NCBI GenBank assembly: GCA_964537475.1
Contig: CAZIBY010000006.1
Coordinates: 154,641 to 218,640 of the forward strand
Source: an uncultured Chitinophagaceae bacterium
GTDB lineage: Bacteria; Bacteroidota; Bacteroidia; Chitinophagales; LD1
Direction of reading: 5' to 3'
DNA: 64,000 bases
A model generated the notes under the pieces. That model made no database searches, was not told the DNA's origin, and saw nothing but the letters and a program-made list of their open reading frames with translations. Of the stretch, positions 1 through 64,000 are shown piece by piece. The translations under genes were made by a program, and so were the position numbers. How positions within the stretch are numbered: position 1 is the stretch's first letter; each line of letters starts with the position of its first letter.

Positions 1-618
1 AGCAATCAGGGAGAAATATGCCTCTGTGGCTCGCGTATTTTTATTGAGAGGAGCATTTATGAGAAATTCAAAAGCGCATTTGTAGAGAAAGTGAAGGCGC
101 TGCGTGTAGGTGATCCCGATGAGGACACATCCAATCTTGGCGCTATCGTCTCCCTACCACACAAGGAGAAAATACTCTCGTACATAAATTTGGCTAAAGA
201 AGAAGGAGGCGCCATCCTCACAGGAGGTAATGAAGTAAAGCTAACTAGCAGATGTGCAGGAGGCTATTTTATAGCGCCGACCGTCATAGAGGGGCTAGAC
301 CATATGTGCCGGACCAATCAGGAAGAAATATTCGGCCCGGTAGTTACGCTGATGCCTTTTGACACGGAGGAAGAAGTGCTCACTATGGCCAACTCCGTGA
401 AATACGGCCTGGCTTCATCCATCTGGACCACTGACCTCAAGCGCGCGCACCGTGTAGCAGAAAAAATAGAGGCCGGCATCGTCTGGATCAATTGCTGGCT
501 ACTACGTGACCTGCGCACTCCTTTTGGTGGTGTCAAAGCCTCTGGTGTGGGCCGCGAGGGTGGCTGGGAAGCCATGCGGTTTTTCACTGAAGCCAAGAAT
601 GTCTGCGTTAAATATTAA
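1..618 (+). CDS. Aldehyde dehydrogenase, C-terminal ~205 codons (5' end off-window); resembles 2-hydroxymuconate/2-aminomuconate semialdehyde dehydrogenases
   Basis: Frame 1 is open from nt 1 (SNQGEICLCGSRIFIERSIYEKF, the ALDH catalytic-Cys region) and runs into the listed 91..618 ORF (EEIFGPV, GLASSIWT, NCWLLRDLRTPFGGVKASGVGREGG). I associate the LRDLRTPFGG tail with the XylG/DmpC/ALDH8A1 subgroup. Confidence 0.85.
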   Translation, partial: SNQGEICLCGSRIFIERSIYEKFKSAFVEKVKALRVGDPDEDTSNLGAIVSLPHKEKILSYINLAKEEGGAILTGGNEVKLTSRCAGGYFIAPTVIEGLDHMCRTNQEEIFGPVVTLMPFDTEEEVLTMANSVKYGLASSIWTTDLKRAHRVAEKIEAGIVWINCWLLRDLRTPFGGVKASGVGREGGWEAMRFFTEAKNVCVKY

Positions 619-726
619 GGGTATTAAGTAGTTAGTATTAAGTATTTAGAAAATGCAAGAACTGGCTACAGCTTACTAATTTCGTGTTGTCTGAATACTA
701 ACTACTAAATACTAGCTACTTGTATT

Positions 727-1122
727 ATGAGCAATCTCCCAAAACCAATGGGTCTCTACCCAATGACCCGCAAAGCCGGCGGCCTCATCTTCGTAAGTGG
801 CATGGGCCCACGCGAGGCTGGCAGTGATAATATCCCCGGACTGGAGCTGGATAAGTATGGCAATTACAAGAGCTTTGACTTTGAGGCGCAGGTCCATTCT
901 GTTTTCCGGAACGTGAAGACTGCGCTGGAGGAAGCAGGCAGCTCCTGGGAAAAGATCGTGGACGTCACAGTCTTCCTCACCAATATGAAGCGCGACTTTA
1001 CTACCTACAATCGCATCTACGCAGAATATTTTAAAGAGAATCAGCCCTGCCGGACTACGGTAGAGATCACGTCGCTGCCGTCACCGATAGCGATTGAGTT
1101 AAAAGTGATAGCGGAGGCTTAG
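727..1122 (+). CDS. RidA/YjgF/endoribonuclease L-PSP family protein (enamine/imine deaminase fold)
   Basis: 131 aa. GGLIFVSGMGP near the N-terminus and CRTTVEITSLPSPIAIELKVIAEA at the C-terminus are typical of the RidA family in size and layout. Confidence 0.85.
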   Translation: MSNLPKPMGLYPMTRKAGGLIFVSGMGPREAGSDNIPGLELDKYGNYKSFDFEAQVHSVFRNVKTALEEAGSSWEKIVDVTVFLTNMKRDFTTYNRIYAEYFKENQPCRTTVEITSLPSPIAIELKVIAEA

Positions 1123-1123
1123 T

Positions 1124-1762
1124 ATGAAGTGCTTATACATATCTGTGGCTTCATTGATTTTGATTTTTTTGCAAGGATGTAACAATACTCCGGAACAGAA
1201 AGTTCAAGCGATTACTGTACCTAAAGTGATTTCGGATACATTCCAACAACAAAAAATTTCCAATATAGATTATTTCGATAGTACCGTAGCGAAAATACAT
1301 CCCAAGGCACGCAGATTATTAAGAGAAGATTTCTACTGGAGTACTACAGATGAATTTTCTTTATTCGGTAACGACGATGGGCGCGACGCCTTTTGGAATT
1401 TCAAGAATTGGCGTAAAAATCATAAGACCGATAGTACAATAAATTCATTTTACGAAACACTCGATAGATGGGGCTATAGACCTATTGACCCTTACACAAT
1501 CAATCCTGCAGTTATAGATAAATACATATCTCAAGAGGCTATCGGTAATCTTGAACTAATGGGGATAGATCAGGCTATTGTTGCTACAGGTTTTGGTCAA
1601 TTTGTAATTGAAGGCAAGATTGATCAAAGCATGAAAACCCTAACGAGGATATCAATTCAAAGACAGATGTTACCAATACTATTAGATAGATGGGGTGATG
1701 ACTATAAGAAAGAGAGAGGTAAATATCTCCAACAGCTGTTAACTGCTACAGACAGCATGTAA
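1124..1762 (+). CDS. Hypothetical lipoprotein (family not recognised)
   Basis: 212-aa ORF with signal peptide plus lipobox (LILIFLQGC). The start lies 1 nt after the RidA stop. It is visibly AT-richer than its neighbours (21 G+C in the 60 nt at 1141-1200, against 39 of 60 at 2161-2220 in priA). Confidence 0.55.
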   Translation: MKCLYISVASLILIFLQGCNNTPEQKVQAITVPKVISDTFQQQKISNIDYFDSTVAKIHPKARRLLREDFYWSTTDEFSLFGNDDGRDAFWNFKNWRKNHKTDSTINSFYETLDRWGYRPIDPYTINPAVIDKYISQEAIGNLELMGIDQAIVATGFGQFVIEGKIDQSMKTLTRISIQRQMLPILLDRWGDDYKKERGKYLQQLLTATDSM

Positions 1763-1767
1763 TTTAC

Positions 1768-4218
1768 TCACGGATCCACATCCACACTGATCCAAACACT
1801 CTTTAGCTCCTGATCTGCCCGCAGCATATCGAGGCAATCTTTGATGGCTAGTTTAAATGTTTGAAGGTCGTTGGTGCGATGATCCGTTTTGATGATGATA
1901 TCGCGCAGGTAGTAGTTGCGCACTTTTGAGATCAGCGGTGTGGTGGGTCCGAGGGTTTCACCTATTTGCTTTTTGCGGAGATTATTAGCCAGGAAGAGCG
2001 CTGCTTTCTCTACCATCGGTAGCTCCCTATGCCGTAGCGTAATATGCACCATCCGAGAGTACGGCGGATAGTGAAACTGCTGCCGCTCCTGCATCTCAGC
2101 CCGGTAGAAAGAAGCGAAGTCATGCTCCACTACCTGCTTGATGATCCGGTGTTGCGGATTGCTGGTCTGGATGATCACTTTGCCCTGCTTCTGCTTGCGC
2201 CCTGCGCGGCCACCCACCTGCATCATCACCTGAAAGGCTCGTTCATTGCTCCGGAATCCGGGGAAGTACAACGCATGATCAGCATTCACGATGCCCACCA
2301 GGCTCACATGTTCAAAATCGAGTCCTTTGGTCACCATCTGTGTGCCCACCAGTATATCTACCTCACGATTTTCAAATGATGCTATCACGGTGCTGTGACC
2401 ATGCTTGCCACGCGTAGTATCCAGATCGAGACGGCCTACTTTTGCCTCTGGAAATAGCTCTGCTATCTCCTCCTCTATACGCTCGGTGCCCATGCCTACT
2501 ATATCGAGGTCTATAGTGCCGCAGCTTTTGCAGGCGCGGCCTACCGGCTCAGTATAGCCGCAGTAGTGGCATACCAGTTTATTTTGAAACTTGTGGTAGG
2601 TCAGGCTCACATCACAGTTGCGGCATTTATATACAAAGCCGCAAGTGCGGCAGGTCTGGTACTGTGAGAAGCCGCGCCGATTGATAAACAAGATCGCCTG
2701 CTCCTTATTGGCCAGCACCTCCTGTATGGCCACAGTGAGTGTTTGCGTAAAAGAGTGGTGCATGGCCATCTTCCTGCGCTCGCGCTTGATGTCTTCCACC
2801 ACTATCTGCGGCAGCGATACATCTCCGTATCGCTTGGTCATTTCTACCAGGCCGTACTTGCCGCGCTCCGCATTCTGATAGCTCTCCAGAGATGGCGTGG
2901 CGGAGCCCAGGATCACCTTGGCATCAAAGTAGCGCGCCAGCACTATAGAGATGTCCCGCGCATTGTAACGAGGATTCGGGTCCATTTGCTTGAAGGAGTT
3001 GTCATGCTCCTCATCCACTATCACCAGGCCGAGATCGCGGAATGGGAGGAACAATCCTGATCGCGCAGACACGACCAGCTTATATTCTCCATTCAGCACC
3101 TTATTCCATATCTCTACCCGCTCATTCTGGTTAAACTTAGAGTGATAGATGCCGATCTGGTTGCCAAAATATTTGCGGAGCCTGTTGATGATCTGCGCGG
3201 TCAGCGCGATTTCCGGTAGCATATACAATACTTGTTTACCCTCACGGATGGCCTCCGCCATTTTCTCGATATAGACTTGCGTTTTACCGCTGGAGGTGAC
3301 ACCATGCAGCAGTACAGTATTTTTATCCTGAAAGTGCCCGTCTATTTCGTTAATCGCCCGCTGCTGATCTTCACTCAGACTTGCGGTAGTGATGTCATCG
3401 TCGTGAAAAGTCCCCAGACGGGATACCTCCACTTTATATTCCTGAAAGATCTTTTTATCCACCAGACGCTTCAGAGTAGCAGCATCACTCTGGCTCAGGG
3501 CGAGCAGCTCATTTTTTTTGACGTATCGGTTCTTCAGGCTTAGTTGATTGAAAGCAAGCAGTAGTTGCAATTGCTTTGGTGCGCGCTCCAGGTCGCCATA
3601 GAGTTGTTTGAGGTTTTCCTCGTCCTGATATTGCTCAGTCAGCTTGACATAGGTCTCCGTCTTCGGTTTAAATTTTTCTACTACCTCCTCGGCCGAGTGC
3701 GCTATGCCCAGATTAAAAAGTGTACGCAGGTATGGATAGACATTCCTTCGCTGAAGCATATCCTGTATCTGCGGCACAGTCGTCTCCCGCAGCTCCCGCA
3801 GTGCCTGTACGATCAGAAATTCTTCATTATTCAGGCTCTCATAGTCGCCCTCATAAAATTCATTGAGGATGATCTTGGTCTCGCTGGATAGCTTCAGTCC
3901 GGCGGGTAGCGCAGCCTGCATCACCTCACCCTCAGTACAGAGGTAGTAGTCTGACATCCACTTCCAGAGGCGGAGTTGATTTTCTGTCACGATAGGATGC
4001 TCATCCGCCAGAGACTCCAGCAGCTTCGGCTCAAAGACCGGCTTTTCGTTGTGTATCCGCTTTACGATAGCGGTGTAGAACTTATTCTTGCCAAACTGTA
4101 CGATGATCCGTTGCCCCACTTTCACGAAAGGCACGAGGTCAAAAGGGATGGCATAGGTATAGTTCTGCGGCAGTGCTAACGGCAGTAATACATCGGCATA
4201 TGTTATGGAGGAAGACAA
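1768..4218 (-). CDS. priA: Primosomal protein N' (replication restart helicase PriA)
   Basis: 816 aa. Walker A GVTSSGKT, DEEH box (VIVDEEHD), Cys-rich zinc region CRTCGFVYKCRNCDVSLTYHKFQNKLVCHYCG, and a typical PriA N-terminus (YADVLLPLALP). The first start-like codon after the upstream in-frame stop is TTG at 4218, so the start is uncertain. Confidence 0.95.
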   Translation of the reverse strand: MSSSITYADVLLPLALPQNYTYAIPFDLVPFVKVGQRIIVQFGKNKFYTAIVKRIHNEKPVFEPKLLESLADEHPIVTENQLRLWKWMSDYYLCTEGEVMQAALPAGLKLSSETKIILNEFYEGDYESLNNEEFLIVQALRELRETTVPQIQDMLQRRNVYPYLRTLFNLGIAHSAEEVVEKFKPKTETYVKLTEQYQDEENLKQLYGDLERAPKQLQLLLAFNQLSLKNRYVKKNELLALSQSDAATLKRLVDKKIFQEYKVEVSRLGTFHDDDITTASLSEDQQRAINEIDGHFQDKNTVLLHGVTSSGKTQVYIEKMAEAIREGKQVLYMLPEIALTAQIINRLRKYFGNQIGIYHSKFNQNERVEIWNKVLNGEYKLVVSARSGLFLPFRDLGLVIVDEEHDNSFKQMDPNPRYNARDISIVLARYFDAKVILGSATPSLESYQNAERGKYGLVEMTKRYGDVSLPQIVVEDIKRERRKMAMHHSFTQTLTVAIQEVLANKEQAILFINRRGFSQYQTCRTCGFVYKCRNCDVSLTYHKFQNKLVCHYCGYTEPVGRACKSCGTIDLDIVGMGTERIEEEIAELFPEAKVGRLDLDTTRGKHGHSTVIASFENREVDILVGTQMVTKGLDFEHVSLVGIVNADHALYFPGFRSNERAFQVMMQVGGRAGRKQKQGKVIIQTSNPQHRIIKQVVEHDFASFYRAEMQERQQFHYPPYSRMVHITLRHRELPMVEKAALFLANNLRKKQIGETLGPTTPLISKVRNYYLRDIIIKTDHRTNDLQTFKLAIKDCLDMLRADQELKSVWISVDVDP

Positions 4219-4262
4219 AGAATAATGCTACACGGATTAAACGAAAAGCAACCTAAGAAATC

Positions 4263-4439
4263 TTACTTAGCCGCGTTAATTTGCGTAAGAAGCTCTTTGG
4301 CTGGTATATGTTTTACCTTGCCGTTATCACTTACGATCATTACCTCGTTCTTAGCAGCACAGGCCTCTATCAGCTTTTTATTAGAAAGTCTAAATCCCTC
4401 CTGTATCAGGTTTTTTAATCGTATGCTTTCAGCGCTCAT
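4263..4439 (-). CDS. Unlisted 58-aa ORF overlapping the 3' end of the zeta-like kinase gene (candidate cognate partner/antitoxin; function unknown)
   Basis: My own translation of the minus strand: ATG at 4439-4437, MSAESIRLKNLIQEGFRLSNKKLIEACAAKNEVMIVSDNGKVKHIPAKELLTQINAAK, TAA at 4265-4263. It starts 11 nt before the stop of the 4429..5010 ORF. It is shorter than the smallest ORF listed in the track, which probably explains its absence there. No family recognised. Confidence 0.3.
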   Translation of the reverse strand: MSAESIRLKNLIQEGFRLSNKKLIEACAAKNEVMIVSDNGKVKHIPAKELLTQINAAK

Positions 4440-5010
4440 TGTTCGCTTGCTTCATTATTGTATCCCAAATATCGTGATTTTCTACCACGATTTCAATATA
4501 ACCATTCCCTGTAGCTATGATGTTTACCTCAGGCAAGGCGCTTTCTCCGATCATCCAGTAGTCACAGATAGGCATGAATAGCTTAACCAGATTCTCAATG
4601 CCCCTGTAATACCTTCTCTCCACTACATCGTCAGTTATAAAGTGGCCGCCATTTTTAACCCTTATTGCTACACGCTCTTTAGCCGCCTGCGGCGAACTGA
4701 GCCAGATGAACACCAAAGTCACTTTGAATCCCAGAGATTGCGCCTTGCGTACCAGAGATACGTAGCTCCGTGTAGACAGCGTTGTCTCAAACGAAAAATC
4801 TTTACCCTCCGCTAAGAGTTGATTAATGCGCGTCAGCATGATTCTGCCGGCTTCTATGGCAGCACCGTCAGGATTAAAAGGAGATATGCCTGCCGCAATA
4901 TTATCCGCATTCACAAACTCGCGGCAATGGAGTATCTCAGGTAATATCGTGTTACTCGCGGTTGTTTTCCCCGCACCATTGCAGCCGGCTATGATGTATA
5001 GGTTCGGCAT
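4429..5010 (-). CDS. Zeta-toxin-like / COG4185-type P-loop kinase (AAA-family ATPase)
   Basis: 193 aa. N-terminal Walker A LYIIAGCNGAGKTT, then FVNADNIA, FSFETTLS and RVKNGGHFI blocks, which I recall from the zeta toxin (PF06414-like) family of ~190-aa bacterial proteins. Confidence 0.7.
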   Translation of the reverse strand: MPNLYIIAGCNGAGKTTASNTILPEILHCREFVNADNIAAGISPFNPDGAAIEAGRIMLTRINQLLAEGKDFSFETTLSTRSYVSLVRKAQSLGFKVTLVFIWLSSPQAAKERVAIRVKNGGHFITDDVVERRYYRGIENLVKLFMPICDYWMIGESALPEVNIIATGNGYIEIVVENHDIWDTIMKQANNER

Positions 5011-5015
5011 ACTGA

Positions 5016-6284
5016 TCAGTACAGCGGAAACTGTTTCATGTACTCATTTACCTCGGCTTTCACTTTGGCAATGTTGCTTTCATTCTCGATATCTGCCACC
5101 AGGCGGTCTATCCAGGTCGCTATCTGGGCCATGTCATTTTCCTTCATACCACGGGTAGTGATGGCCGGCGTACCGAGGCGGATACCAGAGGTGACAAACG
5201 GCGACTTATCATCATAAGGCACCATATTCTTATTGGCGGTGATGTCAGCTTTCACCAGCGCGTTCTCGGCTTGCTTGCCGGATATGTTCTTATTGCGCAG
5301 GTCTATCAGCATCATGTGGTTGTCCGTACCACCAGAGATGATCTTGTAGTCCTTTGCCAGCATGGCATCAGCCAGCGCTTTGGCATTCTTTTGCACCTGC
5401 ACCTGATACTGTTTAAACTCATCCGTCAGCGCCTCGCCAAAAGCTACCGCCTTTGCAGCGATCACATGCTCCAGTGGGCCACCCTGCGTACCAGGGAATA
5501 CAGCCGCATCCAGGACCGCAGATAGCGATTTCAGCTCACCTTTAGGTGTCTTCTCGCCAAAAGGGTTATCGCCGTCCTTGCCTATCATGATCAGGCCACC
5601 GCGTGGTCCGCGCAGGGTTTTGTGCGTAGTGGTAGTGATGATGTGGCAATGCGGCATTGGGTCGTTCAGTAGCTTAGCAGCTATGAGGCCGGCGGGGTGT
5701 GCGATGTCTGCCAGCAGGATTGCGCCTACTTCATCCGCTATAGCGCGGAAGGTCGCATAATCCCAGTCACGGCTGTAGGCAGAGGCACCACAGATGATCA
5801 GCTTGGGGCGCTCCTTTTGAGCTATTTCACGCACTTTATTCATATCTACCCGGCCAGTGTCCGGCTCTACGTTATAGTGAGTAGCTTGATAGATCTTACC
5901 GGAGAGGTTGACCGGGGAGCCGTGGCTCAGGTGGCCTCCGTGAGAGAGGTTAAACCCAAGTAGCTTGTCACCCGGCTTCAGGCAGGCCAGCATTACAGCC
6001 GCATTAGCCTGTGCGCCTGAGTGCGGCTGCACATTAGCCCACACCGCGCCAAAGAGCTGCTTGATGCGCTCGATAGCCAGCGTCTCCACCTGGTCTACCA
6101 CCTCGCAGCCGCCATAGTAGCGCTTGCCGGGCAGGCCCTCTGCATATTTATTGGTCAGGCAGCTACCCATGGCCTCTATGACCTGCGCCGAGGTGAAGTT
6201 CTCAGAGGCGATCAGCTCGATGCCCTCGCGCTGGCGGTGGAGTTCCTTATTGATCAGGTCAAAGATGGCGGTATCACGCTGCAT
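5016..6284 (-). CDS. glyA: Serine hydroxymethyltransferase
   Basis: SHMT PLP-lysine motif [14 protein letters not shown] and N-terminus [31 protein letters not shown] place the start at the ATG at 6284. The track's 40 extra N-terminal codons are not SHMT-like. Confidence 0.95.
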
Positions 6285-6305
6285 GTTATATCGTTTTTGT
6301 GTGCC

Positions 6306-6313
6306 CAAATGTA
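6306..6313 (-). promoter_or_regulatory. Candidate Bacteroidota -7 promoter box (TAcaTTTG) for glyA
   Basis: The minus strand reads TACATTTG, matching the TAnnTTTG -7 consensus described for Bacteroidetes sigma-A promoters. It lies 21 nt upstream of the glyA ATG. I saw no well-spaced -33 TTTG. Confidence 0.3.
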
Positions 6314-6421
6314 TATCAAACGATGGCAGGTTTCCAAGAATATTTTTACAACAACTCGTAATGAGAAGATAACACGCCGCTTCGCGATAAAATCGTAAAT
6401 TCATGCCCCAAACGCAGCAGT

Positions 6422-7432
6422 ATGCAAGCTATCATCCCGGTGGCGGGAGCAGGAACAAGACTCAGGCCTCTCACATATACACAGCCCAAGGCGCTCATCT
6501 CAGTAGCCGGCAAACCTATCCTCGGCTACATCATAGAGAACCTCCTCGAAAACGGTGTCACTGATTTCGTCTTTGTGATCGGCTACCTCGGAGAGAAGAT
6601 CCGCGAATACGTCGAGGCAAACTATCCTAATGTCAATGCCACTTTCGTCACGCAAGAAGAGCGCAGCGGCCTCGGCCACGCTATCTACACCGCCAAAGAA
6701 TATGTAGATCAGGACAAGCCGCTTATCATTCAGCTGGGCGATACGATCCTCGATGCAGATATCAAGACCATCCTTTCTTTTGAATATTCTACCCTTTGTA
6801 TCAAGAAGGTAGAAGACCCGCGCGCCTTCGGCGTAGCAGAGCTGGATAATGATGGCTTTATCAAAAATCTGATAGAGAAGCCTAATATCCCCAAATCAAA
6901 TATGGCCCTCGTAGGTTTTTATTTTATACGTGATACCAAAGCGCTTTTCAAAGCGCTGGATAGCATTGTCGAGAATAACGAACGCACTAATAATGAGTTT
7001 TACCTCACCAATGCGCTACAGCATATGATCGCTGATGGTGTCAAGTTCAAAAGCTATAAAGTAGAGCACTGGTTTGACGTGGGCAAAAAAGATATTCTGC
7101 TCGAAACAAATGGCCTGCTGCTACGCAAAAATGGCGACCAGAGCTGCGATGAGTGTATCAAGGACAATAGCATCTTTATCTCCCCATATCATATCTCAAA
7201 GGGGGCCAAGATCCGCAACTCTATCATCGGCCCATATGTCACGATAGGGGAGAACTCCGAGGTCAGCAACTCCATGATCAAAAACTCAGTGATAGGTAGT
7301 TTCTCTAAACTGGACAGCGTCACGCTGCAAAACTCTCTCATAGGAAGCGATACCACTATACATGGCAATACGCAAAGCCTCAATATTGGCGACAACACAG
7401 AGATAGACCTGCGCGGAGAGGGTAGCAAATAA
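6422..7432 (+). CDS. Sugar-phosphate nucleotidyltransferase with C-terminal left-handed beta-helix (glucose-1-phosphate thymidylyl/uridylyltransferase-like)
   Basis: N-terminal [23 protein letters not shown] (GxGTRxxPxT...K signature). The C-terminal third has hexapeptide-like repeats ([25 protein letters not shown]...). Confidence 0.8.
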
Positions 7433-7437
7433 GAAGC

Positions 7438-8379
7438 ATGCAAAACAGGATCACCAAACTATTCGGCGTACAGTATCCCATCATCCAGGCAGGCATGATC
7501 TGGTGCAGTGGCTGGCGCCTGGCAGCAGCAGTGAGCAATGCTGGCGGCCTCGGTCAGATCGGCTCCGGCTCTATGTATCCTGATGTACTCCGCGAGCATA
7601 TCCAGAAGTGCAAGTCTCATACTGATAAGCCTTTTGCAGTCAATGTGCCATTGCTTTATCCCGATATCGATAAGCATATTCAGATCATTATCGAAGAGAA
7701 AGTGCCAGTAGTATTTACATCCGCTGGCTCACCTAAAGTTTGGACCAAAACGCTGCAGGATAATGGCATCAAAGTAGTACATGTCACAGCTAGTTCAGTA
7801 TTGGCAAAGAAATGCGAGGATGCCGGCGTAGATGCGATAGTAGCAGAGGGTTTTGAAGCCGGCGGCCACAATGGTCGTGAAGAGACAACAACGCTCTGCT
7901 TGATACCATCTGTACGCGAAGCAGTGCAGATACCCGTGATAGCAGCAGGCGGTATAGCCTCCGGCAAAGCTATGTTGGCGGCCATGGCGCTTGGCGCAGA
8001 TGCGGTGCAGATCGGCACTCGTTTCGTTTGCAGCGAGGAGTCATCAGCGCATTCCGCGTTCAAAGACAAAGTAGCCAGCCTTAAAGAAGGGGACACGAAA
8101 CTCTCTATGAAAAAAGTGGTACCAGTACGCCTTATCAAAAATGAATTTTACAAGCTCGTACAGCAGGCAGAAGACAAAGGTGCCGATGCCAGCGACCTCA
8201 TGGAAATACTTGGCCGTGCCCGCGCTAAGAAAGGCATGTTTGAAGGAGATATGACAGAGGGAGAACTCGAGATAGGCCAGATAGCTGCGACCATTCAAAA
8301 GATCATACCTGCCGCCGACATCGTGAATGAAATATGGACAGAGTTTCTCGATACAAAAAATAAGATAGTGGCACTGTAA
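7438..8379 (+). CDS. FMN-dependent nitronate monooxygenase family protein, FabK-like (possible enoyl-ACP reductase II)
   Basis: 313 aa. YPIIQAGMIWCSG...AVSNAGGLGQIG, AEGFEAGGH and IPVIAAGGIASG...GADAVQIGTRF line up block by block with my memory of Streptococcus FabK and the NMO (2-nitropropane dioxygenase) family. Confidence 0.75.
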   Translation: MQNRITKLFGVQYPIIQAGMIWCSGWRLAAAVSNAGGLGQIGSGSMYPDVLREHIQKCKSHTDKPFAVNVPLLYPDIDKHIQIIIEEKVPVVFTSAGSPKVWTKTLQDNGIKVVHVTASSVLAKKCEDAGVDAIVAEGFEAGGHNGREETTTLCLIPSVREAVQIPVIAAGGIASGKAMLAAMALGADAVQIGTRFVCSEESSAHSAFKDKVASLKEGDTKLSMKKVVPVRLIKNEFYKLVQQAEDKGADASDLMEILGRARAKKGMFEGDMTEGELEIGQIAATIQKIIPAADIVNEIWTEFLDTKNKIVAL

Positions 8380-8409
8380 GAATACGTGCCAGACCATTCA
8401 CTCAATACA

Positions 8410-9651
8410 ATGACTCAAAAAACTAAGACCACCTCTTACCCTAAGGACAAGATCAAGATCCTGCTACTGGAAAACATCAGTGATGCAGCAGTAGAGGAAA
8501 TGAAAGACGCCGGTTATGCTACGATCAAAAAGCTATCCGGCGCGATCAGCGAGAAGGAACTCATGGCCGAGATAAAGGGGGTACACCTGCTAGGTATCCG
8601 CTCCAAGACGCAGGTCACAGAGAAGGTGCTCTCCAAAGCAGACAAGCTGCTCGCTATAGGCTGCTACTGTATCGGTATCAATCAGGTGGACCTCTCAGCA
8701 GCTACTAAGAAGGGCGTTGCAGTTTTCAATGCCCCTTTTTCTAACACCCGCTCTGTAGCGGAGCTGGTGATCGGATCCTCTATCATGCTCATTCGCCGCA
8801 TACCGGATAAAAACAAAGCTGCTCACGAAGGCACCTGGCAGAAAGACGCCAAAGGCAGCTACGAGATGCGCGGCAAAACAATGGGTATCGTAGGCTATGG
8901 CAATATCGGCTCTCAGGTGTCGGTACTGGCGGAAGCACTGGGTATGGACGTGATCTACTACGACCTTGAGCCAAAGTTGCCCCATGGCAATGCGAAGCAG
9001 GTGCGCTCGCTGCGTGAATTGATGAAGAAAGCGGATATCATGACGCTCCACGTACCTAGCGATGCTGGTACCCGCAATATGATCAATGAACAGACATTGG
9101 CCTATCTGAAAAAGGGTACTATCCTGATCAACTATAGTCGCGGTGATGTAGTGGATCTGGACGCTTTGAGGACGTTTATCAAAAATGGAACGGTGACGGG
9201 CGCAGCAGTCGATGTATTTCCCGAGGAACCAGAGAAAAACGGAGAAAAATTTCAGTCCGTCCTGCAAAACCTGCCGAATGTGATACTGACCCCGCATATA
9301 GGAGGATCTACGGAGGAAGCGCAACTCAATATAGGCCTGGATGTGACCTCTAAGCTGCTGAACTACCTGGAGCGCGGAGCCTCCAATGGCTCCCACACCG
9401 TGCCGCAGCTCAATCTGCCCCTGCAGGCCCGGACGCACCGTATATTACATATCCACAATAACGTGCCGGGTGTCCTCGGAGAGATCAACTCTAAGCTTTA
9501 CTCACACGGAATCAATATCTTAGGTCAGTATCTCAAGACCAACGATAGCATAGGATATGTGGTACTGGACATTGATACACGGCTGTCCAATGAGGCTTTT
9601 GCACTGCTTAAAGGCGTGAAAAACACCATCAAAGCGCGTATTTTGTATTAA
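8410..9651 (+). CDS. serA: D-3-phosphoglycerate dehydrogenase with C-terminal ACT domain
   Basis: D-isomer 2-hydroxyacid dehydrogenase core (GIVGYGNIGSQV NAD site, ILTPHIGGST) and an ACT-like tail (HRILHIHNNVPGVLGEINS). I prefer the ATG at 8410 (MTQKTK...) to the GTG at 8386. Confidence 0.9.
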   Translation: MTQKTKTTSYPKDKIKILLLENISDAAVEEMKDAGYATIKKLSGAISEKELMAEIKGVHLLGIRSKTQVTEKVLSKADKLLAIGCYCIGINQVDLSAATKKGVAVFNAPFSNTRSVAELVIGSSIMLIRRIPDKNKAAHEGTWQKDAKGSYEMRGKTMGIVGYGNIGSQVSVLAEALGMDVIYYDLEPKLPHGNAKQVRSLRELMKKADIMTLHVPSDAGTRNMINEQTLAYLKKGTILINYSRGDVVDLDALRTFIKNGTVTGAAVDVFPEEPEKNGEKFQSVLQNLPNVILTPHIGGSTEEAQLNIGLDVTSKLLNYLERGASNGSHTVPQLNLPLQARTHRILHIHNNVPGVLGEINSKLYSHGINILGQYLKTNDSIGYVVLDIDTRLSNEAFALLKGVKNTIKARILY

Positions 9652-9722
9652 TGTGAGAAACAAATTTGCCTTATTGGGCGACATTATATAGTTTTAGGAT
9701 TCTAAACCACAACCACAATACC

Positions 9723-10241
9723 ATGAAGAAAGCACTACTCGCAGCTTTTGTTTTTGCCGGGATATCTGCCGCCAATGCACAGACACTGTCTCCTACTGTC
9801 ATCGCTACAGCGGGCAGTTATTCTACCGGATCTAACGGATATAGCCTCTCCTCCACAGTAGGCGAGCCCGTCATCACCACCCTCACACAGGGCAGCACGA
9901 TACTCACGCAGGGTTTCCAGCAGCCTAATGATGTAGTGAATGGTCTTCTTGATATCGAGAAAGAGGCTGATGGTGCTTTCAGCGTATATCCTAATCCTAC
10001 CAGCGACAAACTGTGGTTCGGTTATGAGTTTAACCAGACAGGTAAAGTTGAGGTTTCTCTGTACGACATCGTAGGCCAGAAGCTGGACTATACACTCAGC
10101 GAGTCATATGACAATGGCAAGCAGATCCATAGCTTTGACTGCTCTTCATACGCAGCGGGCAACTACGTCCTGAGCGTAAAGCTGACACCATCTACCGGCA
10201 AGGAGGTGATCCTCAGCAAGAAATTCCAGGTGATCAACTAA
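9723..10241 (+). CDS. Small secreted protein with T9SS C-terminal sorting domain
   Basis: Signal peptide MKKALLAAFVFAGISAANAQ (ATG at 9723). The C-terminal ~80 aa start with SVYPNPTSDKLWF and end ...GNYVLSVKL...KKFQVIN, the usual Por/T9SS CTD pattern. Confidence 0.7.
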   Translation: MKKALLAAFVFAGISAANAQTLSPTVIATAGSYSTGSNGYSLSSTVGEPVITTLTQGSTILTQGFQQPNDVVNGLLDIEKEADGAFSVYPNPTSDKLWFGYEFNQTGKVEVSLYDIVGQKLDYTLSESYDNGKQIHSFDCSSYAAGNYVLSVKLTPSTGKEVILSKKFQVIN

Positions 10242-10361
10242 ACTCCGGCGCATCAGGCTGGATGTAAGTGAATGCGGGTTCACCGCGTTGCTGTCTCCCT
10301 ATCTTTCGCATTATTTTTTTGTTAAACCCTAATACACATTTTAAAAACAACCCCCTTAATC

Positions 10362-12521
10362 ATGAAGGCAATCAAACAACTATTGACAGTCCTGGCAGTG
10401 CTGATCACGCTAGGGCTGACAGCTCAGGTACCGCAGTACATCAACTATCAGGCGGTAGTGAGAAACGCAGCAGGTGCACCAGTCGCTGGTGGCACAGCTG
10501 TCAAATTCCGCTTTACCATCCTTGATGGTTCATCTACGGGTACTCCTGTCTACACAGAAGTATCAAACTCTCTGACCTCCAATCCATCCGGACTGGTCAA
10601 TACCGCTATAGGTATCAACTCAACTCTTAGCTCCGTGACCTGGGGTACAGGTACCAAGTGGCTGAAAGTAGAAGTAGATGTAAACAACACTGGCAGCTAT
10701 ACAGACATGGGTACACAGCAGTTGGTGAGCGTTCCTTTCGCTCTCTATGCAGCCAACTCGCCTGCAGGTGCCACTGGTAGTACCGGTCCTGCCGGTGCTG
10801 TAGGTCCTACAGGCCCTACGGGTGCGGGTACAGCAGGCGCAGCTGGTCCTACAGGCCCTACAGGTCCTGCCGGCTCTAATGGTTTGAACGGTTCTACAGG
10901 TGCGGTAGGATCTACAGGTGCTACAGGTGCTACCGGTGCTACTGGTGCTGGTGCCACAGGCCCTACTGGTCCTACAGGTGCATCTGGCTCTGCCGGTGGA
11001 GCTACTGGCCCTACCGGCCCAACTGGTCCTACTGGTGCTAGCGGCACAGGTGGTGGCGCTACTGGTCCTACTGGTCCTACAGGTACGGCCGGTGTGGCTG
11101 GCCCTACTGGCCCCGCAGGTACAAATGGATCTAACGGTCTGAATGGTACAAACGGTACGAATGGTAATACCGGTCCTACTGGTCCTACAGGTTCAGCGGG
11201 TACTGTAGGTGCAGCCGGTCCTACGGGTCCTACAGGAGTCGGTATCACAGGTCCTACAGGCCCTACCGGTACAGGCGGTGTGAGCGGTACACAGTACTAT
11301 GTATCTAAATTTGCTACTGCTACTACGCTGGGCAACTCCCAGATATGGGACAATGGTACCAGCATCGCGATAGGTACTACCTCTCCGCTGGCTACTAATA
11401 AAGTAACGCTGAACAATGCGATGACCACCGGTGGCAATGCACTCCTGATCTCTGCCACAGGTACTGCCAGTACCACAGCTATTTATACAGGTGTATCTTC
11501 TTTCGTGACAGCTACCGGTGCTGCTAATATAGCTGTGCGCGGCGTATCAAACGGCGTAGCTACCACGAGCCCGGAGAATGTAGGTGGCTACTTTGCTGCA
11601 TCCGGTGCTTCCACTACTGCCAATCCTACAGCCTATGGCCTCAACCTGGCGGTAGTAGCTGATGCCAGCTCTTACGGCTCTGCTTATACATACAATGAGG
11701 CAATATCTGCGTCTACAGATAGTACAAGGGGTGCCAGCCGCGCAGTAGAGGCTTTCGCTTCTTCTAAGTTTGCAGGCTTCAATCAAGGTGTCTACGGCGT
11801 AGCAGACGGCGCACTGAGCAGTACCTCCTCACTCAATGAAGGTGTACACGGCCTCGCTCACCTGGGTGCAGGCTACAATGTAGGCGTATACGGCGAAGTG
11901 GATACATCTATCGGTACTACCGGTTTTGGTATCATAGGTGATGCCGGTAGCTGCCCTAACTGTGCTACTGCAAACTGGGCCGGTGAATTCTTTGGTGATG
12001 TAGATGTACAAGGTGCTCTCTCTAAGAGCAGCGGTACATTCAAGATAGACCACCCGCAAGATCCGGCTAACAAATACCTCTATCATTCATTTGTAGAGAG
12101 CCCTGATATGATGAATATCTACAATGGTAACATCACTACAGATGCAAACGGTGAGGCTATCGTAGACCTGCCTGGTTACTTTGAGGCAGAGAACATTGAC
12201 TTCCGCTATCAACTCACTGTAATAGGTGCATTTGCACAAGCTATCGTGTCTAAGGAGATTGCAAACAATCAGTTTGTAGTAAAGACTGACAAGCCAAACG
12301 TAAAAGTAAGCTGGATGGTGACAGGCGTAAGAAATGATGCCTGGGCTCAGAACCACAGGGTGGTGGCTGAAGTACAAAAGGCTGCCAAGGATGCGGGCAA
12401 ATACCTGCATCCTGAGCTCTACGGTATGAGCAATGAATACAGGATCAACTATATCCCACGCACGGAGATGATGAAGAACAGGGCTCCTCGCAAGCCTGTA
12501 GCATCTACTCCGGCCAAATAA
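10362..12521 (+). CDS. Collagen-like (G-X-Y) repeat secreted protein with globular N- and C-terminal domains; no T9SS CTD seen
   Basis: Signal peptide, then an N-domain ending [12 protein letters not shown], then 174 aa of Gly-X-Y repeats (GPTGPTG...), then a Gly/Ala/Ser/Thr-rich region and a C-domain ([32 protein letters not shown]...). Confidence 0.85.
10767..11288 (+). repeat. Collagen-type triplet repeat (coding, 9-bp G-X-Y periodicity, mostly GGT-CCT-ACN)
   Basis: 174 codons from [10 protein letters not shown] to GTGGVSG. The register is broken at least at [18 protein letters not shown] and [10 protein letters not shown]. The other frames and strand are open here only because of the repeat. 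Confidence 0.9.
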
Positions 12522-12544
12522 TCTGGATAAATAACCTTCTAAAA

Positions 12545-12580
12545 CCCCTCATAGCATCTCTATGAGGGGTTTTTGTTTTT
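12545..12580 (+). terminator. Rho-independent terminator after the collagen-like gene
   Basis: CCCCTCATA (12545-12553) pairs with TATGAGGGG (12561-12569) around a 7-nt loop and is followed by TTTTTGTTTTT. Confidence 0.8.
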
Positions 12581-12598
12581 AGCCAATATATTTGCCTC

Positions 12599-13249
12599 AT
12601 GAATTTCAGGGTGTTTTCATTTTTTGCTATAAGCACGGCTATTCTACTTGCCGGCTGCCAGGATCACAAGCCTGCTATCGAAACTTTTGGCCAGCTGGAC
12701 AGCGCGGCTATAGGCGCTGACACGGGTATGCAGGTCAATATGGACCGCTCATATGAGTATCTGCGCACATTTGCCGAGGGTGACTCCGTCGCTTATGATT
12801 TCCTGGCCTATGACAAGCCCAGGGGATCAAGCAACCCTGAATGGGAATCAAAATTTATACTGATAAGAAGGTCCCACTCGCGCCAGGACACGGTGGTCAA
12901 GGCGGGACGTGCCAGTGTAGTACGGAGTAGCTGGATGAGTGATATAGATGGCAATGGCCGTCGCGAGTTCTTTTTTTACGAATCACCCGTGATAGCCGAC
13001 AAAGGCCCCGTCACGCTCTATGCCTATGAGTCAAATGGCCCGAAGCAGATGAGCAGGATCACTGCTACTCTCAAAAACGAGGATGCACATTATCGCGGCC
13101 GGGATACATTTTTTCTAAACGATGATCGTATCATCAGGCTCACTCCCTACTTCAGCAGTACTCATGACAGCACAGCCACCGGCGTGATGCGCCAGCGCTA
13201 CAAACTCTCAGGTGAAAAACTGATCCTGGAGAGTGAATCCCGGCAGTGA
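12599..13249 (+). CDS. Hypothetical lipoprotein
   Basis: 216-aa ORF. Signal peptide with lipobox (AILLAGCQDH). It contains a DIDGNGRREFFFY segment reminiscent of FG-GAP/VCBS-type loops. Family not recognised. Confidence 0.6.
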   Translation: MNFRVFSFFAISTAILLAGCQDHKPAIETFGQLDSAAIGADTGMQVNMDRSYEYLRTFAEGDSVAYDFLAYDKPRGSSNPEWESKFILIRRSHSRQDTVVKAGRASVVRSSWMSDIDGNGRREFFFYESPVIADKGPVTLYAYESNGPKQMSRITATLKNEDAHYRGRDTFFLNDDRIIRLTPYFSSTHDSTATGVMRQRYKLSGEKLILESESRQ

Positions 13250-13336
13250 TCCATCGCTGTAAGGTTTACTGTACGCTGCCAGCGGAGGTCTTTTTCCTTT
13301 GTTGAAAAACGAGTGGGTCGAAAGACAGCCTTTGAC

Positions 13337-13344
13337 TACATTTG
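13337..13344 (+). promoter_or_regulatory. Candidate Bacteroidota -7 promoter box (TAcaTTTG) for eno
   Basis: TACATTTG lies 47 nt upstream of the eno ATG. It is the same octamer as upstream of glyA and matches the TAnnTTTG consensus. Confidence 0.3.
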
Positions 13345-13370
13345 CCCGCGGTACCTACCATTTTATTTAA

Positions 13371-14678
<1,308 letters not shown>

Positions 14679-14746
14679 TCGTTTAAGGATATGGAGCCCT
14701 GCCCGTCTGATCGGGTACTGGCCGATTTTGTGACTGAAATGAGATT

Positions 14747-15892
14747 ATGACCCGGATTGTCGCTGTTATTGTCTTTTTATGCTCGGTGCTGCATGCATTT
14801 GCGGGCGAATTTACCGGCAATAAGATGCTGGAAGTACTCGGTGAAGACCGCAATGGTCCTGTGGCCGGCAGGCTCAAAACAGAGTACCTGCTAGACAAGG
14901 CCATGAAAAACCCTGAGCTGGGTATCAAGCTGACCGTGACACATGACTCCATCAGTGTGGTCACAGCCATCACGCTCACAGCAGGTGGCCACGAGATCAA
15001 TGACATCAAGTACAAGGAATTCAATCAGGCGCTGCCTTTCAATATCACTTTTGATGACGGAGAGGAAACGCTGATCCAGAAACTCGGTGAGGCAAAAAGC
15101 GGGGGAGAGGATCGTCTGAAATTTAAGAAAGACGGCATCACGATCAACGTGTATTTCAAATCGGTCACCAAGAAAAAGATCGCTTTCCTGAAATTTACTC
15201 AGAATATCGGCATGGTAGGTCCATACCGCCTGGAGGGTAGCCACGAGGCGCCTGTAGTAGCCGCAGCACCTGTACCTGCCAAGGCTGATGCCTCTACCCG
15301 TGACTCACGTATCGCTGCCGCCAAAGCTGCTACAGATAATAACGCCAAAGCTGCAGCGAGTCCTACCAAGACTGTGGCCTCTCTACCGGTGCCTGCTACT
15401 TTTGGCAAGACCAGTACAGCAGCAGCAGTGGCCAATAAGAGCAAATTCTATAAGGCTATCATGAGCGTGATAGAATCGGGAGAAGAAGAAATGTTTAAGG
15501 ATATCCAGAAGGCCCCCAGCGCCAGGTCAAACTTCTGGAACTATAAATACACCTACGCTACTTCCATCGCCATTCCCGGTGAGAAGTATAATATGCTGTA
15601 TAGCTTTCCTTTTCAAAAGTCTCAACTGGACTTTGTATCAGTGCTGGAGGAGACAGATGGTGCCAGCGCGGCTATAGGCAGCAAGTATGTGGAGATGGAA
15701 ACGGCACTCAAACATGACTTCCCTAACTCTGAGGGCTGGGTGTACCACTATACTGTAAATCCTGAAGATCCTAAGGGGCCCAAAGACTTTGAGCTGAAAA
15801 ATGCCAAGCTGGGTAGTATCGTATTGGATCACTCTGTGAATCCATATGGCAAGCACGTACTCTATCTGCGCTTCCTGCTGCAGTACGATTGA
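14747..15892 (+). CDS. Hypothetical secreted protein (two globular parts joined by an Ala/Pro-rich linker)
   Basis: 381-aa ORF with an N-terminal signal-like segment (VAVIVFLCSVLHAFAG) and a central low-complexity stretch APVVAAAPVPAKADAS...AAASPTKT. No family recognised. Confidence 0.55.
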   Translation: MTRIVAVIVFLCSVLHAFAGEFTGNKMLEVLGEDRNGPVAGRLKTEYLLDKAMKNPELGIKLTVTHDSISVVTAITLTAGGHEINDIKYKEFNQALPFNITFDDGEETLIQKLGEAKSGGEDRLKFKKDGITINVYFKSVTKKKIAFLKFTQNIGMVGPYRLEGSHEAPVVAAAPVPAKADASTRDSRIAAAKAATDNNAKAAASPTKTVASLPVPATFGKTSTAAAVANKSKFYKAIMSVIESGEEEMFKDIQKAPSARSNFWNYKYTYATSIAIPGEKYNMLYSFPFQKSQLDFVSVLEETDGASAAIGSKYVEMETALKHDFPNSEGWVYHYTVNPEDPKGPKDFELKNAKLGSIVLDHSVNPYGKHVLYLRFLLQYD

Positions 15893-15893
15893 T

Positions 15894-17045
15894 CTACATC
15901 GCTCTCACTCCATCACATGCCTGTGAGGCATAGATCTCACATTGTAGTCCCGTCACCGTTTCATACCTCCTTGATAGGATATCTGTGAAAGATTGGATCG
16001 TATTTTTCCTGACCAGCGCTATCGCGCAGCCACCAAAGCCACCCCCTGTCATCCGTGCCCCGAGGCACCCATTTATATTTTGAGCTGTCTCTGCCAGCGT
16101 ATCCATTTCCAGTCCGGTTACTTCATAGTCTTCCTTCATAGAGGTATGAGACGCCGTCATCAGCCTGCCGAAAGTATGAAGGTCACCCATGCGTAGTGCA
16201 TTAGCAGCATGTTTCACACGCAGGTTTTCAGATACCACGTGGCGCGCACGCCTCCGTATTACATCGTCGCCGATACCAGCTACCGTTTCCATGGTCGCAT
16301 CTACCAGGTATTGACCTTCGGTCAAAGCCCCTTTTGATCTCAAAACACGTACTGCTTCATCGCTCTCAGCCTTGCGTTCATTATACGCAGACTTGATCAG
16401 GCTCCGCGGCTTCTTGCTATTGATCACCAGCAGCGCATAGTCATCCAGCTCAAAAGGGATATGCTCATGAGCCAGCGTATTACAGTTCAGCAACAGCGCA
16501 TGGTCCTTTTTACAATTGGCTACTGCAAACTGATCCATGATACCGCATTTTACGCCTATGAATTCATTCTCTACTTTCTGGCAGAGCACTGCTATTTCTG
16601 GCAAGTTGATCTTTCCTCCATATTCAGTAAGTAGAATAAAAGTCGTCAGTACCTCGATGGCCGCAGAGGATGACAGACCGGAACCTTCAGGCAAATCGCT
16701 ATCGAAAAAAAGATTAAAACCATCCAATTTCAATCCATCATTCTGCAATCTTTGGATCACACCTAGCGGATAATTACACCAACCTATCTCAGATGAATAG
16801 GCCTCGGGTATAGTTTCAGCAGTGAAGAGTGTAAGATTGCTATGGGTAGTGGATTTTAGTTGGATGAGACTCTCCGGATTTTCTTTAAATATTCCCTTGA
16901 TTCCTTGATTGATTGCTATAGGCATTACGAGGCCGCCATTGTAGTCAATATGCTCTCCTATCAAATTAACACGGCCCGGAGCGAAGTACTGCTTATACCC
17001 CATGCTGCCAGCCTTGCCGAAAAGATCTTTGAGCTCAAGGATCAT
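15894..17045 (-). CDS. galK: Galactokinase
   Basis: Galactokinase signature GRVNLIGEHIDYNGG and GHMP kinase motif PEGSGLSSSAA. I place the start at the ATG at 17045 (MILELKDLF...), 2 nt after the galT stop. Confidence 0.95.
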   Translation of the reverse strand: MILELKDLFGKAGSMGYKQYFAPGRVNLIGEHIDYNGGLVMPIAINQGIKGIFKENPESLIQLKSTTHSNLTLFTAETIPEAYSSEIGWCNYPLGVIQRLQNDGLKLDGFNLFFDSDLPEGSGLSSSAAIEVLTTFILLTEYGGKINLPEIAVLCQKVENEFIGVKCGIMDQFAVANCKKDHALLLNCNTLAHEHIPFELDDYALLVINSKKPRSLIKSAYNERKAESDEAVRVLRSKGALTEGQYLVDATMETVAGIGDDVIRRRARHVVSENLRVKHAANALRMGDLHTFGRLMTASHTSMKEDYEVTGLEMDTLAETAQNINGCLGARMTGGGFGGCAIALVRKNTIQSFTDILSRRYETVTGLQCEIYASQACDGVRAM

Positions 17046-17047
17046 TT

Positions 17048-18016
17048 TTACTTGATTATACTTTTTAGTATCGCTGCGCACTCATCCACATCCAGCGGAT
17101 TGGCTGCGGCGCCGGCACCCATCTCGCTACCGGCATACCACTTGATCTTATCCTTGGCCCGCAGCGGCGGATAGAACTCTATATGAAAAGCAAAGTAGTC
17201 CGCAGAATCTTTGTATGCCGGACTATTGACAGGACTCTGATGGATAGCCATGATATAGGGGAATGGCCTGTCATACACCTGGTCAAATCCCTTTACGACC
17301 TGTTTGAGCATCACGGCGAGGTCTTTCTTTTCATTCAGCGTAAACTCCGTAAAATTCTGTTTCAGTTTCTTATTGACTATGAAAAGCCCGAAAGGGTAAT
17401 CCGTAAAATAGGGTATGTATGCAATGAAGGATTTATTTTCCAGCACTACGCGTTTCTTGTATTTCTTCTCGGCGGCATTCAGGTCTTTGAAAAGATTGCT
17501 GCCGTGCTGCTTATAGTATTTCTTGCAGTTGTTCAGCTCCGCGCGTACCTTGTCCGGTATCCATGAGTAGGCGTACAGCTGTCCATGAGGGTGCAGCATG
17601 GTCACGCCTACCTCCTCACCTCGGTTTTCAAACTCATAGATGTACTTGATCTTCTTGTCCCGGCTCAGCTCGCGGTAGCGGTCCGTCCATAGCTCTACGA
17701 TCTTCAGTACATGCTCATCGCTCAGCTCATAGATTTTCTGCGTATGCTGTGATGAGTAGAGGATCACCTCACATTTGCCATACGCCTCTTCCGCTATGAA
17801 ATTCTTACCCGTCTTTTTCTTGTCGACACCTTCCGGTTGCTGACTTAGAACCGGGAAGTCATTCGTATATGCGTACACATCATATGCAGCGGGCACGCTC
17901 TTACCCTCTCCCGGGCAGAAGGCACAATAATCAGCAGAAAGATGGGGGCGGTTCTGGCGGTTGGTAGCTACCATCGTCCAGGTATCTAGCAGGGGATTGT
18001 AGCGCAGCTCCGGCAT
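17048..18016 (-). CDS. galT: Galactose-1-phosphate uridylyltransferase (HIT family)
   Basis: 322 aa. Zinc-site CAFCPG and active-site HPHGQ (MLHPHGQLYAYSW). The start ATG overlaps the stop of the upstream OMP gene (TGATG at 18014-18018). Confidence 0.9.
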   Translation of the reverse strand: MPELRYNPLLDTWTMVATNRQNRPHLSADYCAFCPGEGKSVPAAYDVYAYTNDFPVLSQQPEGVDKKKTGKNFIAEEAYGKCEVILYSSQHTQKIYELSDEHVLKIVELWTDRYRELSRDKKIKYIYEFENRGEEVGVTMLHPHGQLYAYSWIPDKVRAELNNCKKYYKQHGSNLFKDLNAAEKKYKKRVVLENKSFIAYIPYFTDYPFGLFIVNKKLKQNFTEFTLNEKKDLAVMLKQVVKGFDQVYDRPFPYIMAIHQSPVNSPAYKDSADYFAFHIEFYPPLRAKDKIKWYAGSEMGAGAAANPLDVDECAAILKSIIK

Positions 18017-19722
18017 CAGAAGTCGTATTTGCGCTGAGCCAGATTCATACGCACACCTACACCAAAGTAGAATGTACTTTCGCGGAAAGCCGCTTGTTCA
18101 CTGCTCTTATTTCTATAAAAGGTCTCCAGGTCCACATAGATATTATGCCATGGTTGGTAGCTCACACGCAGGTTGATATATGATATCAGGCCGCGTGCTC
18201 CTTGTCCTATCTTATTACCAAATTCCTTAGTGGCCGCGTCCTGGCGCAGTATATCTCCGCCGTAGTTGCCCAGTACACCTGTAGCTGTGATGGTCGTATC
18301 CTGGCCTACGCGCGCCTCGATATTGCGCAGGGTCAGTGTCCAGCGCGGAGCCGGCTGGTAGCGCAGCTGTGTGATAAACTCTGCAAAGTTAGCTCCCAGC
18401 GGATCACCCAGTGGCTGGTTATAGTTGGTATAGCTCAGGTCACCCTCGTGGGTATAGGTGAATGGGCGCACAGCGTTAAATTCAAATTGCCCATCCAGGT
18501 TCGGTATGATGTCTATGTATTTCACACCCAGCTGTACACCGTATTTATTTCCCCGCCAGCCATTAGACTTGATCATATTCTTCACGTTAAACTCGTCCAG
18601 CACGAGCTGACCATAGAGCTGCATATGGTTGAAGGCATTCGCCTTGAAGTCTGCACCTACGAATACGTTATCCGGGCTACCAAGGGCATGCTCCACAGCA
18701 CGGTAGAAGATGATGGGATTCAGATACGATGGGTCCAGATTATTACCACTGCGGCGGGAGATGACTCCCTCAAAGAGGCCGAGATCCAGCCAGCGCGTCA
18801 CTTTGATATTGAGGTGGTGGAACGCGCCATACTTTTGCAGATAGGTTCCGTCTACACTACCATAGCTGGTGCGGTCAGGATTGGTGAGCTGCGTGATCAT
18901 GCTGACATACTCAAATCTCCAGAAGGTTAGTTTATACTTCAGGAATAAGTACGGAGCCGAGTTGTCTGAAAGATATAGGGAGCGGATACCGTTACCCCAG
19001 AAGTGCTTGTCTCGGCCAAAGGTGATATTGAGATAGTTCAGCACATTGATATTGACATAGCCGCGCGCATCAAACCAGTTGGTCCCGTCTTTGAATTTAA
19101 AGATAGAAGATGAGTAACCCTTGTAGTAGGCAAACCCATAAACATAACCCTGAGAGGTAAAGGCTCTATCTGCTGCATAGCTGGGAGCCCGCTCGGCGCC
19201 TCCGGTGGCCTGCAGGTAGAAGCTCAGCACTTTCTTGATATTGCCACGAAACTCAACGCCAAAGCTCCTGTAGAAATTGAAGCGCCCCCCGCCGGCAGAC
19301 TCACCGCCCACATGCACATCCACTACCGGATTGAATCGAAGGTCAAAGAGTCCCTTCTTTTTTGAAGACACATGAGCAAAGCTCGCCGGCTCACGATATA
19401 GCTTTTTGAGGAATGGCTTGCGTGTCTTGCTCGTCACACTGTCCAGCCATTCTGCATTATCATCCATCAGGTACTGTATCTGAAACTCGTTGACCTTATT
19501 CTGCTTCAGGTTTGAGAAGTGCATTTTCTCTGCCATGCCGGCCACCTCTCCGCGGATAAAAGGTTTATCTCCCGTATGGATCATAGGCAGTATGCGGCCA
19601 TACTTCACATCCAGGCGATCTACGTAGTCGTACGTGTCTCCTCCCACCGGTACGTATGTGCCCTGCGCGATACCCATCACGCCCGCTGCGATACCTGCTG
19701 CCAGGAGTAGTACTTTCTTCAT
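18016..19722 (-). CDS. Outer-membrane beta-barrel protein, possibly Wzi-like capsule-assembly family
   Basis: Signal peptide MKKVLLLAAGIAAGVMGIAQG, alternating beta-strand-like composition, and a C-terminal aromatic end (RKYDF). The N-terminal TYDYVDRLDVKYGRILPMIHTGDKPFIRGEV resembles what I remember of the Wzi N-terminus. The family call is tentative. Confidence 0.45.
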   Translation of the reverse strand: MKKVLLLAAGIAAGVMGIAQGTYVPVGGDTYDYVDRLDVKYGRILPMIHTGDKPFIRGEVAGMAEKMHFSNLKQNKVNEFQIQYLMDDNAEWLDSVTSKTRKPFLKKLYREPASFAHVSSKKKGLFDLRFNPVVDVHVGGESAGGGRFNFYRSFGVEFRGNIKKVLSFYLQATGGAERAPSYAADRAFTSQGYVYGFAYYKGYSSSIFKFKDGTNWFDARGYVNINVLNYLNITFGRDKHFWGNGIRSLYLSDNSAPYLFLKYKLTFWRFEYVSMITQLTNPDRTSYGSVDGTYLQKYGAFHHLNIKVTRWLDLGLFEGVISRRSGNNLDPSYLNPIIFYRAVEHALGSPDNVFVGADFKANAFNHMQLYGQLVLDEFNVKNMIKSNGWRGNKYGVQLGVKYIDIIPNLDGQFEFNAVRPFTYTHEGDLSYTNYNQPLGDPLGANFAEFITQLRYQPAPRWTLTLRNIEARVGQDTTITATGVLGNYGGDILRQDAATKEFGNKIGQGARGLISYINLRVSYQPWHNIYVDLETFYRNKSSEQAAFRESTFYFGVGVRMNLAQRKYDF

Positions 19723-19773
19723 TACAGATCTTTACGTAGCCAAGATAAAATTTTTGGCCTAAAAGTGACAGCC

Positions 19774-20904
19774 TCACGGCTCATCTACAAACAGGTCTGA
19801 CGCTATCCGGTCTGCATAGTGACGTCCGGCCTGGGTCAGGCGGACTATATTCCCCTCCATTATATAGAAGGAAGCGTCTGTATCCTGTAGCGAGCCGACG
19901 ATCTCCGCCCTGAATGCTGAGACCTCCGGCCGGCTCAGGTCACAGCCCCACATGGTGCGTAGGGAAGTCATGATGTATTCATTGGCGCGCTGGGCGGTGG
20001 TCAGGTATTCCACTTCGTAGGGTAGCTTTCCCTCGCTTATGCTTTTGATATACGTATTGTTATTAGCCACATTCCACCGGCGCGAGGTGCCATCGTAGGA
20101 GTGAGCTGATGGTCCCAGGCCGAGATACTTCTTTCCCCGCCAGTAGTTCGTATTGTGTATAGCGTGATGACCGGGGAGGGCAAAGTTGCTGATCTCATAT
20201 TGGTCATAGCCGTTTGCAGCCATCTCCTCCATCAGTATATCAAACTGGCGGGAGCTCTGTATCTCATCTACGGGTACGGCGTGGCCGGTTCGTATGTTTT
20301 TATCCAGATAGGTCTTGGGCTCTACAGTCAGGGCATAGGAGGATATATGCGGAATACCCAGTGCGATGGCCTGTCGGATATTATCGCGCCAAGCCTCATC
20401 TGTCATACCGGGTGTACCATATATCAGGTCTATGGTCAGGTTTTGAAATCCGGCTGCCTGTACCCGCTCTATAGCACGGAGCGCCTCCTGCGCATTGTGC
20501 GCCCGGTTCATATATATAAGGTCAGCCTCACGGAACGATTGCACCCCGATGGATAGTCTACCCAGGCCGAGCGTACGAAGCCTACTGAGCTCTGCTATTT
20601 TATCTGCGGTGAGGTCATCGGGATTGGCCTCTATGGTCAGTTCTCCGAGGTGGACATCGGGATATGCTTTATAGATAGCCTCAAGTATCTGCCGTAGCTG
20701 ACCTGCCGCCAGCATAGTGGGAGTACCACCACCGAAGTAAATAGTCTCTACCGTCTCCCCATCCAGGTATCCACCGGTGAGCTCCACCTCTCTGATGATC
20801 GCAGCTACCAGCTCATCACGTCGGGCCGGAGATGTAGTGAAATAGAAATTGCAGTAGTGACAGGCCTGCCGGCAAAAGGGGATATGGATATAGATGCCTG
20901 CCAT
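19774..20904 (-). CDS. hemW: Radical SAM heme chaperone HemW / oxygen-independent coproporphyrinogen oxidase-like
   Basis: MAGIYIHIPFCRQACHYCNFYF (CxxxCxxC radical-SAM cluster), GGGTPT, and an HemN_C-like tail. I place the start at the ATG at 20904. The track's 43 extra codons precede the conserved N-terminus. Confidence 0.9.
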   Translation of the reverse strand: MAGIYIHIPFCRQACHYCNFYFTTSPARRDELVAAIIREVELTGGYLDGETVETIYFGGGTPTMLAAGQLRQILEAIYKAYPDVHLGELTIEANPDDLTADKIAELSRLRTLGLGRLSIGVQSFREADLIYMNRAHNAQEALRAIERVQAAGFQNLTIDLIYGTPGMTDEAWRDNIRQAIALGIPHISSYALTVEPKTYLDKNIRTGHAVPVDEIQSSRQFDILMEEMAANGYDQYEISNFALPGHHAIHNTNYWRGKKYLGLGPSAHSYDGTSRRWNVANNNTYIKSISEGKLPYEVEYLTTAQRANEYIMTSLRTMWGCDLSRPEVSAFRAEIVGSLQDTDASFYIMEGNIVRLTQAGRHYADRIASDLFVDEP

Positions 20905-20978
20905 GATCCAAAAATCAAGAATCTTATTGCCAATGCCAAAATCTAAATCCATCTTTAGCGTTATCTTTAGCTGATCGG

Positions 20979-22751
20979 ATGAAAGGATGGTTTTTATGGC
21001 TGGCCGTGTTTTGGCTAAAGGTAGCTGCTGCACAGGAACCCTGGCACCTGGAGGTGGTATGCCATGACAAGCCCGCTGTCTTTTTTACAAAGAAGCTTTC
21101 ATACAGATCTACGTTCCCTGACTCCATCCGTCAGCGCAAGGAGCTAGACTATCTGTATACCCAGATCAGAAACCAGGGATACCTGACTGCCTCTATGGAC
21201 AGCATAGTCACCCTCGGTCACACTACCTTTGCATATATATATGTAGGGGATAAGTTTGAGACCATCACTATATATAATGGTAATATCCCGCCGGACTTCC
21301 TGCCGGATATCGGATTGAAGAAACTGGGCGATGGCAAGACCATCCCCGCTGATGGTACTTTGCTCTTCAAGGAGAAAGTGATCCAGTCTTGCGAGAATAT
21401 TGGCTACCCGTTTGCAGAGGTGTGGCTGGATAGCTTTGATATGAGAGACGGGCAGCTATCTGCCAGGGTATACCTGAAACTTCACGATCTCTTTCACTAT
21501 GACACGCTGCGGATACAGGGCAAAACGAAAATACGCCCGCTGTTTCTGCGAAACTATCTCGGTATCAAACCCGGCAAAGTATATAATGAAGCCAGTGTGC
21601 GGCGCATCACCCAGCGGCTGAATGATCTTCAGTTTGCCGAGGTGATCAAGCCGCATACTGTCGAGTTTCGCGCTGAGAAAGCCCGTATCAATGTGTTCCT
21701 GAAAGATAGGAAGACAAGCCAGTTTGACTTGCTCATAGGCGTGCTGCCGGGCAGCTCCGGCCAAAAGGTGCTGATCACCGGTGATGTCAAGATACACCTC
21801 GTCGCGCCATTTGGTGCCGGGGAGGATCTCTACGTGCAGTGGCAGAAACTACAACCCAAGACTCAAACGCTCACCGCACGGATCATCTACCCCTATCTGC
21901 TCGGTCTGCCGCTAGGGTTGAATGTCAATTTTCAGTTTTATAAAAAGGATACCTCATACCTACAGATAGACGGAGACTATGGCGTGCAATACCAGCTCTC
22001 CGGAAACGACTACCTCAAGGCATCTTATCGCCAGAAGGTTTCCATCATTCTGGATCCGGATACGAACTATGTCAAGATAAACCGTGCCCTGCCCACCAAC
22101 CTGGATTTGAGCACTAATGAATTTGCTTTGGAGTTTTATATGCAGAAGCTCAACTACCGGTTCAACCCGGTGTCGGGTTTTGTACTCCAGACCAGTATAG
22201 CGGCAGGAGCGAGGACTATCAAAAAGAATACGACCATAGCCAGCCTATACGATCAGGTAGAGGGCAGAACTTTTGCCAGCCTGTATGATACTGTGCGATT
22301 GACCACTTTTCAGCTACACCTCGCGCTGATGATAGACAAGTTCTGGAAGATCAATAGCCGTATGACGATCCGTACCATGTTTGAGGGAAAATATTTCTTT
22401 GCAGACAGGATACTGGACAATGAACAATACCAGATAGGCGGTGTGACCTCTCTGAGAGGCTTTGATGACCGGTCCATCTTCACGCCATACTACGGCATGG
22501 GTGACCTGGAGTACCGCTACCTGATCTCAAAAAATTCCTATTTCTTCGCCTTCGTCAATGCTGCACTGGTGAAGGAACCTGGCCACTACGTCAATAAGCC
22601 TTTCGACTTTCCGTTTGGATTCGGAGCGGGCACTACCTTTGAGACCAAGATCGGACTCTTTGGCCTGACCTATGCGCTGGGCAAGCAGCTGGACAACCCG
22701 ATCTCATTTAAGAATGGCAAGATACACTTCGGCTATATAAATTACTTCTAG
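20979..22751 (+). CDS. BamA/TamA (Omp85)-family outer-membrane protein
   Basis: 590 aa. Signal peptide, POTRA-like N-terminal repeats, a beta-barrel with GGVTSLRGF, and a C-terminal ...HFGYINYF aromatic end. Confidence 0.7.
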   Translation: MKGWFLWLAVFWLKVAAAQEPWHLEVVCHDKPAVFFTKKLSYRSTFPDSIRQRKELDYLYTQIRNQGYLTASMDSIVTLGHTTFAYIYVGDKFETITIYNGNIPPDFLPDIGLKKLGDGKTIPADGTLLFKEKVIQSCENIGYPFAEVWLDSFDMRDGQLSARVYLKLHDLFHYDTLRIQGKTKIRPLFLRNYLGIKPGKVYNEASVRRITQRLNDLQFAEVIKPHTVEFRAEKARINVFLKDRKTSQFDLLIGVLPGSSGQKVLITGDVKIHLVAPFGAGEDLYVQWQKLQPKTQTLTARIIYPYLLGLPLGLNVNFQFYKKDTSYLQIDGDYGVQYQLSGNDYLKASYRQKVSIILDPDTNYVKINRALPTNLDLSTNEFALEFYMQKLNYRFNPVSGFVLQTSIAAGARTIKKNTTIASLYDQVEGRTFASLYDTVRLTTFQLHLALMIDKFWKINSRMTIRTMFEGKYFFADRILDNEQYQIGGVTSLRGFDDRSIFTPYYGMGDLEYRYLISKNSYFFAFVNAALVKEPGHYVNKPFDFPFGFGAGTTFETKIGLFGLTYALGKQLDNPISFKNGKIHFGYINYF

Positions 22752-23629
22752 TGCGCGCGATCATCACATTCCTGTTTCTTGTCTTCGCTGTATCGCTGCA
22801 TGCGCAGGATGATACGCTGGCCCTGGTGCAGGATAGTATACCTGTAGCAGATTCTGCCGCGCAGGTGATCGTGATAGATACTGCTGCGGTCTATCATGCA
22901 GACAGTGTAGCCCACTACTCATCTGCTCTGACAGGAGGCGCGAGAGCTACATGGTATGACATCGAGCAGGAGCGCCGCATGCCTGACAATACGTTTATGT
23001 TTCTCCTGCTGGTAGCGCTGCTCATCGTACTCACCACGCTGAAACTGGCTTTCAGCAACGATTTCACAGACCTCTTCAGATCCGTAGCGAGCTCTAATAT
23101 CGCATCGCAGATCGTACGCACATCACGCGAGGATCTATCGCTATCATCGTTTCTCATGAATGGCATCTTCGTAGTCTCCATGTCTATCTTCACGCGATTT
23201 GTATTGTTGCATTTTTATCCTTACTCTGCATTGTCCGACAATTTTTCAATAGTCAAGCTCATCATTTTATTCACATTTTTTTTCGTAGCGAAGTTTGCAT
23301 TGCTACGCTACATCGGAAATCTTTTTGAGCTGCGCGCATCAGTAGATGAGTACTTGTTTAATCTCTCTGCCATAGTCAGAACCATTGGTATTGCAATGAT
23401 TCCAATACTATTCATGCTATACGCATCATCAGAAAAATATTTCCTTTTCATCTTCATCGCATCACTTGTGATATTGAGCGCTGGCGTGGTGATGATCGTG
23501 ATCCGAGGTTTATCCACATCGTATAAAGTGATGTACAGCAGTCTGTATCATTTTTTAATATACATTTGTGTTGGAGAAATATTACCAGTATTTCTATTTA
23601 TTAAATTGTTAACCAAAACAGCTATTTAA
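22751..23629 (+). CDS. Polytopic membrane protein (DUF4271-like)
   Basis: 292 aa with a GTG start overlapping the upstream stop (TAGTG) and 5-6 hydrophobic helices. I recall DUF4271 proteins sitting immediately upstream of hemD-like genes in Bacteroidota. This is a family call from memory. Confidence 0.5.
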   Translation: MRAIITFLFLVFAVSLHAQDDTLALVQDSIPVADSAAQVIVIDTAAVYHADSVAHYSSALTGGARATWYDIEQERRMPDNTFMFLLLVALLIVLTTLKLAFSNDFTDLFRSVASSNIASQIVRTSREDLSLSSFLMNGIFVVSMSIFTRFVLLHFYPYSALSDNFSIVKLIILFTFFFVAKFALLRYIGNLFELRASVDEYLFNLSAIVRTIGIAMIPILFMLYASSEKYFLFIFIASLVILSAGVVMIVIRGLSTSYKVMYSSLYHFLIYICVGEILPVFLFIKLLTKTAI

Positions 23630-23630
23630 C

Positions 23631-23816
23631 ATGGCAACAAAGTCAACAGCAAAGAAAGCTGCCCCAAAGAAAGCTGCTAAGAAAGCCGCCCCTAAGAAGG
23701 CTGCTAAGAAAGCCGCTCCTAAGAAGGTAGCAAAGAAGGCTGCCCCTAAGAAGGCTGCTAAGAAAGCTGCCCCTAAGAAGGCCGCTAAGAAGGCTGCCCC
23801 TAAAAAAAAAGCGTAA
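23631..23816 (+). CDS. 61-aa Lys/Ala/Pro repeat protein (histone H1-like / AlgP-like basic repeat)
   Basis: MATKSTAKKAAPKKAAKKAAPKKAAKKAAPKKVAKKAAPKKAAKKAAPKKAAKKAAPKKKA. The ATG lies 1 nt after the DUF4271-like stop. The strand and frame choice rests on this context, because two minus-strand ORFs also lie open across the repeat. Confidence 0.5.
   Translation: MATKSTAKKAAPKKAAKKAAPKKAAKKAAPKKVAKKAAPKKAAKKAAPKKAAKKAAPKKKA
23651..23810 (+). repeat. Tandem 27-bp (9-codon, AAKKAAPKK) repeat, about 6 copies, ending in an A9 run
   Basis: Repeated gctgctaagaaagccgcccctaagaag-type units. An A9 homopolymer lies at 23802-23810, just before the stop. Confidence 0.9.
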
Positions 23817-23866
23817 GCTCGGGCAAGCAATCAAGATCTAACAGCAGTAGCACTTCCGGTCGCAAG

Positions 23867-24940
23867 ATGGCTGATGAGAAATCAACTAAACCGAGTGCTA
23901 CTGCTTTTATTTTGAAAAGCAGTAAGACTAAAAAGCCATCGTTAAATAAAGCCTCTGTGTCCTCTAAGAAAGTAGTAAAGCCGGCTCCCAAAGCTCCGGC
24001 CGCCCCAGTCAAGAAATCTCCGGCAAAATCTCCAGCCAAATCTTCCGCTACTCCTGCTCAAAAACCAACCGCAGCTACCGCAGCACCCGCACCTGCCGAA
24101 GAAAAAAAGAAGCCGGTAAGACTCTCCGAAATCCTGAAACCTAAAAATGATAAGAACTATAGTGAGTTTCTGAGTACTGAGCCTAAGACGCGCCTCAAAA
24201 ATATCATCGTGGCCCAGCCACAACCGGAAGGGATCAAATCTCCATACTTCGATCTGGAGTCAAAATATAAAGTCAAGTTTCAGTTTACACCATTTGTGAC
24301 TGTAGAGGGAGTACAAGGCAAGGACTTCCGCAAGCAGCGTATCTCTCTTAATGATTTCAGCGGAATCATATTTACGAGCCGCAATGCCATAGACCATTTC
24401 TTTCGTATCTGCGAGGAGCTCCGTGTCAAGATGAGCCAGGAGACAAAGTACTTCTGCACGTCTGAGGCTATAGCTCTCTATCTGCAGAAATATACCCAAT
24501 ACCGCAAGCGCAAGGTTTTCTTCAGCGATACTAATAGCAATAAGGAGATGCGCGCGCTGATCCTGAAGCATCGCGATACGACCAGGTTTCTCTACATAGG
24601 CCCGGAGGTCCGCAGCAAGGATGAGATCACCTCATTCATGTCTGACCAGAATATCCCATTCACAGAGGCGGTGATGTACCGCACCGTGCCGAGCGATCTG
24701 CGCAAGGTGGACCTCAGCAAATACGATATGATGGTGCTCTTTAGTCCGTCAGCTATACACTCTCTCTTCCAGAGCTTCCCGGCATTCAAGCCTGGTAAAC
24801 TGAAAGTAGGGGTATATGGCAAGACCACAGCCGATGCTGTGCTGGAGGCCAAATGGCAGATACACCTGATGGCACCACTGGAGGGCGCGCCATCTATCAT
24901 AGCGGCGCTGGATGGTTACCTGAAAGTTTCTAATAAATAG
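23867..24940 (+). CDS. Uroporphyrinogen-III synthase (HemD)-like protein with a ~100-aa basic Lys/Pro/Ala/Ser-rich N-terminal extension
   Basis: The C-terminal ~255 aa (LKNIIVAQPQPEGIKSPYFDLESKYKVKFQFTPFVTVEG...IFTSRNAIDHFF...VLFSPSAI) match the Bacteroidota HemD-like family as I remember it. No in-frame ATG lies near the domain start, so the KKPS...PAKSPAKS...EEKKKP extension appears to be translated. Confidence 0.7.
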   Translation: MADEKSTKPSATAFILKSSKTKKPSLNKASVSSKKVVKPAPKAPAAPVKKSPAKSPAKSSATPAQKPTAATAAPAPAEEKKKPVRLSEILKPKNDKNYSEFLSTEPKTRLKNIIVAQPQPEGIKSPYFDLESKYKVKFQFTPFVTVEGVQGKDFRKQRISLNDFSGIIFTSRNAIDHFFRICEELRVKMSQETKYFCTSEAIALYLQKYTQYRKRKVFFSDTNSNKEMRALILKHRDTTRFLYIGPEVRSKDEITSFMSDQNIPFTEAVMYRTVPSDLRKVDLSKYDMMVLFSPSAIHSLFQSFPAFKPGKLKVGVYGKTTADAVLEAKWQIHLMAPLEGAPSIIAALDGYLKVSNK

Positions 24941-24973
24941 AGGCGGAGGATCTGCGGCAGATGTAGCAGTCTT

Positions 24974-25684
24974 TTATCCTATCAGAAATATACAGTATCG
25001 TTTGTGAAGCTCGGGTACCTGCCTGCGCCAGTCCGATATCTTTTTGGTAGCGATGTACTCAGTGGGTAGCGTCAGGTCACATGCCACGCAGAGTTTCGTA
25101 TCCGCGCTCAGATGCTGTAGCGCATCCCTCAGCATAGCATCATTCCGGAATGGGGTCTCCATGAAAATTTGAGTGCCGCCGCGTTTAGCAGCATCTTCCA
25201 GTTGTTTCAGTTTCCTGGCCCTGTCGGCACTCTGTATAGGCAGGTAGCCGTGAAAAGAAAATTGCTGTCCGCTAAAGCCGGAGGCCACCAGTGCCAGCAA
25301 AATAGAACTGGGGCCTACCAGTGGTGATACCTGATAGCCGCGGATGTGCGCGTAGCTCACTATCTCATATCCCGGATCAGCTATGCAGGGATTGCCAGCC
25401 TCGCTGATGATACCTATGTCATGCCCCGACTCTATCGGCGCCAGAAGTTGCTTCGCATGGTTGGACTCATGTTTATCCAGCTCCTGTATAGTGACCTCCG
25501 TGTCAAAGTTTTTCTTGTAGCCGATAGCACGCAGGTAGCGCCGTGCAGTGCGCGCATCTTCCACGATGAAGTGGTGCAGTTCATTGACCACATTTCTCAC
25601 CTGATCGGGTATGATCGCATTATCATTCTCTCCGAGAAAAGATGGTATCAGATACAGGCGTCCTGTCTTTCGGGGTTCGCTCAT
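24974..25684 (-). CDS. SAM-dependent methyltransferase, tetrapyrrole-methylase fold (RsmI-like paralogue)
   Basis: 236 aa. GRLYLIPSFLG, GIISEAGNPCIADPG and LVGPSSILLAL are blocks of the RsmI/TP_methylase family. The start overlaps the PBP stop (TAATG). Confidence 0.75.
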   Translation of the reverse strand: MSEPRKTGRLYLIPSFLGENDNAIIPDQVRNVVNELHHFIVEDARTARRYLRAIGYKKNFDTEVTIQELDKHESNHAKQLLAPIESGHDIGIISEAGNPCIADPGYEIVSYAHIRGYQVSPLVGPSSILLALVASGFSGQQFSFHGYLPIQSADRARKLKQLEDAAKRGGTQIFMETPFRNDAMLRDALQHLSADTKLCVACDLTLPTEYIATKKISDWRRQVPELHKRYCIFLIG

Positions 25685-27930
25685 TATTCCGGTTTGCTGT
25701 TTTCTACCGAGTCCATATGCACCACCGAGCAGTCAAAATTGATCTCAGTCGTGCTATCCTGTAGCGCAGGAAAGGCCGCGTTCATATTCAGCTTTAGTTT
25801 ATAGTCACCATAGGCTCTGTTCAGGAAGCGCCCGACCACCGGCAGGGCAGCGGCAGCTCCGGTACCTGATGAGGCGAAGTGTACACTCGGCTGCTCAAAT
25901 CCTACCCAGCAGCCCGCTACGATATCAGGGGTCATACCGATAAACCATGCATCTGCGTTAGCCTGAGTCGTTCCGGTCTTGCCGGCCAGCGCCAGGCTGG
26001 GCAGTCCATAGCGCGGACGGATAGATGCAGCAGTACCACGGTTTACCACGCCTTTCATCATTTCTACTGTAGTGTAGGCTACGGTGGGAGAGAGAGCCGC
26101 AGAGTGTTCCTGATTGAAAGTAGCCAGCACATTACCCTTCTTGTCTGTGATCTTAGTGATGTAAAAAGGTTTGCAATACTCACCGCCATTTGCCAGGGTC
26201 AGGTATGCGCCCACCATCTCCATCAGTGATATGTCTGACACGCCGAGACAGAGTGCCGGCACCCTGTCCAGATCACTCTCTATATGTAGTTTGCGGGCCA
26301 TATCTATCAGGGCCTGCGGGCCAAAGTCGCACATCAGGTTTGCCGTCATACGGTTGTCTGAGTACCAGAGGCCCTGCTGCATCGGCACCAGGTCGCCATC
26401 TTTGAATTTTTTGCTGCCCGCTGGGTTCCATCCATTTTCGCCACAGGTCGGAGCGATATACTCTATCTGGTGGCAGGGATCATAGCCACGCTCTATGGCT
26501 ACTGCATACTGCAGTGGTTTCATGGTAGAGCCCACCTGCCGCTTGGTAGATTTTTTGACGTGGTCCAGTTGGAAGTATTTCATGTTAGGCCCGCCTACCC
26601 AGGCTTTGATCTCACCGGTGTGTACATCTACTGCCAGGAACCCGCACTGTATGATCTGCAGGTAGTAGCGTAGCGAGTCGGTGATGGTCATAGACGTATC
26701 CTTGTCATACGATCCGTGGTCGCCATCATAGGAGAAGATGGTCATATCCGTTTTCTGATTAAACAGCTTGCGGATCTCTGCATCGGATTTGCCCTGCGCC
26801 TTCAGGTCCTGGTAGTGCTGACTCTGTACGATAGCCTTGTCCAGCAGGTCGGGTTTGGCTCTCTCTCCAAACTTCCACGGCTCCTTGCCATGCCATTCTT
26901 TGAAGTAGGAGTCCTGCAGAAATTTCAGATGCTCCCTGATGGCGTCCTCAGCATAGCGCTGCATACGAGAGTCTATCGTAGTATATACCTGCAGGCCATC
27001 CGTATAGATATCGTACTTCGTACCGTCCGGCTTCTTATGTTTGTCACACCATGCTTTCAGCTCCTGCCTCAGGTTCTCGCGTAGGTAGGTGGCCAGGCCC
27101 TCGCGGTAGTCTGCACTGTGAAAGTTGAGCTTGATCTGCTTTTTGCTCAGCGTATCGCAGGCGGCCTGATCTATGATTCTGGCCTCTACCATTCGTTTCA
27201 GCACGATGTTGCGGCGGTCTTCCGCCTTGTCAGGGTGTTTTCTGGGATTAAACTTACTGGGTGCATTGACCATCCCTACCAGTAGTGCCGCCTCCTGAGG
27301 TTTCAGATCTTTTGGTGTTTTGCCATAGTAGGTCCACGCGGCCGTCTTGATACCAAAAGACTGGTTACCGAATTTTACCGTATTAAAATAAAGCGTAATG
27401 ATCTCCTCTTTAGAAAACATCCGCTCGATCTTGGCAGCCAGCACCCATTCTTTTAGTTTCTGTTTAGATCGCTGTATACGGCTAGTCTTATAGAAATCCT
27501 GGTGAAAAAGGTTCTTGGCCAGCTGCTGTGTAATGGTAGAGGCACCACCACGGTCGCGACCTAGCAGTGGACCGAGTATAGCTGCAAAGAGCCCCTTCAT
27601 ATCGATACCCGAGTGCTCGTAGAAACGCTTGTCTTCTGTAGCCACCAGCGCCTTGACCAGATAGGGAGAGAGGTCATCGTAGGCTATCTCTATACGGTTC
27701 TCATTATAGTAGCTGCCCAGTACTTCGCCATCGGCAGAGTAGACAGTGGTAGAGACATCATTATTGGGGTTTTGTATGGCCTCCAGGTCGGGCATCTCGC
27801 CCAGCAGGCCTGCATTGACACCCACGAAGAAGAGAAAGACCAGCAGGATGCAAGACCAGAGCGCGATCTGTACCAGTTTGAAGACTTCCCAGAAATTATT
27901 GAAATTGACTTTCTTCAGTTTGAACTTCAT
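25684..27930 (-). CDS. mrcA: Class A penicillin-binding protein (PBP1A; glycosyltransferase + transpeptidase)
   Basis: GT51 motifs EDKRFYEHSGID and GASTITQQLAKN. Transpeptidase motifs STMKP (SxxK), SDN and KTGTT. N-terminal membrane anchor. Confidence 0.95.
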   Translation of the reverse strand: MKFKLKKVNFNNFWEVFKLVQIALWSCILLVFLFFVGVNAGLLGEMPDLEAIQNPNNDVSTTVYSADGEVLGSYYNENRIEIAYDDLSPYLVKALVATEDKRFYEHSGIDMKGLFAAILGPLLGRDRGGASTITQQLAKNLFHQDFYKTSRIQRSKQKLKEWVLAAKIERMFSKEEIITLYFNTVKFGNQSFGIKTAAWTYYGKTPKDLKPQEAALLVGMVNAPSKFNPRKHPDKAEDRRNIVLKRMVEARIIDQAACDTLSKKQIKLNFHSADYREGLATYLRENLRQELKAWCDKHKKPDGTKYDIYTDGLQVYTTIDSRMQRYAEDAIREHLKFLQDSYFKEWHGKEPWKFGERAKPDLLDKAIVQSQHYQDLKAQGKSDAEIRKLFNQKTDMTIFSYDGDHGSYDKDTSMTITDSLRYYLQIIQCGFLAVDVHTGEIKAWVGGPNMKYFQLDHVKKSTKRQVGSTMKPLQYAVAIERGYDPCHQIEYIAPTCGENGWNPAGSKKFKDGDLVPMQQGLWYSDNRMTANLMCDFGPQALIDMARKLHIESDLDRVPALCLGVSDISLMEMVGAYLTLANGGEYCKPFYITKITDKKGNVLATFNQEHSAALSPTVAYTTVEMMKGVVNRGTAASIRPRYGLPSLALAGKTGTTQANADAWFIGMTPDIVAGCWVGFEQPSVHFASSGTGAAAALPVVGRFLNRAYGDYKLKLNMNAAFPALQDSTTEINFDCSVVHMDSVENSKPE

Positions 27931-27938
27931 CTGTGTTT

Positions 27939-28508
27939 TTATCGTTTTCGCATCTGTCCGTAATAGGCCTCCAGGATATTATAAAACTCCTCTCCGTACT
28001 TGCGCAGCAGCGCATCTTTCACAAAACGGAAAACCGGCACTTTTAGTTTATTGCCATTCTTGCAGGCTGCCTTGCAGATGTTCCAGCGCTCGTAGTTGAC
28101 CGCTTCAAATGACTTATACTCGGTGATGCGGATAGGGTAGAGGTGGCAGGAGACCGGCTTTTTAAAGTCTACCCGGCCTGCCAGGTATGCCTTCTCTATG
28201 CCACAGACTGCTATGCCGTTGTCATAGTTCACATAGGCACAGGGGCCATCTTTGATCAGCGGCGTCTTCCATTTCTCATCTTCCGCTTCCCACATATATT
28301 TTTTCTTTTCCAGCACCTCTATGCCCTCGGCTGTCAGATAGGGCTTTACTGCTTCATATATATCCTCCAGTATCTGCAGTTCATTTTGATCCAGTGGTGC
28401 GCCAGTGTCACCCTCCACGCAGCAGGCGCCCTTGCAGGCATTGAGGTCACACACGAAGTGCTCCTCCAGTATATCCTCGCTGACTATTTTATTGTCTATT
28501 GATAGCAC
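27939..28508 (-). CDS. Cys-rich DUF3109-like protein
   Basis: 189 aa. FVCDLNACKGACCVEGDTGAPL at the N-terminus plus later Cys residues. The family call is from memory. Confidence 0.55.
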   Translation of the reverse strand: MLSIDNKIVSEDILEEHFVCDLNACKGACCVEGDTGAPLDQNELQILEDIYEAVKPYLTAEGIEVLEKKKYMWEAEDEKWKTPLIKDGPCAYVNYDNGIAVCGIEKAYLAGRVDFKKPVSCHLYPIRITEYKSFEAVNYERWNICKAACKNGNKLKVPVFRFVKDALLRKYGEEFYNILEAYYGQMRKR

Positions 28509-28527
28509 TTATTCCTATTTTCGGTTT

Positions 28528-29436
28528 ATGGCCTTGCCACCAAAAGTACGTATATCCCCCCGCTCGTCCCAATCTGTGTTTTGCCTCATCGCGGCGTTGA
28601 TTGTGTCTTTTAGTGTATCGGCACAGTACCACTCCCTGTGCTGGCGCATCACGGGTAGCGGCCTGAAGCAGCCGTCCTACCTGTACGGCACGATGCACGT
28701 CTCAGACAGAAGGGTTTTTAATTTCGGAGATAAGGTCATGAAAGCATTTGATGCGAGCAAGGCCTACGCCATGGAGCTGGACCCCGACAAGATGCTCAAT
28801 CCCGCCGTGGCTCTCTCGCTCATCATGAAGGATGGCAGCCGCATCAGCCAGATGTTGCCTGATTCTGATTACAGGTTTGCAGATTCAGTGGTCAGATCCA
28901 CCACGGGCATCGGCCTGGCACCTCTGGACAGGGTAGAGCCGGTACTCATCACCGCCATGCTGGAGGAGAGCAGTATGGGCGTGGCTACTACTGATACAGG
29001 TAATATGTCTGAAGAGATGGACCTTTACTTTTACCGGAAAGCTAAAAGCCAAAAGAAAAAGCAGATAGGCATCGAGACAGTGGACGAACAGATAGCTGCC
29101 CTCCATACACTCAGCTATCAGGAGCAGGCAGACCAGCTCAGGGATGCGATAGAGCAGATGCGCCATCCCGAAGGCGCTACCGATAAAGACTTGCTGAAAT
29201 ACTATATCGATCAAGACCTGGATAGCCTGCTGTCTATGAGTGATGATGCAAAGATGCCTGACAAGTTCTATAAGGCGCTGGTCACAGACCGCAATATCCG
29301 CATGGCAGACCGTATAGCGGAGTTTGTAAAAAAGCAGTCCACTTTTATCGCTATCGGCGCGCTGCACCTACCCGGCGAGGGTGGTGTGATAGAGTTGCTG
29401 CGCAGGAAAGGCTATAAAGTAGAAGAGTGGAAGTAA
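28528..29436 (+). CDS. TraB/GumN family protein (secreted)
   Basis: The signal-like N-terminus starts at the ATG at 28528 (MALPPKVRISPRSSQSVFCLIAALIVSFSVSAQ). WRITGSGLKQPSYLYGTMHV and IAIGALHLPGEGGVIELLRRKGYKV are typical GumN/TraB blocks. Confidence 0.7.
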   Translation: MALPPKVRISPRSSQSVFCLIAALIVSFSVSAQYHSLCWRITGSGLKQPSYLYGTMHVSDRRVFNFGDKVMKAFDASKAYAMELDPDKMLNPAVALSLIMKDGSRISQMLPDSDYRFADSVVRSTTGIGLAPLDRVEPVLITAMLEESSMGVATTDTGNMSEEMDLYFYRKAKSQKKKQIGIETVDEQIAALHTLSYQEQADQLRDAIEQMRHPEGATDKDLLKYYIDQDLDSLLSMSDDAKMPDKFYKALVTDRNIRMADRIAEFVKKQSTFIAIGALHLPGEGGVIELLRRKGYKVEEWK

Positions 29437-29451
29437 CTATTAAACCAGGAT

Positions 29452-30390
29452 ATGAAAACGAAACGCACCCTGCGCAGTAAAGTCTTACTGATTATTCTGA
29501 CAGGCTTTATCCTGCTCAATGCACTTGCCGCAGCACACGCTTATAAGTTTACTCACTTCTCTCATAGTGGTGTGAAGACAAAGGATGCGCGAAAGCTCTC
29601 TTTCGCAGAAAAGCTCCAAACCGTCGTCTTCGGTATCAATCACCCGCGCCCTGTCAATACCGTTACCCCGGAGCAGTCATATGAGACAGTCTACATTCAG
29701 AGCAATGTAAAGCTGCAAGGCTGGTATATACACACGGATAGTTCAAAAGGTACCGTTTTGCTTTTCCACGGATATAGCTCCAATAAATCAGCACTTCTTA
29801 ATCGTTCCGATGCCTTTCTGGAAATGGGATATGACGTATTGTTGGTTGACTTCATGGGGTCAGGCGGATCTGAGGGCAATGAGACCACGATAGGCTACAA
29901 GGAGGCTCAGAATGTAAAGGACTGCTACGACTATATCGCGAGTAGAGATAAGCACCCTGTTTACCTTTTCGGCAACTCTATGGGTTCTGCTGCTATCCTC
30001 AAAAGCATCCACGATTACAATTTTCAACCAGTAGGTATCATTATAGAATGCCCCTTTGGTTCGATGTATAAGACTACTTGCGCCAGATTCAGAGAGATGC
30101 ACGTACCTTTTTTCCCAATGGCCGGGCTGTTGATGTTTTGGGGTGGAGCGGAGTGTGACTTCTGGCCATTCAGTCACAATCCGCAGGATTACGCTTCAAG
30201 TGTAAATTGCCCGACACTACTCATGGCAGGCGGCCAGGATGACAAGGTGAGCAAGGAAGAAATAGACCTGATATATGCTCATCTCAATGGATCTAAGAGA
30301 TTGGTGACTTTTCCTATGGCGCGGCATGAAGACTACTTCAAACAGTATAAGACTGAGTGGATGAAAGAAGTGGCTACATTTCTACACTAG
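29452..30390 (+). CDS. Alpha/beta-fold hydrolase with N-terminal membrane anchor
   Basis: 312 aa. Oxyanion-type HGYSSN, nucleophile elbow GNSMGS, a later D and H (ARHEDYF), and an N-terminal hydrophobic helix. Confidence 0.8.
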   Translation: MKTKRTLRSKVLLIILTGFILLNALAAAHAYKFTHFSHSGVKTKDARKLSFAEKLQTVVFGINHPRPVNTVTPEQSYETVYIQSNVKLQGWYIHTDSSKGTVLLFHGYSSNKSALLNRSDAFLEMGYDVLLVDFMGSGGSEGNETTIGYKEAQNVKDCYDYIASRDKHPVYLFGNSMGSAAILKSIHDYNFQPVGIIIECPFGSMYKTTCARFREMHVPFFPMAGLLMFWGGAECDFWPFSHNPQDYASSVNCPTLLMAGGQDDKVSKEEIDLIYAHLNGSKRLVTFPMARHEDYFKQYKTEWMKEVATFLH

Positions 30391-30446
30391 ATCTCGACCA
30401 ATATTCCGCCATTGGCTGTGTACATTTTTCGTATTTTCCACCAGCG

Positions 30447-31772
30447 ATGGAACAACCACAATCTCTCAGTAAAACACTGACACCACTCCTGCTCTGGGGG
30501 CTGGGTGTGGGCTATGTGATCTCCGGTATGTATGTCGGCTGGAATCTCGGCCTGGAGCAGGGCGGTACGCTGGGCATGGCGGTAGCGACGGTCTTTGCTA
30601 TCATCATGTATAGTGCTTTCAGTTTCTCTTATTCAGAGTTGGCCTGCGCGATACCTAAGGCTGGTGGTGCCTTTGACTATGCGCGGAGGGCCTTGGGTAA
30701 TGATGTCGCTTTTATCACGGGACTGGCGCAGATCATAGAGTTTGTCTTTGCACCCCCCGCTATTGCCATCGGTATTGGTACTTATCTCCACCTGGAGTTT
30801 CCTTCACTCGATATCAAGACCGCCGCTATCGGTGTCTACGTCCTTTTCACAGCTCTCAATATCTATGGCGTGAAGGCTGCCGCTACCTTTGAGCTGATCA
30901 TCACCGTGCTGGCGGTGGGTGAGCTGCTGCTATTTGCAGGAGTCACACTACCACACTTTCATGCGGAGAACCTGACGCATAATCCGCTGCCCAATGGCTG
31001 GGCCGGTGCCTTTGCTGCGCTGCCGTTTGCTATCTGGTTCTTCCTCGGTATAGAGGGTGTAGCCAATGTGGCAGAGGAAACAAAGAATCCGCAGAAAGAT
31101 ATTCTCAAAGGCTTTGGCTGGGCGCTGGTGACTTTAGTAGTGCTGTGTATCCTCACCTTTGTAGCGGCAGTAGGTGTGGCCGGGTGGGAGAGCGTGGTCT
31201 ATCCTGACCTGGCCAATACGCATGTGACCTCTGACTCGCCGCTCCCACTCGCTATGGGCAGGGTGATCTCGCATGACAATATCCTGTACACTACGCTCAT
31301 CCGCATCGGCCTTTGCGGGCTTATCGCTTCGTTTCATGGGTTGATACTGGCATCGGGCCGGGCTACCTTTGAGTTTGGACGTGTGGGCTTTGCGCCCAGG
31401 TTCCTTGGCAAAGTCAGCAGCCGCTTTCAGACGCCTGCAGTGGCTTTGATCTTCAACTCATGTATAGGCATCGCGGCGCTACTGACCGGCAAGACCGGTG
31501 AGATCATCACTTTCTCCGTCCTCGGTGCACTGATATTATACAGCGTATCTATGATCAGTGTCATCCGGCTTCGCAGGTCGCAGCCCGGGCTGGAGCGTCC
31601 CTTTACGGTGCCCTTCTTTCCGGCTACGCCGGCTATCGCGCTGGTCATCGCCGCTGTATCGTTTGTAGCCGTCGTTTGGTATAATTTGCTGTTGTCTGCC
31701 ATATTTCTGGCTATCATTTTGGTGGCTTATTTTATATTTAGGCTTTTCAAGCCGCAAGTGCTGGAGCATTGA
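30447..31772 (+). CDS. APC-superfamily amino acid/amine permease, ethanolamine-permease-like
   Basis: About 12 predicted TM helices. The N-terminus LLLWGLGVGYVISGMYVGWNLGLEQGG matches my memory of the Eat (ethanolamine permease) family. I place the start at the ATG at 30447. Confidence 0.7.
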   Translation: MEQPQSLSKTLTPLLLWGLGVGYVISGMYVGWNLGLEQGGTLGMAVATVFAIIMYSAFSFSYSELACAIPKAGGAFDYARRALGNDVAFITGLAQIIEFVFAPPAIAIGIGTYLHLEFPSLDIKTAAIGVYVLFTALNIYGVKAAATFELIITVLAVGELLLFAGVTLPHFHAENLTHNPLPNGWAGAFAALPFAIWFFLGIEGVANVAEETKNPQKDILKGFGWALVTLVVLCILTFVAAVGVAGWESVVYPDLANTHVTSDSPLPLAMGRVISHDNILYTTLIRIGLCGLIASFHGLILASGRATFEFGRVGFAPRFLGKVSSRFQTPAVALIFNSCIGIAALLTGKTGEIITFSVLGALILYSVSMISVIRLRRSQPGLERPFTVPFFPATPAIALVIAAVSFVAVVWYNLLLSAIFLAIILVAYFIFRLFKPQVLEH

Positions 31773-31811
31773 TCTCCCGGCTGCGGTCACAGTCTAAACT
31801 TAACCAGTATA

Positions 31812-33170
31812 ATGACCACGAAAGAGATCCTCGCCTACGTCAAAAACCATCCCTCCGGCAAAGTAAAACTCGCGATAGCAGATATAGACGGCATCCTGCG
31901 CGGCAAGTATGTGTCTACAGAAAAATTCCTCGGTATAGCTGATAGCAACTTTGGTTTCTGCGATGTGGTCTTTGGCTGGGACGCAGGTGATGTGGCCTAT
32001 GACAATACGAGCTATACAGGCTGGCATACCGGCTACCCTGATGCAAAGGCCACGATCGATCTCTCTACTTTTCGCAAAATACCATGGGAGAATGATGTGC
32101 CTTTTTTCCTGGGTGAATTCATAGATCATAAAAATGATGCGCTGTATGTATGCCCGCGCCAGGTGCTCAAGAAGGTGATAGGCCAGGCAGAGAAGGAAGG
32201 CTTCAAACCTTACTTCTCACAGGAGTTTGAGTGGTTCAACTTTGAAGAGACGCCACAGTCCGCTGCTGCCAAAGGCTTCCGCGATTTACAGCCTTTGACG
32301 CCGGGTATGTTTGGCTACTCTATATTGAGGTCTACACTGCGCACGGACTACTTTACAGCCCTGTTTGATCAGCTCAAAAAATTTGATGTGCCGATAGAAG
32401 GCCTGCACACAGAGACTGGTCCGGGTGTGTACGAAGTGGCACTACTGTACGGCGATATACTAACTGCTGCAGACCGCGCTGTCCTTTTCAAAACCGCTGT
32501 AAAGGAGATAGCCTACAAGCATGGCATACTTGCCACCTTTATGGCGAAGATCAATGAGAACCTGCCGGGCTGCAGCGGCCACGTGCATCAGTCTCTATGG
32601 GATAGCAAATCATCGAAAAATCTCTTTCATAGTGATAAGGACAAGTCCGGCATGAGTGATCTGATGAAGAGCTACATAGCCGGTCAGCTCCACTGCCTGC
32701 CGCACATCCTGCCGATGGTAGCTCCTACGATCAACTCCTACAAGCGCCTCGTAGAAGGCGCCTGGGCGCCGACTACGGTGACATGGGCGGTAGATAATCG
32801 TACTGTAGCACTGCGCGCACTACCTGCCGGTAGCAAGTCTACCCGCCTCGAGACCCGTGTAGTGGGCAGCGACACTAATCCATACCTCGCGATGGCAGCC
32901 TGCCTCGCAGCAGGCCTCTACGGCATCCGCAAGAAACTCAAACTACAGCAACCTGCCACAGTAGGCAATGGCTACCGCGATGAGTCTAATGGCCGCTTCC
33001 CTAAGAATTTGCATGATGCTACTGTCGCTATGCGCGACTCACCAGTGGCAAAGGAACTCTTTGGTGAGAAGTTTGTCGAGCACTTTACGCAGACCCGTGA
33101 GTGGGAGTGGAGGCAATTCAGCCGCGTGGTGACAGACTGGGAGACGAAGAGGTATTTTGAGATCATCTAG
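31812..33170 (+). CDS. Glutamine synthetase family protein (gamma-glutamyl-amine ligase type; PuuA/GlnA3-4/FluG-like)
   Basis: 452 aa. N-terminal beta-grasp LAIADIDGILRGKYV and a catalytic domain with HTETGPGVYEV, GCSGHVHQSLW and NSYKRLV...WAP...WAVDNRT.ALR blocks of GS type I-like enzymes. Confidence 0.8.
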   Translation: MTTKEILAYVKNHPSGKVKLAIADIDGILRGKYVSTEKFLGIADSNFGFCDVVFGWDAGDVAYDNTSYTGWHTGYPDAKATIDLSTFRKIPWENDVPFFLGEFIDHKNDALYVCPRQVLKKVIGQAEKEGFKPYFSQEFEWFNFEETPQSAAAKGFRDLQPLTPGMFGYSILRSTLRTDYFTALFDQLKKFDVPIEGLHTETGPGVYEVALLYGDILTAADRAVLFKTAVKEIAYKHGILATFMAKINENLPGCSGHVHQSLWDSKSSKNLFHSDKDKSGMSDLMKSYIAGQLHCLPHILPMVAPTINSYKRLVEGAWAPTTVTWAVDNRTVALRALPAGSKSTRLETRVVGSDTNPYLAMAACLAAGLYGIRKKLKLQQPATVGNGYRDESNGRFPKNLHDATVAMRDSPVAKELFGEKFVEHFTQTREWEWRQFSRVVTDWETKRYFEII

Positions 33171-33211
33171 TTTGAGATGATAGACTTGAGATATGAGACA
33201 ATACAGGGCTG

Positions 33212-33655
33212 ATGTATAAGAAGGTTTTGCGGTTTTATCTATGGGCTACTCTCGGGCTCTGCACAGAGATATTTTTCACGGCCTTTACGGATCTGTTTAA
33301 TGCTATATCAGCGCACCGCGCACCCGACTGGAGCCTGACAGGACACACGTATGTCTGGATGATCTTTATCTATGGTGCCGGGTCTGTCATCTTTCCATTT
33401 GGGCATCATCATCTGAAGGGCTTTCACCTGCTGCTGCGCATCTTTATTGTAGCTATAGGGATCTTTGTGATCGAGTTCACCAGTGGCTTCACACTGGATA
33501 AGATACTGGGCCGATGCCCCTGGGAGTATTCCGGCCCATTTAGTATACTCGGCTATATCAGGCTGGACTACCTGCCGGCATGGATGATCTTTGCCTACAT
33601 GATAGAGCGCGCAGATGAGGTCTTTGATAAGATGGCGGGTACCTTTGAAGACTAG
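33212..33655 (+). CDS. Small polytopic membrane protein (possibly PF06541 'putative ABC-transporter type IV' family)
   Basis: 147 aa, 4 hydrophobic helices, TEIFFTAF near the N-terminus. Family assignment is weak. Confidence 0.4.
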   Translation: MYKKVLRFYLWATLGLCTEIFFTAFTDLFNAISAHRAPDWSLTGHTYVWMIFIYGAGSVIFPFGHHHLKGFHLLLRIFIVAIGIFVIEFTSGFTLDKILGRCPWEYSGPFSILGYIRLDYLPAWMIFAYMIERADEVFDKMAGTFED

Positions 33656-33658
33656 CTA

Positions 33659-35098
33659 TCACACACCCAGCTCTTCAAACTTCTCTCTCAGCCAGCCGGC
33701 ATCTGCTATCTGGGTTGTTTTCTCAAAGTCTTTTTTAAGCTCCTCTAGTGCTTTTTTGTCTCTTATGTCTATGCGTGAAAGCTCATTGATGAAATTGAGC
33801 AGGTTGATATAGTTTTTCCGATGCGAATCTGAGATAGTACGTTTGCGGCGCAGCAATGCGCGAAAGCTCGAGATAAGTGAGTGCAGCGCTGTATACTCAT
33901 CCATCTCATAGTAGGTCTTGATGAGGAGGGTCTTGGAGTCCAGCAGGTAGAAGACATCATCATATTCCACTCTCTGTAATAGCTTGAGCACGTCATCATA
34001 GCGGCGGATATAGAAATAGAACTTAGCGAGGTTGAAGGTATAGGCATTGCTGCGATTGGCTTTCGGCAGTTTCTCTTTATAGTCTTTGATGAACTTCTCT
34101 GTCCAGGTTTGTTCTTTGAGGCGCAGTCCGAGGGTGACAAGATTCTTATAGTCCCAAGGGGAGAGTTCATTTTTATCAAAGAGAATGTCCTTTTGCAGGG
34201 CGATATTATAGAGGTCAAATACTTCGTGGAGATAGTCCAGTTTGCCGCGGTTGATCTGCTTGACACAGAAGTTGATACTGAACACATAGGCGTCGCGCTC
34301 TGTAGCGGGAGGCATATCCGTAGCGGAATTAAGCAGGGCTCTGAGGTGCCGGTAGTGTGACTCGCCATCCTGCTCCCGCAGCATATAGTAGGTGTGGCAA
34401 TAAACTGCTATAGGCGGTATAGCGGCAAAGTTATCCCTGAGGCTCAGCGCCAGCACCGCCTCTATCATATCTATCTCCTGCTCCATGTGCAGTACATTGC
34501 GGTAGTGCTCTATGGCGCAGGCGTAGCGCAGGGTAGTGATGCAATAAAAGGCATTAAGGTTGAAGAGTACATTACTGATGTTCTTCTCTTGCGTTCGTTC
34601 CTTCTTTAGCTCGATGTATTGATTTAGCTCAGCCTCCAGCAGAAACTCATTGTAGTAGTGACCCGCATCTTTAGATCCTGAGCGCGACTGTACTATTTTC
34701 GCCAGAGAGTAGTTTACCTCAAAATGGCGCGTCAGTCCTCGTGTATTGATCTGGTGCAGAGTATCTGAAAGCCGATATGCATGATCTGCTTGGTACTTCT
34801 CATATGCCAGAAAGTCCTCAGTCAGCTTGAGCAGGTCGGAGATGGCACGACGCATTTTGACATCATCGTACCGCCCTGAGTATATAGACGAATACAAGAC
34901 TGCTTTATTGGGATAGGTATTGCCATTATCGATAGCTTTGGTCAGCACGGTGAGCAGCTTTGTGAGGCGCTCATCGGAATTGAAGTAAGGAGAGATGGTG
35001 AACTGGTAGAGGTGCCTGCGCTCCTGTGGAGAGAGGTTTTCCAGTACTGCCACCAGTTTGCTATCTTGTATCAGGGATTGTTTTTCGACTGAGAGCAT
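33659..35098 (-). CDS. Hypothetical all-alpha (TPR-like) protein, 479 aa
   Basis: A long ORF with no signal peptide or TM segment and helical-repeat-like composition throughout. No catalytic or DNA-binding motif recognised. It is divergent from the adhesin gene. Confidence 0.6.
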   Translation of the reverse strand: MLSVEKQSLIQDSKLVAVLENLSPQERRHLYQFTISPYFNSDERLTKLLTVLTKAIDNGNTYPNKAVLYSSIYSGRYDDVKMRRAISDLLKLTEDFLAYEKYQADHAYRLSDTLHQINTRGLTRHFEVNYSLAKIVQSRSGSKDAGHYYNEFLLEAELNQYIELKKERTQEKNISNVLFNLNAFYCITTLRYACAIEHYRNVLHMEQEIDMIEAVLALSLRDNFAAIPPIAVYCHTYYMLREQDGESHYRHLRALLNSATDMPPATERDAYVFSINFCVKQINRGKLDYLHEVFDLYNIALQKDILFDKNELSPWDYKNLVTLGLRLKEQTWTEKFIKDYKEKLPKANRSNAYTFNLAKFYFYIRRYDDVLKLLQRVEYDDVFYLLDSKTLLIKTYYEMDEYTALHSLISSFRALLRRKRTISDSHRKNYINLLNFINELSRIDIRDKKALEELKKDFEKTTQIADAGWLREKFEELGV

Positions 35099-35250
35099 AT
35101 TTTAAGAGTATTGTACAAATAATATACAAAATTGCTGTAAATCAATATAATATGTTATCTATTTGAAAACTATGAAGGTACAATATACAAATAATGAACT
35201 TGTTTTCCGCAGGGATGGTTTGTTCTTTTGTACCATCAAATAGTATCTAC

Positions 35251-38200
35251 ATGCAAACACAACCTACTATCAAAACAAAACGTAACTGCCGGACCCTGTC
35301 CACCACACTATTCCTGGTATTGTCACTTTGGGGTACAGCAGCTTTGGCGGGGTCCTCATACTACACGGTCTGCCAGAACGACTCGGTGTTCATCACGTCT
35401 TCAGGTGGCACGGGTGGCTGGGCGGCCTTTGCAGGCAATCCTACTGCCTCTAATGTCATGAACACTGGCCCGGATACCGCCAAGGTTTATGGGTTTTTAT
35501 CTTCCGGTGTGTATGGCTATATATGGAATGGTAGCACTGGTGCGGATACGGCATATGTGACTGTCAATGCCCTGCCTGTGGCCGATGCCGGCCCGGATCA
35601 GTCTATGTGCAGTGGGGACTTCGTGACAATCGGTGGCGCCCCTACCGCTGCCGGTGGATCTGGCAGCTATCAGTATCTATGGTCTCCGGCATCTGGCCTC
35701 TCCAGCGCTACAGTATCAAATCCTATCGCCTCGCCGGTGACTCTGACTACCTATACCGTGACCGTAGTAGACCAGGTATCCGGATGCAGTGCCGGTGATA
35801 CAGTGCATGTGGCAGTACATGCCAACCCCACAGTCTCAACTACTGTGACCAATAGCTTCTGCTACGGCCAGCCAGCACGTATCTGCGCGTCAGGCTCAGG
35901 TACTACGTATATATGGGCTACCGGAGCCACCACCACCTGTATCAATGTGTTGAGTTCAGCTACCTATACTGTGACTACTATTGATATCAATGGCTGCACT
36001 GCATCGGCTTCTACAAGTCTGTCGTACCCGGCTACGGCTTTTGCTGTGACTGCGACGCATACTGATGCACACTGCAGCACTGCAGACGGCAGCATCGTGC
36101 TGACATTGAGTGGAGGTACTGCACCATATAGCAGCGTGATATGGAGCGGTGGCCTGACGGGTACTAACCCGACGAATGTAGCGGCGGGTACTTATGGCTA
36201 TACTGTCAGCGACGCGAATGGCTGCCAGGTGAGCGATACTGTGCACGTATCACAATTGGGTAGCACACTATCGGTCTCAGACTCGGTAGTAAATGTATCC
36301 TGCTATGGTAGTGGTGATGCGCGGATCTTTAGCAGTGTGACAGGCGGTACGGCACCATACACATATCATTGGTCGAATTTCTTCACTACACCAGCTGTCA
36401 CACCACTACAGCCGGGTATCTACACACTCATTGTGACCGATGCTAATGGATGTACCGCTACGAGCATTGACACAGTCACGCAGCCGGCCAGTGCTTTCAC
36501 ATCCATTGCGACACATACTGATGCACACTGCAGCGCTGCAGACGGCAGCATCGTGCTGACATTGAGCGGAGGTACTGCACCATATGGCGCAGTAATATGG
36601 AGCGGTGGCCTGACGGGCACTAATCCTACGAATGTAGCGGCGGGTACTTATGGCTATACCATAAGTGATGCGAATGGCTGCCAGGTGAGCGATACGGTGA
36701 CGATCCTGCAGATAGGTAGCACCATAGCAGTTGCTGATTCAGCCTTCAACGTCACATGTAATAGTATGAATAATGGACGTATGGTCGCGCTGGCCTTTGG
36801 CGGTACCGGGCCGTATACCTACTCATGGTCAAATGGAGCCACCACACCGCAGATCACCGGTCTATCGCCTGGCACTTATAGTGTCACTGCTGCTGATGCG
36901 AGCGGCTGCACTGCCACGATATCAGATATCATTACGCAGCCGGCACCACTCATACTATCTATCACCAGTGTGACCAATGCTACCTGCAATGGACAAAATG
37001 ACGGCTCGGCATGTGTAACAGCCAGCGGAGGAACAGGAGGATATACCTATACATGGGCACCAGCCATGATCACTACGCCATGTATGAACGGCGCTCCCGC
37101 TGGCACCTATATGGTATCTGTGACGGACATGAATGGGTGCAGCACGACTGCCGCTGCGACCATCCTGCAGCCTGCAGCTATATCTGCCAGCCTGCTGGCA
37201 TCTAACGTGACCTGCGCTGATAGTGCAGACGGTATCGCATCTGTATCATCTGTCAGCGGGGGGACTGCTCCCTATACTTATCTCTGGACTACTTTTGCCA
37301 CTACAGATAGTATCACGGACCTCGGCCCCGGCTCTTATCAGATAGTGATCAGAGATACTAATGGCTGCGCGCTGCTGGACAGTGTGCAAATCACACAACC
37401 AGCGCCTATGGTCGTCACCATCACTGTGACCGACGAAACCTCTCCTGGTGCTAATGATGGCACTACGAGTGCGACTGTCACCGGAGGTACCGCACCATAT
37501 ATGTACATATGGGATAATGGAGCCGGATCCAACTCTTCCACTAATCTATCTGCGGGTAGCTATGCGCTCACCGTGATAGATGCCAACGCCTGCGGCATAA
37601 CAGATACCGCTATAGTGGGAACATGCACCACCTGCGTCTGGCCGGGAGATGCGGATGCCAATCTACTGGTAGATAATAATGACCTGCTGCCGATCGGCCT
37701 GGGCTATGATAGCACAGGACCTGCGCGCGCTGTGACCTCTATCGTCTGGCAGGGAAATCAGGCTACAGACTGGGCGCAGTCATTTGGCAGCTATACACCT
37801 GCGGTGAACTATAAGTATGCGGACTGCAATGGCGATGGCATGATCGACGCGACTGATACGACGGCTATCACGCAAAACTTCAGCCTGACACATAGCAAGA
37901 CCATCTATCGCAAGCCGTGGAGGGCAGGTGACCCTGTCATCTATCCGCTGCTGAGCAAAGATACGGTGGCCAACGGCGATACCCTCACAGTAGACATCCA
38001 TCTGGGTGATGTGTCGCTCACTGCTACTAACGTATATGGCCTGGCCTATACGATTAACTATGATCCTGCCGTGCTGGACACGACCAAGACCACTTTCACA
38101 TATGGCAGCTCATGGCTGGGTAGCTCCGCAGACATGATATCTATCAGTAAAGACCTGCCTGCCCAGGGTGTGATCAAAACGGCAGTGACCCGCATAGACC

Positions 38201-38658
38201 ATACTACCCGCTCGGGCTCGGGTGTCATAGCGCAGATGAGGGCCATCGTCACTACAGATAATATAGATGGCAAGGACCTCTCGTACTATCCCGTGCAGAT
38301 CATCATCTCTGATGTACGCGCCATAGACCAGCACGGCAGTGTACTGCAGGTCAATGAAGGCGCTGACTCTACGGAGGTAGGCTACACGCCGCTGGGTGTG
38401 CATAGCATGACCGCAGACGCTGACGTAGCCATCTATCCTAATCCGGCTAATAGCCTGCTGCATATCACATCGGCAAAGACGGTAGCACAGTCTGCCGAGG
38501 TGGTCAATACGCTGGGCGAGGTAGCAGGCAGCTACACCTGGACAGGCACACAGACGGAGCACACAGCAGATCTGAGCAGCCTGGCCAGTGGCATTTACTA
38601 CATCCGCATCCATACGCGTAGCGGAGTAGCAGTCAGAAAATTCTCGATAGCACATTGA
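35251..38658 (+). CDS. Large T9SS-secreted adhesin-like protein: SprB-type repeats + dockerin-like + cohesin-like modules + C-terminal sorting domain
   Basis: The signal peptide starts at the ATG at 35251. About eight repeats have the pattern C..(G/N)..DG...(6-10)..GGT(A/G)PY.Y.W (e.g. ATCNGQNDGSACVTASGGTGGYTYTW). Ca-loop pairs DADANLLVDNND and DCNGDGMIDATD are dockerin-like. A cohesin-like block (LTVDIHLGDVS...YGLAYTINYDPAVLD) follows. The CTD is VAIYPNPANSLLHI...GIYYIRIHT...RKFSIAH. Confidence 0.85.
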   Translation: MQTQPTIKTKRNCRTLSTTLFLVLSLWGTAALAGSSYYTVCQNDSVFITSSGGTGGWAAFAGNPTASNVMNTGPDTAKVYGFLSSGVYGYIWNGSTGADTAYVTVNALPVADAGPDQSMCSGDFVTIGGAPTAAGGSGSYQYLWSPASGLSSATVSNPIASPVTLTTYTVTVVDQVSGCSAGDTVHVAVHANPTVSTTVTNSFCYGQPARICASGSGTTYIWATGATTTCINVLSSATYTVTTIDINGCTASASTSLSYPATAFAVTATHTDAHCSTADGSIVLTLSGGTAPYSSVIWSGGLTGTNPTNVAAGTYGYTVSDANGCQVSDTVHVSQLGSTLSVSDSVVNVSCYGSGDARIFSSVTGGTAPYTYHWSNFFTTPAVTPLQPGIYTLIVTDANGCTATSIDTVTQPASAFTSIATHTDAHCSAADGSIVLTLSGGTAPYGAVIWSGGLTGTNPTNVAAGTYGYTISDANGCQVSDTVTILQIGSTIAVADSAFNVTCNSMNNGRMVALAFGGTGPYTYSWSNGATTPQITGLSPGTYSVTAADASGCTATISDIITQPAPLILSITSVTNATCNGQNDGSACVTASGGTGGYTYTWAPAMITTPCMNGAPAGTYMVSVTDMNGCSTTAAATILQPAAISASLLASNVTCADSADGIASVSSVSGGTAPYTYLWTTFATTDSITDLGPGSYQIVIRDTNGCALLDSVQITQPAPMVVTITVTDETSPGANDGTTSATVTGGTAPYMYIWDNGAGSNSSTNLSAGSYALTVIDANACGITDTAIVGTCTTCVWPGDADANLLVDNNDLLPIGLGYDSTGPARAVTSIVWQGNQATDWAQSFGSYTPAVNYKYADCNGDGMIDATDTTAITQNFSLTHSKTIYRKPWRAGDPVIYPLLSKDTVANGDTLTVDIHLGDVSLTATNVYGLAYTINYDPAVLDTTKTTFTYGSSWLGSSADMISISKDLPAQGVIKTAVTRIDHTTRSGSGVIAQMRAIVTTDNIDGKDLSYYPVQIIISDVRAIDQHGSVLQVNEGADSTEVGYTPLGVHSMTADADVAIYPNPANSLLHITSAKTVAQSAEVVNTLGEVAGSYTWTGTQTEHTADLSSLASGIYYIRIHTRSGVAVRKFSIAH
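36052..36243 (+). repeat. Copy 1 of a high-identity internal duplication within the adhesin gene
   Basis: 192 nt with 17 mismatches to 36508..36699 by manual alignment. The offset is 456 nt (152 codons). Confidence 0.9.
36508..36699 (+). repeat. Copy 2 of the high-identity internal duplication within the adhesin gene
   Basis: See copy 1. It encodes ATHTDAHCSAADGSIVLTLSGGTAPYGAVIWSGGLTGTNPTNVAAGTYGYTISDANGCQVSDTV. Confidence 0.9.
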
Positions 38659-38686
38659 TATGATCTTATAGAAAGCCTGTAAGCGC

Positions 38687-38711
38687 AGCGGCCCTCGTGG
38701 CCGCTTTTTTT
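38687..38711 (+). terminator. Rho-independent terminator after the adhesin gene
   Basis: AGCGGCC (38687-38693) pairs with GGCCGCT (38699-38705) around loop CTCGT, followed by a T7 run. Confidence 0.8.
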
Positions 38712-38742
38712 ATTCATATCAATCGTGTATTTTCACGCCGCT

Positions 38743-39447
38743 ATGCAATATAAACGGATACTCCTCAAGCTCAGCGGCGAATCTCTGATGGGCTCCCAGC
38801 AATACGGTATAGATACGACAGTGGTGATGCAATACGCCGCCGAGATCAAGGCGCTGGTGGAGAAAGGCGTGGAGGTAGCGATCGTGATAGGCGGTGGCAA
38901 TATCTACCGAGGCATACAGGCTACGGCCACCGGCATAGACCGCGTGCAAGGCGACTATATGGGCATGCTGGCTACCGTGATCAATAGTATGGCACTGCAG
39001 AGTGCACTGGAGAAGGAAGGTGTACATACCCGCCTGCTCACCGCGCTGGAGATCCGCCAGGTAGCAGAACCCTTTATCAAGAGGCGTGCAGTACGCCATC
39101 TGGAGAAGGGACGCGTAGTGATCTTTGGTGCCGGTACGGGCAATCCGTACTTCACCACTGATACTGCTGCTGCGCTGCGCGCTACAGAGATAGAGGCAGA
39201 TGTGGTGCTGAAGGGTACACGGGTGGATGGCATCTATGACAGCGATCCGGAGAAGAATCCAAACGCCAAAAAATACACTACCCTCAGCTATGTAGATGCG
39301 ATAGCACAAAAGCTGAACGTGATGGACATGACAGCCTTCACACTCTGCCAGGAGAATCATATCCCGATCATCGTATTTGATATGAATACACCGGGCAACC
39401 TGATGAAAGTAGTGACTGGCGACGGTATAGGTACACTCGTAAAGTAA
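38743..39447 (+). CDS. pyrH: UMP kinase
   Basis: [43 protein letters not shown] place the start at the ATG at 38743 rather than the GTG at 38725. Confidence 0.95.
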
Positions 39448-39476
39448 TAAGTAAGATCCTCATAAAATAGACAACC

Positions 39477-40043
39477 ATGACAGATGCAGATGTAAAGAAC
39501 CTACTCAGCGATGTGAAGTCTCAGATGCAAAAAGCGCTGGAGCACTACGAATATGAACTGAGCAAAATACGTGCAGGCAAAGCCAGCCCGATGGTACTGG
39601 AAGGCATCAATGCTGAGGCCTATGGCGCTATGACCCCTATCAACCAGCTGGCCAACGTGACCACGCCGGATGCGAGGACCATCAGCATACAGCCGTGGGA
39701 TAGCTCCGTGCTCGCTCCCATAGAGAAAGCCATCCTGATGGCCAATATCGGCCTCACACCTCAAAACGATGGCAAGATCATACGCCTTAATATACCGCCG
39801 CTCACTGAGGAGCGCCGCAAGGACCTGGTAAAACAGGTGAAGAACGAAGCCGAAGAGTGCCGTATATCACTGCGTAGCGCCCGCCGTGACGCCAATGAAA
39901 AGATCAAGAAAATGCAGAAGGACGGCCTGCCGGAAGATAGCGCCAAGGATGCCGAGACACAGGTCCAGAATACGCTGAATGACTACTCTGCCCGTGTGGA
40001 CAAGCACATAGAGGTAAAGGAGAAAGAGATCATGACCGTATAA
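39477..40043 (+). CDS. frr: Ribosome recycling factor
   Basis: 188 aa. ...IRAGKASPMVLEGI..., PWDSSVL..IEKAI..ANIGLTPQNDG..IRLNIPPLTEERRKDLVK. It follows pyrH, as is usual. Confidence 0.95.
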   Translation: MTDADVKNLLSDVKSQMQKALEHYEYELSKIRAGKASPMVLEGINAEAYGAMTPINQLANVTTPDARTISIQPWDSSVLAPIEKAILMANIGLTPQNDGKIIRLNIPPLTEERRKDLVKQVKNEAEECRISLRSARRDANEKIKKMQKDGLPEDSAKDAETQVQNTLNDYSARVDKHIEVKEKEIMTV

Positions 40044-40068
40044 TCTTTCAAAGAGATTTTATCATACT

Positions 40069-40100
40069 GACCGGCCTGCTATGCGGGCCGGTCCTATTTT
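40069..40100 (+). terminator. Probable intrinsic terminator after frr
   Basis: GACCGGCC (40069-40076) pairs with GGCCGGTC (40086-40093), followed by CTATTTTGTGT. The U-tract is interrupted. Confidence 0.55.
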
Positions 40101-40171
40101 GTGTATAGCCGAAATGGGTAGCTATTATATTTCCAATAAATAATACGGACATTTACTGCACAAGAAACGGA

Positions 40172-40504
40172 ATGGACAGTAATCTGAAATACGACAAGCA
40201 TATATTCATCTGTACCAACCAGCGGGTAAACAGCGAGCGCCCCAGCTGCGGCGAGGCACACGGCATGGAGCTGGTACAGGCTTTCAAGAAAGAGATCAAA
40301 GACCACGGGCTGAATGTCAATATGCGCGCGCAAAAGACAGGCTGCCTGGATATATGTGAACTGGGGCCGAGCGTGGTGGTCTATCCGGAGGGCGTTTTCT
40401 ATGGCAATGTACAGCTCAGTGATGTGGCCGAGATAGTAGAAGAGCATTTGGTCAATGACCGTCCGGTAGCACGCCTTCGGTTGAAATTTGAAAGACCAGC
40501 CTGA
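40172..40504 (+). CDS. Thioredoxin-like [2Fe-2S] ferredoxin
   Basis: 110 aa. Cys pattern ICTNQR...PSCG...(35)...GCLDIC.LGP with VVVYPEGVFYG, typical of the 2Fe-2S thioredoxin-like ferredoxin family. Confidence 0.8.
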   Translation: MDSNLKYDKHIFICTNQRVNSERPSCGEAHGMELVQAFKKEIKDHGLNVNMRAQKTGCLDICELGPSVVVYPEGVFYGNVQLSDVAEIVEEHLVNDRPVARLRLKFERPA

Positions 40505-41226
40505 TGAAAGCAGTAAAATTTCTACTGAGTGGTATCATGCTGCTGCCGCTACTGCTGGTGGCGCAGGATAAAGATGCATCAGCACTATATGGCGAGGGTG
40601 TGAGGGCGTATTATGATGGCGACTATTTTACAGCGATCATCAAGTATACCGACGCCCTGCGGCAGAAGCCTAATACTGTGGGCTACCTGTACAACCGGGG
40701 CCTGGCCTATCTCAAAACAAATAATAGCCCGGCGGCAGCTATGGACTTTCATCAGGTGCTGGTGCTGGATAGCAGCTATCTAGATGCCTGGTATGAACTG
40801 GGCAGTATAGAGATGGACGCCAAGAAATATGATAGCGCCAATGTGTACTTCAAGCACGCGCTCCAGATCAGCGCAGAGGATGTCCGGTCGCTGCACCAGC
40901 TGGCTGTGATCTGCTACTATAAGAGGAACAACAAGGCAGCCATAGAGATATATAATAAAATCCTGTCTATAGACCCCAAAGACGAGCAGGCGCTCTACAA
41001 AAGGGGACTCGCAAAAGCTAACGCTTCGGATTTTTCGGGGGCCATCCGCGATTTTAACATACTGCTGGGCCTCAACCCACGCCATACCCAGGCACTGGAG
41101 GAGAGGGCGAGTAGCTATATGAGGGTCAATGACTTAGATAACGCTTGTCGCGATTTTCAGAAACTCATGGAGCTAGGCAATCCCCGCGCTAAAGAAAATA
41201 TCATGAAATATTGTGTCAAACACTGA
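40504..41226 (+). CDS. Secreted tetratricopeptide-repeat protein
   Basis: Signal peptide, then five or six 34-aa TPR-like units (AxxxYxxAL..P......Y.RGLA pattern). The start overlaps the ferredoxin stop (TGATG). Confidence 0.75.
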   Translation: MKAVKFLLSGIMLLPLLLVAQDKDASALYGEGVRAYYDGDYFTAIIKYTDALRQKPNTVGYLYNRGLAYLKTNNSPAAAMDFHQVLVLDSSYLDAWYELGSIEMDAKKYDSANVYFKHALQISAEDVRSLHQLAVICYYKRNNKAAIEIYNKILSIDPKDEQALYKRGLAKANASDFSGAIRDFNILLGLNPRHTQALEERASSYMRVNDLDNACRDFQKLMELGNPRAKENIMKYCVKH

Positions 41227-41358
41227 CACCCTATTATGTAATTGGCGTATATTCATAATGTTGCAACATGTATCATTGTTAAAATCAATACATATTGTAA
41301 CAAGTCGAACTTTGTAAGCGTAGTGCATATATTATTTATTGTCTTCATTTATGCGCGC

Positions 41359-43467
41359 ATGAAGAAAAGCTACGCAACCCTACTATGTCTGATCGTCTTG
41401 ATTTTTTCGGCATTTACCGGAAAGGCTAATAGCGATGAGCAATCCAAAGTCAACGAGCTGATAGAAGTCTCTACGGCCTATCGCTTCTCTGACATTCATA
41501 AATCCCTGACCACGATAGATGAGGCGCTGGCCATAGCGCAAAAGATAGACTACAAGCAGGGTATAGCCCGCTGCTATCTCAAAAAGGGACAATACCTGTC
41601 CAACGCCGGCGCACTGAAAGAAAGCGGCGAAAACCTCCAAAAAGCGGCAGACCTCTTCAAAAGTATAGACAAGCGCAATGAATATGCAGTCTGCCTCAAG
41701 GAGCTGGCCGACTACAAGCGCGCTACCGGTGACCCCGAGAAGGCCGAAGACCTGATCAAAGAATCATCTGCCATAGCCGCAGAGCTGCAGGATAATCAGC
41801 TGCTGGCAGAGTGCCAGATAGCCAGCGGTATCATAGATATGAATACGGGCGAGCTGGCTGATGCGACAGCACACTTCCTGAGCGCGCTGAAAACTGCCGA
41901 GGCGATAAAGAATGACGAGATCATCATGAATAGCTGCCGTGAGCTGGGCAATATCAACTCTCTGGAAGAAAATATCCCGCGCTCCAATGAATACTTCGAG
42001 CGGGCACTGACCATCAGCAATAAGATAGGCAATAAGCTCGGTGTGGCAGACGCCTACTGCAATATCGGCGCGAACTTTCTGACCATAGGAAACCTGGACG
42101 AGGCTGTAGCCAATATCTCAAAGTCAATGGAGCTCAGCCGCCAGCTCAACTATAAGCCTACGCTGGCGCTTGACCTGCTGAATATGGGGTACTGCCTCAC
42201 CTATCAGAATAAATATCCGGAGGCCGAGGGCAAACTATCTGAAGCGGAAAATGTCTTTACTGAGCTGGGAGATAAACACGGACAGTCAGAGGTACTCAAT
42301 GCAAAAGGCTACCTGGCCGCCAAATCGCGAAACCTGGACGAAGCCGAAAAGAATTATGTAGCAAGTGCTACCGTGGCAAAGGCCATCAAGGCAAATGACC
42401 AGCTCAAGGCATCTTATGATGGGCTAGCCTATATATTTGAGCAGAAGAAGAACTATGAAGGTGCTTATCATTTCCAGAAGCTCTCAAAAGAGATCAGCAA
42501 CCAGATCTTCAATACCAGCAATGCACGCGCAGTGACCAAACTGCAGCTCAACTATGATTTTGAAAAAGTAAAGGAGCAGCAGCGCCGGGAGCAGGACCTG
42601 AAGGATAAAGTGACGGCCTCAGACCGCAAGCGTGAGCGCTGGTTCAACTACTTCCTGGTAGTAGTCGGGCTCATGGCAGCGATCATAGCGGCGCTCACCT
42701 ATATGGCGTACCGCAATAGCCGCCGCGCCAAGGAACTGCTCGTAGAGAAGAACATCCTCATCACCAAAGAAAAGGAAACAGCGGAGCGCCTGCTCAGCGA
42801 TATCATACCTGCAGAGATCGAGACGCGTATCAAGGCATCAGGTATCTCAGAGTCAGAGAATTTCGCTACCGTGATGTTCATAGACTTTGATGACTTTACC
42901 AGCGTAGAGCAGCAGTTCAATCCTATAGAGCTGATGGACGAGCTGGACCTCGTCTTCAAGGGTATGGATGATGTCTGCAAGAAATTTAGGCTGGAGACGC
43001 TGAAGACACTGAGCGACGGCTACCTCTGTATAGGTGGCCTGGCCAATAGCCGCGACTGTACTCCTGAGGATGTGGTGAATGCTGCTATCAAGATCCAGCT
43101 CTACATGGATGAGATCAAGATGCGGCATATGAAGGACGGTAAGGCTTTCTTCCAGATGCGTATCGGTATCCATACCGGCCAGATAGCCGGAGGTATAGTA
43201 GGCGTGCGCACCATCGCCGCAGATATCTGGGGCGAGACCGTACAGGCTGCATCAGCTATCGAGAAAATGGCTGAGGCAGGCGAGATACGCATCTCTGATG
43301 CCACATTCCAGCTGGTCAAGAATAAGTTTGAGACGATCTATACAGGCCAGTCTAAGGTAGCATCTAAGGAAATGAAGGTTTACCAGATCACTAATTTCAA
43401 GGCGGAATACAGCCGCCTGTCTGTCACAGAAAGCATGACTGAGCTGATCATCAAGCTGGAAAACTGA
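41359..43467 (+). CDS. Class III adenylate/guanylate cyclase with periplasmic TPR array and one transmembrane helix
   Basis: Signal peptide from the ATG at 41359 (MKKSYATLLCLIVLIFSAFTGKANS), ~400 aa of TPR-like repeats, a coiled coil, TM (FNYFLVVVGLMAAIIAALTYMAY), and a cyclase domain (VMFIDFDDFT, KTLSDGYL, RIGIHTGQIAGGIVG, DIWGETV). Confidence 0.85.
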   Translation: MKKSYATLLCLIVLIFSAFTGKANSDEQSKVNELIEVSTAYRFSDIHKSLTTIDEALAIAQKIDYKQGIARCYLKKGQYLSNAGALKESGENLQKAADLFKSIDKRNEYAVCLKELADYKRATGDPEKAEDLIKESSAIAAELQDNQLLAECQIASGIIDMNTGELADATAHFLSALKTAEAIKNDEIIMNSCRELGNINSLEENIPRSNEYFERALTISNKIGNKLGVADAYCNIGANFLTIGNLDEAVANISKSMELSRQLNYKPTLALDLLNMGYCLTYQNKYPEAEGKLSEAENVFTELGDKHGQSEVLNAKGYLAAKSRNLDEAEKNYVASATVAKAIKANDQLKASYDGLAYIFEQKKNYEGAYHFQKLSKEISNQIFNTSNARAVTKLQLNYDFEKVKEQQRREQDLKDKVTASDRKRERWFNYFLVVVGLMAAIIAALTYMAYRNSRRAKELLVEKNILITKEKETAERLLSDIIPAEIETRIKASGISESENFATVMFIDFDDFTSVEQQFNPIELMDELDLVFKGMDDVCKKFRLETLKTLSDGYLCIGGLANSRDCTPEDVVNAAIKIQLYMDEIKMRHMKDGKAFFQMRIGIHTGQIAGGIVGVRTIAADIWGETVQAASAIEKMAEAGEIRISDATFQLVKNKFETIYTGQSKVASKEMKVYQITNFKAEYSRLSVTESMTELIIKLEN

Positions 43468-43473
43468 TCGGGC

Positions 43474-45714
43474 TCAGAACCGCACATTGATCCCTCCCAT
43501 CACATTAAATCCTGCCTGCGGGTAGTAGTAGTTGTAGCTGACCGGATCGGTCACGCTGCCATCTGAATTTTGATAGCGCTCGCGGTAGGTGTAGCCGTTG
43601 CTCTCATATAGCCTGTTGAAGATATTATTGAAGAGCATCGTAAACCTGACCTCTGCCCTGCTTTTGATCTTTAGCAGGTAGCTCACTCGTATATTGCTAT
43701 ACCAGTAGCGGCGCAGGCTGCGCTCATCACTCTGCGTATTGTCGAGGTATTGTTTGCCTATGAATTTGAAAGCCCAGGCTATCTCCAGATTCTTTACTGC
43801 CATCGTGTTGAGCTCTACGAATCCTACCCAGCGCGGGGAGAAGGCGATATCTGTATTGGGGTAGGTTGTTACTTTATTAAGCGCCGTCACCGGGGTGTAG
43901 GTAGAATCGTATGCAGGTACTACCTCCGTGTAGTTTTTGATCTTGGAGAGATTGTAGGAAACGCTGTAGCGGATACCGAAAAGTTTGGTCGTCGTCTCCG
44001 GGCGATTAAAGTTGATCTCAGCCAGCAGCTCTGCGCCTGCACGGAAGCTTTGCGGCACATTCACACGCAGAGGATCACCTACATCATTCAGCGCGCCTGT
44101 CAGGACGAGCTGATCCACATAGTACATATAGTATCCATTCAGGTGCACGGGGAAATTGACCCAGACCTTTGGCGATTTTACCATCGCATTGGTGATGTCG
44201 ATACCTGCCTCTATGTCGTGCAGTTTCTCAGGACGCGGCGCTGTGCCGTTGAGATTTTGTATGATGTCATCACGTACCGGCTCGCGGTGCGCCAGTGCGT
44301 AGGAGGCATACACGCGCCCTATTTTACCTGTCTTCACCGAGATACCCCCCTTGGGATTGAAGAAATGATAGGTGCGTGAGAAATCTACCGGCATCTGCGC
44401 ATCATCCAGCCCATGGGCGCCCATTTCTACAAAGCGATACTGCATATCTGCGTATAGGCTCAGCACGTTCACGGGGCTGTAGTTAGCTCTTGCATACACG
44501 TTGGCTTCGTTCTTATGAAATTTATTGAGGTAGTAGTCCGCATTAGGATTGAAGTTAGTAAAGCCCTCCACCCAGGTCACATTACCAAAGTAGTTGCCGG
44601 CAAAATTGGCATACATACCACCGATCGTGGCATCTACATTTTTATTGTTGTTGTAGTTGAAAGAGAAGACGCCACCTGCGTAGCGATTCTTCAGCCATTT
44701 GTGGCGCAGCAGGTTGGCATTGGTCACCGTGCTGTCTATGATGCCATAGTTAGCCAGGGCATCTCCCACTTTATATTCTTCATAGTAGCCCTTGCCCAGC
44801 GTGAGAAAGGCTACTGCATTCATGTTCCAATTGTGGCCCAGCCCCTGATTGAGTACGAGCTGAAAGTATTGCTTCTGATAGATGTCTACCTGATTGTACC
44901 ACGGTATAGCTGAGGCGCCATAGTCAAAGCCGGAGACATTGTACGTCCTGTTGGTGGCCAGAGAGTCTTGCGATACGCCGTTCCACGCTTGATACGTTTT
45001 CTCATGCCCGTTGAAATGCACGAAGCGGAGCATGGTTTTATTTTTCACGATACCCGCCTGTATGAAGTAGGACCACAGATTGGCCGAGGCGCGGTCCACG
45101 TAGCCGTCACTGGCTACATACGAGCCACGAGCCTCTACGAAGAATATGTTTTTGATAAGGCCCGACCCACCTTTTGCACTGAACTTACGGGTATTGAATG
45201 ATCCGAAGGAGGCTGTCACATCGCCAAAGGGCTTCAGCGAGATAGCATCTGTCTTCATATTGACGGAGGCGCCAAACGCCCCGCTGCCATTGGTAGAGGT
45301 ACCCACGCCCCGCTGTATCTGTATGCTCTCTGTAGAGGTGGCGATATCCGGCATATCTACCCAGTAGACGCTCTGGTCGTCGGGTTCATTCATCGGTACG
45401 CCGTTTACCGTCACATTGATACGCGTAGCATCCGTACCGCGTATGCGCATGCCGGTATAGCCTACACCGGTACCTGCATCTGAGGTGGTGACGAGCGAAG
45501 GCGTCAGGTCCAGCATATAGGGCAGGTCCTGGCCCAGGTTATTCTTCTGGATATCCTGTGCGGATATATTCTGGTAGGTGGTCGGGTCATTGGCCCCGGC
45601 GCGTGTGCCGGTGATGGTCACCTCCTGTGTGGTGATATTCTTCAGGCTGTCTGATTGCGCTATCGCGTAGCCTGCGGAAAGAAGGAAATAAGCAGTCGTA
45701 AATAAACCTCTCAT
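43474..45714 (-). CDS. TonB-dependent outer-membrane receptor (predicted thiamine/thiamine-precursor uptake, from the riboswitch)
   Basis: 746 aa. Signal peptide, plug domain (VTITGTR..., IRGTDATRINVTVNGVPMN, IQIQRGVGTSTNGSGAFG), a 22-strand-type barrel, and a C-terminal ...GGINVRF. Confidence 0.9.
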   Translation of the reverse strand: MRGLFTTAYFLLSAGYAIAQSDSLKNITTQEVTITGTRAGANDPTTYQNISAQDIQKNNLGQDLPYMLDLTPSLVTTSDAGTGVGYTGMRIRGTDATRINVTVNGVPMNEPDDQSVYWVDMPDIATSTESIQIQRGVGTSTNGSGAFGASVNMKTDAISLKPFGDVTASFGSFNTRKFSAKGGSGLIKNIFFVEARGSYVASDGYVDRASANLWSYFIQAGIVKNKTMLRFVHFNGHEKTYQAWNGVSQDSLATNRTYNVSGFDYGASAIPWYNQVDIYQKQYFQLVLNQGLGHNWNMNAVAFLTLGKGYYEEYKVGDALANYGIIDSTVTNANLLRHKWLKNRYAGGVFSFNYNNNKNVDATIGGMYANFAGNYFGNVTWVEGFTNFNPNADYYLNKFHKNEANVYARANYSPVNVLSLYADMQYRFVEMGAHGLDDAQMPVDFSRTYHFFNPKGGISVKTGKIGRVYASYALAHREPVRDDIIQNLNGTAPRPEKLHDIEAGIDITNAMVKSPKVWVNFPVHLNGYYMYYVDQLVLTGALNDVGDPLRVNVPQSFRAGAELLAEINFNRPETTTKLFGIRYSVSYNLSKIKNYTEVVPAYDSTYTPVTALNKVTTYPNTDIAFSPRWVGFVELNTMAVKNLEIAWAFKFIGKQYLDNTQSDERSLRRYWYSNIRVSYLLKIKSRAEVRFTMLFNNIFNRLYESNGYTYRERYQNSDGSVTDPVSYNYYYPQAGFNVMGGINVRF

Positions 45715-45787
45715 GGTGTTGTTTTTTGCTGCTTTCCGGCTAGCAATAGAAAACGTGAGAGGCTACAATAGCGGATGCTATTTGAGC

Positions 45788-45878
45788 TGTTCACTCCCTG
45801 CGCAGGCATTATCCTGATCAAGTTCGAAGGGTACTTCTCAGATCTCGCTGTGATGGCGAGAACGCCCCCGGAAAACGA
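45788..45878 (-). promoter_or_regulatory. TPP (THI-box) riboswitch
   Basis: The minus strand reads CCGGGGGCGUUCUCGCCAUCACAGCGAGAUCUGAGAAGUACCCUUCGAACUUGAUCAGGAUAAUGCCUGCGCAGGGAGUGAA. It contains the invariant CUGAGA, ACCC...GAAC.UGAUC.GG.UAAUGCC.GCG.AGGGA blocks of RF00059. It lies ~75 nt upstream of the receptor ATG. Confidence 0.85.
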
Positions 45879-45928
45879 GGGCAAAGTAAGAACATTAAAA
45901 TCTGAATTTCAAAATTTATGTTGTGGCA

Positions 45929-47041
45929 CTACTTCATATCCGGCGCATTGACCAGCTCTTTGATGTCGCGTGGCTTCTCATTCAGCACGATGTCATCTAC
46001 CTCTGAGCGCATCACTATTTCATTCATTTTGAGGTGCATGGTCCGGTCTACTACTTTAGCGGTAGTAGAGTAGACGAGGTTCTGATGGCTTCCAAATAAT
46101 TTTCCGCTGGCATAGGTAGACTGCTGTATGTAGTCCAGTACATATTTCCCATCCACTTTCGCAAAGGCGATCTTCGCATTTACATTCAGCGTGTCCATTT
46201 TGGCCACCAGCATATAGCGCTCAGGCTTTTCATTGTAGACATGCAGCTCGATGTAGCGGATACCTTTATCTTTCTTATTGATGTAGACATAGCCATTGCC
46301 GCGCACTGATTTATCTTTCTTCTGCGGTATGCGGCGGAAATTGATCACATCGTATTCTTCACCATCCAGCACAGCCGTAGAGGATACAAAGGAGAAGTCG
46401 TTCTCCTTCATCCGCTCTTCGCTGAACAGCTTCTCAGGGTACATGATTTTTAGCAGTACAGTAGGCGGTATCTGCACATGAAACATCGCGCCCTTTTGCT
46501 CATACACCTCGTGCTTGTGGTCTACCGTGTAGATGCGCGGGCTGTCCTTGGCCAGGTAGCTGGGCAGGTACATGTCAAAGTCAAAATAATTGTAGTGGTT
46601 CTTCTCGCCAGATACGACGCTGTAGTCCTTGAAGATGATATGATTTTTGGTAAACTCAGCGGGATAGTTGTCAGCTATGTGGGACAGGGCATCCCGCAGC
46701 ATTCCCTTTGCATCTGTAGGCTGTACTACTACCTCCTGCAGGCCGTAGTTTTTTGACTTCATCACGATAGGCTCCTTGCGGTCCTTTAGCTGCGCTATGG
46801 TCAGGTGTACCTCCTCATAGCCTATATGGCTGAAGGTAACAAGCGTCGTGTCCGCTGCATCTTTTGCATCAAAAGAAAATAGGCCACTCTCACTGGTATA
46901 GCCACCTATCTGTGTCCGCACATTGGAGAATGTGGTGAAAGAGAGCGAGTGACCCTCCTGGTCCAGTACGGTGCCGATCACGGTTTGCGCACCGGCAGTG
47001 AGGCAAAGGATAATGAAGCACAGGAATGCTAGGTGTTTCAT
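45929..47041 (-). CDS. Hypothetical secreted protein with N-terminal carboxypeptidase-regulatory-like (CarboxypepD_reg) domain
   Basis: Signal peptide MKHLAFLCFIILCLTAGAQ, then VIGTVLDQEGHSLSFTTFSNVRT..GGYTSESGLFSF, the pattern of the CarboxypepD_reg beta-sandwich. The rest is unrecognised. Confidence 0.55.
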   Translation of the reverse strand: MKHLAFLCFIILCLTAGAQTVIGTVLDQEGHSLSFTTFSNVRTQIGGYTSESGLFSFDAKDAADTTLVTFSHIGYEEVHLTIAQLKDRKEPIVMKSKNYGLQEVVVQPTDAKGMLRDALSHIADNYPAEFTKNHIIFKDYSVVSGEKNHYNYFDFDMYLPSYLAKDSPRIYTVDHKHEVYEQKGAMFHVQIPPTVLLKIMYPEKLFSEERMKENDFSFVSSTAVLDGEEYDVINFRRIPQKKDKSVRGNGYVYINKKDKGIRYIELHVYNEKPERYMLVAKMDTLNVNAKIAFAKVDGKYVLDYIQQSTYASGKLFGSHQNLVYSTTAKVVDRTMHLKMNEIVMRSEVDDIVLNEKPRDIKELVNAPDMK

Positions 47042-47097
47042 GCGGGTGACAGTGGTTTAGGTATGATAAACGGCGGGGAGCTTTCGCTATTGCCCTA

Positions 47098-47628
47098 CTA
47101 AGGTACGATTTGCTTCAGCCTTTCCAATACATAATAAACAGCCGGGCAGATAGTTGTGTTTAGGTGCGTCGTGTTAATGTATTCAAAAAAGTCTCCGGAG
47201 TCAGTGTAGGGATACTTGCGGCAGTCGCCGGGCCGGGCATCGTAGATCGAGCAATAGTTGTCCGCACCAAGAAAGGGGCAGGGGCTCTTTTGTACCACAT
47301 AGTCGCCATCCTCATCCAGGCGCAGGTAGCGCTCTATCAGTTGAGATTCCTTGATCCGGAGATATTTTGCTATACGGGATATATCCGGCGTTTTAAACCT
47401 CGGGGAAATATTCTTGCAGCAGCCGGCGCAGGTCAGGCAGTCTATTTTGCTAAAAGCCTCCTCATGCAGCTCCGGCAGCTCCTTTTCTATGCCCCGCTTC
47501 TTAGCCGCGCGCTTCAGGTACTCGCGGTTCTCTTTGCGCTTGTCGGTCGCTTTTTTTTTCCAGTTGTCCAGGAGGTCTGCCAAATGCCTGATTTTAAGGA
47601 TGCTGAATTGCCTCGTGAAAATAGGCAA
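47098..47628 (-). CDS. YkgJ-family (UPF0153) cysteine-cluster protein
   Basis: CLTCAGCCKN (CxxCxxCC) plus later CPF...C...C residues. The size fits the family. The basic N-terminal ~50 aa are unusual, so the start is uncertain. Confidence 0.65.
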   Translation of the reverse strand: MPIFTRQFSILKIRHLADLLDNWKKKATDKRKENREYLKRAAKKRGIEKELPELHEEAFSKIDCLTCAGCCKNISPRFKTPDISRIAKYLRIKESQLIERYLRLDEDGDYVVQKSPCPFLGADNYCSIYDARPGDCRKYPYTDSGDFFEYINTTHLNTTICPAVYYVLERLKQIVP

Positions 47629-47724
47629 AGGTGGCGATATACACTGTCTGCACCAGATTTCAACATTGGCGCGGGATTCTGCTTCAAAAAGTATATTTTC
47701 GCATTCCGATAATCAACATCGGCA

Positions 47725-48828
47725 ATGAGCAAAAGCTTCACTCAGGCACCCGCCCTCCTCGTACTGGCAGACGGTACAGTTTTCAAAGGAAAATCACTTG
47801 GCAAGATCGGTACTACTACCGGCGAGTTATGCTTCAATACGGGCATGACCGGCTACCAGGAGGTATTTACCGATCCGAGCTATTTCGGTCAGGTACTGAT
47901 CATGACCAGCGACCACATAGGCAACTATGGTGTGAAGCAGGACGAGGTGGAGTCTAAGTCTATCAAGATAGCCGGCATGATCTGCAAGAAGTACGCCGGC
48001 AATAACTTCTCCCGCCTGAATGGCAGCCAGTCGCTGCAAGACTATTTTGAGATCAATAACCTGGTAGGTATCAGCGATATAGATACCCGTGCGCTCACGG
48101 TGCACGTGCGCCAGGCCGGCGCTATGAACTGCATCATCAGCTCTGAGACGGATGATGTAGCGGCGCTGAAAAAGCAACTGGCCGCCGTGCCCGATATGAA
48201 CGGCCTCGACCTGGCAGAGAAGGTTTCTACCCAGGAGCCGTACTACTACGGCGATCCTAATGCCGGAAAAAAAGTAGCTGTGCTCGACTGTGGTATCAAG
48301 GAAAATATACTGAAGTGCCTCACTGACCGCGGTCTCTATGCCAAGGTATTTAACTGCCGCACGTCATTCGCAGAGATGGAGCAGTGGGCGCCTGACGGCT
48401 ACTTTATCTCCAACGGCCCCGGAGATCCGGCCCCGATGGACTATGCTATCCAAACTGTGAAGGAAGTGATCGCAGCAGACAAGCCGCTCTTCGGTATCTG
48501 CCTCGGTCATCAGCTGCTCGCACTGGCAGAGGGTGTCAATACTTACAAAATGCACCACGGCCACCGCGGGCTGAACCATCCGGTGAAGAACCTCGTGACA
48601 GGACGCTCTGAGATCACCTCACAGAATCACGGCTTTGAGGTCAGCGCTGCTGATATCAAGAAGAGCCCACGGGTAGAGATCACCCACGTCAATCTGAATG
48701 ATGAGACCATCGAGGGTATCCGTGTTAAGGGTAAGAAAGCCTTCTCTGTGCAGTACCACCCTGAGTCCAGCCCAGGGCCACATGATTCGCGGTATCTGTT
48801 TGATGAGTTTATCGCGATGATGAATTAA
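47725..48828 (+). CDS. carA: Carbamoyl-phosphate synthase small (glutamine amidotransferase) subunit
   Basis: 367 aa. LVLADGTVFKGKSLG, GEL.FNTGMTGYQE..TDPSY, GATase triad region PLFGICLGHQLL and VQYHPE. Confidence 0.95.
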   Translation: MSKSFTQAPALLVLADGTVFKGKSLGKIGTTTGELCFNTGMTGYQEVFTDPSYFGQVLIMTSDHIGNYGVKQDEVESKSIKIAGMICKKYAGNNFSRLNGSQSLQDYFEINNLVGISDIDTRALTVHVRQAGAMNCIISSETDDVAALKKQLAAVPDMNGLDLAEKVSTQEPYYYGDPNAGKKVAVLDCGIKENILKCLTDRGLYAKVFNCRTSFAEMEQWAPDGYFISNGPGDPAPMDYAIQTVKEVIAADKPLFGICLGHQLLALAEGVNTYKMHHGHRGLNHPVKNLVTGRSEITSQNHGFEVSAADIKKSPRVEITHVNLNDETIEGIRVKGKKAFSVQYHPESSPGPHDSRYLFDEFIAMMN

Positions 48829-48856
48829 GCTCCAAACTTCTCATTCAGCAATTCTT

Positions 48857-48884
48857 CGCTGGTTCAAGCGTCCTCGCTTGAACC
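48857..48884 (+). repeat. REP-like palindrome (left)
   Basis: GGTTCAAGCG-tcct-CGCTTGAACC, a 10-bp perfect stem with a 4-nt loop, preceded by CGCT. Confidence 0.85.
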
Positions 48885-48916
48885 GCATTTGTGCGCAGAA
48901 GATTTAGCTTTGTACA

Positions 48917-49444
48917 ATGAGACGAATTTCTGACGATGATTCACTGTATTTTCTTACGATTACAGTAGTGGACTGGGTAGATGTTTTCACCAGGAATGAA
49001 TATAAGCAGTGGCTGGCAGAGCAGATCGCATACTGTCAAAAGAACAAGGGTTTTGAACTTTTTGCCTATGTGATCATGACCAATCATCTACATTTTGTTG
49101 CCAGAATGAATGAAGGATTAAGTATGAGTGATTTCCTAAGAGATTTCAAATCTTACACCGGGAAGAAATTAATAGAAAAGATTTCTAATAATTCTGCTGA
49201 AAGCAGGAAAGAGTGGATGCTTTCCCATTTTGCTTCTCATGGTCAAAAGAATGCATTAAACAAGGAATGGCAGTTTTGGCAAAATGGAAGTCATCCTACT
49301 TCTTTGTACTCGAATGAGGTCATACAACAAAAGATCAAATACATCCACGAAAATCCTGTGAGGGCTGGTTTTGTAGCAGAAGCAAATGAATACTTCTACA
49401 GTAGTGCTTGTCCACATAGTCCTATTAAGGTGATAGAGTATTAA
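48917..49444 (+). CDS. REP-associated tyrosine transposase (RAYT; IS200/IS605 TnpA-like Y1 HUH enzyme)
   Basis: 175 aa. YFLTITVVDWVDVFTR, HUH motif in YVIMTNHLHFVAR, and a C-terminal IHENPVRAGFVAEANEYFYSS (catalytic-Tyr region) as in RAYT/transposase_17 proteins. Confidence 0.85.
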   Translation: MRRISDDDSLYFLTITVVDWVDVFTRNEYKQWLAEQIAYCQKNKGFELFAYVIMTNHLHFVARMNEGLSMSDFLRDFKSYTGKKLIEKISNNSAESRKEWMLSHFASHGQKNALNKEWQFWQNGSHPTSLYSNEVIQQKIKYIHENPVRAGFVAEANEYFYSSACPHSPIKVIEY

Positions 49445-49447
49445 TGT

Positions 49448-49475
49448 GGTTCAAGCGAGGACGCTTGAACCAGCG
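49448..49475 (+). repeat. REP-like palindrome (right, inverted copy)
   Basis: GGTTCAAGCG-agga-CGCTTGAACC followed by AGCG. It is the exact reverse complement of the left copy. Confidence 0.85.
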
Positions 49476-49510
49476 GCGGAAATCAGAGCGCTCAAAAAAT
49501 CTAATTAGGA

Positions 49511-51544
49511 TCAGGCTCCAAACTTCTCCTTCAGCAACTTCTGCATCGCCTGCATCTCATCGCGCAGCTTGGCAGCAGTGAGAAAGTCTGTATCCTTTGC
49601 CGCTTGCAGCATTTGCTTGCGGGAGTCGTCTATGGCCTTATGTAGCTGCTCGGCGGTCATCTGGGCTACTACAGGCTCTGCTACCATGCTGTATTCGCCT
49701 TCCTGCTCTATGTAGGCCTGAGGCTCAGGCTTGCGTATCTCTAGTACGGAGGTCTGCTTCATTATCTCATCCTTCGTCTTGAAGACTGTGGTCGGTGTGA
49801 TATCATTTTCGGTATTGTAGCGGATCTGCTTCTCACGGCGGCGGCTGGTCTCGTCTATGGTCTGCTGCATGGAGTCAGTGATCTTATCCGCATACATGAT
49901 CACGAGGCCGTTCGAGTTACGCGCGGCGCGGCCTGCTGTCTGTATGAGGGAGCGCTTGTTACGCAGGAAGCCTTCTTTGTCCGCATCCAGTATCGCTACC
50001 AGAGATACCTCCGGCAGGTCCAGTCCCTCACGCAGCAGATTCACACCTATCAGCACGTCAAATTTGCCGAGGCGCAGGTCGCGGATGATCTCTATACGGT
50101 CCAGCGTAGTGACCTCTGAGTGGATATAGCGGCACTTGACGTGGAGGCGCGAGAGGTACTTGTCGAGCTCCTCCGCCATACGCTTGGTCAGGGTGGTCAC
50201 CAGCACGCGCTCTTGTTTCTTTACGCGCTCGTCTATCTCATCCATCAGGTCGTCTATCTGGTTCAGGCTTGGGCGCACCTCTATAGGGGGGTCCAGCAGG
50301 CCCGTAGGGCGCACGATCTGCTCCACTACTACACCTTGTGCCTTCTCCAGCTCGTACTCGCCCGGCGTAGCGCTCACAAAGATCGCCTGCGGCACCAGCG
50401 CTTCAAACTCCTGAAAGTTCAGCGGCCTGTTGTCCATAGCTGATGGCAGGCGGAATCCGTAGTCTACGAGATTGATCTTTCGTGCGCGGTCCCCGCCGTA
50501 CATGCCGCCTATCTGCGGGATGGTCTGGTGGCTCTCATCTATCACGAGGAGGAAATCCTCGGGAAAATAATCCAGCAAACAGAATGGCCGCGTACCCGGC
50601 GCCCTGCGGTCAAAGAAGCGGGAGTAGTTCTCTATACCGGAGCAGTAGCCCAGCTCCCGCATCATCTCTACATCAAACTCTACGCGCTCTTTCAGTCGCG
50701 CAGCTTCGATATGTTTGCCGATGCTGCGGAAGTATTCGAGCTGCGCATTCAGTTCTAACAGTATGCGGTCTATGGCGTGCTTCACGAGTTCTTTAGATGT
50801 CACATACATATTGGCCGGGAAGATGGCTACGCTGCCATGTGTCTGCAGCTTACGACCGGACGACGGCTCAAAAGATTGTATCTCCTCTATCTCATCGCCA
50901 AAGAATGATACGCGGTATGCATAGTCGAGATAAGGAAGCACGATCTCCACCGTATCACCTTTCACGCGAAAGGTGCCTCGCGCCAGCTCCGCATCGGAGC
51001 GCGAGTAGAGGCACTCTACGAGCTGATAGAGAAATGCATTACGGCTCAGGTTCTGGCCGGTATGAATGCGGGTGATGCTATCGTGGTATTGTTCGGGATT
51101 TCCCAAACCATATATACAGGATACAGAGGCAACCACTATCACATCGCGGCGGCCTGATGCCAGCGCAGAGGTAGTAGAGAGGCGCAGCTTTTCTATCTCC
51201 GCATTGATAGAGAGGTCCTTCTCTATAAAGGTATCAGTGCTGACGATATATGCCTCCGGCTGATAGTAGTCATAGTAAGACACAAAATACTCTACCGCAT
51301 TGTCCGGAAAGAACTGTTTGAACTCTCCGTAGAGCTGCGATACCAGCGTCTTATTATGCGTCAGGATCAGCGTCGGCTTCTTGACCTCCTGTATCACATT
51401 GGCTACAGTAAATGTCTTGCCCGAGCCGGTCACGCCGAGCAGCACCTGGTGCTTGTCGTCGCGCTTTACGCCTTCTACCAATTGCCTGATGGCCTCTGGT
51501 TGGTCGCCGGTAGGTATATACTTGGATGTGATATTAAATTCCAT
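49511..51544 (-). CDS. uvrB: Excinuclease ABC subunit B
   Basis: [40 protein letters not shown], helicase motifs, and a C-terminal UVR domain ([14 protein letters not shown]). I place the start at the ATG at 51544. The 72 upstream in-frame codons in the track are not UvrB-like. Confidence 0.97.
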
Positions 51545-51818
51545 GGAAGCCTGCAAAGATAAAGAATGAATCCCTATCAGACGGATAGGTCTGCGGTTAC
51601 TTATCCTCAAACGAAAAAATAACTCCGCAGGCGGGAAGTTGTTGTCTCCTGAGATAACACCGGAGATGTCACCTGCTATACTGCGAGTAAGCGAATCCAG
51701 CGCCTGAAACGTAAAATTTCCGCTTTGAAAGCCCGTCCTAAAAGTTAACCAAAACACCAATTCCCTCTGCGGCTACGGCTGCGGTGCGCTATTTGTTTAC
51801 CAACCCGACAAACAGCTA

Positions 51819-52934
51819 ATGGGAAAGAAAAAAATACTATTCATAGTCGGCTCTGCCAATCAGACCAGCCAGATGCACCAGATATCGGAATATCTGAAGG
51901 ACGACTACGACTGCTGGTTCAGCCAGTTCATGCCGGATACCTGGTATGAGCGATGGGCGCTGCGCAAGGGATGGATAGACTTCACCATACTAGGTGGACA
52001 ATTCAAAAAAAACGCGGACGCCTATCTCGAAAGGCACAACCTGCAGAGCGACTACCTGGCAGAGAAGAATGAGTACGATATGGTCGTATTCTGCACTGAC
52101 CTGATCGTGCCGCGCAGGCTGCGCCATGCCAAGATGGTCTGGGTGCAGGAGGGTATGGTAGACCGGGTGACATGGTGGTCTAAGTTTGTGCGTTGGTCTC
52201 TCGTGATACCGCGCTACTTTGCTATGGGCACCTCGCTGAATGGCAGCTCGGATATCTGCGACATTTATTGTGTGGGGTCAGAGGGGTACAAAGACTTTTA
52301 CAGTACCATGGGAACCGACCGGCGCAAGATAGCGGTCACCGGCATTCCAAATTTTGACAACATTGCGGCGCTGAGCCAGAATGATTTTCCTGAACGAGAT
52401 TATGTGCTGGTAGCCACGTCAGATATACGCGAGTGCAAAGGAGAAGATGACCGCATTGCCTTCCTGAAAAATTGTATGAATATAGCCGCTGGCCGGCGCG
52501 TCATTTTTAAACTGCACCCTAATGAAGAGGTAGAACGTGCTGTAGCCGAGATCCGGCAGGTGGCAGGTCCTGATGCAGAGATATACACCACTGGTAATGC
52601 CGAGCACATGATAGCCAATTGCCAGGAGCTGATCACGCAATACTCTACGCTGGTATATATCGGTATCGGGCTTGGCAAAAAGGTGCACTCCTACTTTGAC
52701 CTGACTGAGCTATACAGGCTGATGCCGGATCAAAACGGCGGGACCTCAGCGAGAAATATCGCTGCGATCTGCAAGGGCTATATGGAGTTTGAAGGTTGCG
52801 GCAAAGAATACCTCGCCCAGCACAAGGCGCCAAGGGCTGATGTAATGCCTGAGTATACACCGCTGATACCGCCCGTGCCGATAGCAGTGTCTGAAGAAAG
52901 GCCAGAAGTGATCCTGGAGTGGGCTACGTCCTGA
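51819..52934 (+). CDS. Hypothetical protein, possibly a GT-B-fold glycosyl/glycerophospho-transferase-like enzyme
   Basis: 371 aa. N-terminal KKILFIVGSANQ, central GIPNFD, and later VIFKLHPNE blocks resemble Rossmann-pair transferases. No firm family recognition. Confidence 0.35.
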   Translation: MGKKKILFIVGSANQTSQMHQISEYLKDDYDCWFSQFMPDTWYERWALRKGWIDFTILGGQFKKNADAYLERHNLQSDYLAEKNEYDMVVFCTDLIVPRRLRHAKMVWVQEGMVDRVTWWSKFVRWSLVIPRYFAMGTSLNGSSDICDIYCVGSEGYKDFYSTMGTDRRKIAVTGIPNFDNIAALSQNDFPERDYVLVATSDIRECKGEDDRIAFLKNCMNIAAGRRVIFKLHPNEEVERAVAEIRQVAGPDAEIYTTGNAEHMIANCQELITQYSTLVYIGIGLGKKVHSYFDLTELYRLMPDQNGGTSARNIAAICKGYMEFEGCGKEYLAQHKAPRADVMPEYTPLIPPVPIAVSEERPEVILEWATS

Positions 52935-52948
52935 TTAAGTTAACTGGA

Positions 52949-53719
52949 CTATTTCTGCCGGATATTAAACTCAAAAATATTGACGGGGTAGTTGTCCATA
53001 TATTCGTCAGTGTATTTTACAGTGATCTCTTTTTCCAGACCGTTTGCGAATGTATAGGTATACTTTCGTATAGCTTCCTTCTCAGAAAAGCCTCCGTTAA
53101 TGCTTTGTTGTATCAAAACATGCCTGCTGAATGCCTGAAAATTAAATATACCGAATGGCCAATTATACAATCCTTTCACTGCTGTGAAATTTCTAAATGG
53201 GGGATTGAAAATTTTATTGGTGTCATAGCTAAAATGGTAATGAGAGGTCGGCCTTCCGAACCCTCCTATGTCATCTAAACTGATCAGGTCACCATTGCTC
53301 CATATCATGTTTGTGAGCGTGTCTGGTTCGTATATCAATGTTTTTAGGTTTCCTGCTGTATCATAAGTGGCAGATATATTTAGCTCATTAGTTCGATAAT
53401 AGGAGATTGGCTTCCCCGCTTCATTGAGCCGAACCTTTATGTCATTTGAGAGGATGCTATCGCCGCGATAGGTGTAGTGCTCCTCCCGTAGTTCCTGATC
53501 TGCCAGAGGATTACTTTTAGAGGAACTTTCATGGATCAGCCGCCCCTGTGTGTCAAACTCCCAGTGCCGGGCCACCCATGGCGTATCGTTATGTGGGCCT
53601 TCTGTCAGTACGTAGGATGTGAAACCCTCCACCCAATAATGCGATGTGTCTTTTGACTGTGCCACCGCAAACGTAACTTTCAATAGTAGCAATAATGGGA
53701 GTAAGTATTTCGCAGACAT
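52949..53719 (-). CDS. Hypothetical secreted protein (AT-rich gene; YD-like short repeats)
   Basis: Signal peptide MSAKYLLPLLLLLKVTFAVAQ. Segments such as YTYRGDSILS and ATYDTAGNLKTLIY are loosely YD/RHS-repeat-like. 18 G+C in the 60 nt at 53161-53220. Confidence 0.5.
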   Translation of the reverse strand: MSAKYLLPLLLLLKVTFAVAQSKDTSHYWVEGFTSYVLTEGPHNDTPWVARHWEFDTQGRLIHESSSKSNPLADQELREEHYTYRGDSILSNDIKVRLNEAGKPISYYRTNELNISATYDTAGNLKTLIYEPDTLTNMIWSNGDLISLDDIGGFGRPTSHYHFSYDTNKIFNPPFRNFTAVKGLYNWPFGIFNFQAFSRHVLIQQSINGGFSEKEAIRKYTYTFANGLEKEITVKYTDEYMDNYPVNIFEFNIRQK

Positions 53720-53749
53720 AGCGTTTTAGATTTGCTATATAATGCAAGA

Positions 53750-55387
53750 TCACTTTTTAAGTAACACCCCTTCTATCGGCCTGCCCACACAGCCGCTAGG
53801 CTCCTGTATGTGCAGCAGTGCTGCGAGCGTGGCGGCGATATCCGTCATGTAGGTAGGAGAGTAGTCATAGCCTTTCTTGATACCCCAGCCGTACCAGAGC
53901 AGTGGGATATGTGTGTCGTATGAGTACACAGTGCCGTGCGTAGTACCTTTAGTATAGCCCTCCAGGTAGCCCGGCTCATAGACTACCTGCACATCACCGG
54001 AGCGCTTAGGATAGTAGCCGTTGATGAACATCTCCTTGTAATCTTTCTGTAGTGGCTCTGCGCCGAGCGCCGCCAGGTCAAATGCCTTGGCCACATTCTT
54101 CTGCGTGAGCAGATACTCTACTACTGTTTTCTTGACAGCGGTCAGATCGAGAGAGGCTGCTGCCAGTTTATTGTGATCCAGGTAGAGCTGCATATTGGTC
54201 ACGCGCTCTACCAGGTTGTCTTGCCCGTATTTAGATTTCAGGTATTCGTTGCAGTATTTGACCAGTGTATCATTCTTGTACACACCGGAGAGCAGGTGGT
54301 GCTTCTGGTTGAAGCCGCTCGAGTGAGACGCACCATGATCTGCAGAGAGGAAGACAGTGTAGTTGCCCGCGCCATACTGTTTGTCCAGCCAGGAGAGGAA
54401 GTCTGACAGGTCACGATCAAAGCGGATATAGCAATCCTCTGTCTCCACAGAGTTAGGCCCAAAGGTATGGCCGATGTAGTCCGTAGAGGAGCAGCTCATA
54501 GCCAGGAAATCAGTATTGCCGCTCATACCCATCTTCTCGCCGAGCAGTGTTGCTTTGGCAAAGTCAAACACCAGTGTATTGCCCCACGGCGTGGCGATCA
54601 ATGCGCCGGGATGTGATACCACCTCATCGTACACCATATGCGGGAAGACAGGCCTCTTCTCCTTGCCAAATGGTTTCTCATAGTCCTCATCGTCATCCGT
54701 ACTCTCAGCATATTTATTCAGCTCCAGCACCGTCTTCCAGTTGTCTTTCACATAGGCAGCCGGCAGCTTCTTTGCATTGAATGCATTGGCCCATGCCGGG
54801 AGCGAGTCCATGTAGTAGCTCGATGTCACAAAGTTGCCCGAGTTGCCATCAAAAAAATAAGCTGCATTAGCCGCATGACCGGCGGGCAAAATAGCACCGC
54901 GGTCTTTGGCAGAGATGCCTATCACCTTTGACCGGAAATTAGTAGCCACGCGTAGTTCGTCTGTGATCGTAGTGGCCAGCATCTTATTGGGAGAGACCAT
55001 ACCCTCCGGGCCATTGGCACCTACAGTGTGATAGCTGCTATCTCCTACATTGGTCACTACTTGCCTGGTATCGCGGTCATACCAGTCATTGCCTATGATG
55101 CCGTGTATGGAGGGTACAGAGCCTGTATAGATGCAGGTGTGCCCCGGTGCCGTGTAGGTAGGTACGTATGGTATATGCGTATTCTCACAGTTGTAGCCCG
55201 TCTGCAGCCGCTTAAATCCTGTCGCGGTATATTTATCTGCATAGCGGTAGAGGTAGTCCCACCGCATCTGGTCTACTACGATGCCGATCACGATCTTTGG
55301 CTTGGTAGGGAGAGAGGGGGAGGAGTTGGTCTGGGCGTAAGCGCTGATGATAAATAGCAACAAAAGGGCGGCAGCGAGCTTTTTCAT
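53750..55387 (-). CDS. Alkaline phosphatase / nucleotide pyrophosphatase family enzyme (PafA-like)
   Basis: Signal peptide, GIVVDQMRWDYLYRY, TYTAPGHTCIYTG (nucleophile Thr region), SADHG and GTTHG metal-site blocks, as I recall for PafA-type phosphatases of Bacteroidota. Confidence 0.8.
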   Translation of the reverse strand: MKKLAAALLLLFIISAYAQTNSSPSLPTKPKIVIGIVVDQMRWDYLYRYADKYTATGFKRLQTGYNCENTHIPYVPTYTAPGHTCIYTGSVPSIHGIIGNDWYDRDTRQVVTNVGDSSYHTVGANGPEGMVSPNKMLATTITDELRVATNFRSKVIGISAKDRGAILPAGHAANAAYFFDGNSGNFVTSSYYMDSLPAWANAFNAKKLPAAYVKDNWKTVLELNKYAESTDDDEDYEKPFGKEKRPVFPHMVYDEVVSHPGALIATPWGNTLVFDFAKATLLGEKMGMSGNTDFLAMSCSSTDYIGHTFGPNSVETEDCYIRFDRDLSDFLSWLDKQYGAGNYTVFLSADHGASHSSGFNQKHHLLSGVYKNDTLVKYCNEYLKSKYGQDNLVERVTNMQLYLDHNKLAAASLDLTAVKKTVVEYLLTQKNVAKAFDLAALGAEPLQKDYKEMFINGYYPKRSGDVQVVYEPGYLEGYTKGTTHGTVYSYDTHIPLLWYGWGIKKGYDYSPTYMTDIAATLAALLHIQEPSGCVGRPIEGVLLKK

Positions 55388-55521
55388 TTCTAAAGTTTAT
55401 AAATGTGAAGCAAATCTAATCCCTTAATGCCAACGGCACATTAAATCACTTAGTTAAAGTACCGAGATCAAGTATACCGGACATATATGTAATTTTGCAA
55501 CCTGTTTTATCAGGCTATTCA

Positions 55522-55564
55522 CCGATTTTTAACAAATCACCCTGAGGCAGTCGTTAAAAATCGG
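55522..55564 (+). promoter_or_regulatory. Perfect 12-bp inverted repeat (CCGATTTTTAAC-N19-GTTAAAAATCGG) just upstream of porP
   Basis: Arms lie at 55522-55533 and 55553-55564. The right arm ends 19 nt before the porP/sprF-like ATG (55584). It is a candidate operator or 5'-UTR hairpin with unknown function. Confidence 0.3.
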
Positions 55565-55583
55565 CTATTTTAGTAAAGCGATA

Positions 55584-56543
55584 ATGAAGTTTACTCTTTA
55601 TATTTTTCTGTGGATAGCGGCGTCGGTGGGTGTGGTCTATGGCCAGTCAGAGCCTCAGTACAGCCACTATATGTACAATAGGCAGCTCTTCAACCCTGCC
55701 TATGCAGGTGCGGGAGATGGGGTAGAGTTCAATGCGCTGTACCGCACACAGTACGTGGGCCTGAGCAATAGGTCTACCTCCACACAGTATTTTGGCTTCA
55801 ATATGCAGCTGGACCCGATCAGCAGTGGCATCGGCCTGCAGGTCACAAACGATATGATCGGCTATCTCCGCACTACTACCGTGGGGATCAACTATGACTA
55901 CCGCAAGAAATTCCGCTCCTTCTCACTGGCCGTGGGTATCGGTGCCGGCATCGTGCAGACCGGCCTGCAGGGTGATAAACTGGTCACCCCGGAGGGGATC
56001 TATACCGGAGGCTCTATAGACCATCGTGACAACTATGTGCCTGCTACGCTGGCCAATGGCCTCTCTCCCGACTTCTCTGCCGGTATCTACATGAATAACG
56101 AAAAATGGTTTGCCGGGGTGGCTGTGGATCATATCTACACCATCACCAAGCTGCAAAACACCAATCTGGGCTATGCCCGAAACCTCCTCGTCATGTGTGG
56201 GTATGACTTTACTTTGGGGAAACATTTCAACATGATGCCCTCTGCACTGGTCAAGTCTGACCTGCGTCAGGTACAGGCCGAGCTGAGCCTGACCATGCGC
56301 ATTTATGACAATATCCTGACAGGAATAGCGTTCAGAGGATACAGCCAGCGTAGCCTGGATGCCGCTGTGGTCTATGCGGGATTCAGGTACAAGGGCTTCC
56401 GCCTGGTCTATTCGTATGATATAAATGCGTCATATCTCAGCGGATTCAATACCGGAAGCCATGAGATCAGTGCCGCGTATCTATTTGGGTTGAAAAAACG
56501 TACAAGGACCGGTTATTATTACTTTAATTCGAGGTTTTTGTAA
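55584..56543 (+). CDS. porP: Type IX secretion system membrane protein, PorP/SprF family
   Basis: 319 aa. Signal peptide, then QSEPQYSHYMYNRQLFNPAYAG (the characteristic PorP/SprF N-terminal motif), and a beta-barrel-like remainder. Confidence 0.8.
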   Translation: MKFTLYIFLWIAASVGVVYGQSEPQYSHYMYNRQLFNPAYAGAGDGVEFNALYRTQYVGLSNRSTSTQYFGFNMQLDPISSGIGLQVTNDMIGYLRTTTVGINYDYRKKFRSFSLAVGIGAGIVQTGLQGDKLVTPEGIYTGGSIDHRDNYVPATLANGLSPDFSAGIYMNNEKWFAGVAVDHIYTITKLQNTNLGYARNLLVMCGYDFTLGKHFNMMPSALVKSDLRQVQAELSLTMRIYDNILTGIAFRGYSQRSLDAAVVYAGFRYKGFRLVYSYDINASYLSGFNTGSHEISAAYLFGLKKRTRTGYYYFNSRFL

Positions 56544-56617
56544 AAATATTTGTGGACAAAGCGGCCTGACGTGTGGAAACAAAGTCGGGTTGCATGCGTA
56601 AAATAATTTTGGTTAAC

Positions 56618-56625
56618 TATATTTG
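56618..56625 (+). promoter_or_regulatory. Candidate -7 promoter box (TAtaTTTG) upstream of gldK
   Basis: TATATTTG matches TAnnTTTG and lies 72 nt upstream of the gldK ATG. I found no convincingly spaced -33 element. Confidence 0.25.
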
Positions 56626-56697
56626 GCATTTAGAGTATTTATTTGTTACATTTACGACCTTCAAAATTTTATCGAAATCAATCTAACTCTGAGAAAA

Positions 56698-57963
56698 ATG
56701 AAAAAAATCAAAAGCATCTTGTGCATCGCTTCTGCTGCCATAGCTCTGTTTCTGGCAGGCTGCAGCGGAGGATACAACGGGCAGCTGCTCGGTGAGCAAG
56801 ATAGGCCTCGGTGGAATCCGGTGACACCATACGGTATGGTGTTCGTGCCATCAGGTGTCCTCCACATCGGCCCCAGCGATCAGGACGTGAATAGCGCCCA
56901 TGTAGCCAAGGCCAAACAAGTCTCCATAGTTGGCTTTTATATGGATGACACAGAGATCACAAATAACGAGTACCGCCAGTTTGTAAACTACGTGCGTGAC
57001 TCCGTAGCCCATGTCATGCTGGAGCATACCAAAGAGGATGCCAATAGCGGTAAATCTCAGATAGACTGGAATCAGAAAATAGACTGGAAAAAGACGGAAG
57101 GCAATGAGCAGCTGGAAGAGATCTTTGTGCCAGAGGCTCAGCGCTACTGGGGTATCAAGGAGATCGACGTCAATAAACTCTGGTATGTGTATGACTGGAT
57201 AGACTTCAAGGAAGCCGCCAAGTCTAAGAACCGTAATACAGAGCGTAGCAAGTATATCCGCCATGAGAAGTGCCAGGTATATCCCGATACACTGGTGTGG
57301 GTACGTGACTTCACCTACTCATACAATGAGCCTATGACACGCAACTACTTCCACCACCCTGCGTTTGACGACTATCCTGTAGTAGGTGTGACCTGGCCTC
57401 AGGCCAATGCCTTCTGCGCATGGAGAACCCGCCTGTGGATGGACTACAATACTGTGCGTGGTATCCCTCTGATGGACAACTTCCGCCTGCCTACAGAGGG
57501 TGAGTGGGAATATGCTGCACGCGGTGGCAAGAAACTCGCTCCATATCCATGGGGTGGTCCATATGTGCGCAACTCAAAGGGCTGCGTACTTGCAAACTTC
57601 AAGCCGGGCCGTGGCAACTATCCTGAAGATGGTGGTTTCTATACTGTACGTGCAGACGCATACTGGCCTAATGACTACGGCCTGTATAATATGGCGGGTA
57701 ATGCCGCAGAGTGGACCTCTTCTGCTTACTACGAGAATGCATACTCCTTTATCCATGACCTGAACCCCGACATCCGCTACGACGCTGAGACTGCAGAGTC
57801 TGAGACGCTGAAGCGCAAGGTGATCCGCGGTGGCTCATGGAAGGATATCGGCTACTATATAGAGACCGGTACCCGCCACTGGGAGTATTCAGACTCAGCT
57901 AAGTCTTACATAGGCTTCCGCTGCATCACTACATTCCTCGGCAGGGATATCTCTGACCACTAA
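56698..57963 (+). CDS. gldK: Gliding motility / T9SS lipoprotein GldK (PorK; FGE-sulfatase-fold)
   Basis: Lipobox ALFLAGCSGG from the ATG at 56698. MVFVPSG, YFMDDTEITNNEYRQF, GVTWPQANAFCAWR, LPTEGEWEYAARGG, NMAGNAAEWT and RGGSW are blocks of the SUMF1/GldK family. Position is upstream of gldL. Confidence 0.9.
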   Translation: MKKIKSILCIASAAIALFLAGCSGGYNGQLLGEQDRPRWNPVTPYGMVFVPSGVLHIGPSDQDVNSAHVAKAKQVSIVGFYMDDTEITNNEYRQFVNYVRDSVAHVMLEHTKEDANSGKSQIDWNQKIDWKKTEGNEQLEEIFVPEAQRYWGIKEIDVNKLWYVYDWIDFKEAAKSKNRNTERSKYIRHEKCQVYPDTLVWVRDFTYSYNEPMTRNYFHHPAFDDYPVVGVTWPQANAFCAWRTRLWMDYNTVRGIPLMDNFRLPTEGEWEYAARGGKKLAPYPWGGPYVRNSKGCVLANFKPGRGNYPEDGGFYTVRADAYWPNDYGLYNMAGNAAEWTSSAYYENAYSFIHDLNPDIRYDAETAESETLKRKVIRGGSWKDIGYYIETGTRHWEYSDSAKSYIGFRCITTFLGRDISDH

Positions 57964-58070
57964 AATCTGATATTGATTATTCGCATCAATGTGACTTTTA
58001 GGTCCTAATTAGGTTTTCATATTATCAACCATATCAATCTTTCAAATTAACCCTCAAAAAATCGAAAAAA

Positions 58071-58733
58071 ATGGCTGGACAAAACAAATCTTTCTTCCTC
58101 ACCAAAAGCGGTAAGACAATTCTCAACTATGCATATTCTGGTGGTGCGGCAGTCGTAATCATGGGTGCACTCTTCAAGATCATGCACTGGCCGGGTGCCA
58201 ACCAAATGCTCATCGCAGGTATGGGTACTGAGGTTATCATATTCCTCATCTCAGCTTTCGAGCCTCAGTTTGATACGCATCTGGAGTACGAGTGGGAGAG
58301 GGTATATCCTGAGCTCCTCTCTACTGAGCCTGTAGCCAAGAAATCATCAGAAAAGCCACTCACTCAGCAGCTCGACAAGATGCTGGCTGAAAATAAGGTA
58401 GGTCCTGAGCTGATCAGCAGCCTGGGCAAAGGCCTCTCAAGCCTCGCTGACAGCACCGGCAAACTGAACGACCTCACTGAGGCTTCTGTAGCTGTAAATG
58501 ACTTCGCTAAGAACGCTAAAAGCGCTTCCGGCAATATCGTAAACTTCGCTTCTGCAGCAGCTACTGCTACCAGCGCTGTATCTGATATAGGCAAGAGCGC
58601 TGCGGTACTGTCTGAGACAGCAAACGATGCGACCAAATTCAAGGAGCAACTAGGTCAGCTCAATAAGAATCTCGCTAATCTGAACTCTGTATACGGCAAT
58701 ATGCTCTCAGCTATGAGGACAAACAACGCGTAA
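58071..58733 (+). CDS. gldL: Gliding motility / T9SS protein GldL (PorL)
   Basis: 220 aa. Two N-terminal TM helices with the conserved GAAVVIMGALFKIMHWPGA...GMGTEVIIFLISAFEP. Operon position fits. Confidence 0.9.
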   Translation: MAGQNKSFFLTKSGKTILNYAYSGGAAVVIMGALFKIMHWPGANQMLIAGMGTEVIIFLISAFEPQFDTHLEYEWERVYPELLSTEPVAKKSSEKPLTQQLDKMLAENKVGPELISSLGKGLSSLADSTGKLNDLTEASVAVNDFAKNAKSASGNIVNFASAAATATSAVSDIGKSAAVLSETANDATKFKEQLGQLNKNLANLNSVYGNMLSAMRTNNA

Positions 58734-58778
58734 TTGATAGTAAATAATTCGTTTAACCCTTTAAACTGAGAATAAAAA

Positions 58779-60269
58779 ATGGCAGGAGGTAAACTAACGC
58801 CACGGCAGAAGATGATCAACATGATGTACCTCGTGTTGACAGCGCTTCTCGCTATGAACGTTTCTGCAGAGATCTTGAACGCCTTCAAAACTGTGAATAA
58901 CTCTATCACCAACTCAAACGGGATGATAGACACAAAGAATGAGAAGGTGGTAAAAGGCCTCGAGAATGAAAGGAAAAATCAACCTGAGAAGGTAGCAGAG
59001 TTGATGAAGCTCGTAGAAGAGATCAAGGCTAAATCAGATGAAACAGCGGGCTACATAGAAGGTCTGGAGAAACAACTCAACAAGGCTGAAAACGACGCTG
59101 ACCTGGAGGTAGGCACACACCTGCTCGCTGAGGGCAAGGATGGCGAGCTGCTAAAACAAAAACTGGAAGGCTTTTCATCTGATATCACTAAGATCATGAC
59201 CAAGTATCCGCTCCCATCGGCTATACCTGTAGACGTGACTCCGCCTAAGACTGCGGAGAGCGGCCAGAAGCTCGAGTGGAGGCAGGCATACTTTCACATG
59301 GTGCCAAAGGTAGCAGCGCTGACTATCCTCAATAAGTTTAAGAATGACGTAAAGACGACCGAAGCTATGTGCCTCGACCGTCTGGCCAAAGAAGCGGTGT
59401 CTGTAGAGGTAACCCTCGACAAGTTTGAGCCGCTGGTTAGTGCAAAGTCTTCTTATGTACTCGTGGGTGATAAGTATGAAGCTACGATAGGTCTCGGTGC
59501 TTATAGCACGGCGATCGTTCCTGAGGTTTACGTAGGCGGTAGCCGCGTAGAAGTAAAGGATGGCAAGGCTACATACACAGTAAACGCAAACTCAGCTGGT
59601 AGCTTCACAGTGCCTACACTCGTGAAGATACCTAAGAGGTCTGGTGGCTTCGAAGAAGCTAAGGGCGAGCTGAAGTATGAAGTAGGTGTACCTGCAGGTG
59701 CTGCGGTCATGCTCGACAAGATGAACGTGGTATACATCGGTGTAGACAACCCTATCACTGTATCGTCAGGCTCTGGTGCTGAGAAGACCAGCGTGACTCC
59801 ATCTGGTGGTGGTATGTCAGTAGCCAAGGGCGCAGGTCCTGGCAAGTACATCGTGAAGGCGACTACACCTGACCTGAAGGCTAACCTCAAGGTAGCGGTG
59901 ACAGGTGGCAAGGCGACTGACTTCCCTATCCGTGTCAAGAGGATCCCGGATCCGGTACCTACACTCGGTGGCAAACTGCGTGGAGGTAATGCACAGCCTG
60001 GTACGCTGAAGGCTCAGACTGGTATCGTACCGGTACTTGACAACTTTGACTTTGAAGCACGCTTCAATGTAGAAAGCTATGACATGGTGTTCGCCTCTAA
60101 GGGTGAGATCTTCCGTGCTACAGCATCCGGTCCGCTCTTCAGCCCTCAGATGCTCACATTCATCAGCCGTGCCAAGCCTAAGGATGTGATCTACCTGGAG
60201 GAGATCAAGGTAAGAGGTCCGGATGGTACACCGCGTAAGATCGGTCAGATCGTATTCACCGTACAATAA
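58779..60269 (+). CDS. gldM: Gliding motility / T9SS protein GldM (PorM)
   Basis: N-terminus MAGGKLTPRQKMINMMYLVLTALLAMNVS (the hallmark GldM start), a single TM, and a long periplasmic region. Confidence 0.9.
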   Translation: MAGGKLTPRQKMINMMYLVLTALLAMNVSAEILNAFKTVNNSITNSNGMIDTKNEKVVKGLENERKNQPEKVAELMKLVEEIKAKSDETAGYIEGLEKQLNKAENDADLEVGTHLLAEGKDGELLKQKLEGFSSDITKIMTKYPLPSAIPVDVTPPKTAESGQKLEWRQAYFHMVPKVAALTILNKFKNDVKTTEAMCLDRLAKEAVSVEVTLDKFEPLVSAKSSYVLVGDKYEATIGLGAYSTAIVPEVYVGGSRVEVKDGKATYTVNANSAGSFTVPTLVKIPKRSGGFEEAKGELKYEVGVPAGAAVMLDKMNVVYIGVDNPITVSSGSGAEKTSVTPSGGGMSVAKGAGPGKYIVKATTPDLKANLKVAVTGGKATDFPIRVKRIPDPVPTLGGKLRGGNAQPGTLKAQTGIVPVLDNFDFEARFNVESYDMVFASKGEIFRATASGPLFSPQMLTFISRAKPKDVIYLEEIKVRGPDGTPRKIGQIVFTVQ

Positions 60270-60295
60270 CAAAGAAACAAGCAAAGCAAGATAAT

Positions 60296-61120
60296 ATGTT
60301 CAAAGCAGGAAAAATACTGGCAGCAGTGGGGCTGATGGTCTCAGCCGGATCACTCTTTGCGCAGGAGCCACTGGATGGTGCCTACCAGAAGACGGTGACC
60401 AAGGAGAAAGAGATCATCCCATACGACTATCTGCGTGAGGCTGATATCTTCTGGCAGAAGCGTATCTGGAGAGTGATAGACACTCGTGAGAAAATGAATC
60501 TCCCGTTTGCCTATCCACAGCAGCCACTCATAGAGATCGTACACACAGCCGCTAAAAATGGTGAGCTGACAGTATATGACAACGCCGTGGAAAATGGCGA
60601 TCAGTTCAAGGCTGTACTCGCAGTAGACGATGTCAAGAAGATCGGCTCCAAGGAAGATACCATCACCAGCATCAATCCGGTGACACTGGAGGAAGAAACC
60701 AAAGTGGTAAAGAACGAGCTCACATGGGATCGTGTCACTAAGTTTCGTCTGAAGGAAGATTGGCTCTTTGATGAGGAGACATCTACCATGATGTGCCGTA
60801 TCATCGGTCTGGCTCCGGTCATGGAGGACAAGGATGCCGATGGCAACTATCGTGGTGACCTCGTGATGTACTGGTGCTACTATCCTGACCTGCGCCCTAT
60901 ACTGGCCAAGTATGAGGTGTACAACCCTAAGAATGATGCGGTACGTATCAGCTGGGAGGACCTCTTTGAGGCACGTATGTTTGAGAGCTATATCTACAAG
61001 GAGTCAAACGTATATGACCGCCAGATCAAGGAGTATGCCTCTGGTGTAGACCTCCTGCTGGAGTCTGACCGTATCAAAAACGATATGTTCGTATTTGAGC
61101 ACGATCTCTGGAACTATTAA
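60296..61120 (+). CDS. gldN: Gliding motility / T9SS protein GldN (PorN)
   Basis: Signal peptide. IPYDYLREADIFWQKRIWRVIDTREKMN and EDWLFDEETS blocks are typical of GldN. It is the last gene of the cluster. Confidence 0.9.
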   Translation: MFKAGKILAAVGLMVSAGSLFAQEPLDGAYQKTVTKEKEIIPYDYLREADIFWQKRIWRVIDTREKMNLPFAYPQQPLIEIVHTAAKNGELTVYDNAVENGDQFKAVLAVDDVKKIGSKEDTITSINPVTLEEETKVVKNELTWDRVTKFRLKEDWLFDEETSTMMCRIIGLAPVMEDKDADGNYRGDLVMYWCYYPDLRPILAKYEVYNPKNDAVRISWEDLFEARMFESYIYKESNVYDRQIKEYASGVDLLLESDRIKNDMFVFEHDLWNY

Positions 61121-61144
61121 TATTCAGATCAAGATACCGGAAAA

Positions 61145-61167
61145 GGGGAGCATATGCTCCCCTTTTT
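61145..61167 (+). terminator. Rho-independent terminator after gldN
   Basis: GGGGAGCAT (61145-61153) pairs directly with ATGCTCCCC (61154-61162) and is followed by TTTTTCTTT. Confidence 0.75.
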
Positions 61168-61368
61168 CTTTGAAGGCTATGCCATTCGAGGGGTGCCATT
61201 ATTTCGCGATTCTTCTGTGTGAGCCTAATGAAGACAACCCAGAAAAAGGTAGTGAAGATTAAGTCTCCCCTTTGGGGAGATTCAGAGGGGCCACAAAATC
61301 AGACAATACACAATACCCGTTCACAAGCGCGTTTATTTAATAGCTGATTTCATCCGACTTTTGAAGCA

Positions 61369-61680
61369 ATGATTGACAAGCTCAGGTCATATTTTCTCCG
61401 GCTGCCTGCCGTATTCCGCAATGTGTTCTTCCTGTCGGGAGCTGCGTTTGCTATATGGATGCTGTTCTTTGATGAGAATAATATGATGGTGCAGTACCAC
61501 CGCCGTCACCAGCTCTCTGACCTGAGCCGCAAGGCCAGATACTACCGCCAGGAGATAGCCCGCGTAGATGATCAGATAGATCAGCTCACTACCAATAGCG
61601 CCACGCAGGAGCGCTACGCCCGTGAGAACTATATGATGAAAAGGGATAGTGAAGACGTCTTCGTCATAGTCCAGCGCTGA
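61369..61680 (+). CDS. Septum formation initiator (FtsB/DivIC-like) protein
   Basis: 103 aa. An N-terminal TM helix (VFFLSGAAFAIWMLFF), then a coiled-coil with a Q/R-rich heptad pattern and the ending ERYARENYMMKRDSEDVFVI, typical of the family. Confidence 0.6.
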   Translation: MIDKLRSYFLRLPAVFRNVFFLSGAAFAIWMLFFDENNMMVQYHRRHQLSDLSRKARYYRQEIARVDDQIDQLTTNSATQERYARENYMMKRDSEDVFVIVQR

Positions 61681-61827
61681 TATACCGCGCCTTCCCCACA
61701 GCAGATTGGCATTATTTTATTTGTAGCAGCCACGCAGGCATATTGGGCCGTTTCAGCCGGTCATATTTCCTTGCTACGCCTATTATGCCTTTATTTACAC
61801 CCACAAATCTAAATCAGCATCGTATAG

Positions 61828-62730
61828 ATGAGTCTTAGTCTCAACCATCTCAAGACACTGGAGTCAGAGGCGATCTACGTGATCCGCGAGGCCGCCGCCC
61901 AGTTTCAGAATCCATGCATCCTTTTCAGCGGAGGTAAGGATTCCATCGCCGTCACCTATCTGGCCAAAAAAGCCTTTTATCCTGCGGCGATCCCTTTCCC
62001 GCTCATACACATAGACACGGGGCACAACTTCCCCGAGACCATAGCCTATCGTGATCAGCTCGTGGCAAAGCTCGGCGTACGCCTGATAGTAGGCTCTGTG
62101 CAGGAGTCGATAGACAAGGCACGTGTAGCCGAGGAGAAGGGCTTCAACGCATCGCGCATCCGGCTGCAGACCACTACACTGCTCGATACTATAGAGGAGT
62201 TCAAATTTGACTGTGCACTCGGTGGCGCCCGCCGTGATGAGGAGAAAGCCCGTGCCAAAGAGCGTTTCTTTTCGCATCGTGATGAGTTTGGCCAGTGGGA
62301 CCCCAAGAACCAGCGCCCGGAGCTCTGGAACCTCTTTAATGGCCGCAAGCATGTAGGCGAGCACTTTCGCGTCTTCCCGATTTCAAACTGGACCGAGCTG
62401 GATGTCTGGCAATATATGGCCATGGAAGGTATCGAGCTGCCTACACTGTATTTCGCTCACAAGCGCAAGGTATTTGAGCGCGATGGTGTGCTGCTGGCAG
62501 AGAGTGAGCATATCCCTATGAAACCTAATGAGGTACCGCAGGAGCAAATGATCCGCTTCCGCACCATAGGCGATATTACCTCCACAGGTGCCACTGTGAG
62601 CACGGCAGCTACCATAGACGAGATCATACAGGAGGTAGCCTCCACCCGCGTCACAGAGCGCGGTGGCCGCGCGGACGACAAGCGCAGCGAGACCAGCATG
62701 GAGGACCGCAAGAAGGAAGGATATTTTTAA
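61828..62730 (+). CDS. cysD: Sulfate adenylyltransferase subunit 2
   Basis: 300 aa. LESEAIYVIRE, PP-loop ILFSGGKDS, GGARRDEEKARAKERFFS and WNLFN blocks of CysD. Confidence 0.95.
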   Translation: MSLSLNHLKTLESEAIYVIREAAAQFQNPCILFSGGKDSIAVTYLAKKAFYPAAIPFPLIHIDTGHNFPETIAYRDQLVAKLGVRLIVGSVQESIDKARVAEEKGFNASRIRLQTTTLLDTIEEFKFDCALGGARRDEEKARAKERFFSHRDEFGQWDPKNQRPELWNLFNGRKHVGEHFRVFPISNWTELDVWQYMAMEGIELPTLYFAHKRKVFERDGVLLAESEHIPMKPNEVPQEQMIRFRTIGDITSTGATVSTAATIDEIIQEVASTRVTERGGRADDKRSETSMEDRKKEGYF

Positions 62731-62808
62731 AGAAAACTGAATGGTATAAAGTATAGAGAGACTTGTATTGTCTCACTACTCAATACCCAATACTCAATAC
62801 TAAAAGGA

Positions 62809-64000
62809 ATGTTCGACAGCAATAGTTATCTCAATATGGAGCTGATGCGCTTCACTACCGCAGGCAGCGTAGACGATGGCAAGTCAACCCTCATAGGCCG
62901 CTTGCTCTATGATAGCAAATCAATTTTTGAAGATCAGCTGGAGAGTATCAGGGCTACTAGTGAAAGGAGAGGGGAGAACTATGTCAATCTTGCCCTGCTC
63001 ACTGATGGCCTCCGTGCTGAGCGCGAGCAGGGCATCACGATAGATGTAGCCTATCGCTACTTCTCTACGCCCAAGAGGAAGTTTATCATAGCAGATACGC
63101 CGGGCCACATACAGTACACGCGAAACATGGTGACCGGCGCCTCTACTGCCAATCTCGCCATCATACTCGTAGACGCGCGCAATGGCGTAGTAGAGCAGAC
63201 GCGCCGCCACTCACTCATAGCCTCGCTGCTCGGTATACCGCACATAGCCGTTTGCATCAATAAGATGGACCTCGTAGACTACTCTCAGGAGCAGTATGAC
63301 AAGATCGTAAAGGACTATCGCGATTTTGCCGCCAGGCTCAAGGTAAAAGACATCCACTTCCTGCCTATCTCTGCGCTGCACGGAGATAATGTAGTGACAC
63401 GTTCTGCCAAAATGCCCTGGTACGAGGGCGTGACACTTCTGTATCTGTTGGAGACGGTACACATAGCCGGCGATACTAATCACATCGATGCACGCTTCCC
63501 CGTACAGTATGTGATCCGTCCGTACAATGATGAGTTTCACGACTACCGTGGCTATGCTGGCCGCCTCTCTGGTGGCGTACTGCGCCCAGGCGATAAGGTC
63601 ACTGTATTACCTTCAGGATTTCAGAGTACCATCAAGGCCATAGAGCTGGATGGCAAGCAACTCGAAGAAGCATTTGCACCCATGTCTGTCACCATCTTGC
63701 TCAATGATGATATAGATATCAGCCGTGGCGATATGATTGTGCGCGACAATAACAAACCACAGATAGAGCAGGATATAGAGGCCATGATCTGCTGGCTGGG
63801 AGACCAGCCGCTCCGGCCTAACGGCAAGTATGCCCTCAAGCATACCACTCGCGATGCCCGGGCAGTGATCAAGGATATCAAGTACAAACTCGATATCAGT
63901 ACCCTGCACCGTATCACAGAGAATCCTGAAATAGCTGCCAATGACATAGGCCGCATCAGCATACGCACTACGGCACCGCTCATGTATGACCCCTACACGC
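62809..64000 (+). CDS. cysN: Sulfate adenylyltransferase subunit 1 (GTPase), 3' end off-window
   Basis: Not in the ORF track (no stop inside the window). My translation from the ATG at 62809 gives MFDSNSYLNMELMRFTTAGSVDDGKSTLIGRLLYDSK... with G1 GSVDDGKST, G3 DTPGH and G4 NKMD, open to nt 64000. Confidence 0.9.
   Translation, partial: MFDSNSYLNMELMRFTTAGSVDDGKSTLIGRLLYDSKSIFEDQLESIRATSERRGENYVNLALLTDGLRAEREQGITIDVAYRYFSTPKRKFIIADTPGHIQYTRNMVTGASTANLAIILVDARNGVVEQTRRHSLIASLLGIPHIAVCINKMDLVDYSQEQYDKIVKDYRDFAARLKVKDIHFLPISALHGDNVVTRSAKMPWYEGVTLLYLLETVHIAGDTNHIDARFPVQYVIRPYNDEFHDYRGYAGRLSGGVLRPGDKVTVLPSGFQSTIKAIELDGKQLEEAFAPMSVTILLNDDIDISRGDMIVRDNNKPQIEQDIEAMICWLGDQPLRPNGKYALKHTTRDARAVIKDIKYKLDISTLHRITENPEIAANDIGRISIRTTAPLMYDPYT

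Follow-up and report, generated by a model that had tools for sequence, protein, structure and literature searches.

Two overlapping genes between glyA and priA

The window, a stretch of 64,000 nucleotides from an uncultured Chitinophagaceae bacterium, carries two small co-directional genes between glyA, whose TGA stop codon occupies positions 5018-5016, and priA, which starts with a TTG codon at 4218. The first gene codes for a P-loop kinase whose N-terminus reads MPNLYIIAGCNGAGKTT, the second for a small protein that is the candidate partner of the kinase (Table 1). Positions and sequences given for both ORFs in the first-pass annotation were exact on re-reading, including the overlap of 11 nt. 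Judged from the gene arrangement, this overlap is likely to couple translation of the small ORF to that of the kinase.

Table 1. Features of the kinase-small protein cassette and its edges in the window.
Feature	Position	Strand	Basis
Kinase gene, 193 aa, putative toxin	4429..5010	-	ORF; ATG at 5010, TGA 4431-4429
Walker A / P-loop GCNGAGKTT, residues 9-17, Lys15	4960..4986	-	translation; invariant in alignment A7 (74 sequences)
N34-A35-D36; D36 candidate catalytic base	4903..4911	-	all three invariant in A7
E75-T76-T77, end of strand 3; candidate substrate-phosphate contact	4780..4788	-	invariant in A7
Arg/His-rich lid: R113, R117, G121-G122-H123, R132-R133	4612..4674	-	residues invariant in A7
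Small partner gene, 58 aa, putative antitoxin	4263..4439	-	ATG at 4439, TAA 4265-4263
Overlap of kinase 3' end and small ORF 5' end, 11 nt	4429..4439	-	direct sequence reading
(V/I)PAKELL motif, start of the C-terminal helix of the small protein	4287..4307	-	conservation in alignment A3
44-nt spacer, small ORF stop to priA TTG; downstream edge of the insertion	4219..4262	-	sequence; empty-site comparison
5-nt spacer, glyA stop to kinase ATG; upstream edge of the insertion	5011..5015	-	sequence

Assignment of the kinase to the zeta-toxin family, as originally proposed, is borne out by profile and fold. The protein scored 35.6 bits against Pfam PF06414 (Zeta_toxin; cut-off 22.3, E 8.5e-9, residues 2-138) and 32.1 bits against AAA_33, and a precomputed PF06414 match exists for all 120 kinase homologues listed. 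Homologues of the kinase as a whole fall into at least 8000 clusters, which bear names such as 'zeta toxin family protein' or 'predicted ABC-type ATPase'. In a Foldseek search of the PDB, the AF2 model of the kinase (pLDDT 84, pTM 0.83) was closest to PezT (2p5t_B, E 7e-9), AvrRxo1 (4z8q_A, TM 0.75) and zeta (1gvn_B, TM 0.69), all of which ranked above dCK, Pnkp and gluconokinase. Searches of PDB sequences with the kinase and with its profile returned no significant match, solved zeta toxins included.

Residues K15, N34, D36, E75-T77, R113, R117, H123 and R132/R133 are invariant among the 74 homologues, and the protein looks like a catalytically competent, short, PezT-Mtb-like phosphotransferase. 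D36 follows the Walker lysine K15 by 21 residues, the same spacing that presumably separates the Walker lysine K46 of zeta from its D67. The catalytic base is Asp67 in zeta and Asp66 in PezT, and Thr118 of zeta touches the beta-phosphate of UNAG (PMC3062530). E75-T76-T77 of the kinase may correspond to the E-G-T118 region of zeta, an equivalence that is proposed here and does not come from an alignment. Across orders the kinase is 55-69% identical and its N-terminus is invariant. Conservation of this degree is unusually high for the toxin of a toxin-antitoxin pair and counts against such a role; a useful enzyme without toxicity could show it too.

As the glyA stop codon lies only 5 nt upstream of the kinase, an upstream partner is absent and a dedicated promoter would not fit between glyA and the kinase gene. 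The earlier statement that an upstream epsilon-type partner is missing extends to the related loci, since a conserved small ORF in the canonical antitoxin position was found in none of 80. Between positions 4200 and 5400 neither a terminator-like site on the minus strand nor the Bacteroidetes TAnnTTTG motif was detected, and sigma-70-like sites around the cassette occurred at chance level (4 compared with 3.0 ± 2.0 expected). The cassette probably owes its transcription to read-through from glyA. In the related loci it usually follows a co-directional gene by less than 60 nt, which makes classical autoregulation from an own promoter unlikely. Family, profile and fold searches recognised no DNA-binding domain in the small protein and, because promoter room is often missing as well, autoregulation of the operon is doubtful. 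The lack of both a recognisable DNA-binding domain and an own promoter region is among the observations that count against a toxin-antitoxin pair.

A conserved small protein linked to the kinase

Being short, missing from the initial annotation track and without a family match, the 58-aa ORF could be taken for a chance ORF or an annotation artefact beside an orphan kinase. Conservation and selection have already refuted this explanation, and we leave it practically no probability. In every one of the 79 related loci from Bacteroidota that could be evaluated, a homologue of the small ORF lies directly 3' of the kinase, and conservation reaches across phyla. In the three additional loci that were entered from homologues of the small protein, a Zeta_toxin gene lies immediately upstream (3/3). 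Where the start could be placed unambiguously, the two genes usually overlap by 1-20 nt. Public, independent gene-calling pipelines call the small ORF as a gene, and its product is modelled by AF2 with a pLDDT of 93.9. Between the window and its relative L002, 18 synonymous differences in the small ORF stand against 3 non-synonymous ones (omega ~0.03). In comparisons within the lineage of the window, most omega values lay at 0.02-0.1 in the small ORF and at 0.04-0.07 in the kinase; purifying selection acts on both. Conservation and dN/dS of the small ORF, the checks named in the first-pass annotation, thus speak for a real gene, and linkage together with selection makes the overlapping downstream ORF an obligatorily linked partner of the kinase.

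Homologues are 60-69% identical to the window in the kinase and only about 35-45% in the small protein, which therefore diverges faster. Antitoxins usually diverge faster than their toxins. The small-protein family comprises at least 1094 clusters at 90% identity and at least 556 at 50%, all named 'hypothetical protein'. Its conserved core consists of a long N-terminal helix and a beta-hairpin, and the model of the small, basic protein from the window adds a second helix after the hairpin. At the start of this C-terminal helix, A47, L50 and L51 are invariant in alignment A3, where V45, P46 and K48 reach a conservation of 90% or more. The (V/I)PAKELL motif to which they belong is missing from the shortest members of the family, whose sequence stops behind the hairpin.

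Profile and structure searches, which had also been suggested at the outset, still provided no recognisable relative of the small protein. Its AF2 model matched no fold in the PDB or BFVD, and its profile hit nothing significant among PDB sequences. Searches of Pfam, NCBIfam and PADLOC with the small protein from the window and 46 family members assigned no family, Epsilon_antitox and ParD_like remaining unmatched; DNA_gyraseA_C (E 0.003) and MurD_N appeared as sub-threshold noise. Family searches with distant plasmid homologues were likewise empty. Hence, the small protein belongs to an unnamed family unlike the epsilon, PezA, Arc1 and ParD-like antitoxins. Descent from a duplicated helix-hairpin-helix at the C-terminus of the kinase was considered and rejected, as the profile-profile probability was 0.1%; the placement of small proteins on kinase residues ~130-175 by MAFFT is for this reason a forced-alignment artefact.

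In a few cases the two proteins are joined. A single polypeptide combines kinase and small domain in L053, L076 and L080 (3/79 loci) and also in P0316, and recurrent fusion of this kind implies a physical or functional coupling. P0264 and P0377 combine an intact small domain with a kinase that has lost its lid region by an internal deletion. A further family member, P0291, is fused to a WYL domain, which is common in defence regulators. Since subunits of an enzyme are fused more typically than the members of a toxin-antitoxin pair, the fusions count against the latter.

Distribution of the cassette

The genomic surroundings of the pair vary widely. Apart from the two genes themselves, no flanking gene is common to more than 9 of the 80 loci, and the glyA/priA context is common only to the three closest genomes. 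Two relatives with a glyA 88-91% identical to that of the window (L086, L090) have an empty glyA-priA gap of 73 nt, and a third with a 99% identical glyA (L085) carries two unrelated genes there instead. GC3 is 42-51% in the cassette compared with 62-66% in its flanks. In L003, whose flanks are 94% and 84% identical to those of the window, kinase and small protein reach only 66% and ~49%. Empty sites, other cargo, lower GC3 and the absence of conserved neighbours mark the pair as an accessory insertion, not a housekeeping gene. Only short repeats were found around the cassette, none of them bracketing it.

The cassette is also mobile, and kinase relatives are present in 586 plasmid records. 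The kinase with the downstream small ORF occurs on plasmids of Parabacteroides (HMM E 3e-17), Geminocystis (2e-6) and Nostoc (7e-7), and weaker matches to the small ORF lie 3' of the kinase on Synechocystis pSYSG (E 0.003) and on a Legionella plasmid (E 0.07). Neighbours of plasmid-borne cassettes include VapC, DarT/macro, RM and Tn3 genes; in most Bacteroidota loci they are ordinary metabolic or housekeeping genes. The alternative view in the first-pass annotation, a domesticated kinase in a housekeeping string, is disfavoured by a context confined to the three closest genomes, by sites that are empty or hold other cargo, by plasmids and by toxin-antitoxin and defence settings. In Mucilaginibacter the cassette is syntenic and long-lived, an observation that counts against a toxin-antitoxin pair and that a useful, non-toxic enzyme could explain as well.

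Comparison with known systems and possible functions

The epsilon/zeta and PezAT systems of Streptococcus share with the kinase the Pfam family, the phosphotransferase fold, the Walker A lysine and the catalytic Asp, and their toxins are neutralised by a small protein, as is proposed here. Their antitoxins, however, are encoded upstream, form a three-helix bundle (PezA with an additional HTH) and block ATP binding, so that the partner described here differs in position and fold. The toxins themselves measure ~250-290 aa and possess a defined UNAG pocket, whereas at sequence level the kinase does not match them. Closer in size is the 'non-canonical PezAT-like' PezT-Mtb/PezA-Mtb pair of M. tuberculosis (Rv0366c-Rv0367c) with a similarly short kinase of 197 aa compared with 193 aa here. 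Compared by residue number only, K15, N34, D36 and P44 stand at the same numbers in both proteins, and R116 and H122 of PezT-Mtb are close in number to R117 and H123 of the kinase. PezT-Mtb is a bacteriostatic toxin whose activity is abolished by mutation of K15, D36 or R116, and it is devoid of the UNAG-binding residues of zeta and PezT (PMC6362051). Its antitoxin is encoded upstream and is a ParD-like RHH protein of 129 aa (PF11903), in contrast to the downstream 58-aa protein with its helix-hairpin-helix model and no RHH/ParD_like match. UDP-GlcNAc, implied earlier as the substrate, is unsupported for this clade given the missing sequence-level match to solved zeta toxins and the resemblance in residue numbering and size to PezT-Mtb. 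Substrate recognition by the kinase probably differs from that of UNAG by zeta.

In gene order, the pair resembles AvrRxo1:Arc1 from Xanthomonas and relatives, a validated zeta-like toxin-antitoxin pair with a downstream antitoxin (PMC4938570). AvrRxo1 gave the best TM-score to the kinase model (0.75), and the antitoxin gene likewise lies directly 3' of the toxin gene. That module, too, has a lower GC content than its genome and flanks that differ by species, and inactivated avrRxo1 genes with an intact arc1 recall the decay in P0264 and P0377 (PMC4938570). At ~400 aa, AvrRxo1 is longer than the 193-aa kinase; it includes a region for type III secretion, and its substrate is NAD. Its partner Arc1 is an all-helical protein of 81-98 aa with three to four helices and a KExFD(x25-27)(Y/L)ExxYY motif (PMC4938570), whereas the 58-aa protein lacks this motif and has a beta-hairpin. 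AvrRxo1 of C. fuscus, a member of the zeta family, did not inhibit growth of E. coli (PMC4938570), which weighs against a toxin-antitoxin role of the pair described here. EzeT of E. coli unites toxin and antitoxin functions in one polypeptide, comparable to the natural fusions L053 and P0316. Its cis-acting antitoxin domain is N-terminal, while the small domain is C-terminal in the fusions found here, and fusion is the exception in this family. Antitoxins of zeta-type toxins differ in fold (PMC5923241; PMC10532202). Precedent for an unrelated antitoxin fold combined with altered substrate specificity comes from ng_epsilon1/ng_zeta1 of N. gonorrhoeae, in which the toxin has 401 aa and the extended antitoxin, unrelated to the canonical epsilon fold, wraps around it (PMC5923241).

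[quoted passage not shown] Its functional side we hold with moderate confidence: the pair is probably a toxin-first, type II-like toxin-antitoxin system with a new antitoxin family. On this reading, the horizontally mobile cassette is an autonomous unit of the zeta-toxin superfamily. By analogy with zeta/PezT, ng_zeta1, AvrRxo1 and PezT-Mtb, the kinase would phosphorylate an essential nucleotide-type metabolite and, when unopposed, arrest growth. Translational coupling to the end of the kinase gene would ensure roughly matched synthesis of the small protein, which would bind the kinase directly and hold it inactive in the manner of a type II antitoxin.

The same gene pair could encode a two-subunit accessory enzyme, the small protein serving as obligatory activator, as specificity or stabilising subunit or as chaperone of a kinase that acts on nucleotides or metabolites, is not toxic and is of advantage to the host. 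Strict linkage and strong purifying selection on both genes would be expected of such an enzyme, as would a kinase highly conserved across orders, long syntenic retention in Mucilaginibacter and the missing DNA-binding domain and dedicated promoter; repeated gene fusion is frequent among subunits of one enzyme. We nevertheless regard it as unlikely. An enzyme of this kind sits poorly with a patchy distribution with empty sites in close relatives and with a cassette carried on plasmids and within toxin-antitoxin and defence clusters. The characterised proteins closest in family and fold are toxins without exception, and a small protein with no role beyond serving the kinase would hardly account for fusions that keep the small domain with a kinase deprived of its lid.

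The plasmid settings suggest a specialisation of the toxin-antitoxin pair in anti-phage abortive infection, in which a phage cue would remove or titrate the small protein and the kinase would then poison a nucleotide pool. RM, DarT/macro-like, nucleotidyltransferase and PIN genes surround the cassette on pSYSG. Its neighbours on the Geminocystis plasmid are genes for RloB and an AAA ATPase, those on the Nostoc plasmid are VapC modules on either side, and one family member carries the WYL fusion. Such a role appears quite improbable, however, as PADLOC found no significant defence-system match (best E 0.033), a result that also weighs against the toxin-antitoxin explanation, neighbours in Bacteroidota are mostly metabolic or housekeeping genes and matches in phage records are only four and weak. 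Even less probable, to a degree that it hardly competes, is a small protein that regulates only transcription or translation of the cassette and does not contact a kinase controlled by other means. A small, basic protein and the regulatory setting hinted at by the WYL fusion of P0291 would agree with a regulator, yet the protein matches no DNA- or RNA-binding family or fold, upstream intergenic space for an operator is usually missing, and in-frame fusion with the kinase points to a relationship between the two proteins themselves.

Coming back to the toxin-antitoxin explanation, we tentatively put forward a broader version, possible but doubtful in its entirety. The 58-aa protein might found an unrecognised cross-phylum antitoxin family (Bacteroidota, Cyanobacteria, possibly Legionella plasmids) with a fold lacking detectable relatives, which neutralises a large clade of short 'orphan' non-UNAG zeta-like kinases. 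The cassette might then be a promoterless 'operon hitch-hiker' that inserts directly behind the stop codons of unrelated host genes, here glyA. Insertion at such a site would slave the synthesis of toxin and antitoxin to transcription of the host gene instead of an autoregulated promoter.

Zeta/PezT kinases are a well-studied toxin class. To our knowledge, most zeta/PezT homologues outside the Firmicutes have no known antitoxin. A survey of the zeta family from 2023 restricted its screen to upstream genes and listed many toxins as orphans (PMC10532202), and its HMM thresholds may have excluded the present kinase clade as well. Literature searches for COG4185, for NetFlax with zeta toxin and for pSYSG with zeta toxin found no papers. 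Annotation should include the small gene and mark the two as a pair, and the kinase should not be listed as a housekeeping member of a glyA-priA operon. With our analysis, a strictly linked downstream partner family is added to a very large kinase clade of at least 8000 clusters. If the small protein is an antitoxin, it would represent a new antitoxin fold and the second toxin-first arrangement in the zeta superfamily, and the pair would offer a simple, clonable system to determine the substrate of short PezT-Mtb-like kinases.

The kinase and its small partner

Re-reading of the sequence bore out exactly the arrangement of glyA, a 193-aa kinase ORF and a 58-aa ORF described in the first-pass annotation. 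Five bases separate the glyA stop from the kinase ATG, and the small ORF overlaps the kinase ORF by 11 nt. The longest glyA ORF (5016-6404, minus strand; 462 aa) is 40 residues longer at the N-terminus than the form seen in homologs and public gene calls, which starts at MQRDTAIF (ATG at 6284) and has 422 aa. The priA start is TTG in the window versus ATG at the equivalent site of L085, a locus of a close relative.

Features of the cassette and its borders in the window
Feature	Position	Strand	Remark
glyA stop TGA	5018-5016	minus	read from the sequence
Kinase ORF, 193 aa, N-terminus MPNLYIIAGCNGAGKTT	ATG 5010, stop TGA 4431-4429	minus	read from the sequence
Small ORF, 58 aa	start 4439, stop TAA 4265-4263	minus	read from the sequence
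priA start TTG	4216-4218	minus	44 nt past small ORF

The proposed membership of the kinase in the zeta-toxin family was upheld by a Pfam search, with Zeta_toxin (PF06414) at 35.6 bits versus a gathering score of 22.3 and the related model AAA_33 likewise above threshold. NCBIfam and PADLOC searches returned no significant match. The homologs fall into at least 8000 clusters, with the source names 'zeta toxin family protein' or 'predicted ABC-type ATPase'. Neither the kinase sequence alone nor a profile of 74 sequences gave a sequence-level match to solved structures. The nearest structures to the AlphaFold model (pLDDT 84, pTM 0.83) are three zeta-type toxins, PezT (2p5t_B, E 7e-9), AvrRxo1 (4z8q_A, TM 0.75) and zeta (1gvn_B, TM 0.69); deoxycytidine kinase, polynucleotide kinases, PFK-2 and gluconokinases rank below them. 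Positions invariant across 74 homologs comprise the P-loop with K15, N34-A35-D36, E75-T76-T77, R113, R117, G121-G122-H123 and R132-R133. The catalytic base is Asp67 in zeta and Asp66 in PezT (PMC3062530). PezT-Mtb (Rv0366c, 197 aa), a short toxin of mycobacteria, is devoid of the residues binding UDP-GlcNAc, and its bacteriostatic action depends on K15, D36 and R116 (PMC6362051); compared by residue number alone, these and its H122 approximate conserved residues of the window kinase. The kinase is a zeta superfamily member, probably of the short PezT-Mtb-like type, and judged by its residues it is predicted to be catalytically intact.

That the 58-aa ORF is a gene, as suggested earlier, was sustained by conservation and dN/dS (omega). 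A one-genome-per-species scan yielded 318 kinase relatives, of which 80 loci were kept, and a homolog lies directly downstream of the kinase in all 79 loci with continuing sequence (tblastn and manual reading), usually overlapping the kinase stop by 1-20 nt in the loci with an assignable start codon. Conversely, three of three look-ups begun from small-protein homologs, in unrelated contexts, led to a Zeta_toxin gene immediately upstream. Public gene callers also call the window's ORF. Between the window and L002, a related locus, 18 of its differences are synonymous and 3 are non-synonymous, for an omega of approx. 0.03; its omega is 0.02-0.1 in most of 32 pairs, and that of the kinase 0.04-0.07 in window-lineage comparisons. 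A chance ORF is excluded. Conservation of this kind marks it as a genuine gene that is obligately paired with the kinase. One locus (L168:3254-3439, AQGK01000001.1) has an additional 61-aa ORF overlapping the kinase gene start, which lacks conservation elsewhere in the set.

The small-protein family comprises at least 1094 clusters at 90% and at least 556 at 50% identity. Among the matches listed, every named member is a 'hypothetical protein', and Pfam domains are lacking throughout. The confident AlphaFold model (pLDDT 93.9) consists of a helix (3-29), a hairpin (33-38/41-46) and a second helix (47-57). Comparison of this fold with the PDB and with viral structure predictions gave no significant match, and sequence profiles found nothing in PDB or Pfam. 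Since the shortest members stop past the hairpin, helix and hairpin form the core. Conserved positions are G15, A19, L23, A28, G40 and the (V/I)PAKELL motif that opens the final helix; as no Ser, Thr, Tyr, His or Asp is conserved, a role as phospho-acceptor is unlikely. The hairpin segment (residues 32-51, window 4287-4346) gave weak, sub-threshold matches to the C-terminal blade repeat of DNA gyrase A (E 0.003) and 14 matches within P0321, a repeat protein of 2216 aa; the likeness is probably that of beta-hairpins in general. MAFFT repeatedly placed small proteins on the kinase C-terminal helix-hairpin region (residues approx. 130-175, alignment A5), where secondary-structure elements occur in the same order; no relationship emerged when the two profiles were compared (probability 0.1%).

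Distribution and mobility of the cassette

The cassette is the unit, accessory and mobile. Clustering of all flanking ORFs revealed no neighbour common to more than nine of 80 loci, and outside the three closest genomes the glyA/priA context does not recur. When metagenomes were scanned with the C-terminus of glyA, three informative relatives came up. Two of these (L086 and L090, glyA 91% and 88% identical) lack the cassette, priA beginning 72-73 nt past glyA. In L085 (glyA 99%, priA 96% identical) its place is taken by two unrelated genes (L085:4648-6092), making the glyA-priA region a hotspot for variable cargo. By eye, we take these to encode a cytochrome b561/MsrQ-like multi-pass membrane protein (225 aa) and a molybdopterin oxidoreductase-like protein (MsrP/YedY, 256 aa). 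GC3 is 51% in the kinase and 42% in the small gene, compared with 66% in glyA and 62% in priA. Relative to the window, L003 has flanks 94% and 84% identical, with the kinase only 66% and the small protein approx. 49%. Two cassettes lie approx. 51 kb apart on CAVTJH010000003.1 (L055 and L058; kinases 96% identical, small proteins identical), pointing to a recent event of duplication or transfer inside one genome. In Puia sp. P3 (L045), an ORF ending approx. 30 nt before the kinase start resembles the C-terminus of an IS integrase/transposase (…ERPHKSLGY…), which may connect the locus with mobile DNA.

Kinase relatives occur on 586 plasmid records. The kinase with an overlapping small ORF is annotated on a Parabacteroides plasmid (family HMM E 3e-17), on Geminocystis pGM3709_04 adjoining RloB and ATPase genes (E 2e-6) and on a conjugative Nostoc plasmid between VapC modules (E 7e-7). 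Such an arrangement is also annotated on Synechocystis pSYSG, in the company of RM, nucleotidyltransferase, PIN, DUF4433 and macro-domain genes (E 0.003), and beside a Tn3 transposase on a conjugative Legionella plasmid (E 0.07); for these two the match of the small ORF to the family is suggestive only. An Agrobacterium kinase relative (40% identity) has an unrelated small ORF, located upstream instead, which would represent partner swapping, a typical trait of TA families.

A putative toxin-first module

The best-supported model, and in our judgement probably the right one, is a toxin-first, translationally coupled TA pair in the zeta superfamily whose antitoxin represents a new family. It is supported by precedents: the antitoxin lies downstream in AvrRxo1:Arc1 (PMC4938570), antitoxins of zeta-type toxins vary in fold (PMC5923241; PMC10532202), and toxin and antitoxin form a single polypeptide in EzeT. 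A single ORF encodes kinase plus small domain in three of 79 loci (L053, L076, L080; one from a cultured Chitinophaga strain), and the two are likewise fused in the database representatives P0316, P0280 and P0319. In P0264 and P0377 the Arg/His lid region is gone from the kinase part and the small domain is intact, resembling the pattern described for avrRxo1/arc1. The small domain of P0291 (153 aa) is followed by a C-terminal WYL domain (E 3e-5). C-terminal extensions in P0277 (185 aa) and P0368 (133 aa) match no family, although we consider that of P0277 reminiscent of HicB-type antitoxins.

The main rival, which we regard as unlikely, is a non-toxic two-subunit accessory kinase; in its favour are the strong conservation of the kinase, the fusions and the lack of autoregulatory features. 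The glyA-kinase spacer has no room for a promoter, and neither a minus-strand terminator-like site nor a Bacteroidetes-type TAnnTTTG motif was found around the cassette. Sigma-70-like matches there are at chance level in number, and the Bacteroidota promoter consensus differs; two overlapping ones lie in the kinase 3′ end just upstream of the small-ORF ATG (4457-4496, minus strand). As the cassette follows a co-directional gene in 62 of 77 loci, the gap to the upstream gene is below 60 nt in 40 of 77, and such signals are missing, the cassette commonly relies on read-through from an unrelated host gene, which is atypical of autoregulated type II modules. A defence (abortive-infection) role, as a specialisation, appears more doubtful still.

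Both proteins are already in databases ('zeta toxin family protein', 'hypothetical protein'); full-text literature searches on related terms found no description of their pairing. A 2023 survey of PezT/zeta homologs considered upstream genes only and applied HMM thresholds of E ≤ 1e-10 and at least 80% coverage (PMC10532202). The window kinase falls below these (E 8.5e-9, approx. 76% coverage), and its clade may lie outside them.

Follow-up and report, generated by a model that had tools for sequence, protein, structure and literature searches.

The 61-aa polycationic mini-ORF (ORF1) and the HemD-like ORF (ORF2) that follows it in the window, the whole 64-kb stretch of DNA that was analysed, appear to be two halves of one gene that would be joined by a programmed shift into the -1 frame on a stretch of nine consecutive A's, a reading to which a probability of roughly 0.78 is given. 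Translation would start at the mini-ORF ATG, coupled to the stop of the upstream DUF4271 gene. Without a slip the ribosome would halt at TAA 23814 and free the 61-aa peptide; some of the time the frame would change to -1 instead and translation would run to 24940. In the shifted product a K/A/P-rich tail would be followed by an S/K-rich linker and then by a domain with the uroporphyrinogen-III synthase fold. No published description of a recoded HemD-like gene was found, and if the reading is true a new non-mobile bacterial gene joins the short list of those requiring recoding. The features are collected in the table.

Table. Features of the locus, in positions of the window
Feature	Position	Strand	Remarks
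Omp85/BamA-like outer-membrane gene	20979-22751	+	PF01103 and PF07244; first in conserved string
DUF4271 membrane protein gene	22751-23629	+	PF14093, E 4.6e-20
Proposed single recoded gene (tail, S/K-rich linker, HemD-fold domain)	23631-24940	+	predicted 436 aa, virtual fusion
ORF1 (mini-ORF), K/A/P-rich polycationic tail, 0-frame 5' segment	23631-23816	+	61 aa without frame change
27-bp tandem repeat, AAPKKAAKK units	23652-23803	+	TRF: 5.6 copies, 87% matches, score 227
A9 slip site, CCT AAA AAA AAA GCG TAA	23802-23810	+	proposed -1 transition point
"Intergenic" 50 nt and end of ORF1, coding in the -1 (HemD) frame	23810-23866	+	S V S S G K Q S R S N S S S T S G R K
RNA hairpin, conserved, within -1-frame coding sequence	23834-23913	+	basal stem 23843-23854 with 23894-23905
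Apical hairpin; U-rich tract	23869-23887; 23906-23913	+	parts of the hairpin
ORF2 as gene-called, HemD-like protein	23867-24940	+	357 aa; PF02602 HEM4
12-bp tandem repeat, KSPA units, in linker	24014-24043	+	TRF; strain-polymorphic

The preliminary description had proposed a tight string of Omp85, DUF4271, mini-ORF and HemD-like genes, and this string is both coupled and syntenic in relatives. The stop of the Omp85/BamA-like gene overlaps the start of the DUF4271 gene, and the gene order from the Omp85/BamA-like gene onward also occurs in the related loci L001, L004, L007 and L210-L212. Across Bacteroidota loci the DUF4271 gene lies directly 5' of the HemD-like gene. The mini-ORF, its 27-bp repeats, the two short gaps and the basic N-terminus of the HemD-like protein that had been described are all present in the sequence: 1 nt separates the DUF4271 stop (TAA 23627-29) from the ATG at 23631, and 50 nt lie between the mini-ORF stop (TAA 23814-16) and the next ATG at 23867. 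The count of six repeat units is slightly too high, the 27-bp unit being correct.

The mini-ORF product (MATKSTAKKAAPKKAAKK…KKKA) has no Pfam or NCBIfam match at E ≤ 0.1, and the label "H1-like" that it had been given fits its composition and not its homology. K/A/P-rich tails are known from the histone H1 C-terminal tail, Pseudomonas AlgP, chlamydial Hc1/Hc2 and the Lys-rich tails of actinobacterial HU proteins. The present tail resembles these in its K/A/P-rich tandem repeats (AAPKKAAKK), strong positive net charge and predicted disorder, but it has no detectable homology to them, is only a putative nucleic-acid binder and belongs to the N-terminus of a HemD-fold protein. Its composition suggests that the tail may serve, whatever its position, as an electrostatic tether for a polyanion, with nucleic acid the likeliest one. 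About 20 loci conserve the MATK start at 1-3 nt past the stop of the DUF4271 gene, and the length of the mini-ORF ranges from 20 to 91 aa among relatives, with differences that are always in frame; the proposed check of repeat copy number likewise found that the number differs between relatives and that every change is in frame. The substitution pattern indicates that the mini-ORF is under protein-level selection, because five species encode an identical MATKKKAAKKAAKK despite nine third-position synonymous differences and all strain-level differences (5/5) are synonymous in its frame.

The A9 run that ends the mini-ORF is the sole run of at least nine A's in the 64-kb window. Relative to the mini-ORF, the HemD-like domain is read in -1, and its frame is open upstream of ATG 23867 back to 23804, within the run. 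Neither the run nor this opening was mentioned in the preliminary description. The two frames overlap by 10 nt, nearly all of it A run, between the -1-frame stop TAA 23801-03 and the 0-frame stop; in relatives the -1-frame stop lies 0-24 nt 5' of the run and the 0-frame stop 0-7 nt 3' of it. About 20 related Chitinophagales loci share a layout of MATK… K/A/P mini-ORF, A9/A10 run and HemD-like domain in -1. Each of the 26 tabulated loci carries A9 or A10, L211-L213 carry A9, and the HemD frame is -1 in 25/25 tabulated loci holding the mini-ORF start as well as in L211-L213, counts that are not fully independent, the compared loci being mutually related. A10 characterises the L007/L014/L019 type, and the run is otherwise A9. 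The -1 offset is kept despite the variation in mini-ORF length and spacers of 26-87 nt, and a fixed GCA alanine codon extends the run. Run length is constant among near-identical independent assemblies (NCBI MAGs, JGI contigs and Logan contigs). The slip site occurs in two different sequence contexts, the 0-frame heptamer being A_AAA_AAG in group-B loci and A_AAA_AAA in the window. This conservation over a deep clade, in two evolved contexts, indicates that the site is programmed rather than incidental.

The spacer between the run and the HemD-like domain reads as coding sequence in the -1 (HemD) frame. Across 16 representative loci this frame has 0 stops in 331 codons, compared with 28 and 31 in the other frames (product of shuffle probabilities 10^-9.15). 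Spacer indels are multiples of 3, and the segment is carried in frame by homologues and by P0056, a metagenome allele in which the basic tail is fused in frame to the HemD-like domain and which starts 3 nt past the upstream gene. P0056, a single 2.3-kb metagenome contig known here from its protein sequence, has a junction (…AAKKKISKRASS…) that agrees with the group-B …KKK/ISKR… (…KKK/SVSS… is the window equivalent); AAKKK-ISKR is the exact outcome of one added A or a -1 shift in L007 and L019. In related lineages K-rich tails of 50-214 aa are fused in frame to the HemD-like domain at its N- or C-terminus.

A conserved RNA hairpin lies within the -1-frame coding sequence. It folds with an MFE of -41.3 kcal/mol (z -4.3), 91.8% of cells are paired, and 7 pairs show compensatory changes, a result that was matched by 0/500 shuffles and with which RNAalifold concurs. 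A covariance model scored 66-92 bits at every split-gene clade locus searched (20 records, two of which are the same place) and found nothing significant on the + strand of 66 other HemD-like loci, so that among the loci searched the hairpin is restricted to the split-gene clade. No Rfam match was obtained. As judged from this structure, some of what looks like protein conservation 5' of ATG 23867 (NSSST … SATAF) is a constraint of the RNA hairpin and not of the protein. The hairpin lies 29-87 nt 3' of the run and is the sole conserved structure there; no classical frameshift stimulator was found 5-9 nt 3' of the run.

The hairpin bears on an alternative in which the locus holds two independent cistrons, a free H1-like 61-aa protein (23631-23816) and a HemD-like protein initiated at ATG 23867, or at GTG or TTG elsewhere, with the 50-nt spacer and the hairpin forming a structured intergenic leader that controls initiation. 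This arrangement is unlikely. It would suit the RNA-level constraint that the hairpin shows in the spacer stretch, the presence in the window species of an ATG inside the hairpin's internal loop, and the in-frame GTG that group-B species carry in the apical hairpin and that gene callers choose. However, the ATG is AAG in L011, L023 and L012, and no ATG, GTG or TTG stands at the equivalent place in L211, L212 and L213. In most species the interval from the run to the HemD core contains no ATG (none in L011, L023, L012, L007, L014, L016, L018-L021 and L210-L213), and gene callers there choose inconsistent TTG or GTG starts. Two cistrons also leave unaccounted that the spacer 5' of the hairpin is open in exactly the HemD frame, that the -1 offset is constant, that the A9/A10 run sits in the overlap at every locus, and that P0056 and many relatives carry an in-frame tail. 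The earlier proposal that the tail occurs twice, as a free peptide and as a fusion, in two independent genes, does not agree with the conserved -1 site or with a HemD part that in most species lacks its own ATG; the mini-ORF is more probably the 5' part of the HemD-like gene. Since the window species does have an in-frame ATG, a tail-less 357-aa form could arise there by internal initiation.

Slipped-strand mispairing at replication, which would toggle the locus between fused (ON) and split (OFF) genotypes, is less probable still. DNA polymerases are prone to slip on poly(A) tracts (PMC3711429), and P0056 is what an L019-like locus with one more A would encode. Such phase variation is nevertheless at odds with the same out-of-frame run length in every assembly examined; 0/6 predicted fusions are present as a genomic allele among about 15 billion proteins, and among about 120 listed clusters at 90% identity a single one is fused. 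A domain so strongly conserved would, moreover, not remain OFF in essentially all populations. Some sequencing chemistries are error-prone at homopolymers, but an error of sequencing or assembly, or a pseudogene frameshifted recently, is effectively refuted by the same -1 layout in about 20 species-level lineages, recovered by independent projects and assemblers, with two slip contexts and A9/A10 in 26/26 loci. Strong purifying selection acts on the downstream domain, which argues against a decaying pseudogene, as do the synonymous-only changes of the mini-ORF.

For the single recoded gene, slippage of RNA polymerase, adding one A to the transcript, is somewhat favoured as the mechanism, because 9-10 A's are kept in every species, including through the GCA codon, where a heptamer would do for the ribosome. 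Ribosomal -1 frameshifting or sliding on A_AAA_AAA or A_AAA_AAG is a more doubtful possibility. In bacteria slippage is efficient at runs of nine A/T, and Thermus thermophilus dnaX relies on it; both heptamers are known -1 sites (PMC3711429; PMC5009743); poly(A) also makes ribosomes slide (PMC4363877). The closest parallels are T. thermophilus dnaX (tau/gamma) and the two-ORF dnaX of Chlorobi (A7-A10), likewise chromosomal, non-mobile genes with 9-10 A's and two products with a common N-terminus; the Chlorobi type requires a frame change for its long product and has a 0-frame stop directly after the run (PMC3711429; PMC5009743). Unlike these, the present gene is from Bacteroidota and would encode a HemD-fold protein with a polycationic tail instead of a clamp-loader subunit, its short product is only a low-complexity peptide, a conserved hairpin lies downstream, and the slip is a prediction from sequence comparison, with its mechanism and efficiency, as well as what the protein does, likewise inferred. 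E. coli dnaX, with programmed ribosomal -1 frameshifting on A_AAA_AAG, resembles the locus in having a 0-frame heptamer of this kind (A_AAA_AAG in group B, A_AAA_AAA in the window), in the -1 direction and in the Lys codons, whereas the present locus has its conserved structure farther away than a stem-loop at 5-9 nt and at least nine A's in all species, exceeding the need of a ribosomal mechanism. Out-of-frame genes of Buchnera and Blochmannia, rescued at poly(A) tracts by polymerase infidelity, and Shigella mxiE/spa are also expressed via slippage on runs of about 9-10 A/T (PMC5009743); in contrast to endosymbiont rescue, the site here is conserved over a deep clade in two contexts. The genomes are those of free-living environmental Chitinophagales with about 50% G+C, not reduced and AT-rich.

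The HemD-like protein passes the Pfam threshold for PF02602 (aa 140-344, 85.5 bits against a cutoff of 27.5) and has the two-domain fold of uroporphyrinogen-III synthases (PDB 4es6, 1jr2 and 3re1). An AF2 model of the core has a pLDDT of 85-95, and the top 13 Foldseek matches are all uroporphyrinogen-III synthases, but at 14-17% identity; every NCBIfam HemD equivalog cutoff is failed (≤24.6 bits against ≥223). The Bacteroidota orthologue is kept by haem auxotrophs without HemA/L/B/C (PMC13096392), in keeping with the earlier remark that this homologue has no established role. Together with the recurrent polycationic tails and the DUF4271 gene that always adjoins it, this sets it apart from HemD enzymes, and it is probably not a haem-pathway enzyme. 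Mean column identity of the domain is 59% with many invariant residues, and clade-wide core identity falls to about 54-60%. Residues 1 to about 108 of ORF2 form a basic disordered linker, of which the first 95 or so are K/P/A/S-rich and predicted disordered (pLDDT <50), and residues from about 110 to 357 form the domain; after the start codon, no in-frame Met lies ahead of the core. The extension had been taken as translated, which is borne out since its indels are in frame, its motifs conserved and its frame open. The association of such tails with the domain extends across the family: of 104 full-length representatives, 37 bear a basic tail ≥40 aa long, which is located N-terminally in 17 and C-terminally in 20. 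Within the linker, the KSPA repeat of L001 is one unit shorter than that of the window and L002.

The mini-ORF, a lysine-, alanine- and proline-rich reading frame, ends in …CCT AAA AAA AAA GCG TAA, and the nine adenines at 23802-23810 are the sole A run of at least nine across the 64-kb window. The frame of the HemD-like ORF is -1 relative to the mini-ORF; it has a TAA at 23801-23803 and is then open from 23804 through what had been taken for a 50-nt intergenic stretch and beyond the ATG at 23867. Because the HemD-like frame opens only at 23804, inside the run, the two frames overlap by 10 nt, essentially the A run alone, and such an overlap is the classic anatomy of a putative recoding site. 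The Omp85 stop TAG and the GTG start of the DUF4271 gene overlap by 1 nt (22749-22753). The mini-ORF begins with the ATG at 23631, just after the DUF4271 stop TAA, whose last base is 23629, and the spacing of this TAA-C-ATG junction (23627-23633) recurs in related loci. The mini-ORF stop is located at 23814-23816, with the following ATG at 23867, and the N-terminal ~95 residues of the HemD-like ORF are predicted to be disordered. The preliminary description of the 61-aa ORF, its 27-bp repeats, the gene order, the gaps, the HemD-like gene and its basic N-terminal extension is accurate at the level of the sequence. A frame shared by the DUF4271 gene and the HemD-like ORF through the mini-ORF was dismissed as a coincidence, being true of the window and not of the related locus L007. 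A HemW-type radical-SAM haem chaperone gene (19774-21033 on the minus strand; TIGR00539, 282 bits) is divergent from the Omp85-DUF4271-HemD-like string in the window and in the related loci L001, L004 and L007.

Features of the mini-ORF and HemD-like locus, in positions of the window
Feature	Position	Strand	Remarks
Omp85/POTRA protein gene	directly before the DUF4271 gene		
DUF4271 gene	22751..23629		PF14093
Mini-ORF (5' ORF)	23631..23816	+	61 aa, MATKSTAKKAAPKKAAKK…KKKA
27-bp tandem repeat	23652-23803		5.6 copies, 87% matches (Tandem Repeats Finder)
Conserved two-tier RNA hairpin	23834-23913	+	inside coding sequence
Basal stem	23843-23854 paired with 23894-23905		then UC bulge and 4 bp more
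HemD-like ORF	23867..24940	+	PF02602/HEM4 over residues 140-344
Apical hairpin	23869-23887		holds conserved GGCUGAUGAGAAAUCA
U-rich tract after hairpin	23906-23913		

Orthologous loci were obtained from exact-protein look-ups, a scan in which each GTDB species was represented by one genome, and a metagenome DNA-pattern scan. The metagenome pattern, GGCTGATGWGAHATCAMC, yielded 8 true loci among 80 fetched; the others lack the 5' arm of the hairpin and are presumably chance matches. The split layout is present in 13/13 genome-scan loci with at least 58% identity and upstream sequence, as well as in the more divergent L210-L213, and in none of 66 more distant HemD-like loci. In this Chitinophagales clade the mini-ORFs start with MATK… 1-3 nt past the DUF4271 stop, encode 20-91 aa of K/A/P repeats and end in an A9 or A10 run, which is followed 0-7 nt later by the 0-frame stop and preceded by a -1-frame stop 0-24 nt upstream. 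All 25 tabulated loci that include the mini-ORF start, and additionally L211-L213, have the HemD-like domain in the -1 frame. The context of the run is CCT AAA AAA AAA GCG TAA in the window-type loci (group A) and GCA AAA AAA AAA TAA or GCA AAA AAA AAG TAG/TAA in group B; therefore, the site has been remodelled with its properties retained.

No ATG occurs from the run up to the HemD core in L011, L023, L012, L007, L014, L016, L018-L021 and L210-L213, and the position of the window ATG at 23867 reads AAG in L011, L023 and L012. Because most species lack an ATG in this interval, different pipelines call the HemD-like start at an arbitrary GTG or TTG or cut off conserved sequence. The public annotations accordingly differ in their GTG/TTG start (L001 at 6327, L002 at 389, L007 at 5001 and L210 at 2501) and usually omit the 5' ORF. 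Annotation would thus be wrong across the clade, with the HemD-like start at no fewer than three arbitrary positions and the 5' ORF either dropped or named as a separate hypothetical protein.

The spacer between the run and the hairpin has no stops in 331 codons of the HemD frame at 16 representative loci, vs 28 and 31 in the alternative frames. Multiplied together, the shuffle probabilities of the individual loci give 10^-9.15, a figure in which independence is somewhat overstated since the loci are related. All spacer indels are multiples of three and the spacer translation is K/S/A-rich throughout. An identical MATKKKAAKKAAKK is encoded by five species with nine synonymous third-position differences, the strain-level differences in the mini-ORF are synonymous in 5/5 cases, and the mini-ORF is evidently under protein-level selection. 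The 5' ORF has different numbers of repeat units in L015, L169, L004, L011, L023 and L016/L162, always in frame, with lengths of 52, 59, 61, 67, 68 and 77 aa in close relatives and of 69 vs 79 aa in L162/L016. This range of 52-79 aa bears out the expectation that repeat copy number differs between relatives. A 12-bp KSPA repeat in the linker (24014-24043) differs by one unit between L001 and the pair of L002 and the window, which are near-identical strains.

A natural fusion is found in P0056, a protein from a contig of JGI metagenome 3300071358, which starts 3 nt past the upstream gene and reads MATKKKAAKKAAKKPAKKKAAKKK-ISKRASS…GSKASNSSSTL…, i.e. an in-frame fusion of the mini-ORF. Inserting one A, or shifting the frame by -1, at L007 and L019 is predicted to give exactly this junction. 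A search of a protein word index for the virtual junction returned one match, with low-complexity K/A candidates dominating. The open spacer frame and the in-frame relatives support the earlier proposal that the basic extension is translated, and it is probably part of the protein that carries the HemD-like domain. The tail would belong with the domain, with a repeat copy number that varies, and the reading of the mini-ORF as a stand-alone gene is most likely wrong, given that the run is conserved and the frame is always -1. The free peptide may still be real as one of two products and not as that of an independent gene.

The unshifted frame would yield the free 61-aa peptide under either slip mechanism. 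Slippage of RNA polymerase by +1 A would produce …PKKK-SVSSGKQSRSNSSSTSGRK-MADEK…, a protein of 436 aa, and a -1 ribosomal shift on A_AAA_AAA would produce the same 436-aa protein. The transcriptional route is favoured because all species keep 9-10 A's, approximately the length of the RNA-DNA hybrid, because the invariant GCA alanine codon of group B lengthens the run and is needless for a ribosomal heptamer, and because the interval 5-9 nt past the run has no stimulatory structure. Runs of 9 A/T slip efficiently, and T. thermophilus dnaX makes use of this (PMC5009743; PMC3711429). The clade shares with the T. thermophilus dnaX type a run of at least nine A's in the frame overlap, bracketed by -1 and 0-frame stops, a conserved site and frame relation, and a downstream ORF under purifying selection that lacks a conserved start of its own; the dnaX type has mRNAs with extra A's, whereas the present site is known from genomic sequence. 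Ribosomal frameshifting or sliding on poly(A), alone or alongside polymerase slippage, is possible. Sliding on poly(A) is on record (PMC4363877), and a slippery heptamer X_XXY_YYZ is in the 0 frame, as A_AAA_AAA in the window and the L007 type and as A_AAA_AAG in L016, L018, L020, L021 and L210, a property shared with the E. coli dnaX and IS3 type. Unlike that type, the clade has no stem 5-9 nt past the heptamer, and the sole conserved structure begins 29 nt after the run in group A and 80-87 nt after it in group B.

Switching of the tract length at the DNA level, or a sequence error, would also place the two ORFs in different frames in the genomic sequence. Against this, independent assemblies of near-identical sequence from NCBI MAGs, JGI and Logan all agree in tract length, and exact look-up of six predicted fusion proteins in a collection of ~15 billion proteins found none. 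Moreover, P0056 is the only fused member among the best 120 90%-identity clusters around it, and the HemD-like domain is highly conserved, with a mean column identity of 59% and many invariant residues. The locus appears to be a new example, spread across the clade, of a type of recoding already known, in a family and a phylum for which none was found described. The GeneTack paper and its supplements contain no uroporphyrinogen/HemD cluster, and a literature search gave nothing relevant on DUF4271, on lysine-rich HemD of Bacteroid taxa or on Bacteroidota frameshifting. Cellular non-mobile genes known to depend on a programmed frame change are few: prfB, dnaX and a handful more. The predicted recoding would be in such a non-mobile cellular gene, clade-wide and sequence-diverse, with natural in-frame controls and with no Bacteroidota precedent found in the literature.

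Outside the clade, 104 full-length representatives at 50% identity came from an exhaustive HMMER search; among them, 17 are extended by at least 40 aa at the N-terminus and 20 at the C-terminus. Thirty of these 37 extensions are strongly basic, with a net charge of +10 to +72, and seven are weakly basic or near neutral. Other Bacteroidota lineages carry a K/A/P/T-rich tail at the C-terminus of the HemD-like domain (P0127, P0154, P0158, P0226 and others), which reaches 222 aa and a net charge of +72, and in-frame MAKK…/MPTTTKKK… versions adjoin DUF4271 in L031, L035, L041, L058 and L070. Because most of the tails are strongly basic and in-frame versions occur beside DUF4271, the combination of a polycationic tail and a HemD-fold domain is the recurrent architecture of the family, which the predicted frameshift site interrupts in the window's clade. 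In the distant relative L070 (~1930-1960), a GTG start with MPTTTKKKSATKKK… is accompanied by an A10 run in frame, where slippage would truncate the protein and not complete it.

The HemD-like protein matches PF02602 with 85.5 bits vs a cutoff of 27.5, and the top 13 Foldseek matches are all U3S with a probability of 1.00 at 14-17% identity; the core as modelled has the uroporphyrinogen-III-synthase fold. The protein shares Pfam HEM4 membership and the two-domain fold with uroporphyrinogen-III synthase, but it falls far short of every NCBIfam HemD equivalog model, the best scoring 15-24.6 bits vs cutoffs of 223-432. Homologues are retained by Bacteroidota without the early haem pathway (PMC13096392). 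Since these organisms keep orthologues and polycationic tails recur at either end, we infer from composition a HemD-fold protein that would be anchored by its charge to a polyanion, with nucleic acid the likeliest partner. The link between the orphan Bacteroidota 'HemD' and long polycationic tails at either terminus thus provides a lead as to why this protein is retained, namely through polyanion or nucleic-acid association. The mini-ORF peptide has 26 Lys in 61 aa in its Lys/Ala/Pro-rich repeats and resembles histone H1-like proteins, AlgP and Hc1-Hc2 in composition alone, through K/A/P-rich tandem repeats and a high net positive charge. No homology to the H1, AlgP or Hc families was detected, as neither Pfam nor NCBIfam has a family that matches the peptide at E<=0.1.

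The hairpin downstream of the run has an MFE of -41.3 kcal/mol (z -4.3), and its arms appear as the peptide motifs NSSST and SATAF/SATSF. Among 13 distinct sequences 91.8% of cells are paired, with compensatory double changes in 7/16 pairs, e.g. AGU/ACU vs AGC/GCU and GCA/UGC vs GCG/CGC; 0/500 shuffles match this pairing, slid controls pair 27-68%, and RNAalifold is concordant. Two observations place the hairpin in the RNA of the + strand: it contains G·U pairs, and the covariance model scores the two strands unequally (86 vs 27 bits). The covariance model matches the hairpin in every clade locus searched and nothing significant on the + strand of 66 other HemD-like loci; a comparable fold was not found in the in-frame relatives, and an Rfam scan of 23500-24300 gave two matches, both at chance level (E 1.2 and 2). 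The hairpin is a covarying RNA that Ser(AGY) and Ala/Thr(GCU/ACU) codons make up in a disordered coding region, and it shows how RNA constraint can mimic a conserved peptide motif.

The apical stem contains a near-invariant out-of-frame GAUG, which forms AUG-UGA (start then stop) in group B and opens a 13-codon out-of-frame ORF in the window. Considered as an intrinsic (Rho-independent) terminator, the hairpin has a 12-16-bp stem followed by UUUAUUUU in the window; most loci have a U-rich tract there, with L018 and L211-L213 showing a weak one. Its loop of ~27-40 nt has a hairpin of its own, and a consensus terminator scan with a loop limit of 8 nt makes no call; a consensus promoter scan gave no useful promoter. 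A role as a -1 PRF stimulator was ruled out by the variable distance of 29-87 nt; since the hairpin is transcribed later than the run, a role in promoting slippage of RNA polymerase was dismissed as well. Ideas for its role are a translation-gated terminator, a block to internal initiation or an autoregulatory binding site. It is rather doubtful that the slip site and the hairpin form a two-step decoding switch, which would set the ratio of free peptide to tail-bearing protein, a nucleic-acid factor and not a haem enzyme. Under such a switch, only transcripts or ribosomes in the -1 frame would read through the hairpin and melt it, whereas in unshifted messages the hairpin would form, and these would terminate, undergo degradation or remain shut to internal initiation. 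If true, this would explain why 'HemD' is kept by all Bacteroidota, haem auxotrophs included.

The window has one other homopolymer of at least nine, at 47551-47559 (T9 on the + strand, A9 on the minus strand), which could be a second slippage-prone site, or nothing. It is located near the 5' end of a minus-strand CxxCxxCC (YkgJ-like) ORF (…DNWKKKATDKRKENREYLKR…), which has no upstream in-frame ATG and is overlapped by a second ORF in a different frame; the minus-strand ORFs at this site are 47628..47098 and 47741..47514.
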